64,000 nt of DNA from Thecamonas trahens ATCC 50062. Its lineage: Eukaryota; Protista; Apusomonadida. Numbering within the stretch: position 1 is the stretch's first letter; every line of letters begins with the position of its first letter. Positions 1-64,000 of the stretch are shown in pieces. The notes below the pieces were generated by a model. The model was not told where the DNA came from and searched no databases. It was given only the letters and a program-made list of their open reading frames with translations. Made by a program: the position numbers and the translations under genes. The stretch spans positions 1 through 64,000 of the forward strand of contig NW_013657648.1 of assembly GCF_000142905.1 (NCBI RefSeq). Direction: 5' to 3'.

Positions 1-206
1 CTCATTTCCGCGTCGGCTTGTTTTGCCTAGGCGGTTGAGCACGTCCTCGACCGCCCGACCCCGCACACAACCCCCACCAACCTCATTGCAAGATATGCCC
101 AATCTGATTTCATTACTACCCTACTACATGCGCACGCTATCCCCTCGCACAGTCTCCTATCCACAGCTGCAGTATTCCGGAATCCGAGTTCCGCCGGCTC
201 AGGCCC

Positions 207-1691
207 AAGTTGTTGGCCCTGTGTCGCTTCGATGCTGCTGACTCCCCTGCCCCGGGCCCATCTCCGACCCCCACTCCCCACCATCTCCACCCACAATCAC
301 CATACTCACACCACACATACCCACTTTCCGTGCAAACATATCCACCCACTTCTTGCCCGCCGATATTCACATCAGCCGACGCCATCCCGTCAACAGCATC
401 GCTGCCGACCGCCTGCTGCTCGCCGCCGACCGCCGCCCGCCGCCGACCGGCCACCGCCAGCACCACCGAAAGCAAGCTAGCCATCGACAGGACATTGGAG
501 ACTATGCATACGGATAGCTACATCATTAGCAATGACTTCCAGTCTGCTCTCCAACCCAATCCTCCCCTCCCTCCTCTGGCCTTGCCCATCACAGCCCCCG
601 CCGGCCTGCTCATTGCCAGCCGCCCCTGCTGCCGATCACCGAGCCAGACGACGAGGCCTGTGGGCTGGCCATGGCGAGGAAGAACAAGAGAGGGCAAGGG
701 CAAGCGATTGGGAATGCAGTGGCGGGCTGAAGTGCAGTGGTCTGCCTCGTCTTCCAATCCCAAGCCCTCGTCTCCATCGACGTCCATCTCAGTCCAATCC
801 ATCCCGCCGTCCTCCCCCTGCCGCCCAAGTACCTGCCTCCCTCATCTCTCACACCCCACACACACCCATCATCCTCATCGCACCCACCAACATCAATCCT
901 CCACCGCAATCTCCATACCCACTTCCCCCTTCGCCCGCCGCGCCACACACGTCACGACCCCCCTCATCCCCCCTACCATACTCATTACGCCCCATCACCC
1001 CCAACCACCACCCCCACCCCCTACTCCACCACCACCACTCGCATTCCAGCGACAACCCCACCCACAGGTCATGGCCATGCCCACCACCATCCCATCGCGC
1101 ACACCGCTTCCTCTTTCTCCTCCTCCTCCTCCTCTCCTCGCTCTACCTCACCCCCATCCTCTCCCCCGACTCCGACACCCACACCCCTCAATCATCACAT
1201 GCCATACTGCCCATCCACTCACCAACAGTATTCTCAAGCCTCCGAGCCCCGACCCAGCCCCCTCAGCTGCCCCTGCCTCGCCGACCACCAGCCGCAAGCC
1301 GTCGCCCGCTCGCCCTAACAGCCGACCCTCATCACCACCTAGCTCCCACCCACCATCAGCTACGCAACCCGCGACCATACTCCCGGTCATCACTCACCCC
1401 ACACTAGCACCAGTACCAATATCGCTGTCATGCATACCCATCTTCCCTGGCTCACTTTCGCGGTCGAAGTTGTTGGCCTGGTGTCCCCTCCCGTGGCTGC
1501 TGCTCACCCCTCTTACCGGGCCCATCTCCGACCCCCCACTCCCTACCATCCCCACCCACAACCACCACACCCACACTACACATACCTCACAATCTCACCC
1601 ACCCAATCCTCGCGCGCCAATACCTACATCAGCCGACACCATCCCATCATCAGCATCGCTTCTGGCCGTCTGCTGCTCACCACCGATCGCC
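207..1691 (+). repeat. Diverged direct repeat pair (~225 bp; copies ~207-434 and ~1467-1691)
   Basis: Both copies begin AAGTTGTTGGCC and share collinear blocks such as CCGGGCCCATCTCCGACCCCC, CACATACC, ACATCAGCCGAC.CCATCCC.TCA.CAGCATCGCT and CTGCTGCTC, with many substitutions. Confidence 0.75.
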
Positions 1692-1872
1692 CGAGCCGCG
1701 TGTGTTGTTGGAGCTCATGGCTTCAGTCAGGTATTGTCCTGCCTTTGCCTGCGGCCAGTCTCGCCCACTTTTTGCACGGCCATGTCGCCGCTGATCCGAC
1801 TCATGCGCACGAGAAGCAAACCTCATCGTCGCACACCTCACCACCCGTCTCGCATCCCTCGCCTCCGCCTCC

Positions 1873-2596
1873 ATGGGCAATCTCGACCCCGAGGAGCACA
1901 TGCTGGCCACCATGGGCCTCGGCTGGATTGCCCTTCCCTGTTGGTATGCCCTTGCCCTCCTCGTCGTTCCTCTTCCTGCCTCCACCCCTCTGCCTCTCTG
2001 TCTGAGGTCAGCAACTCACCGGCCACACACACCCTCCTGCATGTAGCGCATCCGCCCTTCTTGCTTGCACCTTTGTTCATCTGGTATTTGACTCGCTAGT
2101 GCTGGATGACCAGTTTACGCAGGCCTCGGCCGACATTGTCTCGTTCTTCTATGCCCATGTAATGGCCTCGCTTAGCTACCTCGGCCTCTTGCTCCTGCTC
2201 TACTTCGCTCTCGTCGTCGGCTCGCTGTTCAAGGCGCTCGTCATTCCCACACGCATCAACTACGTGGCCCTTGCTCTCCTTGCGCTTCCGCTCTCACGAA
2301 TGTATGCGCTAGGCTCACAGGTTGCGCTTCTCGGCAACTCGCAGACCATGCCTGTCTCGTTGGCCGACCAGGCCTCGGCTGCCCGCAGCGTCATGTACGA
2401 GCACGCCGCTGTCGCCGTAACCCTCATTGCCTATCTTGCCCTCCAGGTAGCTTCACTTGCTAACGACGGTCGTCTCCGTATGGACTGGAACGTTGCTGGT
2501 TACCGTGTCCTCGTCAAGCAGATGCGCCGCTACATCCAAACAAGCATTCCGCGGCCCATCGCAACTGCCAGCAGCGGCCACCCCAAGCACGACTGA
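1873..2596 (+). CDS. Four-TM membrane protein, possibly Shr3-like ER chaperone (spliced; start may lie further upstream)
   Basis: Removing the GT-AG intron 1944-2046 joins MGNLDPEEHMLATMGLGWIALPC in frame to CASALLACTFVHLVFDSLVLDDQF and on into ORF 2099-2596. There are four hydrophobic segments, the last ending IAYLALQ. Confidence 0.6.
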
Positions 2597-2607
2597 TCGT
2601 GCTCGCG

Positions 2608-5600
2608 TCAGGACGACTCACTCGAGCTTCGCGAACTGTTCTCCGCTGACGATGACCGTGAGCACGAGAGCACCAGCGACGAACTGTACCGTTTGGCGCT
2701 CTTCGAGCTCGAGCTCGAGTTGCGTGTCACCGTCGAGTCGGACGACGAGCTCGAGCTCGAGCTCGAACTCGCGCTTGACAGCACCACCCCTGTGCCCGGC
2801 CGTCCCGTCGACGCAACCGCTTCACCATGCGACTGTTGCGCCGCAGCCAGTGAGCCGCCGGTCCGCAACGGTGATGACATCGCCACCCCGCGTCGCTGCC
2901 TGCCCGTGTCGCTGTGGCCCTGTCTGCGCCGTCGCCGCGTGTTGCGGCGGACGGCCCAGTGCCCGTCGCCGGGATCTCCGTTCTCGGCGCGCATTCGCTG
3001 ACTTAGCGCCGAGTTGACCACCGCGCGTCGCGCGAGTGACTTGCGTGTCTTGCGCGTGTTTTGAAGCTCCAGCGCTCTCAGCGGCGACTGAAAAATCGGA
3101 AGCGTCGCCCGGTCCAATGTCGGTGTCAGTGACGGATCCAGGGACCGCCGCCGCTTGCGTGACAGCACTGGCATTGCGTTCTCAGCCGCCGTCCGCAAGA
3201 ATGGCTCCAGATCCTGCCCGTGTGGCAGTCCAAGGTTGTGGAGCACAATCGCCGCCGGCACTACAGTCGCCGCATGCCGGCTCGCCGCAAGCAAGTGCGT
3301 CACGCCCGACGCATTAAACCGCCGCTTGCCAGTCGTCTCGGCCACAAGGTTGCCCACCAGCATGAGCGGCAAGATCTTGTCTTTGGTCCGCCGCGCCGTC
3401 GCCAGCCCGCGGCTCGCGATCTCCACAAGCCCAAGCTCGATGAGTAGTCCGCGCTGCGCGCCGGTGCCCCACCCCGCAAGCATCGCCAGCGCCATGTACG
3501 CCACCCGCGCAAGCTCGCGGTGCCGAACCTCTTTGCTGAGCGAGCCAGTGCTTGTGATAGGCGCCACAGCTAGCGGGTGGCTGTGCTTCTGCTGCGTCGC
3601 CACAACAAGGACAGCCACAATGTCCAGAATGAGCGTTGCGTCCTGACATGCCACTTCGCGGCCGATGTCAAGCTGGAGCACAAGCGTGAGAATCTTCAGC
3701 GTCTCCATCGCCACCCCCAGCGCCATCCGTGGGTGCATGGGGTCCGCGTCCACCCGCGGCATATATTCTGGTGACGAGACTATCCCCGACGCCAGCCAAC
3801 CGCCATCGCTTCCGCTCATTGCGCCGCTGCCCGATGTCGTCGCCCCGCCCATTTTCAGCAGCAGCTCCGCCGAAGACTTGTAGTACCCCCGACCCGACGT
3901 GTCGAGGTCACCGTTGACGCTCGCTGTCCGCGCAGCCTCCAGCACAAGAATCGCCGTTGCCCGCCGCAGCAGTGTCGCCACCAGCGACATGTATCCCTGC
4001 TGCACAAACTGCGTTCGCCCCGGTCCATGCGAGAGAAGGTTGGACATCGCCCGACAGCCTTCAAGCTGGAGGGCTGGTGTCTGAGCAGACGCAGACACCA
4101 CATACGTCGCAATGACCGCCACCGCGGATGCTCCGTTGAACGCCCGTGCGTGAAGCGGTGAAACAGCAAAGTCAGCAATGATTCGCGTCGCCTTGAACAG
4201 CAACGCCACGTCGCCGGTAAGGCATAGATGCAGCAGGGACGAGACAAGCGGCGACGAGAACAGAAACTCGCGGTAGAGCGGGACCGACGAGTACTGCATG
4301 AGCTTTTCCAGCTGCTCTGCGTTGTTGTTGGTCAGCTCGTCTGCGCCCACCATGCTCGTCGAAATCACTTCTTCGAGCACCACCAGCCGTGACTCACCAG
4401 CCCGCCACAGCAACGTGTACAAGCTCGGTGGCACCGCCGCCATAAGCGCTGCGCTCACACCAGTCACCACATACATGGTGCGGCTGTTGACCAGCTCTTG
4501 CACAAACGCGCCCAGCCCAGCCATTGCGCACACTGCAAGCACTACAGTCCGCCCGTGCGTCAGCAGCGAGTGTGGCACAACGTCTGCAACAGCCGGCACG
4601 TATATGTGGAGCCACACGCCTGCTGTGCTCAGCGTCACCACTGCCCACGCCAGTAGGTGGAACGACCCGATCTCGTACACTTGTAGAATAAGGACGCACA
4701 ACCGTGCCATTGTGTACAGAACCCACATCCGCGGATGCGCCAGCAGCCCACGGATCGCCAGCGTCGCCGACGACGCAAACCACAATGCAAGGGATATGTG
4801 CATGCCAGCCGCGAGTATACACCCGACAGCTACTAGAACATGAACGTTGGTGTCCCAGCACGTCAGCTGCGGTGCCCGCTTGAGCACAGACACGGCTTTT
4901 CCGCCCAAAAACGCGTCGTCGCCGTCGAAACACACCGTCAGATTGAGGTAAACTCGCAAGATCGGTAACAACGCTGCGTCAAGGACCACAAAACTAATCA
5001 CACGCAACGCAAGGGCATGCACACGCGCACTTGCGTTGCTTGTTGCGCTTGAGACCCACGAAGACGGCCCGCACATTGTGTCACGCGCCTCGAGGTCCAC
5101 CATCAGCACCTCGTCGTCTGCGTACGCGTATGCATCCATGTCATTGCCGCTGTTGTTGGCCTCATACAGTGCCTCCAGCACCAACGTCGACGGAAGCGCC
5201 ATTTCTGGTCGCGCCTGCTGTCCATGCGGGCCGTCAGACGGCTCAGACGCCTCCACAATGCCGCTGTGCGATCCGCGCCGCTGGCTCTCGTCCGGCTCTG
5301 TCTGAAGCTGCTCCTGGAAATCCGATCCAAACAACATCGCCCCACTTGTCGCCTGCGGTGGCGACTCATTGGGTTCGAGCGCGCTCACTGGTGCGGCTGC
5401 AGCAAAAGACGTCGCAGGCTTCTTCCGCCATCCGCATCGCTTCATCGCCACGCCGAGCGGCTTCCCATACCAGAACAGCACTAACATCGCCGTAGAAACC
5501 TCTACACTCAGCGTCAGCAAAAGGATCTGAACCAGCGGAACGTGCAGCGCTTGCGACCATGGCACTTGCTTCAGTGCAAGGACCGGGGCGGGAGCTGTCA

Positions 5601-6738
5601 GCGGATTGCCGCCAAACGACCGAAGCTCCACATTCCATTTGTCTCGCCGATGCACAACAGAGCCGAGTGGATCCAGCCCCAGCCCCAGCCATGCTATCGT
5701 GTCCACCACGCCCCATGGCCACGACGACGCGTCGCAGAACACTAGCTGCACCAACTGCATCGCCTCCACCACAAACATTGCGCCCACGAGCGCCCGTGGC
5801 ACATCAAAGAGCAGGCCGTTCCGTAGTCTTCCCCACCGCGACACTGGCACCACTGCGGACCGCAGCCGCAAGTTCCCGCCGTGGCTGCCGTCAATCAACT
5901 CGCTCACCGCCGTCGGCAGTGACGACTCGTACAGCGAGATGTAGCACGACGCGTTGTCAGCTTCCGCCTCCGCAAGCCGCGTCGTCACTACCTTGCGTCC
6001 TGTCCCGGCTACACCAGCCGTCAGTGTTGACGTTGGATGCAGCGAGGCCGCAGAGCTCTTGCCTGTCAGCGGCGACCGCGGTGACGCCGGCGCGGTCCCG
6101 AGCCCGCTCCGTCCGTGCCGGCCCACCCCGCTGCTCATGCCGCCACCCACTCCAACAATACGCCCAGCACTACTCGGCCCGGCCGCCGCTCCACCACCCT
6201 CTTCATCGTCGTCATTCCCTTCGTCACTATTGTTCTCGTCGCCACCCTCGGCAGGTTGAGGCGGAATCGTGCCCGCGAGCGGAAAGAGCACCGGCGAGAA
6301 CCGCAGCGTGTACGTCGAGTATGTCGCGAGGTAAAGACCCACCCCTATACTCAAAAAGGTGAGCGTCACTGTCCTCGCACCACCACATGAGTCTCTATCA
6401 TCATTGTCTGCCTCTGTTCTCGCACCGCCCCCGCACTCGCGCCCTACTCGGCCGCCTGTACCGACCGCGCCCGCACGCCGCGTCCACCATGGCCGTCCCT
6501 GCCCAACGCCCGCCACCCACCCGCACCCACGTCTACCAGCACCACCGCCACCACTGTCAAAGAGATTCACATGCACACACACACGCACACATATATCTCC
6601 ATGCTTCTCTCCACTCCTCCACTCCGTCCCCTTCCCCAGAACCAGCCTCTGTGCTACACCCGTGCCTGCCTACCCGCTCCCTCCCCGCAGTGCCAACCTA
6701 CCAGCAATGACCAATGAAAAGCCGCTGAGGGCCAACAT
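2608..6738 (-). CDS. Multi-pass membrane protein with C-terminal armadillo-like repeats
   Basis: Exon 1 6738-6702 (MLALSGFSLVIA), GTAGGT..CAG intron 6701-6369, exon 2 6368-2608 in frame. Many hydrophobic helices with a C..L..P...CW...H loop are followed by ARM-like units (LFKATRIIADFA, EGCRAMSNLL, AYMALAMLAG, LMLVGNLV) and a Ser-rich tail. Confidence 0.75.
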
Positions 6739-6816
6739 GCGGTCAACACGCCGAGACAACTGCCAAGTGCCAAGGACAAGACAGACTCGCTCAGCCACTT
6801 TCGGCTTTGCACTTCT

Positions 6817-9800
6817 TTACTTGCGCGCCGCAGACGCCAGCATCCGAATCCGGGCCCAGTTAAAGCCACCACCAGCGCCCGAGCTGTGTGAGCTGCGCGA
6901 GCCGAACGAAACATGTGCCCGAGAGCCGCGCCGCCCACCACCGCCGCGTCCGACGCCGCCGCCGCTGCTTCCACGGTGACCATCGTGTTCATCGGACATC
7001 GACATCGATGCGTCGATGATGTCATCCGTCGACGAGTACGAGACGTCTGCGTCGACTTGCTCGATCGGGAGCCGGTGCAGCTGATCCGCGCCGTCCTCCA
7101 CCCGCTTGAGCGATGTGTTGCGCGCCTTGCTATCCGCCAACGCTGCGAGCGAAAACGCAATGTGCGATCGCCCTCTCGAGCTGCTACCCAGTCCGCGTGC
7201 CCTCGACTGCGCCGCCGACGCTGCTGGTGTGGCGCTGATGTTGCTCGCCGGTAACTTGCCCATCGCCGCCGCCCACGCCCTATCGGCCGTGCTGACGCCG
7301 GCGCCGCTCTCGCCATCACCGCGCCGCCGCACCAACTGCTGCGACGAGTCGCCGATCGAGCTGACCGAGGTCGTTGGATGCTGCGGCAACATCCGCGCTC
7401 CACGCAAAGCCGCTCCCCCGCCGCTACCTTCGCTTATCTCGTCGACAGTCGTCAGCGTAGGCTCAGACGACGATGCGCCGAGCCCAGCTGACCGCCCACG
7501 CAGCCACCGGAGCTTGGACGCTGCCCGGAGAAGCATGCCCACCCGCTTGACCTTGCGCAGTCGGTTGTGCCGGATTACAACATGGCGGTACTTGACCCAG
7601 TAGTACGAGATGATTTGGCATGCAAAGTAGTGCGCCATCGTAATGTGTGCGTCCTCGTGGGTGAGCGGTAGCTTGCGCGCCCGTAGGTACGCACGCTTGC
7701 GGTACTTGGAGTGCAGCAGCAGCCGCGCCCGGAACATCTCGTCCTCCGCCACCTCGTCGTCCGTTCCAGTCGGCTTGACCGCATCGGCACAGTGCGTAAG
7801 GAACCCGTCTTGGTGCTCAACTGCGTACCGAATGACCGCCTCAAACGTGTTGCGGTAGTCGACAGACGGCGGCGCAGTCTTGAATGCATCGTAACGGAAC
7901 CGACCAAACAGCGTCCGCGTTGCAGGGTACAAATTGACCTTGATGTCCATCGCCTGCAAGTGACGCAGCACCCGCACATCAGGCATGTTCGGCACCCACC
8001 CGAGCGGCGGCTTGAGCGAGAACATTAGCTGCAGGAAGCCGGCTGGCGAAATCCGCCCGCGCGGCTCAGGGTCAAGCACCATCCACAGCCGCCGGAAAGA
8101 CTCGACAGACTCGAGCATGACCGCGTCGAGACACTCGGACATGGCATGGTAGTGCTCCAAAACCACAGCAATAAACAGGTTGAGCAGAATCCAAGACGAG
8201 ATCACAATGAGCGACACAAAATACGCTGGCGCGTAGACAGATCCGCACGTGTCCGGATTCGCGCTGCTGCAGAACGGCGGCTGCACCTCGGCGTGCCGCA
8301 TCACCGCGCCCCACGAGTCTACCGTCGCAATGCGGTACACCGTCAGGCACGCGTTGCCAAACGTGGCAAAGTTGGCGTGGGGGCCAAAGCCGGGCCCAGC
8401 TTGCCCGTACGGCGCAGTAACAACCTGGCCCCACAGCGACCGGCCCATCAGCGCGTACACAAACAGCACAAGCACAAGTAGGCCGGCCACGTTGGCAATA
8501 GCCACAAGCGCGTGTCGGAATGTGGACAGGATCGACGCAAGCAGCGGCACAATCTGGAAAAACCGCAGTAGCTGCAGCGAGCCAATCAGGTTGATCAGCG
8601 AGTCGTCTGCAAGGTCAGGCCGGAAGACAGAGATGACCGACATGATGACGAGGAAAACTCGAACCGGTGCCAGCCGTCGAGCAAGTAGTGGTTGAGACCC
8701 GACGCTGCCATGTGCAGGCCAGCCTCGACGCAGAAAAACGCCACGAAAAAGTACGAGATGCCAGACTGGAAGCTGCGGAGCTCGTCCGGCGCGTCAGCGT
8801 AGAACGAGGCAAGCACCACGCCGTTGAGCGCCAGCGCGCCCATGACCAACTTGGAAAAGTTCCGATGCTTGACAATGATGTACGCCACAGCCCGGACAGG
8901 ATGGTCCGGGAGGACAAAGGCCTCATATGGCGGCGTGGCCGAGATGATTCGCTGGATCGTAAGCCATTCGCGCTGCGAGTCGGTGAGGAACGCGTGTCCA
9001 GAAATCTCGTCACGGAGCCGGTCAAAGTTCTCAATGACCACAGCCACCACAAGATTAACCACAAGCATCGAGCCAATGACAATAAACACCACAAAGTACA
9101 GCGCCGCCGCAGGCTGGGACCGTGGCTGTGGCTGCAAGTCGGGGCCCACAATGTCTATCGTCGGCAGCATGATGTCTACCCAGCCGACCATGACCGAGCA
9201 CTCAAAGAGCGAGAGCATGGCGTCGGGCACAGAGTCAAACGTCGACACTGCGTTGCTCCACGTCCGCGCTACTGTCTGGTTCGTTGCTGCGTCCACAAAG
9301 CTGCCCACGCACTCACCGCGCCAGGTCACACTCGCATCATTACACGAGTACAGCCGGCCCTTGAAGAGTGCAACGCCCACAATGGCAAAGACTGCCCAGA
9401 ACACAAGCGCCACCGCCACAACCGATGCAATCGCTCGCGACGCCGCCAGCAACGCATACACCGTGGTTCGCAGCGGCGCTAGCCGCGAGACTAGCCGCAG
9501 CGGCCGGAGCGCACGTAGCGCCCACGACCAAGGCAGCGCCGGCCCTGCCGCGTGCGCCACCAGCGAAGTCAGCACAATAAACAGGTCGAGGCAGTTCCAT
9601 CCGTTGCGCAAATACGCCGATCGGCTTGGATACCACAGCCCACGCACAATGATCTTGCCCACGGCTTCAAGGCCAAACACGAGGAGCACCACCGCCGCAG
9701 AGATGTTGCCAAGCAGCGTCGTCTTGCCAGCCTGTGCAGGATCGTCGACTGCAAGCACCGCCGCGTCCGCCACCGTCACCACAAGAATGAGCGGCGAGAA

Positions 9801-12800
9801 CGCCTGGTGTGTCACCACCCACTGCGCAAAGCGCCGGACCCTTGACTCGGGACCGAATGCGCGCAACGTCGTCCCCACAAGCGGCTGGTCGTATGACCAC
9901 GCTGAGATCCGCGCCTGGATGTGCCGCCGCCGTCGCCGCTTGGCGCTAGCCGCGTCCTCGGCCAGTAGCGCCGCAGACTTGGTCGTCCCAGCATCGGGCG
10001 CGTCAGCCTTGTCGATGTTGGCAAACTTTTCCAGAATGATAGCGAGAAAGAGCGAGAAAATAACGTACGAGCCGAGGACAATGAGCGAGGCGAAAAAGAA
10101 GAACCCGTACACGGCGTCCACCCGCATGCCCTCGTAGATGAGATCGGTCACAGAGTCGCCGGTGAAGGCCTGAAAAACGGCCAGGAACGCCCAGTACGCA
10201 GAATCAAACGAGGCCCGACCCGGCCCAGCAGAGTACGCGTGGCCAAAGAAACGCACGCCAGCGAGCGCGTAGACATACAGCAGGAGGAAAAGGAGCGAAA
10301 TAAGATACGAGACCATCCGCCCCGGAAGCAAGACGCCCGTCACCACTCGCCGGAACGTGCCCCATGCCCGCGTCAGCTTGAACACCCGCAGCGGCCGCAG
10401 CATCCTCGCCCGCGGCATCCCGCTCCCAAACACAAGTACCGCTTCGAGCAACCCGAGCGCAAGTATGACTCCGTCCCACAAGCTCGACCAGCTCTTCAGG
10501 AACTTCGCCTTGGATGACGCTTGCGCCAGCCGCGCCGAGAACTCAATGCCGTAGAACCCCAGGCATGTGTATGAGGCCACATCCAAGAACACAAGGTACT
10601 CGTGCGACGCGGCGGCATGGTCCGTCAGCATTAGCACAAAGTCGACGAGAACAACAACACTCGAGATGACGTCCAGATACGAGACATCATCGATACTGGC
10701 AGTCGAGATATGGCTACCCGAGCCGTCGTCGTCTGCGTGGGTGCTCTCGCCGCCGCCACACTTGCCGCCACTCCCGCCGTTGCACATACTGCTAGTCCGC
10801 GTCTGCCCGGTCTCGTTCTCGATCATCACCGCCGGCACATCCAGCGACACCACCCCAAGCTCTACGTCGTCCAGCGCAACCGCAGCCTGGCCTGCGACTC
10901 CAGGCTCGGCCGAGCTGCTCTCGCTTGCCTTACGCAGCGGCCGCAGCCGTGAAATCTGCGGCGGTGGCGATGGCGCACGCCGCGTCTCCGGTGGCGAGTC
11001 GTTTGTCGACGTTGTGGTGATCGACTCGGTCACCGACGACACGCTCTCGTCGATTGCCCGGATGTTAGTCTCGGACACCAGCGAGTCGCTCAACACCTGG
11101 CCACCCGTCGAGCGAGTCGAGTACACGTACGAGCTGTACTCGTTGCTCGAAGTCGAGTCCGGGGGAAACGACGACGTCGACGACCAGCTCTGCTCCTCTT
11201 CCTCACCGTCGTAACACACGTCTGACGTCAAGGACTCGTGCGGATGGCCCATAGTCTCCATCGACTCTTCCTCCTGCTGCTCCTGGTCGTGAGAGGTGCC
11301 GTGCGGCGAGGCCGGGACCGAGAGCCGACCCGGCGACGTACCTGGCGACCGCCCGGGCGTCGCCGGCTTGCCGATCGGCGTCATCGCCGAAACGAGCTTC
11401 GACCCCGAGCCCGACCGCCACAAGTTGAGGTGTGAGAGCATGATGGCGTCGGCGTCGTCGACCACCAGCACCACCTCGTCGTTGTCGGTCAGCTCTTCGA
11501 GTGCTGCCGTGAGGTGGAAGGCCTCGTCGAGCACCGCCAGAATCATGTTGGTGGCGAGGAAGGCCGTGATAAAGGTGTAAGGCACAAAATAGACCCAGGC
11601 CCACGTCGACCATGCGTCCTGCAGCGCGTACATAATCGCTGACCATCCATCGAGCGTCGCCACGTTGAAGAGAACCACAAAGGCCGAGCCGAGGTGGTCG
11701 AACGAGACAAACCCCGAGTTGGGATTGGCGGCACTACCCACGTCCCTGCACACCAGCGGTGCGGGGCAGAGGTAGCCAGCCGTTGGGTCGATGCCGCACG
11801 GCCGCCTCGCCCGCAGTGTGGCCATGTCTGGCAGCGTGCCAGCAGCCAGTGCGCTCGGGTCGACGCACCGCCGCCGCAGCGCGCCGGACATGAGCTGCAC
11901 GCCGACGATAGCGAACCAGCCGATGAGAAACGCGAAAAAGTAGCCGACGTCACGCAGCGCCGGCAGGGCCGAGACCAGCGACTGGACTACAATCCGCAGG
12001 CCCTGCATCCGCGAGACCGACTGCAGAGGACGGAGGGCACGGAGGACCCAGAACGGCGCAAAGATGTCGAGCCCATTGAATGAGAGCATAGATGTTACGC
12101 TGACAACCACGAGTAAAAAGTCGAGGCAGTTCCAGCCGGACCGCAGATATGCGTGCTTGTGGAGGACAAAGCCCATGGCGGTGATCTTGAGGCCAGCTTC
12201 GAGCGTGTAGACGGCGAGAAAGCCGAGATTGAGCCAGTTGAGCACCTGGTTGAGCGACGACGGCGACGAGTCGCTCGTCGACACGCTAGCTGTCCTGTTC
12301 TTGGCCCCGCCCACCGACGGAACATACAGAACCATCGAGAGCGAGTGGAGGACGACGACCGCGAACATGAACCGCTGGAACGGCCGCGAGTCGACCAGAT
12401 CGATGGCATGCCGTCGCACGCTGTCATTCACCGTCCACATGCCCAGCGACCGCGACCGGTACACCACCCCGTCGGTAAAGTACTCGGAGACTCGCCGGGG
12501 ATACGGCTCGGTCTCAGGCTCGACCCTGTGTCGCTCGAGGTGTCGTCGCATCTTCTCGCGGACCGACGACGGAGCGCCGCGGCGCAGGACAAGCGGCATA
12601 TCGCTGCAGACCACACCACAACCACAACCAAGTCAAGCGCAACCTGTGCCTGTAACGTGCAACGATACGACCACACCTGCCTTCCTCGCTGCTCTTCTCC
12701 GCACGAGCCGACAACTGCGAGGTGGTGGAGTCGGTTGTGGCAGCCAATCAGTATTGCCCGCCAGCCCGTGCCTGCCTCGTGGCCTCGCAGCGGTACTTGG

Positions 12801-12832
12801 AAGTGAGACGGCCGCCGTTCATGGCTGAACAT
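6817..12832 (-). CDS. Four-domain voltage-gated Na+/Ca2+ channel alpha subunit (Nav-like III-IV linker); frameshift at ~8655
   Basis: Four S1-S6 repeats (YLRSGWNCLDF, SFDHLGSAF, YLRNGWNCLDLF, NFATFGNA, WILLNLFIAVVLE), then an EF-hand-like and an IQ-like C-terminus. Putative exons 12832-12797, 12714-12677 and 12603-6817 join in frame across GT-AG introns. One extra T at 8654-8657 (GAG TTT TTC CTC) fuses ORFs 8595-12614 and 6817-8643 into DGWHRFEFFLVIMS. Confidence 0.93.
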
Positions 12833-13325
12833 TTTCCCTCCGCAAACAGAGGAGGAAACTCGCAGCATCCTGGCCGAATCCGGCGGCCACCGGACAGCCG
12901 CCGAAACTGGCTCAACGCCCCTTGATCGCATGCCACACATCCATGCCGCCGCAAGTTGCAAGGCCATCTCAGACATGAGCACTATCGGAGCTCTAACCCT
13001 TGAAGATGCGAACCACCGTGCGCGCTTCAAGCAAGTTGGCCCTCGGCCACCCATCATCAGCAACATCCATGGTATCCATGATCACACGCATGATTGGGTG
13101 CCTGCCATGCACATGCAAGTCATGGCCGCTCCCCCGTGCTTCCCCCCTATCGCCAACTCGGCATATTTTGCTTCGGTTCCTGCCACGAACGCCACGTCGA
13201 CTCGCTGACGTCGGCCCGCCAGCTACATCGCCGCCAGTCGACAGCCGGCCGGCCGTCAGTTGAGCAGTGCGCCGGCTGGGACAGCTCAGAGGCACCTCTC
13301 GCTACAGCGGCATACTGGCGACCCC

Positions 13326-16300
13326 ATGGTCCGATTCGTCACGGAGCACTACGCCGGTAAAGGCGTGCTGCTCACGGGCGCAACGGGCTTCATTGGCAAG
13401 GTCATGCTCGAGAAGCTCCTTCGTGAAGTCCCGGACCTGGCCTCGATCGACGTCCTCATCCGCGGACGTGGAGCCAGCGCACCTGCTGCCGCCCGGCTGG
13501 AGACCGAAGTCCGCGACTCGCCTGCCTTTGACTTGCTTCGTGCCCTCTGGCCGCCACCGTATGGGCTGGACAGAGAGCTTGTGGCTCCGGCTAGAGCTGG
13601 TCTCGTTGCTCCGGATGTGGCCGCACACCTCACCGCTACCTACCCCTCCTTCAACGCTTACTTTGCCGCCAAAGTCCGGCCGCTCGCCGGCGATCTCACC
13701 CTCGATCGCCTGGGGCTAGACGACGCGACGGTGACGCGTCTCCTTGCCGACGTCCACGTTGTGCTCTCAGTCGCGGCTTCGGTTGCGTTTGACAACCCGC
13801 TGCCCGAGGCCATTGCGCTCAACATCCGCGGCCAGCTCGCCCTCTTTGACATCATGATGGCCTCGAACATCCTCGTCTCGTTCACACACATCTCAACCGC
13901 GTACGTTGGCTCCAACCGCGACGACGGGCTTGTTCCAGAGGGTGTACTTCCGCTCCCGGCGGGAATGGTCGCCGATCCAGAGGTCGAGTATGCTAACCTC
14001 ATCGCCACCCCGCCCGACGAGCTCATTGCCCGCCAGGCCACCATCATCGGCAAGTATCCGAACACCTACACCTACACCAAAGCGCTGGCCGAGCGCCTGC
14101 TCCACGCGCGTCTTCTCGCCGCCGCCGCGCACCGCAACGTTCTCCTCGTCACCATCCGGCCCACCATTGTCGGTGCGGCCTACGCCGAGCCGTTCCCCGG
14201 CTGGGTCGACGCCGTCTCGGCCGGTGGCGCTCTCTACCTCTTTGCTGGTGTTGGCGTTCTCCAGTTTGGCAACGGTGATGCGAGCCTCATCGGCGACCAG
14301 ATCCCGGTCGACTACGTCTCTAACTTTGTGCTCACCGCCGCGCCGACACTGCTCGCCACCGGCGCCGCGGTCGTACCCGCGACTGGCGCCGGCCATCCTG
14401 CGCAAGAGTTCATCTTTCACTCGGGCTCGTCGGCCCTCAACCCCGTGACGTGGAAGACCACCGGCGAGGCTGTCATCTCGTACTGGAACGAGAACGCGCC
14501 CGACGCCGGCTTCCGCCCCGCCGAGTTCCTCTTTCACTCACGGCTTGTCGCCGACTTTCGCCGCTTAGTCTCGTATGCCACCCCTGCCGCGATTGCCTCG
14601 CTCTATGCACACATCGTCCCGATCAAGGCCAACACCAAGGCTGCCTTGCAAGCGCGCGGACTATCCTCCCAGGCCTCGTTCCTCATCTCGGCTTTTCGCC
14701 GATTCATGACCCACGAGTGGATCTTCGACATGACTCACTCGGACGCGCTGCTTCTCGCCCCGCTGGCAGCCGCTGACACTGCGCAGACGTGGCGCGTCGA
14801 CGTCCGCGACCTCCACTGGCCGACTTTTATATCTCAGTTTGCGTACGGCCTCCATCGGTTTGTGCTCGGCGAGCCGGTTCGCCTCGCCTCGCCACCTGCC
14901 TACCGCCCGCACTCGGTCCTTGACGAAGCCATCCTCTCAACCCGTGCCGGCCATGCGCTCGACACCGCGGCATGGGCCGCGTCGGCGCCGCTGTCCATCT
15001 CGCACGCCGGCGACGGCGTCCCCGTCTCGGCGTCGGACGTTCGCCACGTCGTCCTCGCCTCGCCGCGCCTCCGCGCCACTCTCCGCAGCCTCGCCTCGTC
15101 CAAAGCCCACTACCGCAAGCTCAAAGCTGCAGCCCGTGCCGAGCTCGATCGCATGGCGGCCGACATGGCGCCGTCGGCCATGCGATTTGCTGCCTGGCTC
15201 CTTCGCCTCCTCTGCACCCGGCTCTACGCCACGGTCTCGTTCAACTCCTGGGGCGCCGAAAAGGTCCTCGGCCTGGTCGCCTCATCGGCCGCGGACCTGG
15301 GTATTGTCTACGTCCCGAGCCACCGGTCGTACCTCGACTTTATCCTCCTCTCCTACCTGTGCTTCCAGCTTGGCCTCCCCGTCCCGCACGTGGCGGCGAC
15401 TGGTGACTTCCTCTCGACGCCCATGATCTCAGGCCTAATGCGAGCTGCCGGTGCGTTCTTTATCCGGCGCTCCGGCAAAACGTCGGACCCAGTCTACCGC
15501 GCCGTTCTCGCCGAGTATATGGCGAGCGTCATCAACCACGGCGCCGCGCTCGAGTTCTTTGTCGAGGGCACCCGCTCACGGACCGGAAAATCGCTCCCGC
15601 CGCGCCTCGGCCTTCTGACCCAGCTTGCCCAACTGCAGGCCTGCGGCGCGCTCAACAGGTCGCTTGTCTTCGTCCCGGTCTCGATTGCCTTTGAACGACT
15701 CATCGAAGCTCCGCTCTACGGCCGCGAGCTGGATGGCCAGCCCAAGACGCCCGAGACGTTTCTGGGCGCCCTCGCCGGCGTCCGCGCCATCCTCAACAAC
15801 GACTACGGCCGGGTGGCTGTTGAGTTTGGCGAGCCGCTCCACCTCGCTGACGCGCTGCCGCTCGGCGCCGAGTCGTGTGAGGACGAGCTTCGTGCCGGTG
15901 TCGCCGCATTTGCCACCCGCATCTCGCACCGGCTCGACGCTGGCATGACTCTCTTCCCGACACACCTCCTCGCCGCTTCGCTGTTGGCTGCCCCTGGGCC
16001 AGTCGCTGTCAACGACCTAGTCTCTGCCACCGACGCCCTTCGGGCCGCCGTCGAGCTGCGGACAGGCGCAAGCTTGCGGCGAGCCGACATGCTCCCGATT
16101 GTGGCGTCGGGCTCAATCACCCGGGCGGCTAAGCTACTCGCCCCGTTTGTGGTCTCGTGCGAAACCACCGCGCGGCTGGCACCGGCCGACCCGCAAGCGC
16201 GACTTGTCCTTGCCACCTACAAGAACTCGCTGCTCCGTGTATTCGCTCTGGACGCAGTTGTTGCTCTCGCGATGCGCGGTGGGCTGGTCCGGCGGGCGCT

Positions 16301-16882
16301 GGCAGCGCGGGCTGTCCGTCTTGCCGCCATCCTGGGTGCCGAGCTCCTCCTCGCCAATCACGTCCCGGCGCCGGAGAACCTCGCCGACGAGCACTGGCTC
16401 GACGACTACGTGGCAACCGAGTTTGTGGGCCTTGTGGCGCGGCTCGCCGTCTTTTCGCCGCTAACCCTGGGCTACATCGATGGCTCGCCCGGCCCGCTGC
16501 CGAGTGCCGAGCCGCTGGCCGCCCTCGTCGCCCCATCGCCGCTGGCTACTGCGCCATGGTCGGAGCCGTGCTGGCATTGGCCTCGCCGCACTCGGTCAAC
16601 CCGGCAAAGGCCCGGACAGTTGGCAGTCGGGCAGCCGTCATGGACCGCGCCCGCGCGCTTGCAGCGCTTGGAGACCGCTACGAGTCGCGATCCACTGAGA
16701 CGCTCAAGGCCGCCCTGGCATGGCTCATCAAGGCCGGTCTCGTAGTGCCTAGCATCCGCAAGTCTGGGCGCGAGGCGCTGAGCCTCGCGCGCGGCGCCCG
16801 CGACATCCTCGAAGATACACACGCTCTTCTCGCCGACTTGACCACTGCCCGTGGCGGCGCGGCGCAGCTCTCCAAGCTGTAG
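13326..16882 (+). CDS. Bifunctional fatty acyl-CoA reductase / DHAP(G3P) acyltransferase (FARAT-type), peroxisomal; frameshift at ~16533
   Basis: FAR motifs TGATGFIGK, HISTAY, YPNTYTYTKALAE, RPTIV, EPFPGW and IPVDYV are followed by acyltransferase motifs PSHRSYLD, GAFFIRR and FFVEGTRSRTG. One extra C at 16531-16534 restores the frame, ending QLSKL* (PTS1). Confidence 0.92.
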
Positions 16883-16886
16883 CTGA

Positions 16887-17624
16887 TTAGCGGTTGCGGG
16901 CTGGCATGGCGCTGCACCCGCCGGACGAACCACAATCGCAGTAAAAGGTCGACGTCCGCGGTGGCGAGAGCTCATGGCCGGCGTGGCAGACCTCGGCGCA
17001 CGCCGCACACACGCCGCACGAGTCAACCATGCCGCATGTCGCGCAGTTGTACCAGGCCTGGACCACAAACTGGCGACCAGTCGTTGCGAACGAGCACTGC
17101 AGTTGCGGCGTCGCCATCTGGCCCTCGCGCATGGCGATGATGTAGTTTGTGGCGGCCGTGACATCGCCGCCGACCGCCGCCACCGCTGCAGCAGCCTCGG
17201 ACTCGGAAAAGCCCATGTCGACCAGCATCGCCACGCCCGAGGCACTCCCTGCGGCGGCAACTTGCTCGGCAGAGCTGGCCGCCGGCGGCGCCGCTGGCTC
17301 CGGCCCCGCCGATCGTCTCGGCCCCGCGTTGGCATCATCGAGCGGCGAAAGGAGGAGCATACGGATGGAGAGCAAGTTCTCGCAGCGAGTGCTCCCCACC
17401 GCAGCCTCGAGCGCGTCGCGCGTGAGGACCGTGTCGTCGGCGAGCGCCTTGCCGCCAAGCACAAGGACCATGCCGTCGAGAGGGACGCCAAACAGAGCGT
17501 GCATGTGCTCCTTGAGCGCCTCTATGGGCAGCGCGGTGAGGATCTCGAGCTCGAGCTCCACCACCTCTGTCTCGCGAAAGGCAAAGTGGACGTCAATCCG
17601 GCAGAGCGTCGGTGGCGTGGCCAT
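16887..17624 (-). CDS. Ubiquitin-like + UBA + UBR-box zinc finger protein
   Basis: UBL (IEALKEHM..LFGVP...LVLGGKALADD), UBA (LVDMGF..SEA..A....GGDVTAATNYI) and zf-UBR (CSF...G....Q.WYNCATC......VC..CA..CH.GH...FYCDCG). Confidence 0.88.
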   Translation of the reverse strand: MATPPTLCRIDVHFAFRETEVVELELEILTALPIEALKEHMHALFGVPLDGMVLVLGGKALADDTVLTRDALEAAVGSTRCENLLSIRMLLLSPLDDANAGPRRSAGPEPAAPPAASSAEQVAAAGSASGVAMLVDMGFSESEAAAAVAAVGGDVTAATNYIIAMREGQMATPQLQCSFATTGRQFVVQAWYNCATCGMVDSCGVCAACAEVCHAGHELSPPRTSTFYCDCGSSGGCSAMPARNR

Positions 17625-17969
17625 GTCGGCCGAGGTCGAGTGTGCGGCAGTCGCTCAGCAGCTGGCCGGCTCGGCTGGCTGGAGCTGGAGCGAGCCGCGG
17701 CGAACTGCGACAGCGCGGGTGGGGGGTGGTCAATACAAATTTGGCGGGGTGGCGACCGTTGTCATCCTCCTCACCCCAGCACAATGGGCCAGCGACAGCC
17801 ATGGTCATCGGTTTTCGAGCATCTAAAACAAGCTCAGCGGCTACCCACCTCGCCCGATGCCGTAATACCAGGGTTGGGTGGGCTCAGGTGCAGAGTGACT
17901 CGCGTGATGGGAGCGGCGCACACGTGAGCTTGGAGAGGCGCGTCGAGCAAAGCCACGTGTTCTCTCGTC

Positions 17970-19744
17970 ATGAGCCGTGTGAGGGGCGCGGAGCAGCACT
18001 CGGCAACGTACTACTTCCTCATCGACTATGTGTTCCCCTCGCTGTGGTATGGGACCAACATAGCGATCATTTACATGTCGTTCAAGTACTTTGCCCTTGT
18101 CTTTGGCTCGCTCGGCCTTCTCCTCACCATCATCGCCGTCTCGGCCACGTACGTCCCATAGCTGCCCGACCCGAATTTGCGGCGAGCACATCCGCGCACA
18201 TCCCACGCCTACCCCCGAGCGGACATGTTCCCCCCCTCTAGCGCGAGCTATACCTTGTGCATACCACCAGCAACAGCCTCAGTCACTTGAGCAAGTACCA
18301 CACCTGCCTCATGGCGTGCTGGTGGTGATGGTCGATCCGTAGCGGGCGCAGACGAGGCAGGCGCCGTGGTGGTTACAATTTCCTTCCCGACTCCCTCCCT
18401 GCCCAACGCCAAACTCACAGCGACAGCGAGAAACGTTGGCATGCACGCATGGATGGATGGACGACGTATTGGGGGATGGATAACAGGGCGGGGCTGGGAT
18501 GGCTTGTGGAGAGCGGAAATGTAGGTGCGGCTCTGATGGCGCCAGCGTTTGTCTGTGAGCCGGGCGACTGGGAGCGGTTGGCTGGCGGTGGCGGCGGCGG
18601 AGACGGACGGACCGGGAACAAGGCGTCGACCTCGCTGACGCGGAGCGAGTCAATGAGCGCATCGCTGGGCGATGACGACAGCCTGCCGGGCATTTCTGTC
18701 CTCAAGCCGCTCTGCGGCGTCGACTCGATGCTGGAGACGAACCTGGAAACGTTTTTCCAGCTCGAGTACCCAGAGGCCAAGTTTGAGCTTGTGTTCTCGG
18801 TGACTGAAGCGACGGATCCTGCCCTCGAGGTGGTGCGGAGCCTGATGGTCAAGTACCCCAAAGTACATGCGAGCATTGTGGTGGCAGACCCGCAAGTGGG
18901 GTACAATCCCAAGCTCAACAACCTCATCGTGCCGTTTGACCGTGCTGAGTTTGACCTCTGCCTCTGCTCAGACTCGAACGTGTACGCCGAGCCTGATCTG
19001 CTGACGCTGTTTGCGAGCGAGTTTGACGACGACGTCGGGTTTTTGCACCAGATGCCTGTGGTGAGCAAGCCCGGCTCGTGGGGCGCATGGCTTGAGTACA
19101 CGTACGTCAACGCGACGATTCTCCCCATGTTCATTGTGGGCACGCTCACGCCTTTCCCGTGCGTGTGGGGCAAGTCATTTGCCATCCGGCGGTCGGACGT
19201 CAACTCGCCGCACATTGGCGGCCTCGCTTCGTTCGGCAACTGCATTGCCGAGGATCTGGCCATTTCGACGGCCATGCACGCCATGCGGCTGCGGGTCAAG
19301 CTGATGCGGCGGACGGTGGTGCAGCGGCTCGGCGTATGGTCGTTTACCCAGTTCTGGGAGCGGTCAACCCGGTGGCTCAAGTACCGCAAGGCCATGGGCG
19401 TGGTCATGGGCGGCTTTACCCTCGAGTGGGTCTTCTACGGGCCGGTCATTGCCCTCTTTGCCGGCCTCTCGTGGGCGTGGCTGATGGGCGGCTCGTTTGT
19501 GCTGCCGGCACTCAGTGCCTTTGCGCTCCTCGGCCTCCTCGCCTACGCCTTTGTCCGCCACATCGACAACACGCTGGCCGGCCCGCCGTCGCCGCTCCGG
19601 TTTGCCGCCTCGTGGATCGCCGTCCAGGCTCTTCTCATCCCCATGTGGATCACGGTTATGCTCTCGCGGCGCGACTTGCAGTGGCGCGGCAAGGCCATTA
19701 CTCTCGCACCCAACTCGCATCTCCCGGTCAAGAAGGAGCGATAA
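17970..19744 (+). CDS. UGCG: Ceramide glucosyltransferase (GT21/UGCG-like); 5' exons approximate
   Basis: Motifs ISVLKPLCGVD, NPKLNNL, DSN, AEDL and RxxRW (RSTRW), plus C-terminal TM helices and WRG. An upstream hydrophobic exon (~17998-18147) and a basic exon (~18343-18433) can be spliced in frame via GT-AG introns to supply the N-terminal anchor. The true start is not resolved. Confidence 0.85.
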
Positions 19745-19810
19745 ACCTGAAATCGTGGCTGGCCTCGCGACCACCTTGGCTAGCCGGCCCGCCGCCTGCA
19801 CAGCGCTCGA

Positions 19811-20208
19811 TCATGCACGGAACGCCCACTCTCTGCGACACATCGGACAGTGGGCCGCCGACTGGGCCGCCTGCCTCGCCTGGACCCACTTGATGATGCA
19901 GTGCATGTGGAACGAGTGGTTACATTGACCCCAGACTATACTCCATGCCCATACCCGTACATGTACCCACGCTTGCATGTGTGAGTGTTTGCCCTTTCCC
20001 TTCCCTCCCTCCCTCCCTCCCTCCCTCCCTCCCTCCCCCCACCTCCCGCCTTGGCGCCAAACATACTCAGCGGACAGTCGTCGCCCGGCAGCTTGCAATC
20101 GGGACAGCAGCCATTGAAGGCCATACGGCAGATACCACATGTGTCCTCGGGATCGTCAGTCCATGACCATGACGCAACCGCATGCCACTGCTTTACCTTG
20201 ACCTTCAT
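19811..20208 (-). CDS. APC11: Anaphase-promoting complex subunit 11 (RING-H2)
   Basis: MKVKVKQWHAVASWSW..CGICRMAFNGCCPDCKLPGDDCPL, intron 20066-19936 (GTATGT..TAG), then IWGQCNHSFHMHCIIKW..CPMCRREWAF. Confidence 0.96.
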
Positions 20209-20314
20209 TCCCACCACCCTCCTCTCGAGTGAGGTCTGCCCGAGCACGACCCCGAGCACAACCACAAGCACGTGGCCATCCGCAAAGCCTTGCATCTGAG
20301 CCACGTCGGACATC

Positions 20315-20595
20315 ATTCGCCGACCATGGCACTGATCCAACCACCGCCAACAACAACGCCATCCGCTGCGCCTCGCTCTGCGGCAACACTGTCAGAGTCC
20401 GCCTCCTCCTCATCCTCGCCGACCATCACGTCGATCCGTCTGCCAAAGGCAATCTCGCCTCCATGTTGAGCTCGACGACCATGGCGCTGATCCAACCACC
20501 GCCAACAACAACGCCATCCGCTGCGCCTCGCTCTGTGGCAACACCGGCGTCATCGCCCATCTCCAAGCATCAGGCTGCTCCCTCGCATTGACTTA
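20315..20595 (+). pseudogene. Ankyrin-repeat gene relic (two near-identical ~69-bp units, out of frame with each other)
   Basis: Direct repeat 20321-20389 / 20476-20544 (155-nt spacing) encoding DHG(T/A)DPTTANNNAIRCASLCGNT, followed by VRLLLILADHHVDPSA, an ankyrin-like pattern. No intact reading frame spans both units. Confidence 0.55.
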
Positions 20596-20956
20596 ACAAG
20601 GGCGCCATCTGGTTGCTTGAACATTATCATCTCTTCGAAAAATCGTCGATTGGCAGTCTGCGAACACTGGCTGCCTTGCGCCACGTGCGGCGTTGCAGCC
20701 ACCTCCTGCCGCCTCCTACACCATCCAGATCATCCCACGACAGCGTGCCCAGCCTATGTAATGGTTTACAAAGCTATGCTCCCTAACGCTGTTCCTTTGG
20801 CGTCGTTTGAGACGTGCCTGGCGCGATATCGGCGATGACGTATACCCACGTGCGCGGGCGGGTGAGAGAGAGCAGAGCGGGAGCGAGTGAGCAGCCAACA
20901 GCAGGCCCAAGGTCACCTCACGCTGGGCCAGCCGGTGCGGGTAACCAGACCGGGTT

Positions 20957-23900
20957 ATGAACGGGGAAGAGAGTTCCGAGTACTCGCTGGTGTCCGACGA
21001 GCCGCCGGAAGTGCTTAGTCTCTCTGCAGACCGCTCAGAGAGCCCCCATGACCTCGCCCGCCATGCCCGTGACATGACCTGGGCCGAGGCGGCTGGCTCG
21101 CAGCCACCGACCGCCTCCTCGACCTCCCGTTCTGCCAAGGGCAATAGCGAGCGGTCAGAGCCAGGTACGACCACCCAAAGCTTCACCCGTCCTGGGCATG
21201 CTCCCAGCCACCCTCATGCTGCTTTGTCGGCGCTCAACTCGGCGCTGTCGTCCGCTACCCCCTACACGGCTTCAGCAGACGCCTCCGGGTCATCCAACGT
21301 CGGCCGCCTCGCTGACCACCAGTCCTCCGGCTCGTCGACGCCTCCGCCGGTCATCACTCTGGCCGAGACCTCGCCTGCGCGGGCAGTACCGGGGAGCAAG
21401 ATGCGACGGTCTCGGAGGGGCGCCGGTGCAGATGGGCTGCTCTCTGTCCACTCGGGGGGCGCCAAGCGCAAGTTTGACCCCTGGGCGAGCGCCGCCACTC
21501 CGCCGCGGTCCCATGCCTTTGATGACGACGATGACGAGTCGTACTCGCTCTCGTCTGACCTCCTTGTCTCGCCGTATAGAGAACCGTCTCCGGCTGCGCA
21601 TTTTGCTGCTTTGCGCCCGGCTGCGCTCTCCGTCGCTGGCGGCGTCCGCGCCCCGGACTCGTCATCATCGCCGCTGAGCTACTCGGCTACCCCTAGCGTC
21701 TCCAGCCCCGCAAGCGCCAAGAGCCTCGCCGCTCCTTTCGGCGCGAGTACGACCGGCGACGAAGATGATGAGTACACTATCTCCGACTCGGGCGATCCGC
21801 TTGGCGGCGGCGTCGGCCATATCTTTGACGACGACGGTTTGGGCTCCGGCTCCGACTCGGGCTCGGGCTCGGACGTCGAGCAAAAAGCGTACGGGCACTC
21901 GTTTGGCAGCTCCAACGCCGCCTACAATGACGAGATTGCCGAGTCGTCCGGCATGCGATCGGTACGCGGGCGGGTGGCGACGCCGCACCCGCGCGACGAC
22001 GGCGCGTTCTCGTTTGACACTCGGGACACTTCGAGAGCGAGCAAGCTCCTGGAAGAGGCGCGGCATCCACGGCGCGGCGATGGTGCCCGCGACGTGCCGT
22101 CGCCGGAGGACGAGCTCGACTCGGACTCGGACGACGGCCCGCCGCTAGCGGCGTCGCCGGACGTCGACCCGGGCACACTTCTCGCGCTCATCAACGCCGA
22201 CCTCGATGCCAACACCTACCGCAACTCGCAGCCGCCGGGCACGTCGTCATCGGAAGTCATCGACGACGAGGTCGACCCGGACGGGGTCCTCCGCGAAGCG
22301 CGGCGGTCGTCGACGGCGGGCAAGCGCGTGCTGTTTGGCAACAACTTTGTGCCCAAGACCCGGTGCGGCATCCTGCGTGCGCCCCGGACCCGCGCCGCGC
22401 ACGCCGTGAGGACCTGCACCTTTAAGCAGAACGTCAAGATCGAGCTCCCGGACGAGTCGTACATCCGGCTCAACTGCCTCACTTCGACCACCGTCAAGCA
22501 AGTCATCGAGCTTGTGGCCGATCAGCTCGGTATTGTCCAGCGCGAGTACCTCGGCCTCCTCGAGTACTCGGTCCAGGGTTATGAGTGCTGGCTCAAGCCC
22601 GAGTCGTCGCTCCTGCGCCAGGTCAAGTTCGTCGTGCCATCGGTCAAGTTTATGTTCAAGCTCCACCCGCGGACTATTGACGAGCTCACCGACCCGCTCG
22701 CCATCCAGCTCCTCTACCACCAGACCCGGGCCAATCTCGTCTCGGGTCTCTACGACGCCGAACTGACAAAGTCGGTGGCGCTCGAGATGACGGCTAACGC
22801 GTTCCAGGCCACCTTTGGCGACCACGTCGAAGGCCTCCACATCCCTGGCTTCCTCACCCGCCCGGTCACGCTCTCGATGTTTCTCTCGCGCCACATCCTC
22901 CGCAAGTACCGCAATAAGGTGTGGCAAAAGCGTATCTTTGCTGTCCACCAGCTCCTCCGAGGCATGAGCAAGACCGAGGCCATGACTGCCTACCTCCGCC
23001 ACGCCGCCGAGTCGATTCCCTCGTTTAGCATGGAGTATTTTCACGTTCACAACGCCACCAACAAGGCCGCCATCACCCTCTGTATCGGGCCCGAGTTCCT
23101 GGAGGTCTTCCGCAAGTCGCGCTCGCTTGGCACCCACTCGTACCGAGACATCTTCCGTGTCGTCCTCGAGTCGTGCGGTCGCGGGACCGCCAAGCGCTAC
23201 CGTATCACCTTTAAGATCGGCATTGTTAACTCGCCGGACTTGCCAGACTCGGCCATTGCGCCGTTTATGGTGACAACCGACAACACCACCGACGCCGAGC
23301 TCATTCTCGCCCTTGTCCAGTCGTACACGCTGCTGTACAAGGCACGCGCCCGCTCGGGTGGCCGCTCGCGCACGAGCTCGCGCGCCAAGCGGACTCGCTT
23401 CTCGCGGGTCGCCTCGCACGACGCCATCGCCTCGGAGCTCGGCTCGCTTTACTCAACCGTCGGCTCGGGCCCGCCACCCGCCGACGCTCGCCCNNNNNNN
23501 NNNNNNNNNNNNNNNNNNNNNNNNNNNNNNNNNNNNNNNNNNNNNNNNNNNNNNNNNNNNNNNNNNNNNNNNNNNNNNNNNNNNNNNNNNNNNNNNNNNN
23601 NNNNNNNNNNNNNNNNNNNNNNNNNNNNNNNNNNNNNNNNNNNNNNNNNNNNNNNNNNNNNNNNNNNNNNNNNNNNNNNNNNNNNNNNNNNNNNNNNNNN
23701 NNNNNNNNNNNNNNNNNNNNNNNNNNNNNNNNNNNNNNNNNNNNNNNNNNNNNNNNNNNNNNNNNNNNNNNNNNNNNNNNNNNNNNNNNNNNNNNNNNNN
23801 NNNNNNNNNNNNNNNNNNNNNNNNNNNNNNNNNNNNNNNNNNNNNNCGTCGGGCAGGGCCGACGGCGCTCCCGGGGCCGGCGCCGGCCATCTCGGCCGGT

Positions 23901-25437
23901 CCATCGCCGAACTCACAGCATCAGTCGACTCGGGCATGCAAGGCGGGCTCAAGCCGCGCGCCATCTCGGCCGGCGCCGGCCTGCAGTCGTCCGTGCTCCT
24001 CGCAGCGTCGTCGCTCGGCGGCTCGATGGGCTCGATTCCCGAGCTCCATTCGCCGTCGGGCGGTGCCCGGAACAGCTTTGCCTTTGATGGCGGCTCCGGC
24101 TCTGGCTCCGGCTCGGACGGCTCCGACCCGGATGTGGCGGCGGCAGCGGCCGCCCGCGACGCCGTGCGGCGGATGTCGCGCCAGCGCTCGACCGATTCGA
24201 TCGGGCGCCACGGCTCGGGCCTCCCCTCGCGCTCCGGCCGCCGGCGCGCCAATTCGCACGGGATGGATCAGAGCGGACGCGTGCGAGGCCGCCGCAAGCG
24301 CTCGTCGTCGGCGCGTGAGTCGACCCACGGCGAGCTCGGTGCCCACGCCGCCGAGGCCCGGCGCGCCGAGGCCGCACAAGCTGCGCTGGCCGCCAAGGCT
24401 GCACGCGACCGCCGCCGCCGTCCCGGGCCGCCGGGCCGCGAGCTGCTCTCGCGTGACTCGCTGCAGGTCATCCAGCTCGAGGCCGCCGTCTCGGGCACGC
24501 TGCCCAATGTCCGGGTGGCTCTCGGGGACGGATCTTCGGTCCGCGCCCTCCACGCCGAGCCGGGCACCACGGCCATCGAGCTGTACAAGCAGTACCGCGA
24601 CATGCTCGACCTCGCTGACTTTGTCGAGCTCCACGTCGTTGTGGCGGCTGCCTCGCTGCCAACCCTTGCCGGCCTCGTTGTCTCGCCGGACAAGCAATGG
24701 GTGTGGGTCGAGCCGGCCGAGCCGCTCCTCCCGCAAGTCCTTGCTGCCGATGAGACGTCACGGCGGCAGGTCCAGCTTGTTGTCCGCATCCGCTCCTTCC
24801 TTGGCTTTAACGCCCTCGAGCTCTCCGACTACGAGACGATCCACGCCGCGTACCTGCACGTCCGTGGCCAGCTCCTCCACGGCGAATTCGATGCCGAGCT
24901 CGACATGCCCATCATGATCCGGCTTGCAGCACTCCAAGTCCAGGCCCGGCGCGGAAACTGGGACGAGTCAGACGAGGTGGTCGTCGACGTCTCCACCGTT
25001 GCCCCGCCCGCACTCGCGCCCAAGCTCGCCGCCGCAGACGTCGTCCTCATGTACCAGTCGCTTGCCGCGCGGCCGAGCATCGAGGCTGAGCGTGCCTTTC
25101 TCGACATCACCTCGACGCTCTCCAATTTTGGCGCCTTTGTCTTTCCGGTCGACGTCGCCCACGCCGGAAAGGCACTGGATCTTGTCGTCTCGGCCGACGG
25201 CCTCGCCTTCCACCCCGCGGAGGCCTCACTGCCGACCCGGTCTGCGTCTACGACCTTGCTGACCTTGTCTCATGGGCTGCCACTGACGCCACTCGCTTTG
25301 GTGTCGAAGTCGAGCTCCTTGCCCCCGACGCCCACGGCCTCGCCGGCCCTGACCGCAAGGTCGTCGTCATGGGCCTTGCCACCGCGTATGAGGCTGCGGA
25401 TCTGCTCTCGTGTTTGTTTGCGCATGATGCGTACTAA
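20957..25437 (+). CDS. Large protein with two FERM-like domains and Ser-rich disordered regions; spans an N gap; frameshift at ~25215
   Basis: FERM 1: VKIELPD..TTVKQVIELVADQLGI...EYLGL, LLYHQTR..LVSGLY, LRGMSKTEAMTAYL. FERM 2: YLHVRGQLLHGEF, RLAALQVQARRG, AERAFLDI...LSNFGAFVF. One extra C at 25213-25216 gives a PTB-like end VYDLADLVSWAA...HDAY* with stop at 25435-25437. Confidence 0.85.
23494..23846. other. Assembly gap (N run)
   Basis: Run of N bases inside the FERM gene. Confidence 1.
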
Positions 25438-25455
25438 AACCCATGATGGATGACT

Positions 25456-25906
25456 CTACTCAAAGTGGTGCTCCCAAAAGCCGACCATGTTGAAGCCGAG
25501 ATAGACGACGAGGGCCAGCAGCAGCCACAGCATCGCCTTGGCGTCGTCGGTCCGGTGCATGGCCCACGACGGATCCTTGTCCAGAATCGCCACCTTTTTG
25601 TGGCATGTCAATGACCACTCGTTCGGATACAGATAATCCCCGGCCCAGGCCTCGCTACCCGTGCACTCGACCTGCACGTCCGTGTATCCGTGTGTCCCCC
25701 CCGTCCATGTGTCCGTCCGTCCGTCCGTCCGCCCGTCCCGCGCCCACACCGCCAGCACCGCCAGCACCGCCACACCCATACACACACACACACACACAGC
25801 CATGAGTCCACCACCCACACACCAACGTGCCTAACACGTGCTTCATCCGCATAACCCCCTGCTGCACACGTACTGCGTTGCCTGCGGCGTCGCGCGGCGA
25901 GAACAT
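25456..25906 (-). CDS. Small protein with C-terminal TM helix (hypothetical, spliced; start uncertain)
   Basis: The last exon 25671-25456 follows a CAG acceptor and encodes VECTG...AMLWLLLALVVYLGFNMVGFWEHHFE*. An upstream exon ..MFSPRD..HVLGTL joins in phase 0 across a microsatellite-rich intron. Confidence 0.45.
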
Positions 25907-26428
25907 GACCAGGTCGGGCCGACGGGAGGGAGGGCGAGAGACGGGTAGATGGGCGCGTTCTGCTCTCAATCGACTTCCTCGTCACTCTACATCTCCTCCA
26001 CCTCGAGCATCACCGATAACTTGTTCCCCCTCGATCTGCTCCAATTTCTCTGATGGCCTCTCGACACAAGCACATACGCACACATACTGCCAGGCTCCTT
26101 GTCATGGCCGTGTGTGGGTGAATGACGTTGCTTGTGTTTGCCCGCACTCTCATGTGGTAACTCATCTGTTTCTTGATCACAACAAGCAAAAAAGCAGTCA
26201 TCATTTTTTGCCTCTTCTTCGCCGCCATCGCGTTGGAAGACTCCATCCCGCCCTGCACACACTCCCTCTCTGCCATCCCGTGCGTCCAATGAGGGGATAG
26301 TTGCTCCGTTGTGTGGAAAAAAGAGAGCGAGTTCATTTGCCCACATCGCTTGCTGGAAATCACGAGCTGATGGCAAGGTGATGATGGCAGACTGGTGCAG
26401 CGCGACGGCGACGCGCAACGGCAGATGC

Positions 26429-26981
26429 TTAGGCACGCATAGCCTCGACCTTGTCGATGTAGGCCTGCATGGCGTCGTCCTTGGACATGCCCTTGTTCTT
26501 GTTCCACGCCGACCACTTGTAGCCCTTGGCCGAGTACGCCTGGAGCATGCCAGGCTTGTCCTTGGGGTCAGCGTCGCCGACAGTAGCCTGCTTGAACAGC
26601 CCGTACAGCACGAGCTTGTCGTCGTCCGAGGCCTCCACAGCCGGGCCATTGCGGACCTCCTCCACCACGGCGTTAAAGCGAGTCTGCCCACCGCCGTCGT
26701 CCACCGCAGCCACGTAGTCACCGACACGTCGCCGCCCCACATGACCCATACCCCAGCCATACCCCAGCCATGCCCCAGCCATACCCCAGTCATACCCCAG
26801 TCATACCCCAGTCATGCCCCAGTCATGCCCAAATCCCCATGAGTCCATGCCCTCCCTCCACCCTTCTCTCCCCTCCCCTCCCTTCCCTTCCCCCCTTCCC
26901 CTCCCCCTCCCCCTCCCCCTCCCCCTCCCCTCCCCTCCCCTCCCCTTCGCCCCCCTTCCATACCGCAAGATCAGCAGCCAT
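26429..26981 (-). CDS. ACBP: Acyl-CoA-binding protein
   Basis: Exon 1 MAADLA (26981-26964), intron 26963-26684, exon 2 with KLVLYGLFKQATVGD, KPG and KWSAWNKNKGMSKDDAMQAYI. Confidence 0.96.
26746..26830. repeat. 11-bp tandem repeat (C/T)CAT(A/G)CCCCAG in the ACBP intron, followed by a (CCCCCT)n tract
   Basis: About seven consecutive copies are visible directly. Confidence 0.9.
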
Positions 26982-27053
26982 GTTGTTTGTTGTTTGTTGT
27001 GTTGTTTGGTAGTCAAGTGGACGAAGAAGGGTGAAGGTGCTCATAGTCGCCGC

Positions 27054-28710
27054 TCACCAGTCGTCGTCATCGTCGTCGTCGTCCCAGTCGTCGTCGCTCG
27101 ACGAGCCGCCGTTGTTGGCCACGGCGCCACGCCGGCCCTCGAGAGCCTTGGCCAGCGCCGCCGCCATCGGGTTCGACGGCTCTGCCGCCACGGGCTTCTG
27201 CTCGAGCGCAGACCGGTCGACCTTTTTGAGGCCACCCACTCCGCCGTGGCCCTGGATGGCGTCGAGAAGGCCTCCGCGCCCGCCGCCGCTCGACGGCGGC
27301 GGCCGCGGCCGGTCCTCGGCCTTCTTCAGACCGCCCACGCCCGAGTGGCCCTGGATGGCACCGAGGAGGCCACCGCGGCCACCTCCGCCACCTCCGCCAC
27401 CGCGGCCTCCACCACCACCTCCAGCCGGTGGCGGCGGCGGTGGCGGTGGCGGGCCACCTCCCGATGGCGGCGGCGGCGGCGGCGGCGGCGCTCCACCTCC
27501 TGATGGCGGCGGCGGCGGCGGCGGGCCTCCCCCGCGCGCAACCGGCGGCGGTGGCGGCGGGCCTCCACGGGACGACGGCGGCGGCGGTGGCGGCGGACCG
27601 CCACGGGACGACGGTGGCGGCGGCGGCGGCGCGGCCCCACGCGAGGTTGGCGGCGGCGGCGGCGGTGCAGGACCGCGCGATCGCGACGGCGGCGGGGCTG
27701 GCGGCGCGCCTCGGCCTCCTCCTCGCGATGGTGGCGGGGCTGGCGGCGCGCCGCGCGACCGCGGCGCAGGCGGAGGCGGAGCCGCTGGCCCGTTCGACTC
27801 GGGCAGCTGGTTGTTCTTCATAAAGTCCATGCAGATCTTGGCCGTCTCCTCGTCGGCAAGGTCAGCCTCGGTAACGCCGGCCTCGGCAAAGACCTGTGCC
27901 CACTCGGGCGGGAGGTTCGAGGTTGAAAAGCCCTCGGTTGACGAGTACCCAATGTGCGAGATGTGCCGAAAGTCCTTTGGCGCCGAAATCTCCAGCCGCG
28001 GGCCCTCGTCCTTGGACGAGCCGAACCAACCCTTCTTCTTCTTCTTCTTCTTCTTCTTGGTCGGCAGTGTCGCGTTCGCCGTCGTCGAGTAGCCGACCGG
28101 CTTGGCCGTCTTGGACGTGCCCACCAGCGGCGCCGCTGCGTTCGTCTGCTTCAGCAGCTTGCCGCACTCGATCGGGTGCGCGCACGAGAGCATGTACATC
28201 CGCTTGTCGCCCTCAAACGTCAGAAAGTGGTCGCCGGCCTGCGTCAGCTTAAACGACTGGTACAGCTCGATCTGGAACAGCAGCTGCGCCGTCCGGTCCA
28301 GCGTGTACATTCGGAGATAGTGCCGCGGGTTGCCGCGGTCCTTCACCAGGCACACCGCGCCCATCCGGCCCGTCGTCACCCACGCGCTCCCTCGCTCATC
28401 AGACTGGTACAGTCGCGCCACAGTCGCATACGTGATCTTGTTCGGCCGCACAGCTTGCTCTGTACCCCACTGCGTGAGTTCCCTCCCCCCTTCCCTCCAC
28501 CACCACCAGCACCGCCCGTCCGCTGATCGATCACTCGCCGATCGATCACACCCGATTTCGCCATTCCCAGGAAAAAGGCATAGCCACCTGCTGGAAGCCG
28601 TGTTCCTCACGTCCCCTCCCCTCCTCCGCCCCCCACCCCCCCTCCTCGTCAACCTTCAACAGCCATGACGTACTCAGTGCGCTCTTCTCTTGGTCATTAA
28701 TAAGCCCCAT
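27054..28710 (-). CDS. WASP: Wiskott-Aldrich syndrome protein (WASP/N-WASP)
   Basis: Exon 1 MGLINDQEKSAL, intron 28673-28460. WH1 (ATVARLY, HYLRMY, ELYQSF, FLTFEGD), poly-Lys basic region, CRIB (ISAPKDFRHISHIG), polyproline, two WH2 motifs (GRGGLL.AIQ...LKK), central helix and acidic DDDW end. Confidence 0.96.
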
Positions 28711-28804
28711 GGCGGCTTCGTGGTCGAGGCAAGTGGGTGGGTATGGGTGTGCTTGTGGCTCGCTCTCTGTCGACGCTCCATGTTTGGCGGAACTCAATGA
28801 CCAT

Positions 28805-29920
28805 TCATTGAGTAAAGTCGAACGATGCCCACAGCGCCAGTGCATCGCTTGGCGACTTCATCAGCTCGACCACGCGATCGACGTAGCGGATTTTGCCACG
28901 ACGCTCATAGGTGCGGCCGACAGGCGGGAAGAGCTTGGCGGTCGAGTGCGGGGTTGTCCGATTGAGCTCGAGCGCCTGCTGTGACCGCTGGCGGACCGCG
29001 TCGCGCCCGCCGTCGCGCTCGTCGTAGACCGAGAGCGGAAAGAAGCAGACGTAGATGACAAAGCGCCAGTCGCGGAGAGGATCGGCGTCGGGGATGGCTG
29101 AGCCGGCGATGGCGGCCGGCGGTGGCGGGTTGGCCACGTAGCCAGTCGACGAGTGGATCGTCGACGAGAACCAGAGGACGAGCGAGCCCTCGGGAGCGTA
29201 GATCGGAACCTGCCACGCCACCTCGCCAAACTGCTCGGTCATCGCAGCCTGGAGGCTCTCGATCTTGGCCTTGTTGAGCTTGTGCCAGCCGCCGCGTGCG
29301 GTCTTGCGGTCTGTCTCGGTCATCAGTCGCTCGCACGTCCACTCCCACATCTTGTGCGACTTGGGCGTGGCGCGGAGGACGGCCTGCGACCCATTGAGCA
29401 CCATCTGGCCCTGGATCGAACCGTCGCTCTCCATCCCATACATGGCGTCGGTGTGCGGCCAGTCGCGCGGCGGTTTGGCCGGAAGCGCGGCAGCTGCCAG
29501 CGGCGGCGTCACGTTGATGCCATCGTTGGAGCAGAGTAGCTCGATGTCGCCGTGCCCGAGCTCTTTGTGGATAGCCTGCCACAGAGCCGCCAGCCGGGGA
29601 TCGGTCCGCACCTCACGCACCGGCGGTGCACCACTCATCAAGCACTGGAACATCCCGCGCCGCGACTGGACTGGCAGTCGCTCATCACGCCACGTCTCCC
29701 ACGGCCGCCGCGCTTCGAATCCGGTTCCAAGGGCTTCGAACGATTCCAGCACGTTCGTCCGCAGCCGGCCGCACTGCGCCGCATCGTACACCCCGGTGAT
29801 CACCACCACGCCTTCCTCACTCAGCGCCGCCGCTGCTGCTCCAGCCGTTTCTTCGGGAGTGGCAAAGGCCACACGAGGCGCTGCATACGATCCACTGGCA
29901 CTCTCCTTGGTCGCCGCCAT
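28805..29920 (-). CDS. Fe(II)/2-oxoglutarate dioxygenase, phytanoyl-CoA dioxygenase (PhyH)-like
   Basis: EEGVVVITGV, HxD motif (WPHTD), IQGQMVL, GSLVLWFSSTIH and RFVIYVCF. First ATG taken at 29920. Confidence 0.8.
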   Translation of the reverse strand: MAATKESASGSYAAPRVAFATPEETAGAAAAALSEEGVVVITGVYDAAQCGRLRTNVLESFEALGTGFEARRPWETWRDERLPVQSRRGMFQCLMSGAPPVREVRTDPRLAALWQAIHKELGHGDIELLCSNDGINVTPPLAAAALPAKPPRDWPHTDAMYGMESDGSIQGQMVLNGSQAVLRATPKSHKMWEWTCERLMTETDRKTARGGWHKLNKAKIESLQAAMTEQFGEVAWQVPIYAPEGSLVLWFSSTIHSSTGYVANPPPPAAIAGSAIPDADPLRDWRFVIYVCFFPLSVYDERDGGRDAVRQRSQQALELNRTTPHSTAKLFPPVGRTYERRGKIRYVDRVVELMKSPSDALALWASFDFTQ

Positions 29921-30172
29921 GATGATTCTTGCTTGCAACTGCTCTCCGGAATGCGAAAAGAAGTATGGTGTCGCCGTGCCACAGGCGCCAACAGAAGCCC
30001 AAACAGCGTGCTCTTTAATACGAGCTTTTGTGGCGGAATCATCGAAAGCGTTCTGTTCTCGAGCCACTGACACGGCTGGATGATGTGCACCGTGGAGTTC
30101 ATTTTGAGGCGCGCAAACACGGGCGCGACCGTGTGCCCGAACGACTGTGCAGGTAAAGGGGGTAGGGGAGAG

Positions 30173-33100
30173 TTACTTCACATCCGACTTGGAGCAGCCT
30201 CGCGGCTCGCGGAGGAGCGAGAGCTGGTACAAGTCGTTCTCAGACACACCCGGGGTCGGGTGGACAAGGGTACGGTAAACCATGGGGATGCGCGGAAAGT
30301 CCCAGCCAGTCTGCTGGTAGAGCTGGATCTTGGCAATCTGGTCAAAGACGAGGCGGCGCTTGCCAAAGTTGATGAGGCCGTTGACGGTGTTCTCGTTGCC
30401 GTCGTTGATAAAGGTCAGGTCCTGCATGTACACGCCGACGTACGGGATGCACGGCGGCTGGGCCGAAGCGATGCGGGCGCGGAGCGACTTGTACGACGAC
30501 TCTGCTGAGCAGATGGCCTCGAGCTCCTCGAGCATGCGTGTGGCCTTCTTGGAGAGGCCTGCGCGGGTGTACTTGAGGCGGAGCATGGCAGCTGTGTTGA
30601 GGCCACACACAAGGGCCATGAGCGAGTTAAAGTTGTTGAGCTCTGCAAGCTCCTTGCCGACGCGGATGATCTTCTCCATGCGCTTGACCCGCTTCTTGAG
30701 CGTGTCCTGCGAGACGATGGAGAGGATGGCCCAGTTGGAGATGTTGTTGAAGTGCTCGATAAAGGCCATGAGCCGCGGGCAGAGGTGGTGGTACTTTTCG
30801 CGCTCCCAGCCCTGCGAAATAAACTCGCGCGGCTTGATGACCTTGTACATGGAAAAGTCGATGAGACACATCTGCTGTGCGATTTCGACCTCATCGTAGG
30901 ACCAGAGCGACTTTTTGCCCTTCTTGGAGCTGCTTGCGGCGGCCGACGCTGCAATGGATGCGAGCGCAATCATGTCGTCCTCCTTGGCGGCGGCGGCGGC
31001 TTCGACCTGCTGGATGGTTTTGGCGTAGAGCGACGCCGCGAGCGGGCCCCACCCGTCCTCGACGAGCGTCGAAGTGATGAACGAGGTGACAAACTCCTTG
31101 AGCGAGTCGGAAAAGTCTTCGTAGCTGGTGGGGAACCAAGAGCGGAAGACGTTGATGATCCGGAGCGTCACCGTCGACCGGAGCTTGCGGTAGTCGGCGA
31201 GCGAGAGGCCGACCGGCCGTGGAACGTAGTACCGCTCGAGCAGCTTGGTCACGAGCATTTCCGAGGTGGTGAACGACTCGTAGGTCATGAGGAAGGTCTT
31301 CTGGAACTCCATCGAATGGTTGGAAAAGTGCGTCAGCCGCTCGACGAGCTTGTTGAGCGATGCGAGCTCGATGCCGGCCGAGTCGAGGTCGGTGCCCGGC
31401 GGCGTGCCCTCGATGGGCACCAGGTTTTCTGGGCACGGCGGGAGCGAGTCCCAGATGTTGACTGCCTCGCCCTCCTCCTCGGGCGGAGGCGGGATCTGGT
31501 CCTCGGGTAAGCGGCGGAGCATGGCCCACGACGAGTACGGGACCTGCGCCTGCAGCAGCGACTCCTCGTACGGGATGGTCTTGAGGCTTCCTGAGACGTC
31601 GCCTTTGGCAAGCTCATAGTGGTACGGAAAGCGGAGGCCAAACTGGCGGCAAATGATGGGAATGATCTTGACGACCTTGTGCGAAAAGTCGACTTCAAAG
31701 TCGTGGTCAAGCCGGCCGAGCGACGGGTCGTCAAAGTAGACCTTGATCGGCTGCTTGATCCGCCGGTAGAGGAGCTTGTACTCGCACTTGCGGACTTGCG
31801 AGCCGAGTTCAAGCCCGCCAAGCTTCCAGCTCGGGTTGAGCGGCGTGTTCGGCGCCGCCTTGTTAAAGTACGGCAGCGGCAGGAAGAGGCCAAAGAGGTG
31901 GGTAGCAAACTTGTGCGGGTCATTCCCGCGCTTGCCCTGCCAGTCGGCCGGCGGCATTGGCGGCGGCGGCGGCGGGTTGGCCGGCGGCGGCGGCGGGACG
32001 TAGCGCGACGGCGTCGCCGCGTCGGCCACCGGCGCGGGGTCCTCGGCGAGCGCAAGCGAGGTGTCATCGATGGTGACGACGCGGACCGGGAGCGAAGCCG
32101 ACGCGAGCGCGGGCCGACCACCGGACTTGCTCAGCGCGTCGAGCACGTCCTGCACAGACGTGTCGTCGGACCAGCGGTACGTCGCGACCTGCCCGGTCGA
32201 AAATGTGACAGTGTACGGCCGCAGCCGGCGCTGGAACGACAGCTCCTTGGTCTTGGATAGGACCGGCGCGTAGTCCACGAGCGAGGATCCGTTGTGCAAG
32301 AACATGCCCGACGACTTGTCCTTGGACGGGTACATGACGAGGCCGTACTCACGGACGTGCTTGACGAGGAACTTCTTGTTGATCAGCCGGAGCGTCTCGG
32401 CTACCGTCTTGTCCAGCGCAAGCTTCATCCGCGCCGACATGTTGACGCTCTCGCCGGCGAGGATGAGGTTCGAGTCGACCGCAGCCGACGTGTCGTCCGC
32501 CGTCGCCTCAAAGGTGATCTTGACGTTGACCGTCTTGGACTTGGTCTTGGTCACCGCCGGCCGCGCCTTGAGTTCAAGGTACTCCTCCACGCCGAGCTCG
32601 TACGAGGCGATCGTCTCCGTCGGCGAGAGCCAGAGGTGTTCTGCCGGGAGGAAGAGCTCGAGGCCGTCGACCGAGATCGACCGCGCCGCGAGCTGCGTCG
32701 ACAGCAGCGAGAGCACGTCCTGCACCGTCGTCAGCGCGTCGTACTGGATGTAGACCGCGAACGGATCCGCGACCTGGATGACAATGCCGACCTTGGACGT
32801 CGACGACCGGAGCCGGAGCTCGAGCACGGTGCCGTTGGCAACCGCGTGCATGATGAAGATGTCATTCATCGGCAGCTCCTTGACAATGCCGGCCTCCATC
32901 CGCATGTAGACGCCGAGCAGCTCAGCCTCCTCGGGCGGAATGCCAAACGCTTCGACAAAGGCCGGGAACTCTTCCACCACCGTCGCGTACGGCGAGATTT
33001 GCAGCTGGACCTGCTGCTCGGTTTCGCGGCGCCGCTGATACGTGACCGTCACCGTGGGAGGGGCCTCGGCCTCCGAGGTGGTGTTGATCTTGGCGGCGGC

Positions 33101-34966
33101 GGCGGCGGCGGCAGCGGCGTCCTCGACGCCGCTCTCGATGTCCTCCAGAGCGGGCGCGCCGACCGCGCCGCGCCCGCCCATGCCGGGCAGCAGCGGCTCG
33201 GCAACCGACGCCGCAGCCTCGTCGTCGTCCGACTCGTCACGGGCAAAGGCAGAGGTCTTCTCGGCTCCGCCCGCCATCTCGGGCCGAAGCTCGGAAATGC
33301 CCATTGTGTTGAGTCGCTGCTCACCCTTGAGCAGGACCTGGAGCGTGTTGCGGAGCTTGAGCACCGAGTGCCCTTCCGGCAGCACCTCCAGGTCCTTCTT
33401 CAGTCGTTCCTCCGACGACACCGGCATGGCATTGGCAGACGCAGCCACGTCGGACCGGACAGGCCCAGGCGCCGCAGACGAGCCAGCCGCTGGGCCGCCA
33501 AAAAGGCCCGCCAGGTTGCCGGCGAGCATCGAGACCCGCGAGACCTTGCGCTCCGACTTGCTCACCCCCGCAGGCCGCGGGGCCTTTCTCGGTGGCGTCG
33601 CGGCCTCAACCGGTGGCCGGTTCGCCAGCGGAACAGGCTTGGGCGGCGGGAGCGACGATGGCGGCGGCGGGAGTGACGACGGTGGCGGCGGGGCTGGCTT
33701 GGTGGGCGGACCACCAGGCGGCGGGCCGGGGATGACAGCGGGCGGTGCTCCAGGCGGCGGGCCCGGTACATTAGCGGGCGGGCCACCAGGCGGCGGGCCC
33801 GGTACACCGGCAGGCGGACCACCAGGCGGCGGGCCAGGGATGACAGCGGGCGGTGCTCCAGGCGGCGGGCCCGGTACATTAGCGGGCGGGCCACCAGGCG
33901 GCGGGCCTGGAACATTAGCGGGCGGGCCACCAGGCGACGGGCCAGGGATGGTAGCAGGCGGACCACCAGGCGGCGGGCCAGGGATGACAGCGAGCGGTGC
34001 TCCAGGCGGCGGGCCCGGTACATTAGCGGGCGGGCCACCAGGCGGCGGGCCTGGTACACTAGCGGGCGGGCCAGGCGGCGGGCCAGGGATGGTAGCGGGC
34101 GGTGTTCCGGGCGGCGGGCCAGGCACGCCAGCAGGCGGACCACCAGGCGGCGGGCCCGGAACATTAGCGGGCGGGCCACCAGGCGGCGGGCCCGGCACAC
34201 TAGCGGGCGGACCACCAGGCGGCGGGCCAGGAATGGTAGCGGGTGGTGCTCCAGGAGGCGGGCCAGGGATGGTAGCGGGCGGGCCACCAGGCGACGGGCC
34301 AGGGATGGTAGCGGGCGGGCCACCAGGCGACGTGCCAGGGATGGTAGCGGGCGGGCCACCAGGTGGTGGACGAGGGATGGTCGCGGGCGGTGTTCCGGGC
34401 GGCGGGCCAGGCACGCCAGCGGGCGGACCACCAGGCGGCGGACCAGACACGCCAGCAGGTGGGCCACCAGGCGGCGGACCAGACACGCCAGCAGGTGGGC
34501 CACCAGGCGGCGGACCAGGCACACCAGCGGGCGGACCACCAGGTGGAGGACCAGGCACACCAGCGGGCGGACCACCAGGCGGCGGACCAGGCACACCAGC
34601 GGGCGGACCACCAGGCGGCGGGCCCGGCACACCAGCAGGCGGACCACCAGGCGGAGGACCAGGCACACTAGCGGGCGGGCCACCAGGCGGCGGGCCCGGC
34701 ACACTAGCGGGCGGACCACAAGGCGGCGGGCCCGGCACACCAGCAGGCGGACCACCAGGCGGGGGACCAGGCACACTAGCGGGCGGACCACCAGGCGGCG
34801 GCCCAGGAATATCACTTGGAGGCGGCGGCAGGCCCACAGGTGGCGGCGGCAGGCCCACAGGCGGCGGCGGCAGACCCGCAGGCGGCGGCGGCAGGCCTAC
34901 AGGCGGCGGCGGCAGACCCGCAGGCGGTGGCGGTAGGCCGTCGGGCGGCGGCGGGAGGCCCGACAT
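30173..34966 (-). CDS. RasGEF (REM + CDC25) with N-terminal proline repeat array and several ubiquitin-fold-like domains
   Basis: REM: ASLNKLVERLT, FQKTFLMTYESFTT. CDC25: EIAQQMCLIDF, LNNFNSLMALVCGL, PPCIPYVGVYMQDLTFINDGN, LINFGKR. The middle region has repeated TV.D.L/YGL beta-grasp-like patterns. Confidence 0.93.
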   Translation of the reverse strand: MSGLPPPPDGLPPPPAGLPPPPVGLPPPPAGLPPPPVGLPPPPVGLPPPPSDIPGPPPGGPPASVPGPPPGGPPAGVPGPPPCGPPASVPGPPPGGPPASVPGPPPGGPPAGVPGPPPGGPPAGVPGPPPGGPPAGVPGPPPGGPPAGVPGPPPGGPPAGVSGPPPGGPPAGVSGPPPGGPPAGVPGPPPGTPPATIPRPPPGGPPATIPGTSPGGPPATIPGPSPGGPPATIPGPPPGAPPATIPGPPPGGPPASVPGPPPGGPPANVPGPPPGGPPAGVPGPPPGTPPATIPGPPPGPPASVPGPPPGGPPANVPGPPPGAPLAVIPGPPPGGPPATIPGPSPGGPPANVPGPPPGGPPANVPGPPPGAPPAVIPGPPPGGPPAGVPGPPPGGPPANVPGPPPGAPPAVIPGPPPGGPPTKPAPPPPSSLPPPPSSLPPPKPVPLANRPPVEAATPPRKAPRPAGVSKSERKVSRVSMLAGNLAGLFGGPAAGSSAAPGPVRSDVAASANAMPVSSEERLKKDLEVLPEGHSVLKLRNTLQVLLKGEQRLNTMGISELRPEMAGGAEKTSAFARDESDDDEAAASVAEPLLPGMGGRGAVGAPALEDIESGVEDAAAAAAAAAKINTTSEAEAPPTVTVTYQRRRETEQQVQLQISPYATVVEEFPAFVEAFGIPPEEAELLGVYMRMEAGIVKELPMNDIFIMHAVANGTVLELRLRSSTSKVGIVIQVADPFAVYIQYDALTTVQDVLSLLSTQLAARSISVDGLELFLPAEHLWLSPTETIASYELGVEEYLELKARPAVTKTKSKTVNVKITFEATADDTSAAVDSNLILAGESVNMSARMKLALDKTVAETLRLINKKFLVKHVREYGLVMYPSKDKSSGMFLHNGSSLVDYAPVLSKTKELSFQRRLRPYTVTFSTGQVATYRWSDDTSVQDVLDALSKSGGRPALASASLPVRVVTIDDTSLALAEDPAPVADAATPSRYVPPPPPANPPPPPPMPPADWQGKRGNDPHKFATHLFGLFLPLPYFNKAAPNTPLNPSWKLGGLELGSQVRKCEYKLLYRRIKQPIKVYFDDPSLGRLDHDFEVDFSHKVVKIIPIICRQFGLRFPYHYELAKGDVSGSLKTIPYEESLLQAQVPYSSWAMLRRLPEDQIPPPPEEEGEAVNIWDSLPPCPENLVPIEGTPPGTDLDSAGIELASLNKLVERLTHFSNHSMEFQKTFLMTYESFTTSEMLVTKLLERYYVPRPVGLSLADYRKLRSTVTLRIINVFRSWFPTSYEDFSDSLKEFVTSFITSTLVEDGWGPLAASLYAKTIQQVEAAAAAKEDDMIALASIAASAAASSSKKGKKSLWSYDEVEIAQQMCLIDFSMYKVIKPREFISQGWEREKYHHLCPRLMAFIEHFNNISNWAILSIVSQDTLKKRVKRMEKIIRVGKELAELNNFNSLMALVCGLNTAAMLRLKYTRAGLSKKATRMLEELEAICSAESSYKSLRARIASAQPPCIPYVGVYMQDLTFINDGNENTVNGLINFGKRRLVFDQIAKIQLYQQTGWDFPRIPMVYRTLVHPTPGVSENDLYQLSLLREPRGCSKSDVK
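33700..34960 (-). repeat. Coding tandem repeats: 36-bp PGPPPGGPPAxV units (about 30) and 21-bp GLPPPPx units (about 7)
   Basis: Directly visible in the DNA and in the translation of ORF 30173-34966. Confidence 0.95.
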
Positions 34967-35710
34967 GAAGACTCGTCGACCTCAACTCAACAGAGACGGC
35001 GTAGCCAAGTAGAGCAACGTCCTCGCGCTTTGGGAAAAACAGGTCTCAGAAGGCAATACCAATAGCACACAGTATGTATGTGAACAACCAACTCTATCTC
35101 ACGGACATCCAAACCATTCATTGCTCTGTGAGTGTGTGCGGGAGGTCGCTTAGCCCGGCACGCGTGCCAAGATTGCCATCAACCACACCGCCAGCAAGGG
35201 GGGGAGGGGAGGTCGGGGGTGGGGCGCAGGCGGGGCGTCAGGCATCACATGAAGCGACCTGACACCCTCAGAGAGAGCGGACATGCAACCACCATCGTCC
35301 AATCTATCCCCCGACCATCCTACATACATACATCCCTTCCCCTACCTCTCCCTGTCCCCAACACCTGCCTTCCTCGCCCCTGGCTTGGCCAACGACACAA
35401 AAACGCCGTTCCGAGGCTTGCCAGTCCTCCTCTGCTCCAGGAAAGGGGACAAGGGGAAGGAGAAGGGGAGGGAGAGGGAGAGGGGAAAGAGGAAGGGTAG
35501 TGGTGGTACATGAACAGGGAGTGTGTGACTTGCCCTGTCTCCACACTCTCCTTCCCTCCCCACCCCCCGCCATACCCACTCTCACACTAAATGCCCCCCC
35601 CTGCCCCCCCCCCTCATTGCAACGGGGGCGACCAACACCTGTGAATGCTATTCATGCTTACGTACCTGAGAGAGGCGTTGGCGAATCCGCAAATACATTT
35701 CCCGTTCCAC

Positions 35711-36488
35711 TTATATCTTTACCGTACGGAATGGACAATTTGTCCATCGCGCAAGCCCCGCTTCGCAACACTCCACAGACGTCGCAACGTCCATGGATTG
35801 TTGTAAGAGAGTAGTACAATGTGGTAGTGGCTGCCACAACAGAACACAGCCGGCGATGCAGAGATGGACGCCGCACGCGGCGCAAAAGGTCTGCGGCCGC
35901 GATCGCTTACCATGAAGCTTCTGGCAGGCGAGACAGTCGCGTCGCAGAGCGGCTTGTTGGGGAATGTGGTGATGACGAGCAGCCGCTGCAGCCGGTCGCT
36001 TTCGCTTGCGCGACGGCGCGGAGCTGACGACGACGGCGCTGGCGGCGAGGGCGTCGATGATGTCGTGGAGAAAAGCCACACGAGCCATGGCGGGTCGTGG
36101 GCTCGCGTCAGCGCAGCGCGCGTACGCGTTGATGGGCGCGGCGTCCAGATTCCAGTTCAAGATGGCGTGCCGCCCCTTGCGCGGCTACGCCGACCGGCAA
36201 GCTCGTCCGTCGCAAGACATCCTCGCGCTCTCCCGTCCGGCCGCTGTGTTCAACTCTGGCATGCTCTCCTTCCCGGTCGTCGGGGTCGTCACCGCGACGG
36301 CAACTCGGGCATCCTTCAGGCAGACGTCTACGTGTCGGCCGCCATCACGTGCAGGCGCGCCTCCCACCTCAAGCCGCAGGCCAAGCAGGCGTCGCGCAGC
36401 GTCAGCCGGTGACCTGAAAGTCGAGCACCATCGAGTTCTCCACTTTGAGACGCGCGACAACGCGTCCGAACGACCGTACCGCTAAGGG
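35711..36488 (-). mobile_element. Decayed piggyBac-like transposase fragment (C-terminal part)
   Basis: VCLKDARVAVAVTT (WxDxxxVxxxST-like), an in-frame stop at ~36185, RK..AILNWNLDAAPINAY, and a terminal Cys-rich finger CLAC..RSRPQTFCAACGVHLCIAGC typical of piggyBac transposases. Weak possible inverted ends at 35715-35729 and 36474-36488. Confidence 0.7.
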
Positions 36489-36636
36489 TTGTTTGTTGCC
36501 CCCTCCCCCACTCCTCCTTGCCTCCATCTCAAGCTCAATCTCGTCATCGACCCAGCCGAGTGCCACGTCTATCACCTAGTGCTACGCTGCCGTCCACATC
36601 CATCCAATGAGCCCAACCTGCGCCTGCGCATGAGCC

Positions 36637-37206
36637 GCTCCAACCCGCGGCGACCCAGAGATGGCCCCGGCCAAACCCGCCCACCTTCCGCGCACCCCTC
36701 GCCACGATCACATACCATCCATCAGATCACCACTATCGTCCATCTTCCCCCCCTCTCCCGCATCCGATACGCCACCCTGCTAGCCCTGCTACACCCGCAT
36801 GTGGCATGCGCACGCTTCGCCACTGTAGCCTCTTCGACCACACCTCTCGCCACCTCACCCTCACCCGACCGCAGCCATGGCGGCAACGGCTCAAACAGAG
36901 ATACCGACGCTGGCAGTGGGAGCTCCAACCCGCGGCGACCCAGAGATGGCCCCGGCCAAACCCGCCCACCTTCCGCGCACCCCTCGCCACGATCACATAC
37001 CATCCATCAGATCACCACTATCGTCCATCTTCCCCCCCTCTCCCGCATCCGATACGCCACCCTGCTAGCCCTGCTACACCCGCATGTGGCATGCGCACGC
37101 TTCGTCACTGTAGCCTCTTTGACCACACCTCTCGCCACCTCACCCTCACCCGACCGCAGCCATGGCGGCAACGGCTCAAACAGAGATACCGACGCTGGCA
37201 GTGGGA
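36637..37206 (+). repeat. 285-bp tandem duplication of the kinase gene's upstream region and first 15 codons
   Basis: Copies 36637-36921 and 36922-37206 are identical except for two C/T differences that I can see. Confidence 0.95.
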
Positions 37207-39578
37207 GACTTGGTGGTGCGGGAGAAGCTCGGGTCAGGCAACTTTGGCACGGTGTACAGGGCAGAGGTCGGCGGCAAGACCGTGGCGGTGAAGAAGCTCC
37301 GCTACGCGGTGACCGACACGGCGTCGAGCTCGGCTGTCTCGCTCGAGATCGGCTTTCTCAAGACGCTCGATCACCCTCATGTTGTTCGTCTCATTGCACT
37401 GGCAGTCCCCGATGCCGCTGCCACCCCTTCGGGGCCTGGCCGCGGCCCGTCGCCGCCGTCGTCAAGCCTCCCGCCGTCTCGTGCCTCCCGCCGCCTCCGC
37501 CGCATGCACTCGCGCTTGGCTGGCCGTGCAGACGGCGCCGCGGGGCTTTATCGCGACAGCGGGAGTGACGACGATGACGCCGCGTGCGCAGCGAAGAGTG
37601 AGGTGGACGACTCGCCCAAAGCTGGGACCGCGGCGCGGAGCACGCTGAGTGCCCGCGCCCGGCGCGAGATCTGGCTCATCATGGAGTATGTCGAGCGCGG
37701 CTCACTGTTCAAGGTCCTCCACGCTGCTCATCCGCCGCCGTGGAAGCTGCGGCTTCGGTGGGCGCGCGAGATTGCGGTTGTCATGGGCATGCTCCACACC
37801 CACGCGCCGTGCATTCTCCACCGCGACTTGACCTCCGAGAACGTGCTCGTCACCCTCGACGACCACATCAAGCTCACTGACTTTGGCCTCTCGGTTGACG
37901 AGGGCAGCGGCGCCAAGATCCTCCGCTCATTCAAGCCAGCATATGCCGCGCCCGAGGTCTGGGACGCGCTGCCGTACACCCGGGCCTCGGACGTCTTCTC
38001 GTTTGGCGTCGTTCTCTACGAGCTCGCCACGCTGCAGGATCCTGTCACGGCGCTTCGCCAGGGCCACGGTGTGCTTGAGCCACCCGCGACAGTGCCAGCT
38101 GCCGAGCCGCAGGTCCCCGCCCGCGGCTCGGGCGCGTCGTCGTCGTCGTCGCAGCCGGGGCCGTCGGCGTCGCATCCTGGGCCGTCGATTCCGCCACGAC
38201 GGACAAGCACGCCGGCCGAGGCCGCCGACGCGCTGGCGGCCATCCAGGGTCTTGCTCCGCCGTCGCTCGGCTCCGAGTCCGGCGTCTACACCGAGCACTC
38301 GGAATCGGTTGTCTCCGAGTCAGAGGCCTCGATTGTCTCGTTCTCGCGGCAGGTCTCGCAAGCCGTCCGCCTCTCGCCGCTAGTTGTCCCGTCGAGCGTG
38401 CCGTACGAGCTCACTGCCATCATCCAGCAGTGTTGGACCGAGGCGCCAGAGCGGCGGCCGTCGGCCCAGCAGATCCTCACGCTCCTGCCCGATGTGGCGG
38501 CTGACGACTCGCAGGCTGCCGCGTCGCTGGCTGCCGCGTCGCGCGCGGCCGACTACGCATTCGAAGCGGCACCAGCTCTTGTCCTCGGCTCGCCGCTGCA
38601 GCCAGTCTCGACCGTTGCCTTTGCGCGACAGCTCGAGCCTGTCCGCTTTGGCTACGCGTGCATGGACGGCTCGATCCATCTGGTCTCGGGCGTAGAGGAC
38701 GGCGACGAGTCGAAAGTAGCGCTGAGCGGGCACACCAAGGCCGTGACCGACTTTGACTGGTCGCTCTCGGGCGACTTTGTGGTCTCGGCCTCGCTCGACA
38801 AGACGGCGCGGGTGTGGGACGCGTTCTCTGGCACCACGTTGCGGATTGTGTACGGCAAGGCGGAGCTTTTCGCCATCCGCTTCCACCCCCTCAACAACAA
38901 CCTGTTTGTCGTCGGCTCGATGGACAAGCTGCTCAAGGTCTTCAACATGTCGACCGGCAAGTCGATGGCCAAGAGCCGGCTGTCGGGCGCGGTCACAGCG
39001 CTAAGCTTCAACCCGAACGGCACCCAGGCTTTGCAGGCGACGCCAACGGCATGCTGTATGCGTACTCGCTCTCGTCGAGCAGCGGCAAACTCCGCGAGGC
39101 TGTGCGCATCCTTGCTGCCCGCGGGCGCGGCATCTCCTCGCTCGACTACGCCGTCCACTACACGCTGCGCTCGTCGGTCAACGTCGTCCTCGCCGCCTGC
39201 CGCGACAAGATGGTCCGCGTCTTTCGGGTCTCGTCCTCGGGCTCAGTATTTACCCCGCTCACCCAGTTCCTGGTCTTTCAGACCAATCTAGCTCTCCGCG
39301 CCAAGTTCTGCCCGACGGCTTCGCTTGACAATCTCGGCCTCTGCTTCACCGTCGGCTCGGAAGCCGGGGCCGTCACCGTCTACAGCACCTCGGCCGATCG
39401 CGACGATGCCGACGACGGGCCCAGGACCGAGCTCGTCACCCGCCTCGACGGCCACGCAGCTGCCGTCGTCGACCTCGCCTGGTCTGCCGATGGCCGCTGG
39501 CTCGCCTCGGGCGACGTCGACGGCCGCGTCCTCGTCCGTCGCCGCCATCTTCCAGCCGACGATCCCGAGCTTCTCTAG
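37162..39578 (+). CDS. TKL-type protein kinase fused to WDR13-like WD40 propeller; frameshift at ~39031
   Basis: Kinase: LGSGNFGTVY, VAVKK, HRDLTSEN, DFG, APE, SDVFSFGVVLYE, CW..PERRPS. WD40: GHTKAVTDFDWSLS, FHPLNNNL, NMSTGK, FAGDANG, AKFCP, GHAAAVVDLAW, LASGD. One extra T at 39030-39032 joins the two ORFs. Confidence 0.9.
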
Positions 39579-39586
39579 CCTCCTGC

Positions 39587-39802
39587 CTACTCGCCCTCGC
39601 TCTTGCCCTCGCCCGATGCGATCCGCTTCTGCGCCTCTTCAGCAAACACTCTCTGCCGCTCCTTGTACTCTTCCCATGCTGCCCGCTTCTCCGGCCCGCC
39701 CAGGTACCGGTTGTACAGCGGCACACCAGCGAGGACCATGACCGGGACCGCCCACTGCGCCACACGGAGGACTGCCGACCGACGCACCGCCCGCATGACC
39801 AT
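39587..39802 (-). CDS. Small single-pass membrane protein (hypothetical; start uncertain)
   Basis: MVMRAVRRSAVLRVAQWAVPVMVLAGVPLYNRY followed by a charged helical tail, with coding-like codon usage. Confidence 0.45.
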   Translation of the reverse strand: MVMRAVRRSAVLRVAQWAVPVMVLAGVPLYNRYLGGPEKRAAWEEYKERQRVFAEEAQKRIASGEGKSEGE

Positions 39803-40236
39803 GAGTATCCCATATCCTCCTCCTCCTCCCCCACCAACCACCTCCCCCCCTCCCCTCCCTCCCGTACACTGCAGCCGCTCAGCCGTCCAGAACGTCATCC
39901 TCCTCTCCAAGTCGTGTGTGGCCCACTCGGAAGCTGCTGCCCCTCCCTCCCTCCCCACCCAGCTTATAGCCATGATGTCCCAAGCCAATCAGCCGCAACG
40001 AGGTGATGATCATCGACACAAATCAACACAGAAAAACACATATCAACGCGCACATAGCCCCCCCCCCCCCCCCCCTCCCCGCCCCCCCGCCTCCGCCGCC
40101 TAACCATCGTTCATCCATGTTGCCAATCCAAGCTCCCACAGGCCCTGCAGCCCCGTGACCCCGACTGACCTGCCGGCTGACCTGACACGGACACACCTCA
40201 CTTGCACACGTTACAGTACATAGGACTGAAGACAAT

Positions 40237-40962
40237 ATGGCTACAGGTGGTATGCGGTTTGGTATGGCCAACGGAGAAATGAACTGGGATGCGGTAAAGG
40301 CCATGGACGCGGTGACGCCGGCCGTCCAGGCTCATCTCGTCGACGTGTACTCGCTGCTGACCTTTGGTGTGGCCATGGCCGCATTTGGTACCTTTACCCA
40401 CCTGGCGTTCAACATTGGTGGCGTGCTCACGACGCTTGGCGCTCTGGCAGCGCTGATGTACATCGGCGCGACCGACAAGAACGATCAGTCGTCGCGCAAG
40501 GCCGGCTTTGTGGCCTTTACCTTTTGCAAGGGCGCATCCATCGGCCCGCTCGTCGGCCTTGTCCTCCTGCAGGACGCCTCGCTCGTCCTGATGGCGCTTG
40601 TCGGCACCGTCGCCGTCTTTGCCGCCTTTACTGCCATGGCCATGTACGCCCCGCGCCGGCAGGTCCTCCTCTTTGGTGGCATGCTCTCGTCGGCCATCAC
40701 TGGCCTCCTCGTCCTCTCCATCGCTAACCTGTTCATCGGCTCATCGGCTCTCTTTACCGCCCAGCTCTGGGTCGGCCTCTGCGTCTTCTCCGGCTTTGTC
40801 GCCTTTGACACCCAGCTGATGATCGAGAAGGCCGCCCGCGGCGACCGTGACGCCGTCTGGCACGCCGTCGAGCTCTTCATCGACTTTGTCGCTATCTTTG
40901 TCCGCATTCTCATCATCCTCTCGCGGAACAAGAAGAAGGAGAGCCGCCGCGAGCGCCGCTGA
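40237..40962 (+). CDS. TMBIM6: Bax inhibitor-1 (TMBIM6)
   Basis: VQAHLVDVY, FCKGASIGPL, FDTQLMIEKA..GDRD..WHAVELFIDFVAIFVRILIIL and a basic tail. Confidence 0.96.
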   Translation: MATGGMRFGMANGEMNWDAVKAMDAVTPAVQAHLVDVYSLLTFGVAMAAFGTFTHLAFNIGGVLTTLGALAALMYIGATDKNDQSSRKAGFVAFTFCKGASIGPLVGLVLLQDASLVLMALVGTVAVFAAFTAMAMYAPRRQVLLFGGMLSSAITGLLVLSIANLFIGSSALFTAQLWVGLCVFSGFVAFDTQLMIEKAARGDRDAVWHAVELFIDFVAIFVRILIILSRNKKKESRRERR

Positions 40963-40993
40963 TCCCTCTAAACGCCATTCCCTTCCATCGTCC

Positions 40994-41665
40994 TCACGCC
41001 ACAAACTCCGCCAGCGCCATCGAGTACACGATCTCAAAGTGGGCAAAGATCTCCATTTTGACCGGCAAGCCCGGCACATCACTTGAGTAGTACATCCGCC
41101 GCCGCATCTCCCCGACGTCGTCGGTGAGTGAGTAGCAGGTGGCAGCATAGACGGCTGCGGGCGTCTCAACCTCGCGCCCAGGAATGATGGCTGTGACGTC
41201 TGCCCGCGACGCGCCCTTGCTCGCCATCTCCTCCCAGCTCTGCGAGTACTCGGCCTTGGCCGCGATTCCCTCGGGCACCGGAAATCGAGATCCGGCCGCA
41301 GCTACCTCGGCCTTGGGCACAGGAACCACGCCGTCCGGCAGCGGCCACTCGTAGTCTCTCACCGTTGCCCCGTCGTCGTCGCACGCCACCACCTCCATCC
41401 GCAGCATGCTTGTCTCGCCCGCCCGCTTGTCGCCCACCACATACGTGTACGCTGTCCCCACCCGCACCGCCGCCCGGATCTCGTCAGCCGTAAACGGCTG
41501 CGGTGCCAGCTCTAGCGCGTCCAGCTCGAGCTCCACGTCATCCGCACCGTCGTCGCCGTCGTCGCCGCCATCGCCGTCGTCGCCGTCGTCGCCGCCACCC
41601 TCCACATCCCCGTCTTCCACAGCCACTGCAGCTGGCACCTCCGGCTCGTCACCAGCAGCCGACAT
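40994..41665 (-). CDS. Hypothetical protein resembling an uncharacterised bacterial family
   Basis: Intronless ORF with an acidic leader, then PQPFTADEIRAA, SWEEM, EVETPAA.Y...Y and YYSSDVPGLPVKME. Confidence 0.7.
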   Translation of the reverse strand: MSAAGDEPEVPAAVAVEDGDVEGGGDDGDDGDGGDDGDDGADDVELELDALELAPQPFTADEIRAAVRVGTAYTYVVGDKRAGETSMLRMEVVACDDDGATVRDYEWPLPDGVVPVPKAEVAAAGSRFPVPEGIAAKAEYSQSWEEMASKGASRADVTAIIPGREVETPAAVYAATCYSLTDDVGEMRRRMYYSSDVPGLPVKMEIFAHFEIVYSMALAEFVA

Positions 41666-41853
41666 GGTCAAGTCTGCCCCACCCACGCTGCAGCTCCGCA
41701 GCCCCGTCGCTTCGTCGCCCCACCGTCCAAAGCCCAAGCTCATTCATTCGTTGGCTCTCCATCACCAACATAGGCCAGTCCTTGGCCCGGTCTGACCCCC
41801 ACTCCTCCTCCCCCCTACACCTCCGCCGTTTCTTGCCACACTTCACCCACAAC

Positions 41854-43295
41854 ATGGACACACCATCTGCAGCAGTTGATATTCCGGCGCGTGACGCCGC
41901 TGCGGGCTCGACCATTGTGGCGACACTGTCCCACTCGCCTGGCAAGCTCGCCGACGTTGTGGACGTCTTTCGGGAGCACTCGGTGAACATGTCGCGCATT
42001 CGTTCACGGCCGTCTGCCGTCAACGCTGAGGAGTACGACATCGAGATCGACGTCAACGGTGTCGACGAGGAGACCTTCAGCTCGCTCATCACCGCCCTGC
42101 CTGCCAAGCGCGTCACCCATCTTGCCACCAATGGTACGTCCATGTCCTTCCCCCCCTCCCCCCCTCCCCCGCTCCCCTCCGTGGCACTGCGTCAGCAAAA
42201 GGTCGCACTAACCGATTACGATCGATCACACCACGGCGCACGTGATCATGGCCACCCCACCCCCCCCCCCGCCCCTCACCCACAGACGTACCATGGTTCC
42301 CACGATGCGAGGCGGACCTCGATGAGTCTGTCAAAGACGTGTGGGGCTACGGCGCTGAGCTCGACGCGGACCACCCAGGCTTCACCGACGAGGCGTACCG
42401 GGCTCGGAGGGAGAAGTTTGCGGAGACGGCGTACTCGACGCGGCACAAGGACCAGATGCCGCGGTTCGAGTACAATGAGGAGGAGACGGCGACATGGCGC
42501 ACGATCTATACCAAGCTCAAGGAGCTCCATCCGACGCACGCGTGCAAGGAGTTCATCGCTGCGTTCAACCTGCTCGAGGCCCGCGGCGTCTACTCGCCCG
42601 ACACTATTCCGCAGCTCGCCGAGGTCTCGGACTTTCTGCAGTCGTCAACGGGCTTCCGCCTCCGCATTGCGCCTGGCCTCATCTCGTCGCGGTCGTTCCT
42701 CAACGCGCTCGCCTTCCGCACCTTCTTCTGCACCTCGTACATCCGCCACTCGTCGACGCCGATGTACACGCCCGAGCCCGATGTGTGCCACGAGCTGCTC
42801 GGCCACGTTCCGCTCTTTGCCAACCTCGAGTTTGCTCAGTTTTCGCAAGCCATCGGCCTTGCCTCGCTCGGCGCTACCGACGACGACATCAAGAAGCTGG
42901 CGACGCTCTACTGGTTCACCGTCGAGTTTGGCGTGACTCGCGAGGAGGGTGGCATCCGCGCCTACGGCGCCGGCCTCCTCTCCTCGTTTGGCGAGCTGCA
43001 GTACTGCACTTCGGACGAGCCCGAGCACCGCCCGCTCGACCTGGAGGCCGCCGCCACCCAGGAGTACCCCATCACCTCGTTCCAGCCGGTCTACTTTGTG
43101 GCCGACTCGTTTGCCAACATGGCCACCGCCCTGCATTCGTGGGCCATGCGCCTCGACCGCCCGTTTGCCGTCACATTCGACCCCTACACCCGCCGTGTCA
43201 TCGTCCTCGAGTCCAAGCAGGAGATTATGCGTCTGATCAAGAACGTCAACTCGGAGCTCTCGATCCTCACCCGGGTCCTCGAGCACGTCCTCTAA
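41854..43295 (+). CDS. PAH: Phenylalanine-4-hydroxylase (biopterin-dependent aromatic amino acid hydroxylase) with ACT domain
   Basis: ACT exon (PGKLADVVDVFREHSVNMSRIRSRPS), intron 42134-42285, then DVPWFPR, GAELDADHPGFTD, YTPEPDVCHELLGHVP, YWFTVEFG, AYGAGLLSSFGEL and QPVYFVA. Confidence 0.96.
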
Positions 43296-43368
43296 GTCTG
43301 CAACGACCACCCACGCTCGCAGTGACTGCTCCCGCTAGCCATTTGTTAACACAGCCACGTTGTTTATC

Positions 43369-44172
43369 TCACGAGTGCAGGTCCGGCAGGTACGCGATCG
43401 CCAGCAGCCGCCAGCCGTCGAGTAGGCAGAGGATCATCATCGACGCCGCAAACGACTCGATAACAGCCTGCTTGAGGCTCCAGGTCTCGGCAAGAGCCTC
43501 ATCGAGCCGCCAGAACATGGGGAACGAGACCACAAAGTACAAGCCATAGAACATCGAGCCGACCGAGAGCATGTACGCACGGTCCTTAAAGTAGTACATG
43601 TCGTCAATCGATGACACGCCGAGCGTCTCGCCCATGGCAGTGGCGTAGGCGAGGACCACGACCGCGACCGCCACGGCGAGCGTCCGCATCACGCCGGGCG
43701 CCATGCCCGAGTGGATCCGCCGCAGGATGGGCGTGATGAGCGCGTGGTACGAGATGAAGAACCCGATGGTGAGGACGTGCATGATGAGCGGAATGTTCGC
43801 CACCCGCCACTGCACAGACTCAAAGGTGTAGCCGCCGTCAAAGAGCTCAAACAGCAGCGGCGTGTAAAAGTGGTTGGCAAGGAAGGAGAAGATGGTAATC
43901 CACACAAAGGCCTTGAACCAGTACTGCTCACTGAGTGGCTTGGCCGCATCCGGCGGCCCCATCCCGGGCGCCATAATGCTCAGCAGCCACGGGATGACGG
44001 CCACAGGCGCTGACACCGCCACCGCAAACGTCATGTACTCGACATCGCCCCAGGTGCGGAAGACCTCACTCAGCATGACCGTCCCAAACGAGATCAGCCA
44101 GTAAACGCCGTAGCAGAGCGAGAACTTCTCCATCCATGCCTTGGACGGCTTTTCTGCAAACCAGCGCGCCAT
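43369..44172 (-). CDS. CPI1: Cycloeucalenol cycloisomerase (cyclopropylsterol isomerase)-like membrane protein
   Basis: W.A..PSK.W.E.F, YWFKAFVWITIFSF, YTF, ETL, YYFKDR..M..VGSMFYGLYFVVSFPMFWRLDE and LLDGWRL are collinear with plant CPI1. Confidence 0.85.
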   Translation of the reverse strand: MARWFAEKPSKAWMEKFSLCYGVYWLISFGTVMLSEVFRTWGDVEYMTFAVAVSAPVAVIPWLLSIMAPGMGPPDAAKPLSEQYWFKAFVWITIFSFLANHFYTPLLFELFDGGYTFESVQWRVANIPLIMHVLTIGFFISYHALITPILRRIHSGMAPGVMRTLAVAVAVVVLAYATAMGETLGVSSIDDMYYFKDRAYMLSVGSMFYGLYFVVSFPMFWRLDEALAETWSLKQAVIESFAASMMILCLLDGWRLLAIAYLPDLHS

Positions 44173-44312
44173 CTGTGCAACCCTGCCCCACCCCACCCCA
44201 CCCCAGCCCCAGGACATTCCCCATGCGTGAGCTCGACCACATCGCCACTATCAGCCCAAAGAAGTCTGAGCCATGAAGAACATCATACCCACGACGACAA
44301 CTATGGCCATGA

Positions 44313-44313
44313 T

Positions 44314-44370
<57 letters not shown>
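44313..44370. repeat. (ATGACG)n hexanucleotide microsatellite
   Basis: Directly visible. Confidence 0.95.
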
Positions 44371-44533
44371 TGCCATGCCCACTGTCCACGACGGTGACGA
44401 CGACAACCACGACCACGTCCACTGCAACCCCCCACCACCACTACAGCCCCCCCGCTCCTAGTGAAGGAATCGTGTGGGCGCCAAGCCAAGACTGAGCGCC
44501 AGGTTTAGGAGCCAAGTAGCATGCCGTCTTGCT

Positions 44534-44790
44534 NNNNNNNNNNNNNNNNNNNNNNNNNNNNNNNNNNNNNNNNNNNNNNNNNNNNNNNNNNNNNNNNNNN
44601 NNNNNNNNNNNNNNNNNNNNNNNNNNNNNNNNNNNNNNNNNNNNNNNNNNNNNNNNNNNNNNNNNNNNNNNNNNNNNNNNNNNNNNNNNNNNNNNNNNNN
44701 NNNNNNNNNNNNNNNNNNNNNNNNNNNNNNNNNNNNNNNNNNNNNNNNNNNNNNNNNNNNNNNNNNNNNNNNNNNNNNNNNNNNNNNNNN
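44534..44790. other. Assembly gap (N run)
   Basis: Run of N bases just upstream of the voltage-sensor RasGEF gene. Confidence 1.
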
Positions 44791-44812
44791 CCCCCACCCC
44801 ACCCCACCCGCT

Positions 44813-47661
44813 ATGCGACTCCCCTCACAGACAGCGCTGCGTAAGCTGCTAGACTCTACAGTTGCAGCAGGAGTGATTGTCCTCCTTACGGTGTATGTCC
44901 TGTTTGTGGACGATGTGGTGGTCTTGGCGGGAGCGCCTGACCCGAATCAGTCTCAGGCTGTCTACGCTCTGTTGGTTCTGAAGATTGTGGTCTTCTTTGC
45001 CTTTGTCGGCGAACTGGTGGCAGAGTGCTACGCTACGCCAGAGTATGTCTTCTCCTTCTTCTTTTGGTTGGATCTCGTCACTCTCCTGTCCTTTCTTCCA
45101 GACTTTTGCTTGCTCTTTGGCTACAATCTCCTCTCCGCCATCGGTGGTCTCGTCGTTGCTCGTGCTGGTCGTGCTGCTCGCATCGCTTCCCGTCTAGCAC
45201 GCTTGCTCTCGCTGGTGCGGATGGAGAAAATCCTCAAGCTCCCGCCAAATGCTGCAGACTCGTTGGATGAGGTGGCTTCGTCGGCGACGGCCGGCGAGGC
45301 GCTGGCGCGCGTGAGGACCTCGCGGTTCCCGGGCTCGGATCTCAACCGGTCGACAACCAACAAGGTGACCGCCATTGTGCTCGTTCTTTCCTTGCCACTT
45401 CGCTGCTCCAGGCGGATCCGGCGTGGAACTCGTTTGCCACGTCTGCAGTCGCAATGCTCGATGCCTCGCTCGGTAACTCGACCGCGCCGCAGCGCGACTT
45501 TGCGCTCGATGCCTTTGTCACCTCTTACTCGTCGCCCAACGTCAACGTCATCGCCATTGAGGAGGACTCGCGCCTGCTACGCGGCTCACTCGAGCCGCTG
45601 GACCATACCCGCGCCTCTTTTGTGGCGTACGTGTACTCGGCAAACGGCCGACTGCGGGTCGTCTTTGACGTCTCGGCCCGCGAGAAAACCCAGGCCCTGT
45701 ACAACCTCCTGCTCATGGTCCTCGTCATCACGCTGCTCTTTTTCGGCAACTATGTCATCTGCCGCGCCTCCAACAAGCTCATCGCGCTCTCGTCCGAGCT
45801 CCTCTACCTCATGAAGCTCCTGACCCGACAGGCGAGCCAGAGGACCGACGGCGGCAGTGTGCTGGTCGACGGCCGGACCGAGCGGCGGACGCTTGGCCCG
45901 GTCTCGGCCCGCCTTCCATCGACCTTTTCGCGCATTTCGCGATCGACCCGGTCGGCATCGACGTCGTCGGAGGGGAGCGGCTCGTCGCTGTCGCACGAGT
46001 GCGGAGGCTTTTGCTCGGCCACAGCCTCGGAGTCGTCGCTCAACCGCGGCGAGACCTCGCCGCTCATTGGCACGCTGCCGCCGGCGCCTACGGTCGATCG
46101 CCCGCGCAAGCGGCCGACTGCACCGTCGCTCGCGACTGTTGTCACCGCGCTGAATGAGCAGACCGAGACTGAGCTCGCTCAGCGACGGAGTCTCCGCCGA
46201 GAGCTGCACGCTGCGCGGCTTGCCCAGCTCGGCTACGCTGTGCTCTGCGCGCGGCTAGAGCGGGTACATGCCGCTGAAGAGCGCAGCGATGTGCTCGCTG
46301 GCTCGTTCCGGCAGGTAAGCGAAGCCGACGTGGCATCGGCGTCGTCGACGTCGCCGGCATCGCCGCCGCTTGACGGCGCGTCGCTCGCAGGCATGTTTGT
46401 GTACATGGTCGGCGACGCCGATGTGGTGGCCGGCCTCTCTGCTCGGCGCGGGTCGCCGCAGCATACGCGCGCCCTCGAACTTGTCGACGGCTTTATTGTC
46501 ATGTCGCGATGGTCGGGCGTGGCGCCACTCGACGCGCTCGAGCTCCTGCTGGTAGCGTTTACCGCTCCGCCGCTTTTTTCGCTCTACACTGGCGAGACTC
46601 GCAACGCAAGCATGGCGCCACGGCTGATGCTGGCGCCGATCAGCTCGGGCCGGCACCCGCAAGGGTGGGCTCGCGGCGGTCGCCACCAAGCGGCGGCATT
46701 TGCCATCCTCGAGCGGTGGCTCTCGCTCGGCCTGCCCGAGTTTGGCTCACGGCGGACGCCCGAGGCTGAGCTCCTGGCCGCCTTTGTCAACGCACTTGCA
46801 ACTCACCGCTCATGGACGGTGGATGCCGGGCATTTAGAGCGGGCGATGAACCGCCAGCTCGACGGGTGGATCCAGCGCGAGGTGGCGCCGCCGGTGGTTC
46901 TGCCGCCGACGGCGTGCCCGCGGCCAGACGGCTCGCTGTACAACGTCTCGCTCCACTCGGTCCACCCGGTGGAGATGGCGCGGCAGATCACGCTCCTCGA
47001 GTCTGCGCTTTACCGCCAGATCGTGCCCGGCGAGCTGCTGCTCGCGGCACGGGCAAGCTGCGAGTCGGTCGCGGCCAACACGCACCACTTTGAAACCTCG
47101 GTGCGGCAGTACCAGCACGCGGTGCTCGCCGAAGACGACGCCATGGCTCGTGCAGCCATGATCGAAAACCTCATCCGCATCGCCACCGAGCTCCGCCGCA
47201 TCCGCAACTACAACGGAGTTATGGAGGTCACCGCAGCGCTCAACTCATCGGCGCTCAAGCGGCTCAAGCTGACCTGGAACTACGTCTCGTCCGAGGCCGA
47301 GGCCGATCTTGACCAGCTGCAGGTGCTGATGGCCATGACCAACAACTCGGCGGCGTATCGGAGCGAGCTTGCCGCCGCTGCACGCCGGCCGGACGAGCCA
47401 GTCGTCCCGTTTATCGGCCTTGTCCTCTCGGACCTGACCATGGTCTCAGCCAACGCCAAGTCCGCCGAGCGCGCCGTCCGCGAGGCCCGCATCGTCGTGT
47501 CGGCGCTCCGGTGGCAAGACGCAAGCTACGCCTTTATCGAAGTCCCGCGCGTCCAGGAGCTCTTTGCTCAGGTTCTGGACGGCGCTGGAGAGGTCAACGA
47601 CGACACACTGTGGGAGCGGTCGATCGCTCTGGAGCCTCAGGGTGGCAAGTCGCGATCGTGA
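44813..47661 (+). CDS. Voltage-sensor/ion-channel-like TM module fused to RasGEF (CDC25) domain; frameshift at ~45388
   Basis: S1 LTVYVLFVDD, S2 FFAFVGEL, S3 SFFFWLDLV, S4 ARAGRAARIASRLARLLSLVR, S5 TTNKVTAIVLVLFLATSLL (after adding one T at 45387-45389), S6 ALYNLLLMVLVITLLFFG. RasGEF: HPVEMARQITLLE, RNYNGVMEVTAALNSSALKRLKLTW, NSAAYR, PVVPFIGLVLSDLT. Confidence 0.85.
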
Positions 47662-48112
47662 CGGCAAGCCACGTTGCCGGGCAGATCTGCAGCTGCGAGG
47701 TGAAGCAAAAAAACAAACTTCACAATAACCGCCACGACAACACACTCCCATACTGATGCACATGCTGTCACTACTTCAGCATGGAGCATGTGTGTGTGGG
47801 AGGGGGAGGGGGGGGGGGGAGGAGGAGCGATGGAGCTAATTTTTTTCTCCGACCGAAGAATCTACCACATCCGCCAGCGGAGCAATGGCCAACAAGCGAA
47901 TTGCTGGAGAGTGACTGACGACGAGCGACAGCGGTAGCATCCCCGGACACACGACTTCTTTGAGGAAGGGAGAGGCTTGGACGACGGACATTGGTCAGCC
48001 ACAAGACTACGACCAAGAAGAAGACAAGAAAGTAGTGCGTTTGATCAAGGCCACCACTTAGCTCGCGCAAGTCATAGACAGAGACAGGCAGACGGTCTGC
48101 TAACCTCTAACC

Positions 48113-51100
48113 ATGCCGCACTTCAAGGGAGCGCCTGTGCCTCTCCACCCGCTGCCCCACCCTCTCCCATCGGTCACGCTTCTTCCTCCGCCGCTCTTTC
48201 AAATCTCGTACACAGGCGAAGTGTTTGAGACGTACGAAGAGTATTGCGCTCGCATTGAGTTCTACAGAACTCGTCACTTTACATGCGCTGCTACGGGCAA
48301 GCAAGGTCTCAACTTTGTTGAGGCTCTCTACTCGGAGGCCGAGGCAGAGGAGGCTCTGGCGGAGTTCTCGGTTCATACGCTGACGACGGCCGCGGCTGTC
48401 ATTCATGGCAAGATCGGTCCGCTCAACAAGGTCATCACCGCCGTTCGTGCTGTGCTCAAGACCGGCTTTTGGGTCAGCGACGTCGTCTCGGTCGCCGCAG
48501 AGTTTTTGCCGCCCAACGTGGCGGATGCTGCCCGCGACGGGCCTCTCCTTCCCGCTTGGCGCTACCGTCACCGATCATGGCAAGCTGCCCCCGGGCATGC
48601 CTATTGTCCGTCTGCCACCGGCCGAAGGCATCGAGCAGCAGCTCGTGCTTGCCCTCAACGAGCTGAACGACGACGCCGGCAAGCCGGTCTCTGTCTCGTG
48701 CCTCAGCTCGCAGGTGACACGGCTCGGCCGAGTCACCGGCTGGTGCCCGATGCCCAACGCCGCCATCCGGACGCTGATGATGCTGCACGCGTCGCGCGAG
48801 CCGTGGGCCGGCGCGCCGTGGGTCGTGCACCAGGACCTCTGCGAGGACTTTAACCTCCCGCCGGTTGTGCTCGCCGCCGACGCCGCCGACCGCGCCGCCA
48901 AGTACAACGCATTTAAGCGCAAGCGGGTCGCTGACCGCGCCACCGAGGTCGCCGACAAGCGGACCAAGTACCTCGAGTCGCTGCCGCCGACCTCGCACGC
49001 GCTGGACAAGGAGGCGCCGGCCAAGCCTATTTTTGTCGCAGATGCCCTCCTCCCGCCGCTACCGGCCGACCAGCAGCCCGAACCCGGTACGCTGGTGTAC
49101 ACCGGCGAGGCCGAGCAGGAGCTTGTGGCTGCCTGGGCTTTTCTCGTCCGCTTTGCCGACGAGATTGCGCTCGAGCCGTACTCGTTCCCAGCCCTTCTCC
49201 GCGCCATCGACACCGTCGATACCGACGACGCCGACGATGGCACTGCGCCGCTCCTGGTCTACACCTACATTGCGCTCCTCGACCTCATTCTCACGCCGGC
49301 CCAGCACCAGGCGCTTGGCGCCCGCATCCGCGAGCACGCGCCGAGTGTGTACGCCGAGCTCTTTGGCGCCGACGCGCTCACCCGCGAGTCAACGTCGGCG
49401 GTGACCTCGGTCAACTTTTCGACCTGGCACTACGCGCTCGCCGTCTTTGCCGCCGACTATGTCGCCGAGCTCGACGGCGAGACACCGGCCGTCCTTGCGC
49501 CTCTCCTGGTCGGAGGCGAGCTGCCGGGAGCGGCGACCATTGCGGCGGCGCTTGGGCGCGCCGGCCACGCGCTCCTCCTCACCGCTATCACCGACATTAT
49601 GCTTGACTCACGCTTGCTGCACACGAGCATCGCCGAGGCCGCCAAGGAGCGCGGCTCGCTGCGGGCCAAGGGCAAGAAGGAGCTGGAGGAGCTGAAGGAG
49701 AAGGCTGAGGCTGCCATCGAGGAGCTCCATGCCACCTACACCGCTGCTGGCCTCGACAAGCTGCCGAGCCCGTCGCTGGCGGTGCCCGACGATGTCGACG
49801 ACGACGGCTCGTCTTCGGACGACGACGACGACGAAAATGACGACGACGACGACCGCGGCTCATCGGTTGCGCTCGGCTCCGGCCGTGGCAAGTCTGCGTT
49901 CAACAAGCCTGGCGACGAGCCGGTGCCGATGGCCACTGTCCCGCCGACGCCGTCCAAATCGCTGCCGGAAGGCATCCAGGTCAAGATCCGCGAGCTCCGG
50001 CGGCAGCTACGGTCGCTGCCGGAGCCAGAGCAGCCAGGCCCGGGCGCGTCGCGATTGGAGACGCTCGATTACAACAAGGCGATGGAGGCGTACCGCCGTG
50101 AGGCAGACGCGCTCCACGAGCGTGTGGAGGAGATGAAGTCCGAGGCCGTCAAGCTCAGTGGCGAGTATCAGAGCGCGCTCCTTGCGGCTCGCGATGATTA
50201 CCTCCGCGCCCGCGAGGAGGCTGAGCTCAAGAACCTCTCGCGGTATCAGTCTGTGGCCGTTCGCGGCCACTGGCTCGGCGAAGACCGCCGCTCACGGAAG
50301 TACATGGTGCTCGAGAACGAGGGCTCGCTCCTCTTCCTCGACGTGGCCAAGCGCGAGATCCGCTCGTACTCGTCAATGCGTGAGTTGGGCAAGCTCCTCG
50401 ACGCGCTCTCGCCGCTCGGCGTGGTCGAGCGCAAGCTCCGCGCCCGGCTCGAGCGCTTCCGCCGCGGCATCCAGCTCGTTCTCGAGGAGACCGAGTCGGC
50501 CGCCGCCGAGTCGGCCGCCGCCGCCGCCGAAAAGGTCCATCTTCAGGAGCAGATCGACGCCGGCCTCGTCCGCCGCTCCGCCCGGCGCACCGACGACGAG
50601 CTCGATGACGCTGCTGACCCGGTTGCCGCAGAGCTGGCCAACTACCGCAACGCGGGCTGGGAAGCCGAGGAGGCCCGACGCGAGGCTCGCCGCAACAAGC
50701 GCGCGCTTCGCGGCGGCTCGTCGTCGCGGCGCTCATCTCGCTCAGAAACCCGCGAGTCGTCGCCGGGCGCAGGCCTCGAGTCGCGCGCCGCCTCGCGCCG
50801 CGCCGCCCGCGCCATCAACGCCGGTATCGGGCGCCCCAAGAAGCTCTCTCGCGCCGAGCGCGCCAAGCGCCGCTCCCACAAGGACATGGTCGGCTCGGAC
50901 GACGACGACGACGACGATGCCCTCTCCGACGACGACGACGGCGATTGGTCCGACGCCGATGACGACGATGACGACGACGACGAGTCGTCGGGCAACCACG
51001 ATGAGACTTGCCACATTTGCAACAAGCGTGGCTCGCTCATCGTCTGCGAAGGCTGCCCCAAGGTCTACCACTCGGCCTGCCTCGGCATCACCGTCGGCGA

Positions 51101-51185
51101 CTCGGACGACGAGTGGTTCTGCCCGGCGTGCGTTGTCCAGCGAAGCGAAGGCGGACGGCGGGCACGGCGGGCGCGTCGCCGCTAA
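48113..51185 (+). CDS. ACF1/BAZ1A-like ISWI-associated chromatin protein (WAC-DDT-WSD-PHD); frameshift at ~48532
   Basis: WAC: YTGEVFETYEEY..R...Y..RHFTC..TGK..L.F.EAL.SE. DDT: LVAAWAFLVRFADEIALEPYSF. WSD: LGEDRRSRKY, ELGKLLDALSPLGVVERKL. PHD: CHIC....LIVCEGCPKVYHSACL..WFCPAC. No bromodomain seen. Confidence 0.88.
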
Positions 51186-51338
51186 GCCGCGCACCCAATA
51201 GCCAATGCCTCGCGGCAGAGTTAAAACAAGAACCGGCATTCCCCTGTGGCCGTCGCCATCAGCCCTGTCACCGTCGTCCAGCCAGCAGCCAGCCGCCGGC
51301 GCGGGCGGCCAAGCCACTCGACGCCGTTGTGCTCGGCC

Positions 51339-52010
51339 ATGACGACACCGCCGCCACGACGGACACGGACAGCGCTCATTGCCTGCGGACTCTCGTACAA
51401 TGAAGACGGGCGTCTGGTCACGGTTCTGTCCAAGCTGCGAGCCTCCGGTGCTTACGCGCTCTGTCTCTTTGCTATGGCGCCTTGCGCCGCACCGGCGGCC
51501 TCAGCCGCGGCCGATGACCCCGACGACACGCAGCCACTCGCTGATGCCCGCAATTCGGTGACGGCTGGCCATCTCGTGGAAAGCGGGCGGCGTAGAGAGT
51601 GCGAGTGGCACGCCTCGCTCGCCAAGCTGCCGCTGCCGACGATGATCAAGGAGAATATGATCGCTGGCGACGATGGAAGTCTTGTCGACGTGTTGCCGCT
51701 CTGCCTCTGTGCGCAGGACGCGCTGGTGGTGGATGCCGGTGCCGATGACGGATCGGGGGCGGTGCAAGTGTCTGGAGGCGAGGTGCGGCGGGCACTGGAC
51801 GCTGCGAGGATCACAGAAGTGCATGTGGCCGGGATGGCAACAGAGGGCGCGGTGGCGGCAACAGCAAGGGCGGCGCTGGAAGAAGGCTGGTCGGTGGCGG
51901 TGTTGGAGGATGTAGCGGTGTCTGATGCGCCCGAGGTGGCGGCAGCGGCCCTGGTGGCTCTGGAAGGCGAGGGTGTGCGGCTGCTGCTATCGAGCGATGT
52001 CTCTTTGTAG
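51339..52010 (+). CDS. Isochorismatase/nicotinamidase-fold protein, apparently catalytically degenerate
   Basis: C-terminal LDAARITEVHVAGMATEGAVAATARAALEEGWSVAVLED matches the cysteine-hydrolase family pattern; N-terminal RTALI. Confidence 0.65.
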   Translation: MTTPPPRRTRTALIACGLSYNEDGRLVTVLSKLRASGAYALCLFAMAPCAAPAASAAADDPDDTQPLADARNSVTAGHLVESGRRRECEWHASLAKLPLPTMIKENMIAGDDGSLVDVLPLCLCAQDALVVDAGADDGSGAVQVSGGEVRRALDAARITEVHVAGMATEGAVAATARAALEEGWSVAVLEDVAVSDAPEVAAAALVALEGEGVRLLLSSDVSL

Positions 52011-52097
52011 TGGTGGACGTCGGGCGGGGAGGCGTAAACGAGCGATGCATCATGGACCAAGGGCTGGGCTGGGGAATGCGTTTGTGGGCTACGGGCT

Positions 52098-53120
52098 TCA
52101 GATGGACGAGTCCGACTCGGACGACGAGTCGTCGTCCGAGGCGGCGAAGAGCGGGCGAGGGGGGGCGGTGGCGGGAAAGGCCGCGAGCGGATGCGGGGTG
52201 AGCGCCGAGTGCCGCGGCGAGAGGAGGCGTTGGTGGAAGAGGGCCGGGTAGGCGAGCGGCGAGGCGGCCGAGGGCGAGCCCATAGGCAGCGGCGGCTTGG
52301 ACGCGCCGAGCGACATCCAGGCCGATGAGACTGGCTGGGCGTGTGCGACAGCGAGTGGGTAGGCCAGATGCGGGCGGCGGCGCGAGGCTTGCGGCGAGTG
52401 CGGCGGTGAGCCAAAGGCGCCGGGCGAGGGCGGGGCTTGCTGCGCTTGTTGGGCCTGTGGTGGCCGCGGCGAGGCAAGCGGCGCGTAAGGAAAGGTAAAG
52501 ACGGCCTGCGGCGAGGGTGGAACGAGCATGGTCTGCGGCGGGAAGGGCGTGGGGCGGGCATGCCGTGGCGAAGCCAGGCGATGGGCAAGCATCGAAGCGT
52601 ACCTGACCGGAGAGGCACGCCCGTCGAATGTGGGTGCAGGCCCACCAGTGCGGTCGGGACTTGCGGGTAGCGGCGGCTTGTGGAAGCCATGATCCGAGTA
52701 CTCTACATCCATGGAAGTATCCAGCCTCAGTGGCGTTCCACCGAGCCGCATCGCCATCCTCTGCGGCTGGCTCATTCTTCCGGGCAGCAGATGCGCCGCC
52801 AGCGGCCGCCCAATCTCCTCATCGTCCTTGTGCACCTCGAGCCACTGCCTCGCCGCCTCGAGCGAGCTGTTGGTGAGGAGCAGGGCCTTTTCCGCCTGCA
52901 CAGGAGAGATAAGGCGGGAATGTTAGTAGCGAAGATGATATCCACGTGTTGTCCATGTGGAGGGGGGAGAGGGGGAGAGGGGGAGGGGGAGGCGTACCGC
53001 CACCTGGTCGACGCCGTCGTTGACGAGGGTGATGAGGGCACAGGCAAAGGTTCGGGAGACCGGAGAGATGCCTGGGTGGATGACTTCGACAGTGTCGATA
53101 TCTGTAGGAGGGGTGGTCAT
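52098..53120 (-). CDS. UBA-domain protein with Pro/Ser-rich tail
   Basis: Exon 1 53120-52998, intron 52997-52896 (GTACGC..GCAG). The joined sequence LITLVNDGVDQVAAEKALLLTNSSLEAARQWLEVHKDD is UBA-like. Confidence 0.7.
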
Positions 53121-53346
53121 GGTGCGAGTGGAAGTGGGCAGGGGGGCGGTGGGGGGGGGTGGGAGGGGGCGGGGGGTGGGGCGGGGGAGGGAGAGGTGGT
53201 GGCGGTGGCGGGCGTGGCCGGGCCACGGCGGGGGGGGGGGGGGGGGATGGTGGGGATGGCGGAGAGGGGATGATGACATTGATTGTGTCTTTGACTGTGG
53301 TGGGGGTAGTAGTAGTAGTGGTGGTACAAGATCTGAAACTACATGC

Positions 53347-54170
53347 CTACATGCGCTGCAGCTCCTGGAGGCGGTTGATGAGGCCCTCGAGGACATCGTC
53401 TGAGCAAGCACGCTCTGTGAGCGAGGGGATGAGCGAGCGAGCTTCTGCCACAGAGCGAGGCATAAGATTGGCCATGGCCGCCAGCTGAACAGGCTCGAGG
53501 CCGGCCTGCTCGAGCATGGTCCGGGTGTCCATGATCGACTGCATCTCGGTGATGTGGTTGAACCGCTGCGCATACTCGAGCGTCTTGAGGAACGTGCTGT
53601 CCGCGCCCACCCACCACCGTAGCCCCACAGCAACAGAGCCAAGTAGAAGAGCATCATGTGAGTCCACGCGATGCCCGGTCACGACACGTCCGCCATGGCC
53701 GTACCCACTGAGGAGGGGCAGCATACACCACCATGGGCAACTTCAACACACTATTTCCTTCCCCATGACCATGACCATGACCATGACCATGACCATGACC
53801 ATGACCATGACCATGGCCATGACCATGACCATACCCATGAATATACCCATGTCCATGCCCACCACCCCACAACTGCTCCCCTCCTCTCCTAGGGGGATCA
53901 CCCCCCTCCCTCCCTCCCCCCCCCCCCCCTCCCCCCCCCCACACACACAGCCACAACCCCTCCACCCCCCACCCCATACCCCCATCCACCCACCCACGGT
54001 ACGTACTCCTTCAGACCCTCGCTGGTGGTCCCTGCGCGAAGAGCCTCCTCATGGGCATCGGCCTGCTGCTTCAGAACAGTGGCCACTTCGGCAAGCATGA
54101 GGCAGTCGGCCTCGGCAAAGTCGGCGCCAAAGGCACGCATAGCCGCACTGCTGCCCTCTCCGCTCGCCAT
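53347..54170 (-). CDS. RPB4: RNA polymerase II subunit RPB4
   Basis: FGADFAEADCLMLAEV, intron 54006-53597, then FLKTLEYAQRF and LAAMANLMP.SVAEARSLIPSL. Confidence 0.93.
53762..53830. repeat. (CCATGA)n hexanucleotide microsatellite in the RPB4 intron
   Basis: Directly visible. Confidence 0.95.
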
Positions 54171-54455
54171 GGTGGGTAGAGCGGGTGGGTTGGTGGGAGG
54201 AGGGGGGCGGGGGGGAGGGGGGGAGTTGGGTGGCGTGCTGCCGCAGCCGTGCGTTGGCTAGGCAGAGCGGGGGCGGGTGTGCTGGACTGCGACTCGCCCG
54301 GCGCTGGCCAGTTCGATGCCCAACACTCTCGCTCTCTCACCCATTCTGTGCCCACATGTCAATACGCCAGCCTCGGCAACAGGATATTCAGATGTGGGCT
54401 GTTCTTTTGATGATGGCTACGAGGAGGGGGGGGGGGACATATCACGGACGGATCG

Positions 54456-56030
54456 TCACCGCGTTGATGACGAGAAGAACGAATACGACGAGGCAGAGTC
54501 GTCTTGGGGAGAGCCGGACGACGATGTCCATGATGACGATGATGATGAGGACGATGATGACGACTCGTCGTCGGATGTGCTCGACATTGACACAGAGAGC
54601 AGGGTGGCCCAGGTCTGCGAGGGACCGACCAGCTGCTCGTACGAGTCGGAGAGACTCCCGTCCGCCATCGACTCGGACCCGCTCGACGAGCTGGACGACG
54701 ACGGGACAGAGTTCGCGGCTCGCAGCGCGCCAAGCGTGAGCACGAGCAGATCGCGCTGGAACCTGTTCTTTGCCACAAGCGGCAGGTGGGTGCTCGCATC
54801 GACAGCCAGCTCCATGTCGACGTCACCGACATAGGCGACAGCCATGTGGCTGTTGAGCTCGGCCCGGGCGAGGCGAGCGGCGCAGAGCTCACGGCGAGTG
54901 GTCGGCCGGTCGCGCGTGGTGTGCGGAACAGCAAGTACGTCCATTTTGGCGCGATCAAGCCGAAGGACAACCTCGGCGTGAACGGGCGAGTAGAGCCGAA
55001 ACTCGGCGTGCCCCCGCGCGACGAGCTTGTCCACCGTCCTGCCCATGACCGGCTCGACGGTGACGCGCCCGAGCGACCGCAACACCAGCGGTGCAGCAGC
55101 CTGGCTGCCGTCGCTCTCCCACCGCGGCGTGACTACAGCCTCGAGATAGCTCCCGACGTCCAGCGCTGTTGGTGCGTACTGCGGCCCGATCGCGCCCTGA
55201 ATGACCACGCTCTTGCTAGCTCCTGTCGTACGGCGAGCTGCACGCCGCCATACGATGTCCATCTGCCACCGCACATCCCCACCCAGCGGGACAACCTCGA
55301 CCTCGGACGCAGTGTCAAGCACGCCCACAATGGCTCCGCCGTCATATCCCACGTCTGCTACCGTTCTTGACCGGCGCTGTGACCGTGGCCGCGACCGGCG
55401 CCGTGACCGCGACCGTGGCCGCGACTGTGACCGCGAGCCCACAGCTGTCGACGAGCGAGACAGCGATCGCTCGCCACGGCTCGACCCCTCGCCACGACTC
55501 GCCTCCCTGCCACGACTCGTCCCCCGATGGCTGTCCGTGCACTGGCTGGGCCCGGCACCCAGGCTCCAGCCGTCCGTCCACGACGCGTCCCAGACCGAGG
55601 CCTCGCCCCAACGCCTCCCGCCCAGACCAGTGGCACTCTCAGCCAGAGCCACAGTCTCGTGAGCGCCAGGCGGTGGTAAGGAACGTCCCCGCTCAGCCCG
55701 CTCAGCCCTGTCGGCCTCATCTGCCCGCTCCAGCCTCCTGCCTCGGCTCCTGCTCCTGCTCCTGCTCCTGCTCATACTCCTGCGTACGCTCGTGGTCGAG
55801 CGCCTCCTCCCCCCCAAGCCGGACTCCCTACCACCCACAGGCATGCCCAAACTCGTCGCCCAAACCGCAGGCTGTCTCTGCCATGGCTGCTGGCGGCTCT
55901 GTGGCGATCGGTGCAGCGGAGGTCGAACAAGCGCCCCGGACGACGTCGCCCACATGCCGCCGTTGGCGCAGTTGAGTGGTGGCGCCTGAGCGGCAACAGG
56001 CAGGAGCGTACAAGGCATACATGTGGCCAA
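54456..56030 (-). CDS. RS-rich protein with Ig-like (AIR9/SCAB-type) and PH-like domains (start uncertain)
   Basis: RSRS repeats, then W.R..IQGAIGPQYAPTALDVGSYLEAVVTP (Ig-like A9 pattern), VDKLVARGHAEFRL and LVAKNRFQRDLLVLTL (PH C-terminal helix). Confidence 0.65.
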   Translation of the reverse strand: MATCMPCTLLPVAAQAPPLNCANGGMWATSSGALVRPPLHRSPQSRQQPWQRQPAVWATSLGMPVGGRESGLGGRRRSTTSVRRSMSRSRSRSRSRGRRLERADEADRAERAERGRSLPPPGAHETVALAESATGLGGRRWGEASVWDASWTDGWSLGAGPSQCTDSHRGTSRGREASRGEGSSRGERSLSRSSTAVGSRSQSRPRSRSRRRSRPRSQRRSRTVADVGYDGGAIVGVLDTASEVEVVPLGGDVRWQMDIVWRRAARRTTGASKSVVIQGAIGPQYAPTALDVGSYLEAVVTPRWESDGSQAAAPLVLRSLGRVTVEPVMGRTVDKLVARGHAEFRLYSPVHAEVVLRLDRAKMDVLAVPHTTRDRPTTRRELCAARLARAELNSHMAVAYVGDVDMELAVDASTHLPLVAKNRFQRDLLVLTLGALRAANSVPSSSSSSSGSESMADGSLSDSYEQLVGPSQTWATLLSVSMSSTSDDESSSSSSSSSSSWTSSSGSPQDDSASSYSFFSSSTR

Positions 56031-56048
56031 AAGGTGGTATCATTTACC

Positions 56049-58025
56049 TCAGTCGATCTCCTCGATGGTCGGCTCGCCAGATCCGCCCGGAGCAGCGGCA
56101 CCGCCCGTCGGCATGCCGCCGGGCATGCCACCAGGCATGCCGCCCGGCATGCCGCCCGGAGCACCGCCGGCGGCACCAGCAGCCTGGGCAGCCTTCTGGA
56201 TGATCGGGTTGGCGACGCCCTCGAGATCCTTCTGCTGATGCTCGAACTCCTCCTTCTCGGCCTCCTGGTTCGAGTCGAGCCACGAGATGACCTCGTCGAT
56301 CTTGGCGTTGAGCGTGGTCTTGTCGGCCTCGGGGATGGAGAGCTTGTCGTCGCGGAGGGTGGAGCGGAGCGAGTACGCGTAGTTCTCGAGACCGTTGCGC
56401 GCCTCGACCTTCTGGCGGACCTTCTCGTCGTCGGCCGCGTACTTTTCGGCCTCGGAGACCATGCGCTCGATCTCCTCCTTGGAGAGGCGGCCAGACTCGT
56501 TCTTGATCTGGATCTTGTTGATGTTGCCGGTCGACTTCTCCTGGGCCGACACGTTGAGGATGCCGTTGGCGTCAATGTCAAAGACAACCTCGATCTGCGG
56601 CTGGCCGCGCGGCATCGGCGGGATGCCGGTCAGCTCGAACTTGCCGAGCAGGTTGTTGTCCTTGGTCTGCGCCCGCTCGCCCTCAAACACCTGGATGAGG
56701 ACACCAGGCTGGTTGTCCGAGTACGTCGAGAACGTCTGGGTCTTCTTGGTCGGGATCGTCGTGTTGCGCGGGATGAGCTTGGTCATCACGCCACCGGCGG
56801 TCTCCAGGCCAAGCGAGAGCGGCGTGACGTCGAGGAGGAGCAGGTCGTTGAGCTTGCCGGTATCGTCGTGGTCGCCCGAGAGAATGGCGGCCTGGACGGC
56901 GGCACCGTAGGCAACGGCCTCATCCGGGTTGATCGACTTGCACGGCTCCTTGCCCGAGAAGTAGTCCGAGAGCAGCTTCTGGACCCGCGGGATGCGGGTC
57001 GAGCCACCCACGAGCACAATCTCGTGGATCTCAGACTTGGACAGGCCCGAGTCCGAGATGGCGCGCTCCACAGGCTCGAGGCACTTGCGGAAGAGGTCCT
57101 GGTTGAGCTCCTCAAACCGAGCCCGGGTGATCGAGGTGTAAAAGTCGATGCCCTCAAAGAGCGAGTCAATCTCGATCGACGCGTTGGTCGACGACGAGAG
57201 CGTGCGCTTCGCGCGCTCGCACGCCGTGCGGAGCCGGCGCATCGCGCGGACGTTGCCCGAGATGTCCTTCTTGTGCTTGCGCTTGAACTCACGCACAAAG
57301 TGGTCGACAAGGCGGTTGTCAAAGTCCTCGCCGCCAAGGTGGGTGTCACCGGCAGTCGACTTGACCTCAAAGATGCCGTCCTCGATGGTGAGGACGGAAA
57401 CGTCAAAGGTACCGCCACCCAGATCAAAGATGAGCACGTTCTTCTCGCCGCCCTTCTGGTCGAGGCCGTACGCGATCGCGGCCGCCGTCGGCTCGTTAAT
57501 GATGCGCAGGACGTTGAGGCCGGCAATGGTGCCGGCGTCCTTGGTCGCCTGACGCTGCGAGTCGTTAAAGTACGCAGGCACCGTGATGACCGCGTTGCCC
57601 ACGTCCGTCCCGAGGTACGCCTCCGCCACCTGCTTCATCTTGGTCAGCACCATCGACGAGATCTCCTCCGGCGAGAACGTCTTGCTCTCGCCCTGGTACT
57701 CGACCTGGATCATCGGCTTGCCCGCCTTATCCACAACCGCAAACGGCCAGTGCGCCTTGTCAGACTGCACCGCCGGGTCCGAGTACTCGCGCCCAATGAG
57801 CCGCTTGGCGTCGAACACCGTGTTGCGCGGGTTCATCGCCGTCTGCAGCTTGGCAGCGTCGCCGATCAGCCGCTCAGAGTCGGTAAACGCCACATACGAC
57901 GGCGTCGTCCGGTTACCCTGGTCGTTGGCGATAATCTCCACACGATCGTTGCGCCACACGCCGACGCACGAGTACGTCGTTCCGAGGTCAATGCCCACAG
58001 AAGCTCCGTTGTTCTTAGCAGCCAT
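56049..58025 (-). CDS. HSP70: Cytosolic heat shock protein 70
   Basis: [47 protein letters not shown] repeats and C-terminal PTIEEID; intronless. Confidence 0.99.
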
Positions 58026-58133
58026 GGTTTCTTGTGTTGTTGTTGTTTGTTACTCTCTTGCTTTCAGTAGCTCCGATGAGTTGGTTGTTGCTTGCTGTCT
58101 GGCTCGCCCTGCACCCCCTCGAAATTCCGTCGC

Positions 58134-58171
58134 ATTTTATGCCCGCCGACGTGAACCTTCTTGAAAATCCG
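58134..58171 (-). promoter_or_regulatory. Heat shock element plus TATA-like box of HSP70
   Basis: tGAAccTTCttGAAaaTCCg at 58152-58171 (three perfect alternating nGAAn pentamers plus one imperfect) lies immediately upstream of a minus-strand CATAAAAT, about 110-145 bp before the ATG. Confidence 0.8.
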
Positions 58172-58780
58172 GAGTGAAGCACCGGGTCGCGGCTACCTTC
58201 TGCGCCCTGCCCTGCTGGTATTCAGCCACCCATGCCTTTCCAAACACCATGTTATACTCGCCAGTACTTGCTCTACACATCCCTCTGCTCCATTATTCTT
58301 TGCTAGGTCACTATCTCCCGTAAAGCCCCAGTTTCCAGCTCCCCAGCAAGATGCGAGCCTGCATCACGAAATTGGGCCATGTTTCATGAAGCCTTCCGCC
58401 TCCCCTCCCCCCTCCATCTCCCCACACCTCCATCTACCTGCTTCATCCTCATCTCCCCTCCCACCACTTTTTACATCAGCTGTGTGCAACAGTCTTGCCC
58501 ACCCCACATCACCCTCAGCCCCTCCCCTCTCCTTCCACCAGTGTATTCCACCCACCCTCGCCTGGCCGCGGCGATGCCACACACGACGCGCAGAGCCGGT
58601 CCCAACCTCATCTCGACGCGAAACACGTCCCTCCAAATATTTTATCAATTTCTCAACCAACACCCCCCACTCCCTCCGCCTCCACCGTGACCCTCCTTGC
58701 CCCGCTGCTGTCGGCACTCTCTCCCCGTCAACGGAGTCGCCTCCTCGCTGCGCACCCCACACTCCACCCTTGGCAACGCC

Positions 58781-61700
58781 ATGCCGAGACGTGGAGCACT
58801 ACGAGAGCGGGAACTGGCACATGTCCAGCTCCGCGGCCCGGGAGGGCGTGCCACCGAGCACGCGCTCTGCCTCTGGATCACGTCCGTTGTGACGTCTCGG
58901 CACCCGCGAGTCACTTCGCTGGGCCAGCTCGCCGACTCAATGGCACTGGCCCAGACCACGGCTCAACTCATCCCATCGTACAAGGTCTTCTACGTCCATG
59001 GGAATGGGAGGGAGTTTCCACTCTCCGTCCCTCCCGTGGGTGCCCGGGCCGCTCGTCGCAACCTTCGCCTCCTGGCTGATCTCTGGGACGAGTACACCGG
59101 CTCGTTCACAGCCACAGCTCCCTTTCCGCCGCCCTCGCATCCGCTCGCCCACTCGGTCCCTACCTCGGCTACGAACTCGATCACCGACTACTCGTCATCA
59201 TCGCCGTCGTCATCTGCCTCCAGTGACGACAACAGCGACATCAAGCCGCAGACCCGTCGCAAGCCAAAGCCCAGCTCCAAGCCCAGCTCCAAGCCCGGTT
59301 CCAAGTCCAAGTCCAAGTCTAGGTCCAGCGCCAAGCACACCACCAAATCCAAGCGCGCCAACAAAGCATCAGGCTCCTCACTGAGAGGATCCTCGAAGCA
59401 GCCTGTCAAGCCGGACAAGCCAGACAAGTCGGATGAGTCCAAGCAGCGGAAGCGGAGCCGCAAGGGCAAGCACCGCCCCCGTCGCTCGCAGCGCATCCTG
59501 CGCCTCCTGCCCCTTCCGACCTTGCCGCCGCTCGACGTCGAGCCACACGCAGTTGCCGCCGGTGAGCCACGCGCCGTTGCCGCTGCCGTATTTGGCATAG
59601 CCATGCGCCACTACGCCACGTCGCTCCCGATCCCGCTGGCGCCGAACCTCGCCCACGACGCCGCGCTGGCTGACGCCTTTATGGTCGGCGTCGCCGCGTT
59701 TATCTCGGACCTGATATCCGACGCACTACCTGTGCTCGCTGATGCTGGCATTCCACCGCCTACCTTGCCACTGGTTGACACCGGGCGTGCGGTCGCTGAC
59801 GGCGGTGCGCTGCTAGCGCTCATTGTTGCCGCCCCCGGCTCGGCAGCCTCGCTCGATCTTGCCGCTGTCGCCACCGCCGAGCCGCACCGCCGGGTTGGCA
59901 TGGCGCTCAAGACTGCCTTTGACACCTGGTCCGTCCCTGCCCTCCTCCGTTCTGCCGACTGGCTCGCTGCCTCGGCCCCGCTCGTCAACGCTCTCTACCT
60001 CTGCATGGTTGCCGAGTTGGCGTTTGGCGCCCCACCACACCTGCATCCTGCTGACGTTGTCGCCTTTGCCGCCCTTCGGACCGAGGTCGATGCCCTCCGT
60101 GCTGCTGCCTCTGACCCGACTTTGGCCGACGGCTCGGAGCCAGGCTCCGAGCCCGAGCCGGAGCCGGGGCCGCCGGAGCGCATCAGCCCTGTCGTCCGCA
60201 CCCTCGATGACCTCGCATCGCAGCTCCGATCCAAGGCTCTCAGCGGCCTCGGCGCCCGTGCTCCGCCCTCGGTCCGGAGGCTCTTGGCCTTGGAGTCGCA
60301 AGTTACCACCGCCAAGCTCCGCATGATGCTCGCTGTTGCCGAGGGTGTTGCCGGCAAAGCCGTCGTTCGCGATGCTCTCGCGGCTGCCGCTGAATCCGCC
60401 GCTCTTACTGATGACTCTAAGCCGCGAGGCGGCGGGGGCAAAACCTCGACCCAAAAAGCCGCCCGCTCCCGATCGGGTGGGCCTGCGACTCCAGCCGCAC
60501 CACCCGAGATCAGCGATACCGCCGCGGCCCGATTTCGTGCCGCAAGTCTTGTGTCATCGTTTGCCGCTGTCGAGCCGCTTGCGCTGCAAACTGTTCAGCT
60601 CAGCCGTGCTGCCCACCACCTCGCCACCCGGGTGGCCGATGCCGAGACGCGGACGGCTCGGCTGACGGGCGTCCTCGCGACGCGCGCTCACGCCACGGCG
60701 CCGCTCGAGCAGCAGCTCTCGCGCGTTCTTGGTCGCCACACCTGCTTTGTCACTGCCGCGCCCTCACCCGGCACCCGCTCGCCCAAGGAGACTGCGCAAG
60801 CCGCGCAGGGCCGCGTCATGGCGCGGTCGGCATCGGGCTCACTCACTGTTGTCGCCCTCGAGGTCATTGGCGCCGCTCCGCTCCTTGCCGCCTTTGGCGA
60901 TGTCATGCACGAGGCGCTTGCCACGCTCGAGGTCCACATCGACCGCCTCCGCCGCCTCTTGCACGGCCAGCTCGAGGCTGCATCCGGCCCGTACTACACT
61001 CTCTCCTTCTCACACCCCGGCGCTGCTGTCGTCTTTGCCCTCCGACTTCATACCGCCCTCACGACCGCTACGTGGCCGCCCCCGATTGCTGACGTGGCCA
61101 ATCCGTTCACGGCACCAGCTGGCCCAAGCGATGCCCGTGGCCAGCTTTGGGTAGCTGCCGGCATTGCTGACGGCTCTGTTACGCTCGCCCACACACAGGC
61201 GACAGGCGTTGCTTCCATCGGCGGCGAGACCGTAGCCGCTGCTGTTGCGCTCCGCGATGCCGCGCCCGGTGGCGCCACCTTTGTCACCGAAGCGCTCTCA
61301 CTCCAACTGGCAACGCTTGCGCACACCGCTGCACGCGAGACGTCCTCGCCAGCCCAAGCGCCGTCGCGCCCACCGGCGCAGTCGAAGTCCGGTGCTCGAG
61401 GCAAGCCAGGCCGCCGCAGTGATCGTGGATCACCGTCGCTCAAAGGCGGCTCGCGCTCGCGCGCGTCGCTTGCGCCCAAGCCTTCCAAGAGCCAGGTCGG
61501 TTTTACCGGTCCCGAGCGCGAGGAGCTCGCCGCCGCCGAGCTCGCGGTCGACCTCGCCGCGGCGAGCGTGCCTGGCGTCGGTCCGGTTTTTTCTCTCGCC
61601 GCTGCCAAGGCGCGTGTCCACGACGACGCACGAACCAGCGCCATCGCCGCCTCGCCCCACCTCTGGCGCGAGGCATGGACACTACTCCGCGCCCGCCACA

Positions 61701-62341
61701 CACCACGCGACTCGGATGTCAACCTAACCGAGACCCTCAAGGCTGCGACTGTCGCCGTCGAGTCCGACCTCGCCGCCGCCCGCGCCCGCCTTGCCGACCT
61801 CCGCACCCGCATCGCCGATCTCGAGACTAGCCTCGGCGACTGGCTGGACGTCACCGAGCCTGACCCGCCCGTTGACTCTGATCTCCTCTCCGGCGAGCCC
61901 GACCCCTCGCTTGTCCGGGCCCAGCTCTGGGTCGGTCGCACTCGTGTCGCACTTTCACGGCTTCGCGGCGAGCTCGACGACTTCCAGGCGCTCCCGCCGC
62001 ACACGCTCTCTGCCCTGCAGCGCACCCCGCCTGCGGTCCCAGACCCGCCGCCGCCGCGCCGCGCTCCGCCAGTGCCCGTAGCCGCCAGCCCTGATCCTGC
62101 CCCTCGCAGGCAACCTGCCACCACGTTCACCGCCTCCACCCTACCGCCGGCCCCCACCGCTCCCACTCGCCCTCACCCTCGCCGCTCTCCTCCGCCCCAT
62201 CACCGCCCGCCATCGCCGCCGGTCTCGAACGATCTGTGGGCAACACTCCCGCCCGCGCCGGCGTCGCGAGCCCGCCTCGAAGAGATGCGCCGCCGCAAGG
62301 GCGCACGCGTCCGCCTCTCCCCGATCAAACCTGTTGACTAG
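58781..62341 (+). CDS. Calponin-homology-like domains + degenerate class III nucleotide cyclase domain + coiled coil + Pro-rich tail
   Basis: CH-like: EHALCLWI..LADSMALA, VADGGALLALI, RVGMALKTA...SVPALL...D. Cyclase-fold pattern: SGSLTVVALEV.G...L...M..AL, LSFSHPGAAVVFAL.L..AL....WP, LWVAAGIADG, GETVAAAVAL..AAPGG.TFVT. Confidence 0.7.
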   Translation: MPRRGALRERELAHVQLRGPGGRATEHALCLWITSVVTSRHPRVTSLGQLADSMALAQTTAQLIPSYKVFYVHGNGREFPLSVPPVGARAARRNLRLLADLWDEYTGSFTATAPFPPPSHPLAHSVPTSATNSITDYSSSSPSSSASSDDNSDIKPQTRRKPKPSSKPSSKPGSKSKSKSRSSAKHTTKSKRANKASGSSLRGSSKQPVKPDKPDKSDESKQRKRSRKGKHRPRRSQRILRLLPLPTLPPLDVEPHAVAAGEPRAVAAAVFGIAMRHYATSLPIPLAPNLAHDAALADAFMVGVAAFISDLISDALPVLADAGIPPPTLPLVDTGRAVADGGALLALIVAAPGSAASLDLAAVATAEPHRRVGMALKTAFDTWSVPALLRSADWLAASAPLVNALYLCMVAELAFGAPPHLHPADVVAFAALRTEVDALRAAASDPTLADGSEPGSEPEPEPGPPERISPVVRTLDDLASQLRSKALSGLGARAPPSVRRLLALESQVTTAKLRMMLAVAEGVAGKAVVRDALAAAAESAALTDDSKPRGGGGKTSTQKAARSRSGGPATPAAPPEISDTAAARFRAASLVSSFAAVEPLALQTVQLSRAAHHLATRVADAETRTARLTGVLATRAHATAPLEQQLSRVLGRHTCFVTAAPSPGTRSPKETAQAAQGRVMARSASGSLTVVALEVIGAAPLLAAFGDVMHEALATLEVHIDRLRRLLHGQLEAASGPYYTLSFSHPGAAVVFALRLHTALTTATWPPPIADVANPFTAPAGPSDARGQLWVAAGIADGSVTLAHTQATGVASIGGETVAAAVALRDAAPGGATFVTEALSLQLATLAHTAARETSSPAQAPSRPPAQSKSGARGKPGRRSDRGSPSLKGGSRSRASLAPKPSKSQVGFTGPEREELAAAELAVDLAAASVPGVGPVFSLAAAKARVHDDARTSAIAASPHLWREAWTLLRARHTPRDSDVNLTETLKAATVAVESDLAAARARLADLRTRIADLETSLGDWLDVTEPDPPVDSDLLSGEPDPSLVRAQLWVGRTRVALSRLRGELDDFQALPPHTLSALQRTPPAVPDPPPPRRAPPVPVAASPDPAPRRQPATTFTASTLPPAPTAPTRPHPRRSPPPHHRPPSPPVSNDLWATLPPAPASRARLEEMRRRKGARVRLSPIKPVD

Positions 62342-62402
62342 CCGATGCTGCACCCGCGCGTGTGTGTCTCGCGTACAATGACCTTCACTCTCTTCAAACA
62401 CA

Positions 62403-64000
62403 TTACTCGATCGAGACAACGGTGGTCGTCCCACCGCGTGCATTGGCGCGGGTCGACGCGGGCGGCGCCGGGGCGACGCGGTTGCGGCGGCCGCCTGCTA
62501 CGCGGCGAGCATGGACAGCAGCGTCAAAACCGGTCTCGCCCTCGTCCGACATCTCCATTGAGGTCGAGTCGTCGAGGCGGCGACTGGACCCCCTGCGGCG
62601 CACGCCGCGATTGACGCTCCCGGTCGAGGAGACAGCCGGAAGCGGAGCGCGGGGCGCCGAGCCCGAGTCGCCCGAACCGCGGCGGTCCGAGACGGCGCGG
62701 GCAAGCTTGCGCGAGGAGCGGTTGGTCCTGGCAGCGACTGTCGCCTGCTGGCCCGAGACAAAGGCTGAGAACGGGACGGCGGCGTCACCGGTCGACGCCA
62801 CGTAACCCCGCTGCGCCATAATCTGAGCAATGAGTCCCATGAGCACCTCGTACGTGTAGTCAAGGTCATCGAGCGACATCAGCCCGATGGTCGAGGCCTG
62901 TGCAGTCAGTTGCTCGACCGCCCGGAAAAACATCGAGAGCGGCATGGTGGTTGCCGTCGCCGACCGCGGGACAACCAGCTGTGAGGCGTGGGCGGCGGCG
63001 GCGCGGACGAGAGGCAGCCCGGGCCCAGGCGACGGCATGGCCAGGTTGGGTGCGGGTGCGTCCATCGCGCCCGCTACCGCTGCCGTGACTGGCTGTCCCG
63101 GGCCAGGCGGCGAACCAAAGGCTTCAGCCCCGGGCGCCATGACCTCGCGGACTTCCTTGTTCTGGTCCTCGGTCCCGAGGTCGTTGGCCATGCGGTAGAT
63201 CTCCATGGCGTACTCGGGAAAGTCAGAGAGCGCCTCGTCGACATCCTCCTTGAGGAGAACAAAGACGTCGACAAAGGTCTTGGCAATAATCGACGCGTTA
63301 CGCTTGGCCTTCATCAGCAGCGCGACTTCGCCAAAGAATGAGCCCTCGCCGAGCGTGTTGACCTTACCCACGCCTGCCAGCTCGACGGTGACGATGCCAC
63401 GGGTGATAAAGTACATCGAGGCGCCAAAGTCGCCTTCGCGAATGATGTAGTCGTTGGGCGTGTAGACCTCGGGCTTGAGCTTGCGGGTGAGCTCCTGCAA
63501 GAACGACTCGTCGCCGCACTTTTCAAACAGCGAGACTTTGCGCAAAATGTCCTTGTTGAGGTCCGACGACACGTCGGCCCGCAGATGGAGCGGCAGGTCA
63601 GAGAGAATGATGGCGTCGTTGAGGCCGGCCTGCCGCTGCCAGATGTACTGGTAGTAGTTACGGATCCGCTGCTGGAGCACCGGATTGATGCCCTTGTACC
63701 GCATCCACAGGTTGACAATGTCGAGCTTCTTGCGGAACTTGGCTCCGGTGGCGTTGCGGTTCGAAATAAGGTCTCCGACGTTACCGATAACGGAAGCAAA
63801 GACAAAGATGCCGATGAAGAGCATGCCGAACGAGAACGCGAGCTCTAGATTGGTGTCGGGCGAGTTGTGGTCGGGGCCCATGCCCGTCAGCAGCGTGATG
63901 CACCAGAACAGCGCCCGCGGATACGCCTCGTGCGCCGGCTTGGTCACCAGCGTCTGCATGCCCTGCGGCCACCCGGTGCCGACCGGCTGCGGCCACCCGC
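62403..64000 (-). CDS. Cyclic nucleotide-gated / CNBD-family cation channel (3' part; 5' end outside window)
   Basis: Pore helix YPRALFWCITLLT, S6 IGIFVFASVIGNVG, C-linker LQQRIRNYYQY..LSDLPLHLR and CNBD YIIREGDFG..MYFI..G..GSFFGEVALL...RNASI. Confidence 0.93.
   Translation of the reverse strand, partial: GWPQPVGTGWPQGMQTLVTKPAHEAYPRALFWCITLLTGMGPDHNSPDTNLELAFSFGMLFIGIFVFASVIGNVGDLISNRNATGAKFRKKLDIVNLWMRYKGINPVLQQRIRNYYQYIWQRQAGLNDAIILSDLPLHLRADVSSDLNKDILRKVSLFEKCGDESFLQELTRKLKPEVYTPNDYIIREGDFGASMYFITRGIVTVELAGVGKVNTLGEGSFFGEVALLMKAKRNASIIAKTFVDVFVLLKEDVDEALSDFPEYAMEIYRMANDLGTEDQNKEVREVMAPGAEAFGSPPGPGQPVTAAVAGAMDAPAPNLAMPSPGPGLPLVRAAAAHASQLVVPRSATATTMPLSMFFRAVEQLTAQASTIGLMSLDDLDYTYEVLMGLIAQIMAQRGYVASTGDAAVPFSAFVSGQQATVAARTNRSSRKLARAVSDRRGSGDSGSAPRAPLPAVSSTGSVNRGVRRRGSSRRLDDSTSMEMSDEGETGFDAAVHARRVAGGRRNRVAPAPPASTRANARGGTTTVVSIE

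Follow-up and report, generated by a model that had tools for sequence, protein, structure and literature searches.

The segment 44813–47661 of the window (the whole 64,000-nucleotide stretch of DNA that was analysed) is the Thecamonas trahens gene AMSG_06962. It encodes a voltage-sensor domain (VSD, helices S1–S4), two further membrane helices (S5 and S6), a long linker and a CDC25 RasGEF domain. All its features lie on the + strand. The annotated start codon (ATG) is at 44813–44815, and the stop codon is at 47659–47661. An assembly gap, a run of N at 44535–44790 with no strand, ends 22 bases 5′ of the start codon. The frame is open through the gap, and the N-terminus may extend further 5′.

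The reading frame shifts by one base at a T run (45387–45389) that is one T short of the conserved reading. The second frame, already open ahead of 45388, extends to the stop codon and contains the remainder of S5, an insert of ∼95 residues, S6 and the RasGEF domain. S6 and the RasGEF domain lie within a single unbroken open reading frame (45454–47661), as an earlier reading of the sequence alone (the sequence-only reading) had pointed out. The frame change is most likely a one-base deficit in the T run arising from a sequencing or assembly error. Two further paralogs show the same T-run deficit although their orthologs are intact, pointing to a systematic sequencing error. The repaired reading used here joins the two frames, with an X placed at the break. 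The public gene model instead contains a 35-nt GT..AG intron (45377–45411), which we judge to be false because it would remove the conserved S5. The Pfam matches precomputed for the public protein, from which S5 is absent, consist of PF00617 alone. The public models of at least two Thecamonas family members (AMSG_06962 and KNC51693.1) are wrong, with false mini-introns that hide S5 or S4.

The six-helix membrane module

S1–S4 is a true VSD relative, with every hallmark present. S1 (residues 17–39; 44861–44929), assigned from sequence, family conservation and alignment with Hv1, carries D33 and D34. The latter is conserved in 94% of the family and is aligned with Hv1 E119. S2 (residues 49–74; 44957–45034) contains the charge-transfer pair F64 and E67 in an F-x-x-E motif; F64 is 99% conserved, and the E67 position is Glu or Asp in all 158 modules. 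S3 (residues 78–102; 45044–45118) carries D87, which is 99% conserved and lies in the motif W85-L-D87, and D97. F64, E67 and D87 align with F150, E153 and D174 of Hv1. S4 (residues 110–142; 45140–45238) has a series of seven basic residues, R117, R120, R123, R127, R130, R136 and K139, with S133 lying between R130 and R136. The first three arginines are aligned with R205, R208 and R211 of Hv1. The family S4 has eight basic positions that are 66–92% conserved. The sequence-only reading had described just such a signature (S1 DD, S2 FxxE, S3 WxD and periodic arginine in S4), and all its elements are found.

The S1–S4 four-helix bundle superposes on solved voltage sensors. The N-terminal 192 amino acids match Hv1 structures by sequence (5oqk, E 1.2e-4; 3wkv, E 1.6e-3), and the Thecamonas genome has another eight or nine paralogous loci that they match (E 1e-36 to 3e-4), so that the signature is far beyond chance. 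Hv1 is the only solved protein matched by the N-terminus through sequence, and SLC9C1 is among the structural matches; AMSG_06962 has no transporter domain. Both are, like AMSG_06962, non-canonical uses of a VSD. The S1 aspartate D112 of Hv1 is its proton-selectivity residue; in the alignment it falls within an insertion relative to AMSG_06962, beside Y28. The Pfam Ion_trans family (PF00520) has no match to the N-terminus of AMSG_06962. The paralogs score 15.9–23.5 bits, below the cut-off of 25, and some family members lie above it (26.6–32.7 bits).

After S4 the chain passes through a variable S4–S5 linker (45239–45349), which ranges from ∼45 to ∼280 residues among paralogs and is of low confidence in the paralog model. 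It then continues as a pre-S5 motif and the S5 helix (45350–45411), divided between the two frames. Between S5 and S6 lies an ectodomain (45412–45693) that is built of two helices with a sheet of four strands, and that bears N-x-S/T sites. The insert of AMSG_06962 itself models as this small alpha/beta ectodomain with a pLDDT of 91. The modelled insert has neither a pore helix nor a selectivity filter, pore domains are absent from its fold matches, and the S5–S6 region of a paralog superposes on no channel pore domain. A canonical pore in AMSG_06962 is therefore rejected. The sequence-only reading had called S1–S6 channel-like; the six helices stand, but the likeness to a channel does not.

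The likeness of the ectodomain fold to bacterial PDC/Cache sensor domains is weak, with low fold scores. Periplasmic sensor domains, from histidine kinases and chemoreceptors, are the top-ranked matches of the AMSG_06962 ectodomain in two aligners independently, both with weak scores. S6 begins at 45694 and, from the model and sequence, leaves the membrane at 45762 to extend to 45855 as one long cytosolic helix. The order of membrane helix, alpha/beta sensor, membrane helix and signalling helix is that of the bacterial PDC/Cache receptors WalK, CusS, Mlp24 and PctA, and a dimer formed through these same parts is predicted for a paralog of AMSG_06962. In that prediction, made as a two-copy model only of one paralog's module, the passing interface is formed by S5, the ectodomain and S6, and both VSDs lie on the outside.

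Linker and RasGEF domain

S6 is followed by a low-complexity linker rich in Ser, Thr and Arg (45856–46390) that includes a helix-like segment at ∼46159–46284. This post-S6 linker is ∼180 residues in length, and ∼360 residues lie between the end of the S6 helix and the CDC25 domain. The region at the position of the REM domain (46391–46968) matches the C-terminal half of REM at ∼46693–46797 without reaching significance. REM (RasGEF_N, PF00618) gave no Pfam match in AMSG_06962 at E values up to 1, and a profile made from the REM domains of eight family members scores a non-significant 0.6 bits. The REM-like region of the sequence-only reading is thus not borne out by these profiles, whereas the paralogs do have a REM domain (PF00618, E 3e-8 to 2e-20).

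The CDC25-homology domain proposed in the same reading is clear. It occupies 46969–47640, is matched by RasGEF (PF00617) with E 1.1e-39 and 136.6 bits (cut-off 23.1), and aligns over its full length with RasGRF1 (2ije_S, E 3.5e-21), yeast Cdc25 and SOS1, with the core motifs kept. Of the two Pfam searches proposed from the sequence, that for RasGEF gave a match, while that for Ion_trans at the N-terminus did not. The helical hairpin (47395–47511) was delimited by alignment with 13 other sequences, 12 from family members and one a vertebrate RasGRF1. Compared with each of these 13 sequences, the hairpin tip is short by ∼9 residues and lacks a motif that they all keep. The hairpin retains its first helix, which resembles that of the active yeast Cdc25. 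Judged on sequence, AMSG_06962 is the most eroded copy in its effector half. It differs from SOS, RasGRF1 and yeast Cdc25 in having no recognisable REM and the shorter hairpin tip. Moreover, those proteins reach membranes through recruitment by adaptors, lipids or Ca2+, whereas AMSG_06962 is an integral membrane protein.

The family and its effectors

The VSD–RasGEF architecture is present in at least five Thecamonas paralogs, in dictyostelids, in Ceratiomyxa and in the nucleariid Lithocolla. Its carriers therefore span apusomonads, Amoebozoa (including Dictyostelium) and one nucleariid. The architecture is not a single occurrence, and the sequence-only reading had suggested looking for it in other protists, where it is indeed found. 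S1–S6 of AMSG_06962 matches a family profile built without it from end to end (270.1 bits, profile positions 3–354). The six-helix module has 210 representatives at E below 1e-30, and ∼100 of the best 150 profile matches have a cyclase tail. The module is joined to cyclases (including the alveolate AC-alpha types), phosphodiesterases, RGS and RhoGEF-PH, and RasGEF is one of at least six types of effector that it carries.

Part of the module is already named in Pfam 38.1 as PF26726, ‘Helical_RasGEFs’, which is carried by the dictyostelid RasGEF-type relatives. That name gives no sign of a voltage sensor in the module. In the literature searched, no paper was found that describes a voltage sensor joined in nature to a RasGEF, RhoGEF, RGS or phosphodiesterase. 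The sequence-only reading, too, knew of no description of the architecture. A survey of Dictyostelium RasGEFs shows transmembrane bars in its domain figure, without discussion (PMC1273635).

The sequence-only reading recognized the module as that of the channel-like cyclases, and the family supports this. Two Thecamonas paralogs, L014 and L016, are of the cyclase type, and L016 adjoins ciliate and apicomplexan ‘adenylyl cyclase alpha’ clusters (Atlas, score 0.98), all of which share PF26726. It is through paralog L016, the Atlas clusters and the common PF26726 that the link to the alveolate cyclases is made. In a tree of the membrane module the RasGEF-type copies nest beside those of the cyclase type, which fits an exchange of effector and agrees with the earlier proposal that a RasGEF had been swapped in for the cyclase. 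The RasGEF would then have taken the place of a cyclase on an ancestrally cyclase-linked module.

The alveolate channel-like class III cyclases (Paramecium and Tetrahymena AC, and Plasmodium AC-alpha) and the oomycete VSD-cyclases have the same six-helix module with its S4-type sensor. In these cyclases, as in AMSG_06962, helices 5 and 6 are joined without a pore loop, and the effector follows helix 6. They differ in that effector, a cyclase with a TPR-like tail in the one and a CDC25 RasGEF on a long linker in the other. The voltage-sensing phosphatase has only four helices and a short linker to the enzyme. Compared with Ci-VSP, AMSG_06962 adds two helices, the ectodomain and the ∼180-residue linker, with a dimer predicted on a paralog. 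The output of Ci-VSP is a lipid, while that of AMSG_06962 would, from its sequence, be a small GTPase.

Possible function and alternative readings

The reading that we favor, with a probability of ∼0.6, is that AMSG_06962 is one gene, belonging to a paralogous family of membrane-anchored Ras activators built from an S1–S4 VSD and an S5/S6 unit with an ectodomain and no pore, in which voltage or a ligand would be coupled to the GEF. S4 would move with the membrane potential, or the ectodomain would bind a ligand, or both. The signal would travel through the S5/S6 dimer core and along the S6 helix to the GEF, and so alter its activity or its access toward a membrane-bound Ras-family GTPase. That the intact family members are direct voltage-to-GTPase switches, in which S4 (possibly together with a ligand of the ectodomain) toggles a membrane-embedded RasGEF, is a more tentative proposal.

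Other readings concern the integrity of the gene. The two halves lie in different frames and the second open reading frame has an ATG at 45454, as would be found for two separate genes, one encoding a small membrane protein of four or five helices and the other an independent RasGEF. This is highly improbable, and was rejected. Three paralogs have the full architecture in single open reading frames of 1209–1420 codons, and it also occurs in homologs from Cavenderia, Dictyostelium, Ceratiomyxa and Lithocolla; in addition the second frame is open and conserved 5′ of 45454, back to the T run. The single gene with a missing T of the sequence-only reading is supported. Alternatively the frameshift might be real and AMSG_06962 an eroding or dead copy, either a pseudogene or a non-catalytic scaffold, with any working voltage-to-Ras proteins to be sought among the better-kept paralogs. 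The frame change falls within a membrane helix, AMSG_06962 alone has no detectable REM and lacks the ∼9 residues of the hairpin tip, one of the family S4 arginines is replaced by Ser, S6 has lost the Asp and Pro conserved at its cytosolic end, and an ortholog was not found outside the Thecamonas genome. Yet ∼940 codons are open except for the single T, the CDC25 domain scores 136.6 bits compared with 132.6 for the intact paralog L012, and the branch length of the membrane module is ordinary (0.75, against a median of 0.69). The T-run deficits in two paralogs with intact orthologs again argue for sequencing error, and we consider an eroded copy to be unlikely, though much less so than two genes.

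The remaining alternatives concern what the membrane module does. One is a true ion channel with a GEF attached, in which four subunits make up an S5/S6 pore like the one proposed for the Paramecium cyclase. Reviews class the alveolate cyclase family as channel/enzyme fusions, and a K+ conductance is reported for the purified Paramecium enzyme (PMC10651576, PMC12414865). AMSG_06962 does have six membrane helices including S4, but with neither pore helix nor filter between S5 and S6, no superposition on any pore domain, and a dimer predicted for one paralog (in the two-copy model only), a channel is very unlikely. Even the alveolate proteins are described as ‘radically different’ from canonical channels, their G-x-G motif being placed after helix 6 (PMC3283738). 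A more plausible, if still doubtful, alternative is that the protein is chiefly a ligand receptor, in which the ectodomain senses an outside chemical and signals to the GEF through the S5/S6 dimer core, and the VSD does no more than tune or anchor the protein. The ranking of periplasmic sensor domains by two aligners, the topology and predicted dimer interface in common with PDC/Cache-type receptors, and the resemblance of the cyclase-type relatives to bacterial Cache/HAMP cyclases in a feature search are all consistent with this. Against it, the fold scores are weak, and the ectodomain is poorly conserved while the S4 charges and charge-transfer residues are near-invariant across >150 modules. 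That near-invariance is hard to explain without selection on S4 function.

To our knowledge very few proteins turn voltage into chemistry without passage of ions, namely the voltage-sensing phosphatase, SLC9C1 and the alveolate cyclases, which are little studied, and we know of only indirect explanations for the link between voltage and Ras. In the favored reading of a single membrane-anchored Ras activator, the same type of sensor is wired to a Ras activator here, and to RhoGEF, RGS or phosphodiesterase in its relatives. If the more tentative proposal of direct voltage-to-GTPase switches is correct, the sister proteins would place RhoGEF, RGS, phosphodiesterase or cyclase under the control of the same module, and membrane potential would act generally, through coupled enzymes, on small-GTPase, G-protein and cyclic-nucleotide signalling throughout the eukaryotes. 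The orthologous architectures in Dictyostelium make the idea of a voltage–Ras connection approachable in a standard model organism. Under the same tentative proposal Dictyostelium, which has both RasGEF and RhoGEF versions, would gain candidate molecular sensors for migration guided by electric fields. If S4 drives these enzymes, membrane potential would act directly on the excitable Ras/Rho networks by which cell migration is steered.

Layout of AMSG_06962 and its frame change

AMSG_06962 lies on the forward strand (44813–47661) in the apusomonad flagellate Thecamonas trahens ATCC 50062. The piece bearing the RasGEF domain is 100% identical to a 937-residue database entry, 'uncharacterized protein AMSG_06962'. 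The 192 codons from 44813 encode four hydrophobic helices, with acidic residues D33/D34 in S1, F64 and E67 in S2, D87 and D97 in S3, and basic residues at positions 117, 120, 123, 127, 130, 136 and 139 in S4. By sequence alone this N-terminal piece matches the Hv1 voltage-sensor structures 5oqk (E 1.2e-4) and 3wkv (E 1.6e-3); in the alignment F64/E67 correspond to F150/E153 of Hv1, D87 to D174 and the first three S4 arginines to R205/R208/R211. A second frame is already open before 45388 and continues to the stop codon at 47659–47661. It contains the remainder of S5, an insert of ~95 residues, S6, a long low-complexity linker and the RasGEF domain (PF00617, E 1.1e-39), whose alignments with RasGRF1 (E 3.5e-21), yeast Cdc25 and SOS1 span the whole domain. 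The sequence-only reading, which had described the helices, the S4 charges and the RasGEF domain, was therefore right on these points.

A run of N (44535–44790) lies shortly upstream of the start codon, and just ahead of it is a GATGAC hexanucleotide microsatellite (44312–44370) in the spacer that separates the gene from a divergently oriented sterol-isomerase-like gene on the minus strand (43369–44217). The G+C content of the window is ~64%; that of the membrane module (44813–45870) is 59.5%, compared with 67.6% for the remaining gene (45871–47661), and the lower value fits a composition rich in Phe, Leu and Val rather than a foreign origin.

At the T run 45387–45389 the conserved reading shifts to the next frame, and the public model bridges the two frames with a 35-nt GT..AG intron (45377–45411). 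A genome search with the N-terminal piece found eight or nine further paralogous loci, six of them with the entire module in one frame. In all six a hydrophobic S5 stands right behind the conserved pre-S5 motif, and on addition of one T to the run AMSG_06962 encodes an S5 like theirs. On a profile built from these six paralogs alone, the protein read through the break (carrying X at that position) scores 270.1 bits, compared with 236.1 bits for the public spliced protein. The retention of S5 in the paralogs and the lower score of the spliced form both speak against the intron. The paralogs L015 (contig C37) and L017 (contig C7) also shift frame within the module, with a single T missing from a T run at each join; P0010 and P0012, the corresponding orthologs from other sources, each occupy one frame. 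Three identical homopolymer deficits indicate systematic sequencing error, and from these comparisons the frame change in AMSG_06962 is probably an assembly error (probability about 0.75); a real frameshift at 45387–45389 is rather unlikely.

In L015 (3020–3130; KNC51693.1, 'RasGEF A') two frame changes flank S4, the first being the deficit in a TTTT run, and the public model places a ~40-nt GT..AG mini-intron over the shift, so that S4 is translated in the wrong frame. In L017 (3100–3180) the deficit, again in a TTTT run, splits S2, and a second frame change lies ahead of S5. Its intact ortholog P0012 is 66–81% identical and has EF-hands inside its REM.

The module family and its outputs

A search of 1.84 billion representatives with a module profile (alignment A1) yielded 3107 proteins at E <= 0.001 and 210 at E <= 1e-30. 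In most of the best 150 of the 3107 the match runs from S1 through S6. By local comparison ~100 of the best 150 carry the C-terminal domain of the Thecamonas paralogs L014 and L016, a divergent class III cyclase (CyaC 1wc0, E 3.5e-4; in a relative PF00211, E 9e-10). In the paralogs themselves these domains (L014:4222–5466 on C18; L016:4578–5597 on C53) are very divergent and below the Pfam threshold, the CyaC match being reached by L016 only, not L014; the two may be pseudo-cyclases. Module proteins are tagged with PF26726, named 'Helical_RasGEFs' in Pfam 38.1. L016 adjoins clusters of ciliate cyclases and of apicomplexan 'adenylyl cyclase alpha' (score 0.98), where 99–100% of members have PF26726, which supports the earlier reading that the transmembrane pattern is that of the channel-like adenylyl cyclases of Paramecium/Tetrahymena and Plasmodium ACalpha.

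REM plus CDC25 is present in 11 of the best 150. Thecamonas has at least five such genes, and the same architecture occurs in the dictyostelid Cavenderia fasciculata (EGG21142.1), Ceratiomyxa fruticulosa, the nucleariid Lithocolla globosa and metagenomic apusomonad-like contigs; a second search adds Dictyostelium cf. discoideum, D. purpureum, D. firmibasis, Polysphondylium, Tieghemostelium, Acytostelium and Synstelium. Other relatives join the module to RhoGEF-PH (the dictyostelids Acytostelium and D. purpureum), to RGS (including the alga Triparma), to a phosphodiesterase placed before or after it, or to a GAF-phosphodiesterase plus cyclase (these four types being represented by P0040, P0047, P0063, P0074, P0164, P0045, P0168 and P0073), and in Thecamonas to SH3. 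At least six types of output are combined with the six-helix module, making it a promiscuous sensor module. L011 (1711–4179, contig C43) and its ortholog P0005 are a module-only form with no enzyme domain in the ORF; in L011 SH3 lies ahead of the module and the ORF stops ~30 residues past S6.

A maximum-likelihood tree built from 77 modules (unrooted, from a quick search) groups all RasGEF-type copies with the RhoGEF-type and SH3/module-only copies (SH-aLRT 95), and this group stands beside the Thecamonas-type cyclases (SH-aLRT 97). The nearest kin of AMSG_06962 are the paralog on contig C61 and its ortholog. Because the cyclase type is much more widely spread (euglenid, Rhodelphis, Pigoraptor, alveolates and stramenopiles), we infer that the cyclase would have been replaced by a RasGEF in an early amorphean.

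Some features set AMSG_06962 apart. No REM is detectable by Pfam or by a REM profile built from the family; neither gives a significant match in the REM-like region proposed earlier. Its catalytic hairpin has a tip ~9 residues shorter than that of aligned relatives and lacks a motif that the single aligned vertebrate RasGRF1 and all 12 other members of the family retain. Ser replaces one family S4 arginine, and the end of S6 departs from the family at conserved positions; the CDC25 score and module branch length are ordinary. The protein may be a specialised or a decaying member, and the intact paralogs are better experimental subjects.

No paper was found in the literature on a natural voltage sensor joined to RasGEF, RhoGEF, RGS or phosphodiesterase. 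A 2023 review of sensor-bearing proteins names only channels, VSP, SLC9C1, Hv1 and the alveolate cyclase (PMC10651576), a 2025 paper holds the sensor-cyclase family to be restricted to stramenopiles and alveolates (PMC12223298), and a survey of Dictyostelium RasGEFs draws transmembrane bars with no comment on them (PMC1273635). The proteins are in public databases and part of the module has a Pfam model; the novelty lies in how the sequences are read, not in the sequences themselves.

Predicted sensor and dimer, and proposed coupling

The module has no pore loop, in agreement with the literature on its cyclase relatives, which have a G-x-G motif after helix 6 and were termed 'radically different' from channels (PMC3283738); in Phytophthora, the members show no homology to pore helices (PMC12223298). 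A sensor fold and a dimer are predicted from a paralog. Modelled in two copies, the paralog module passed the dimer test, with an ipSAE of 0.55 compared with 0.00 in the best of three controls. Among proteins with solved structures, 21 of 30 that are pairs of one chain and 0 of 23 that are single chains reach the mark of this test (among eukaryotes, 17/29 and 0/30). The two-copy runs share at least 82% of contacts, with partner pLDDT of at least 61. The predicted interface comprises S5, the ectodomain helices and S6, with the voltage sensors outside it.

Across 158 modules F64 and D87 are each kept in 99% and D34 in 94%, position 67 is acidic in all, and eight basic positions of S4 are kept in 66–92%, whereas conservation of the ectodomain is far lower. 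This contrast speaks for selection on S4 and its countercharges, and provides the strongest indirect evidence for a working sensor.

The S4–S5 linker is variable and of low confidence in the paralog model, and a low-complexity stretch of ~180 residues lies behind S6 in AMSG_06962; both count against simple mechanical coupling. The trigger might be movement of S4, an ectodomain ligand, or both. It would shift the dimer core of S5 and S6 together with the S6 helix, and this in turn would alter the activity of the GEF or its reach towards Ras-family proteins at the same membrane.
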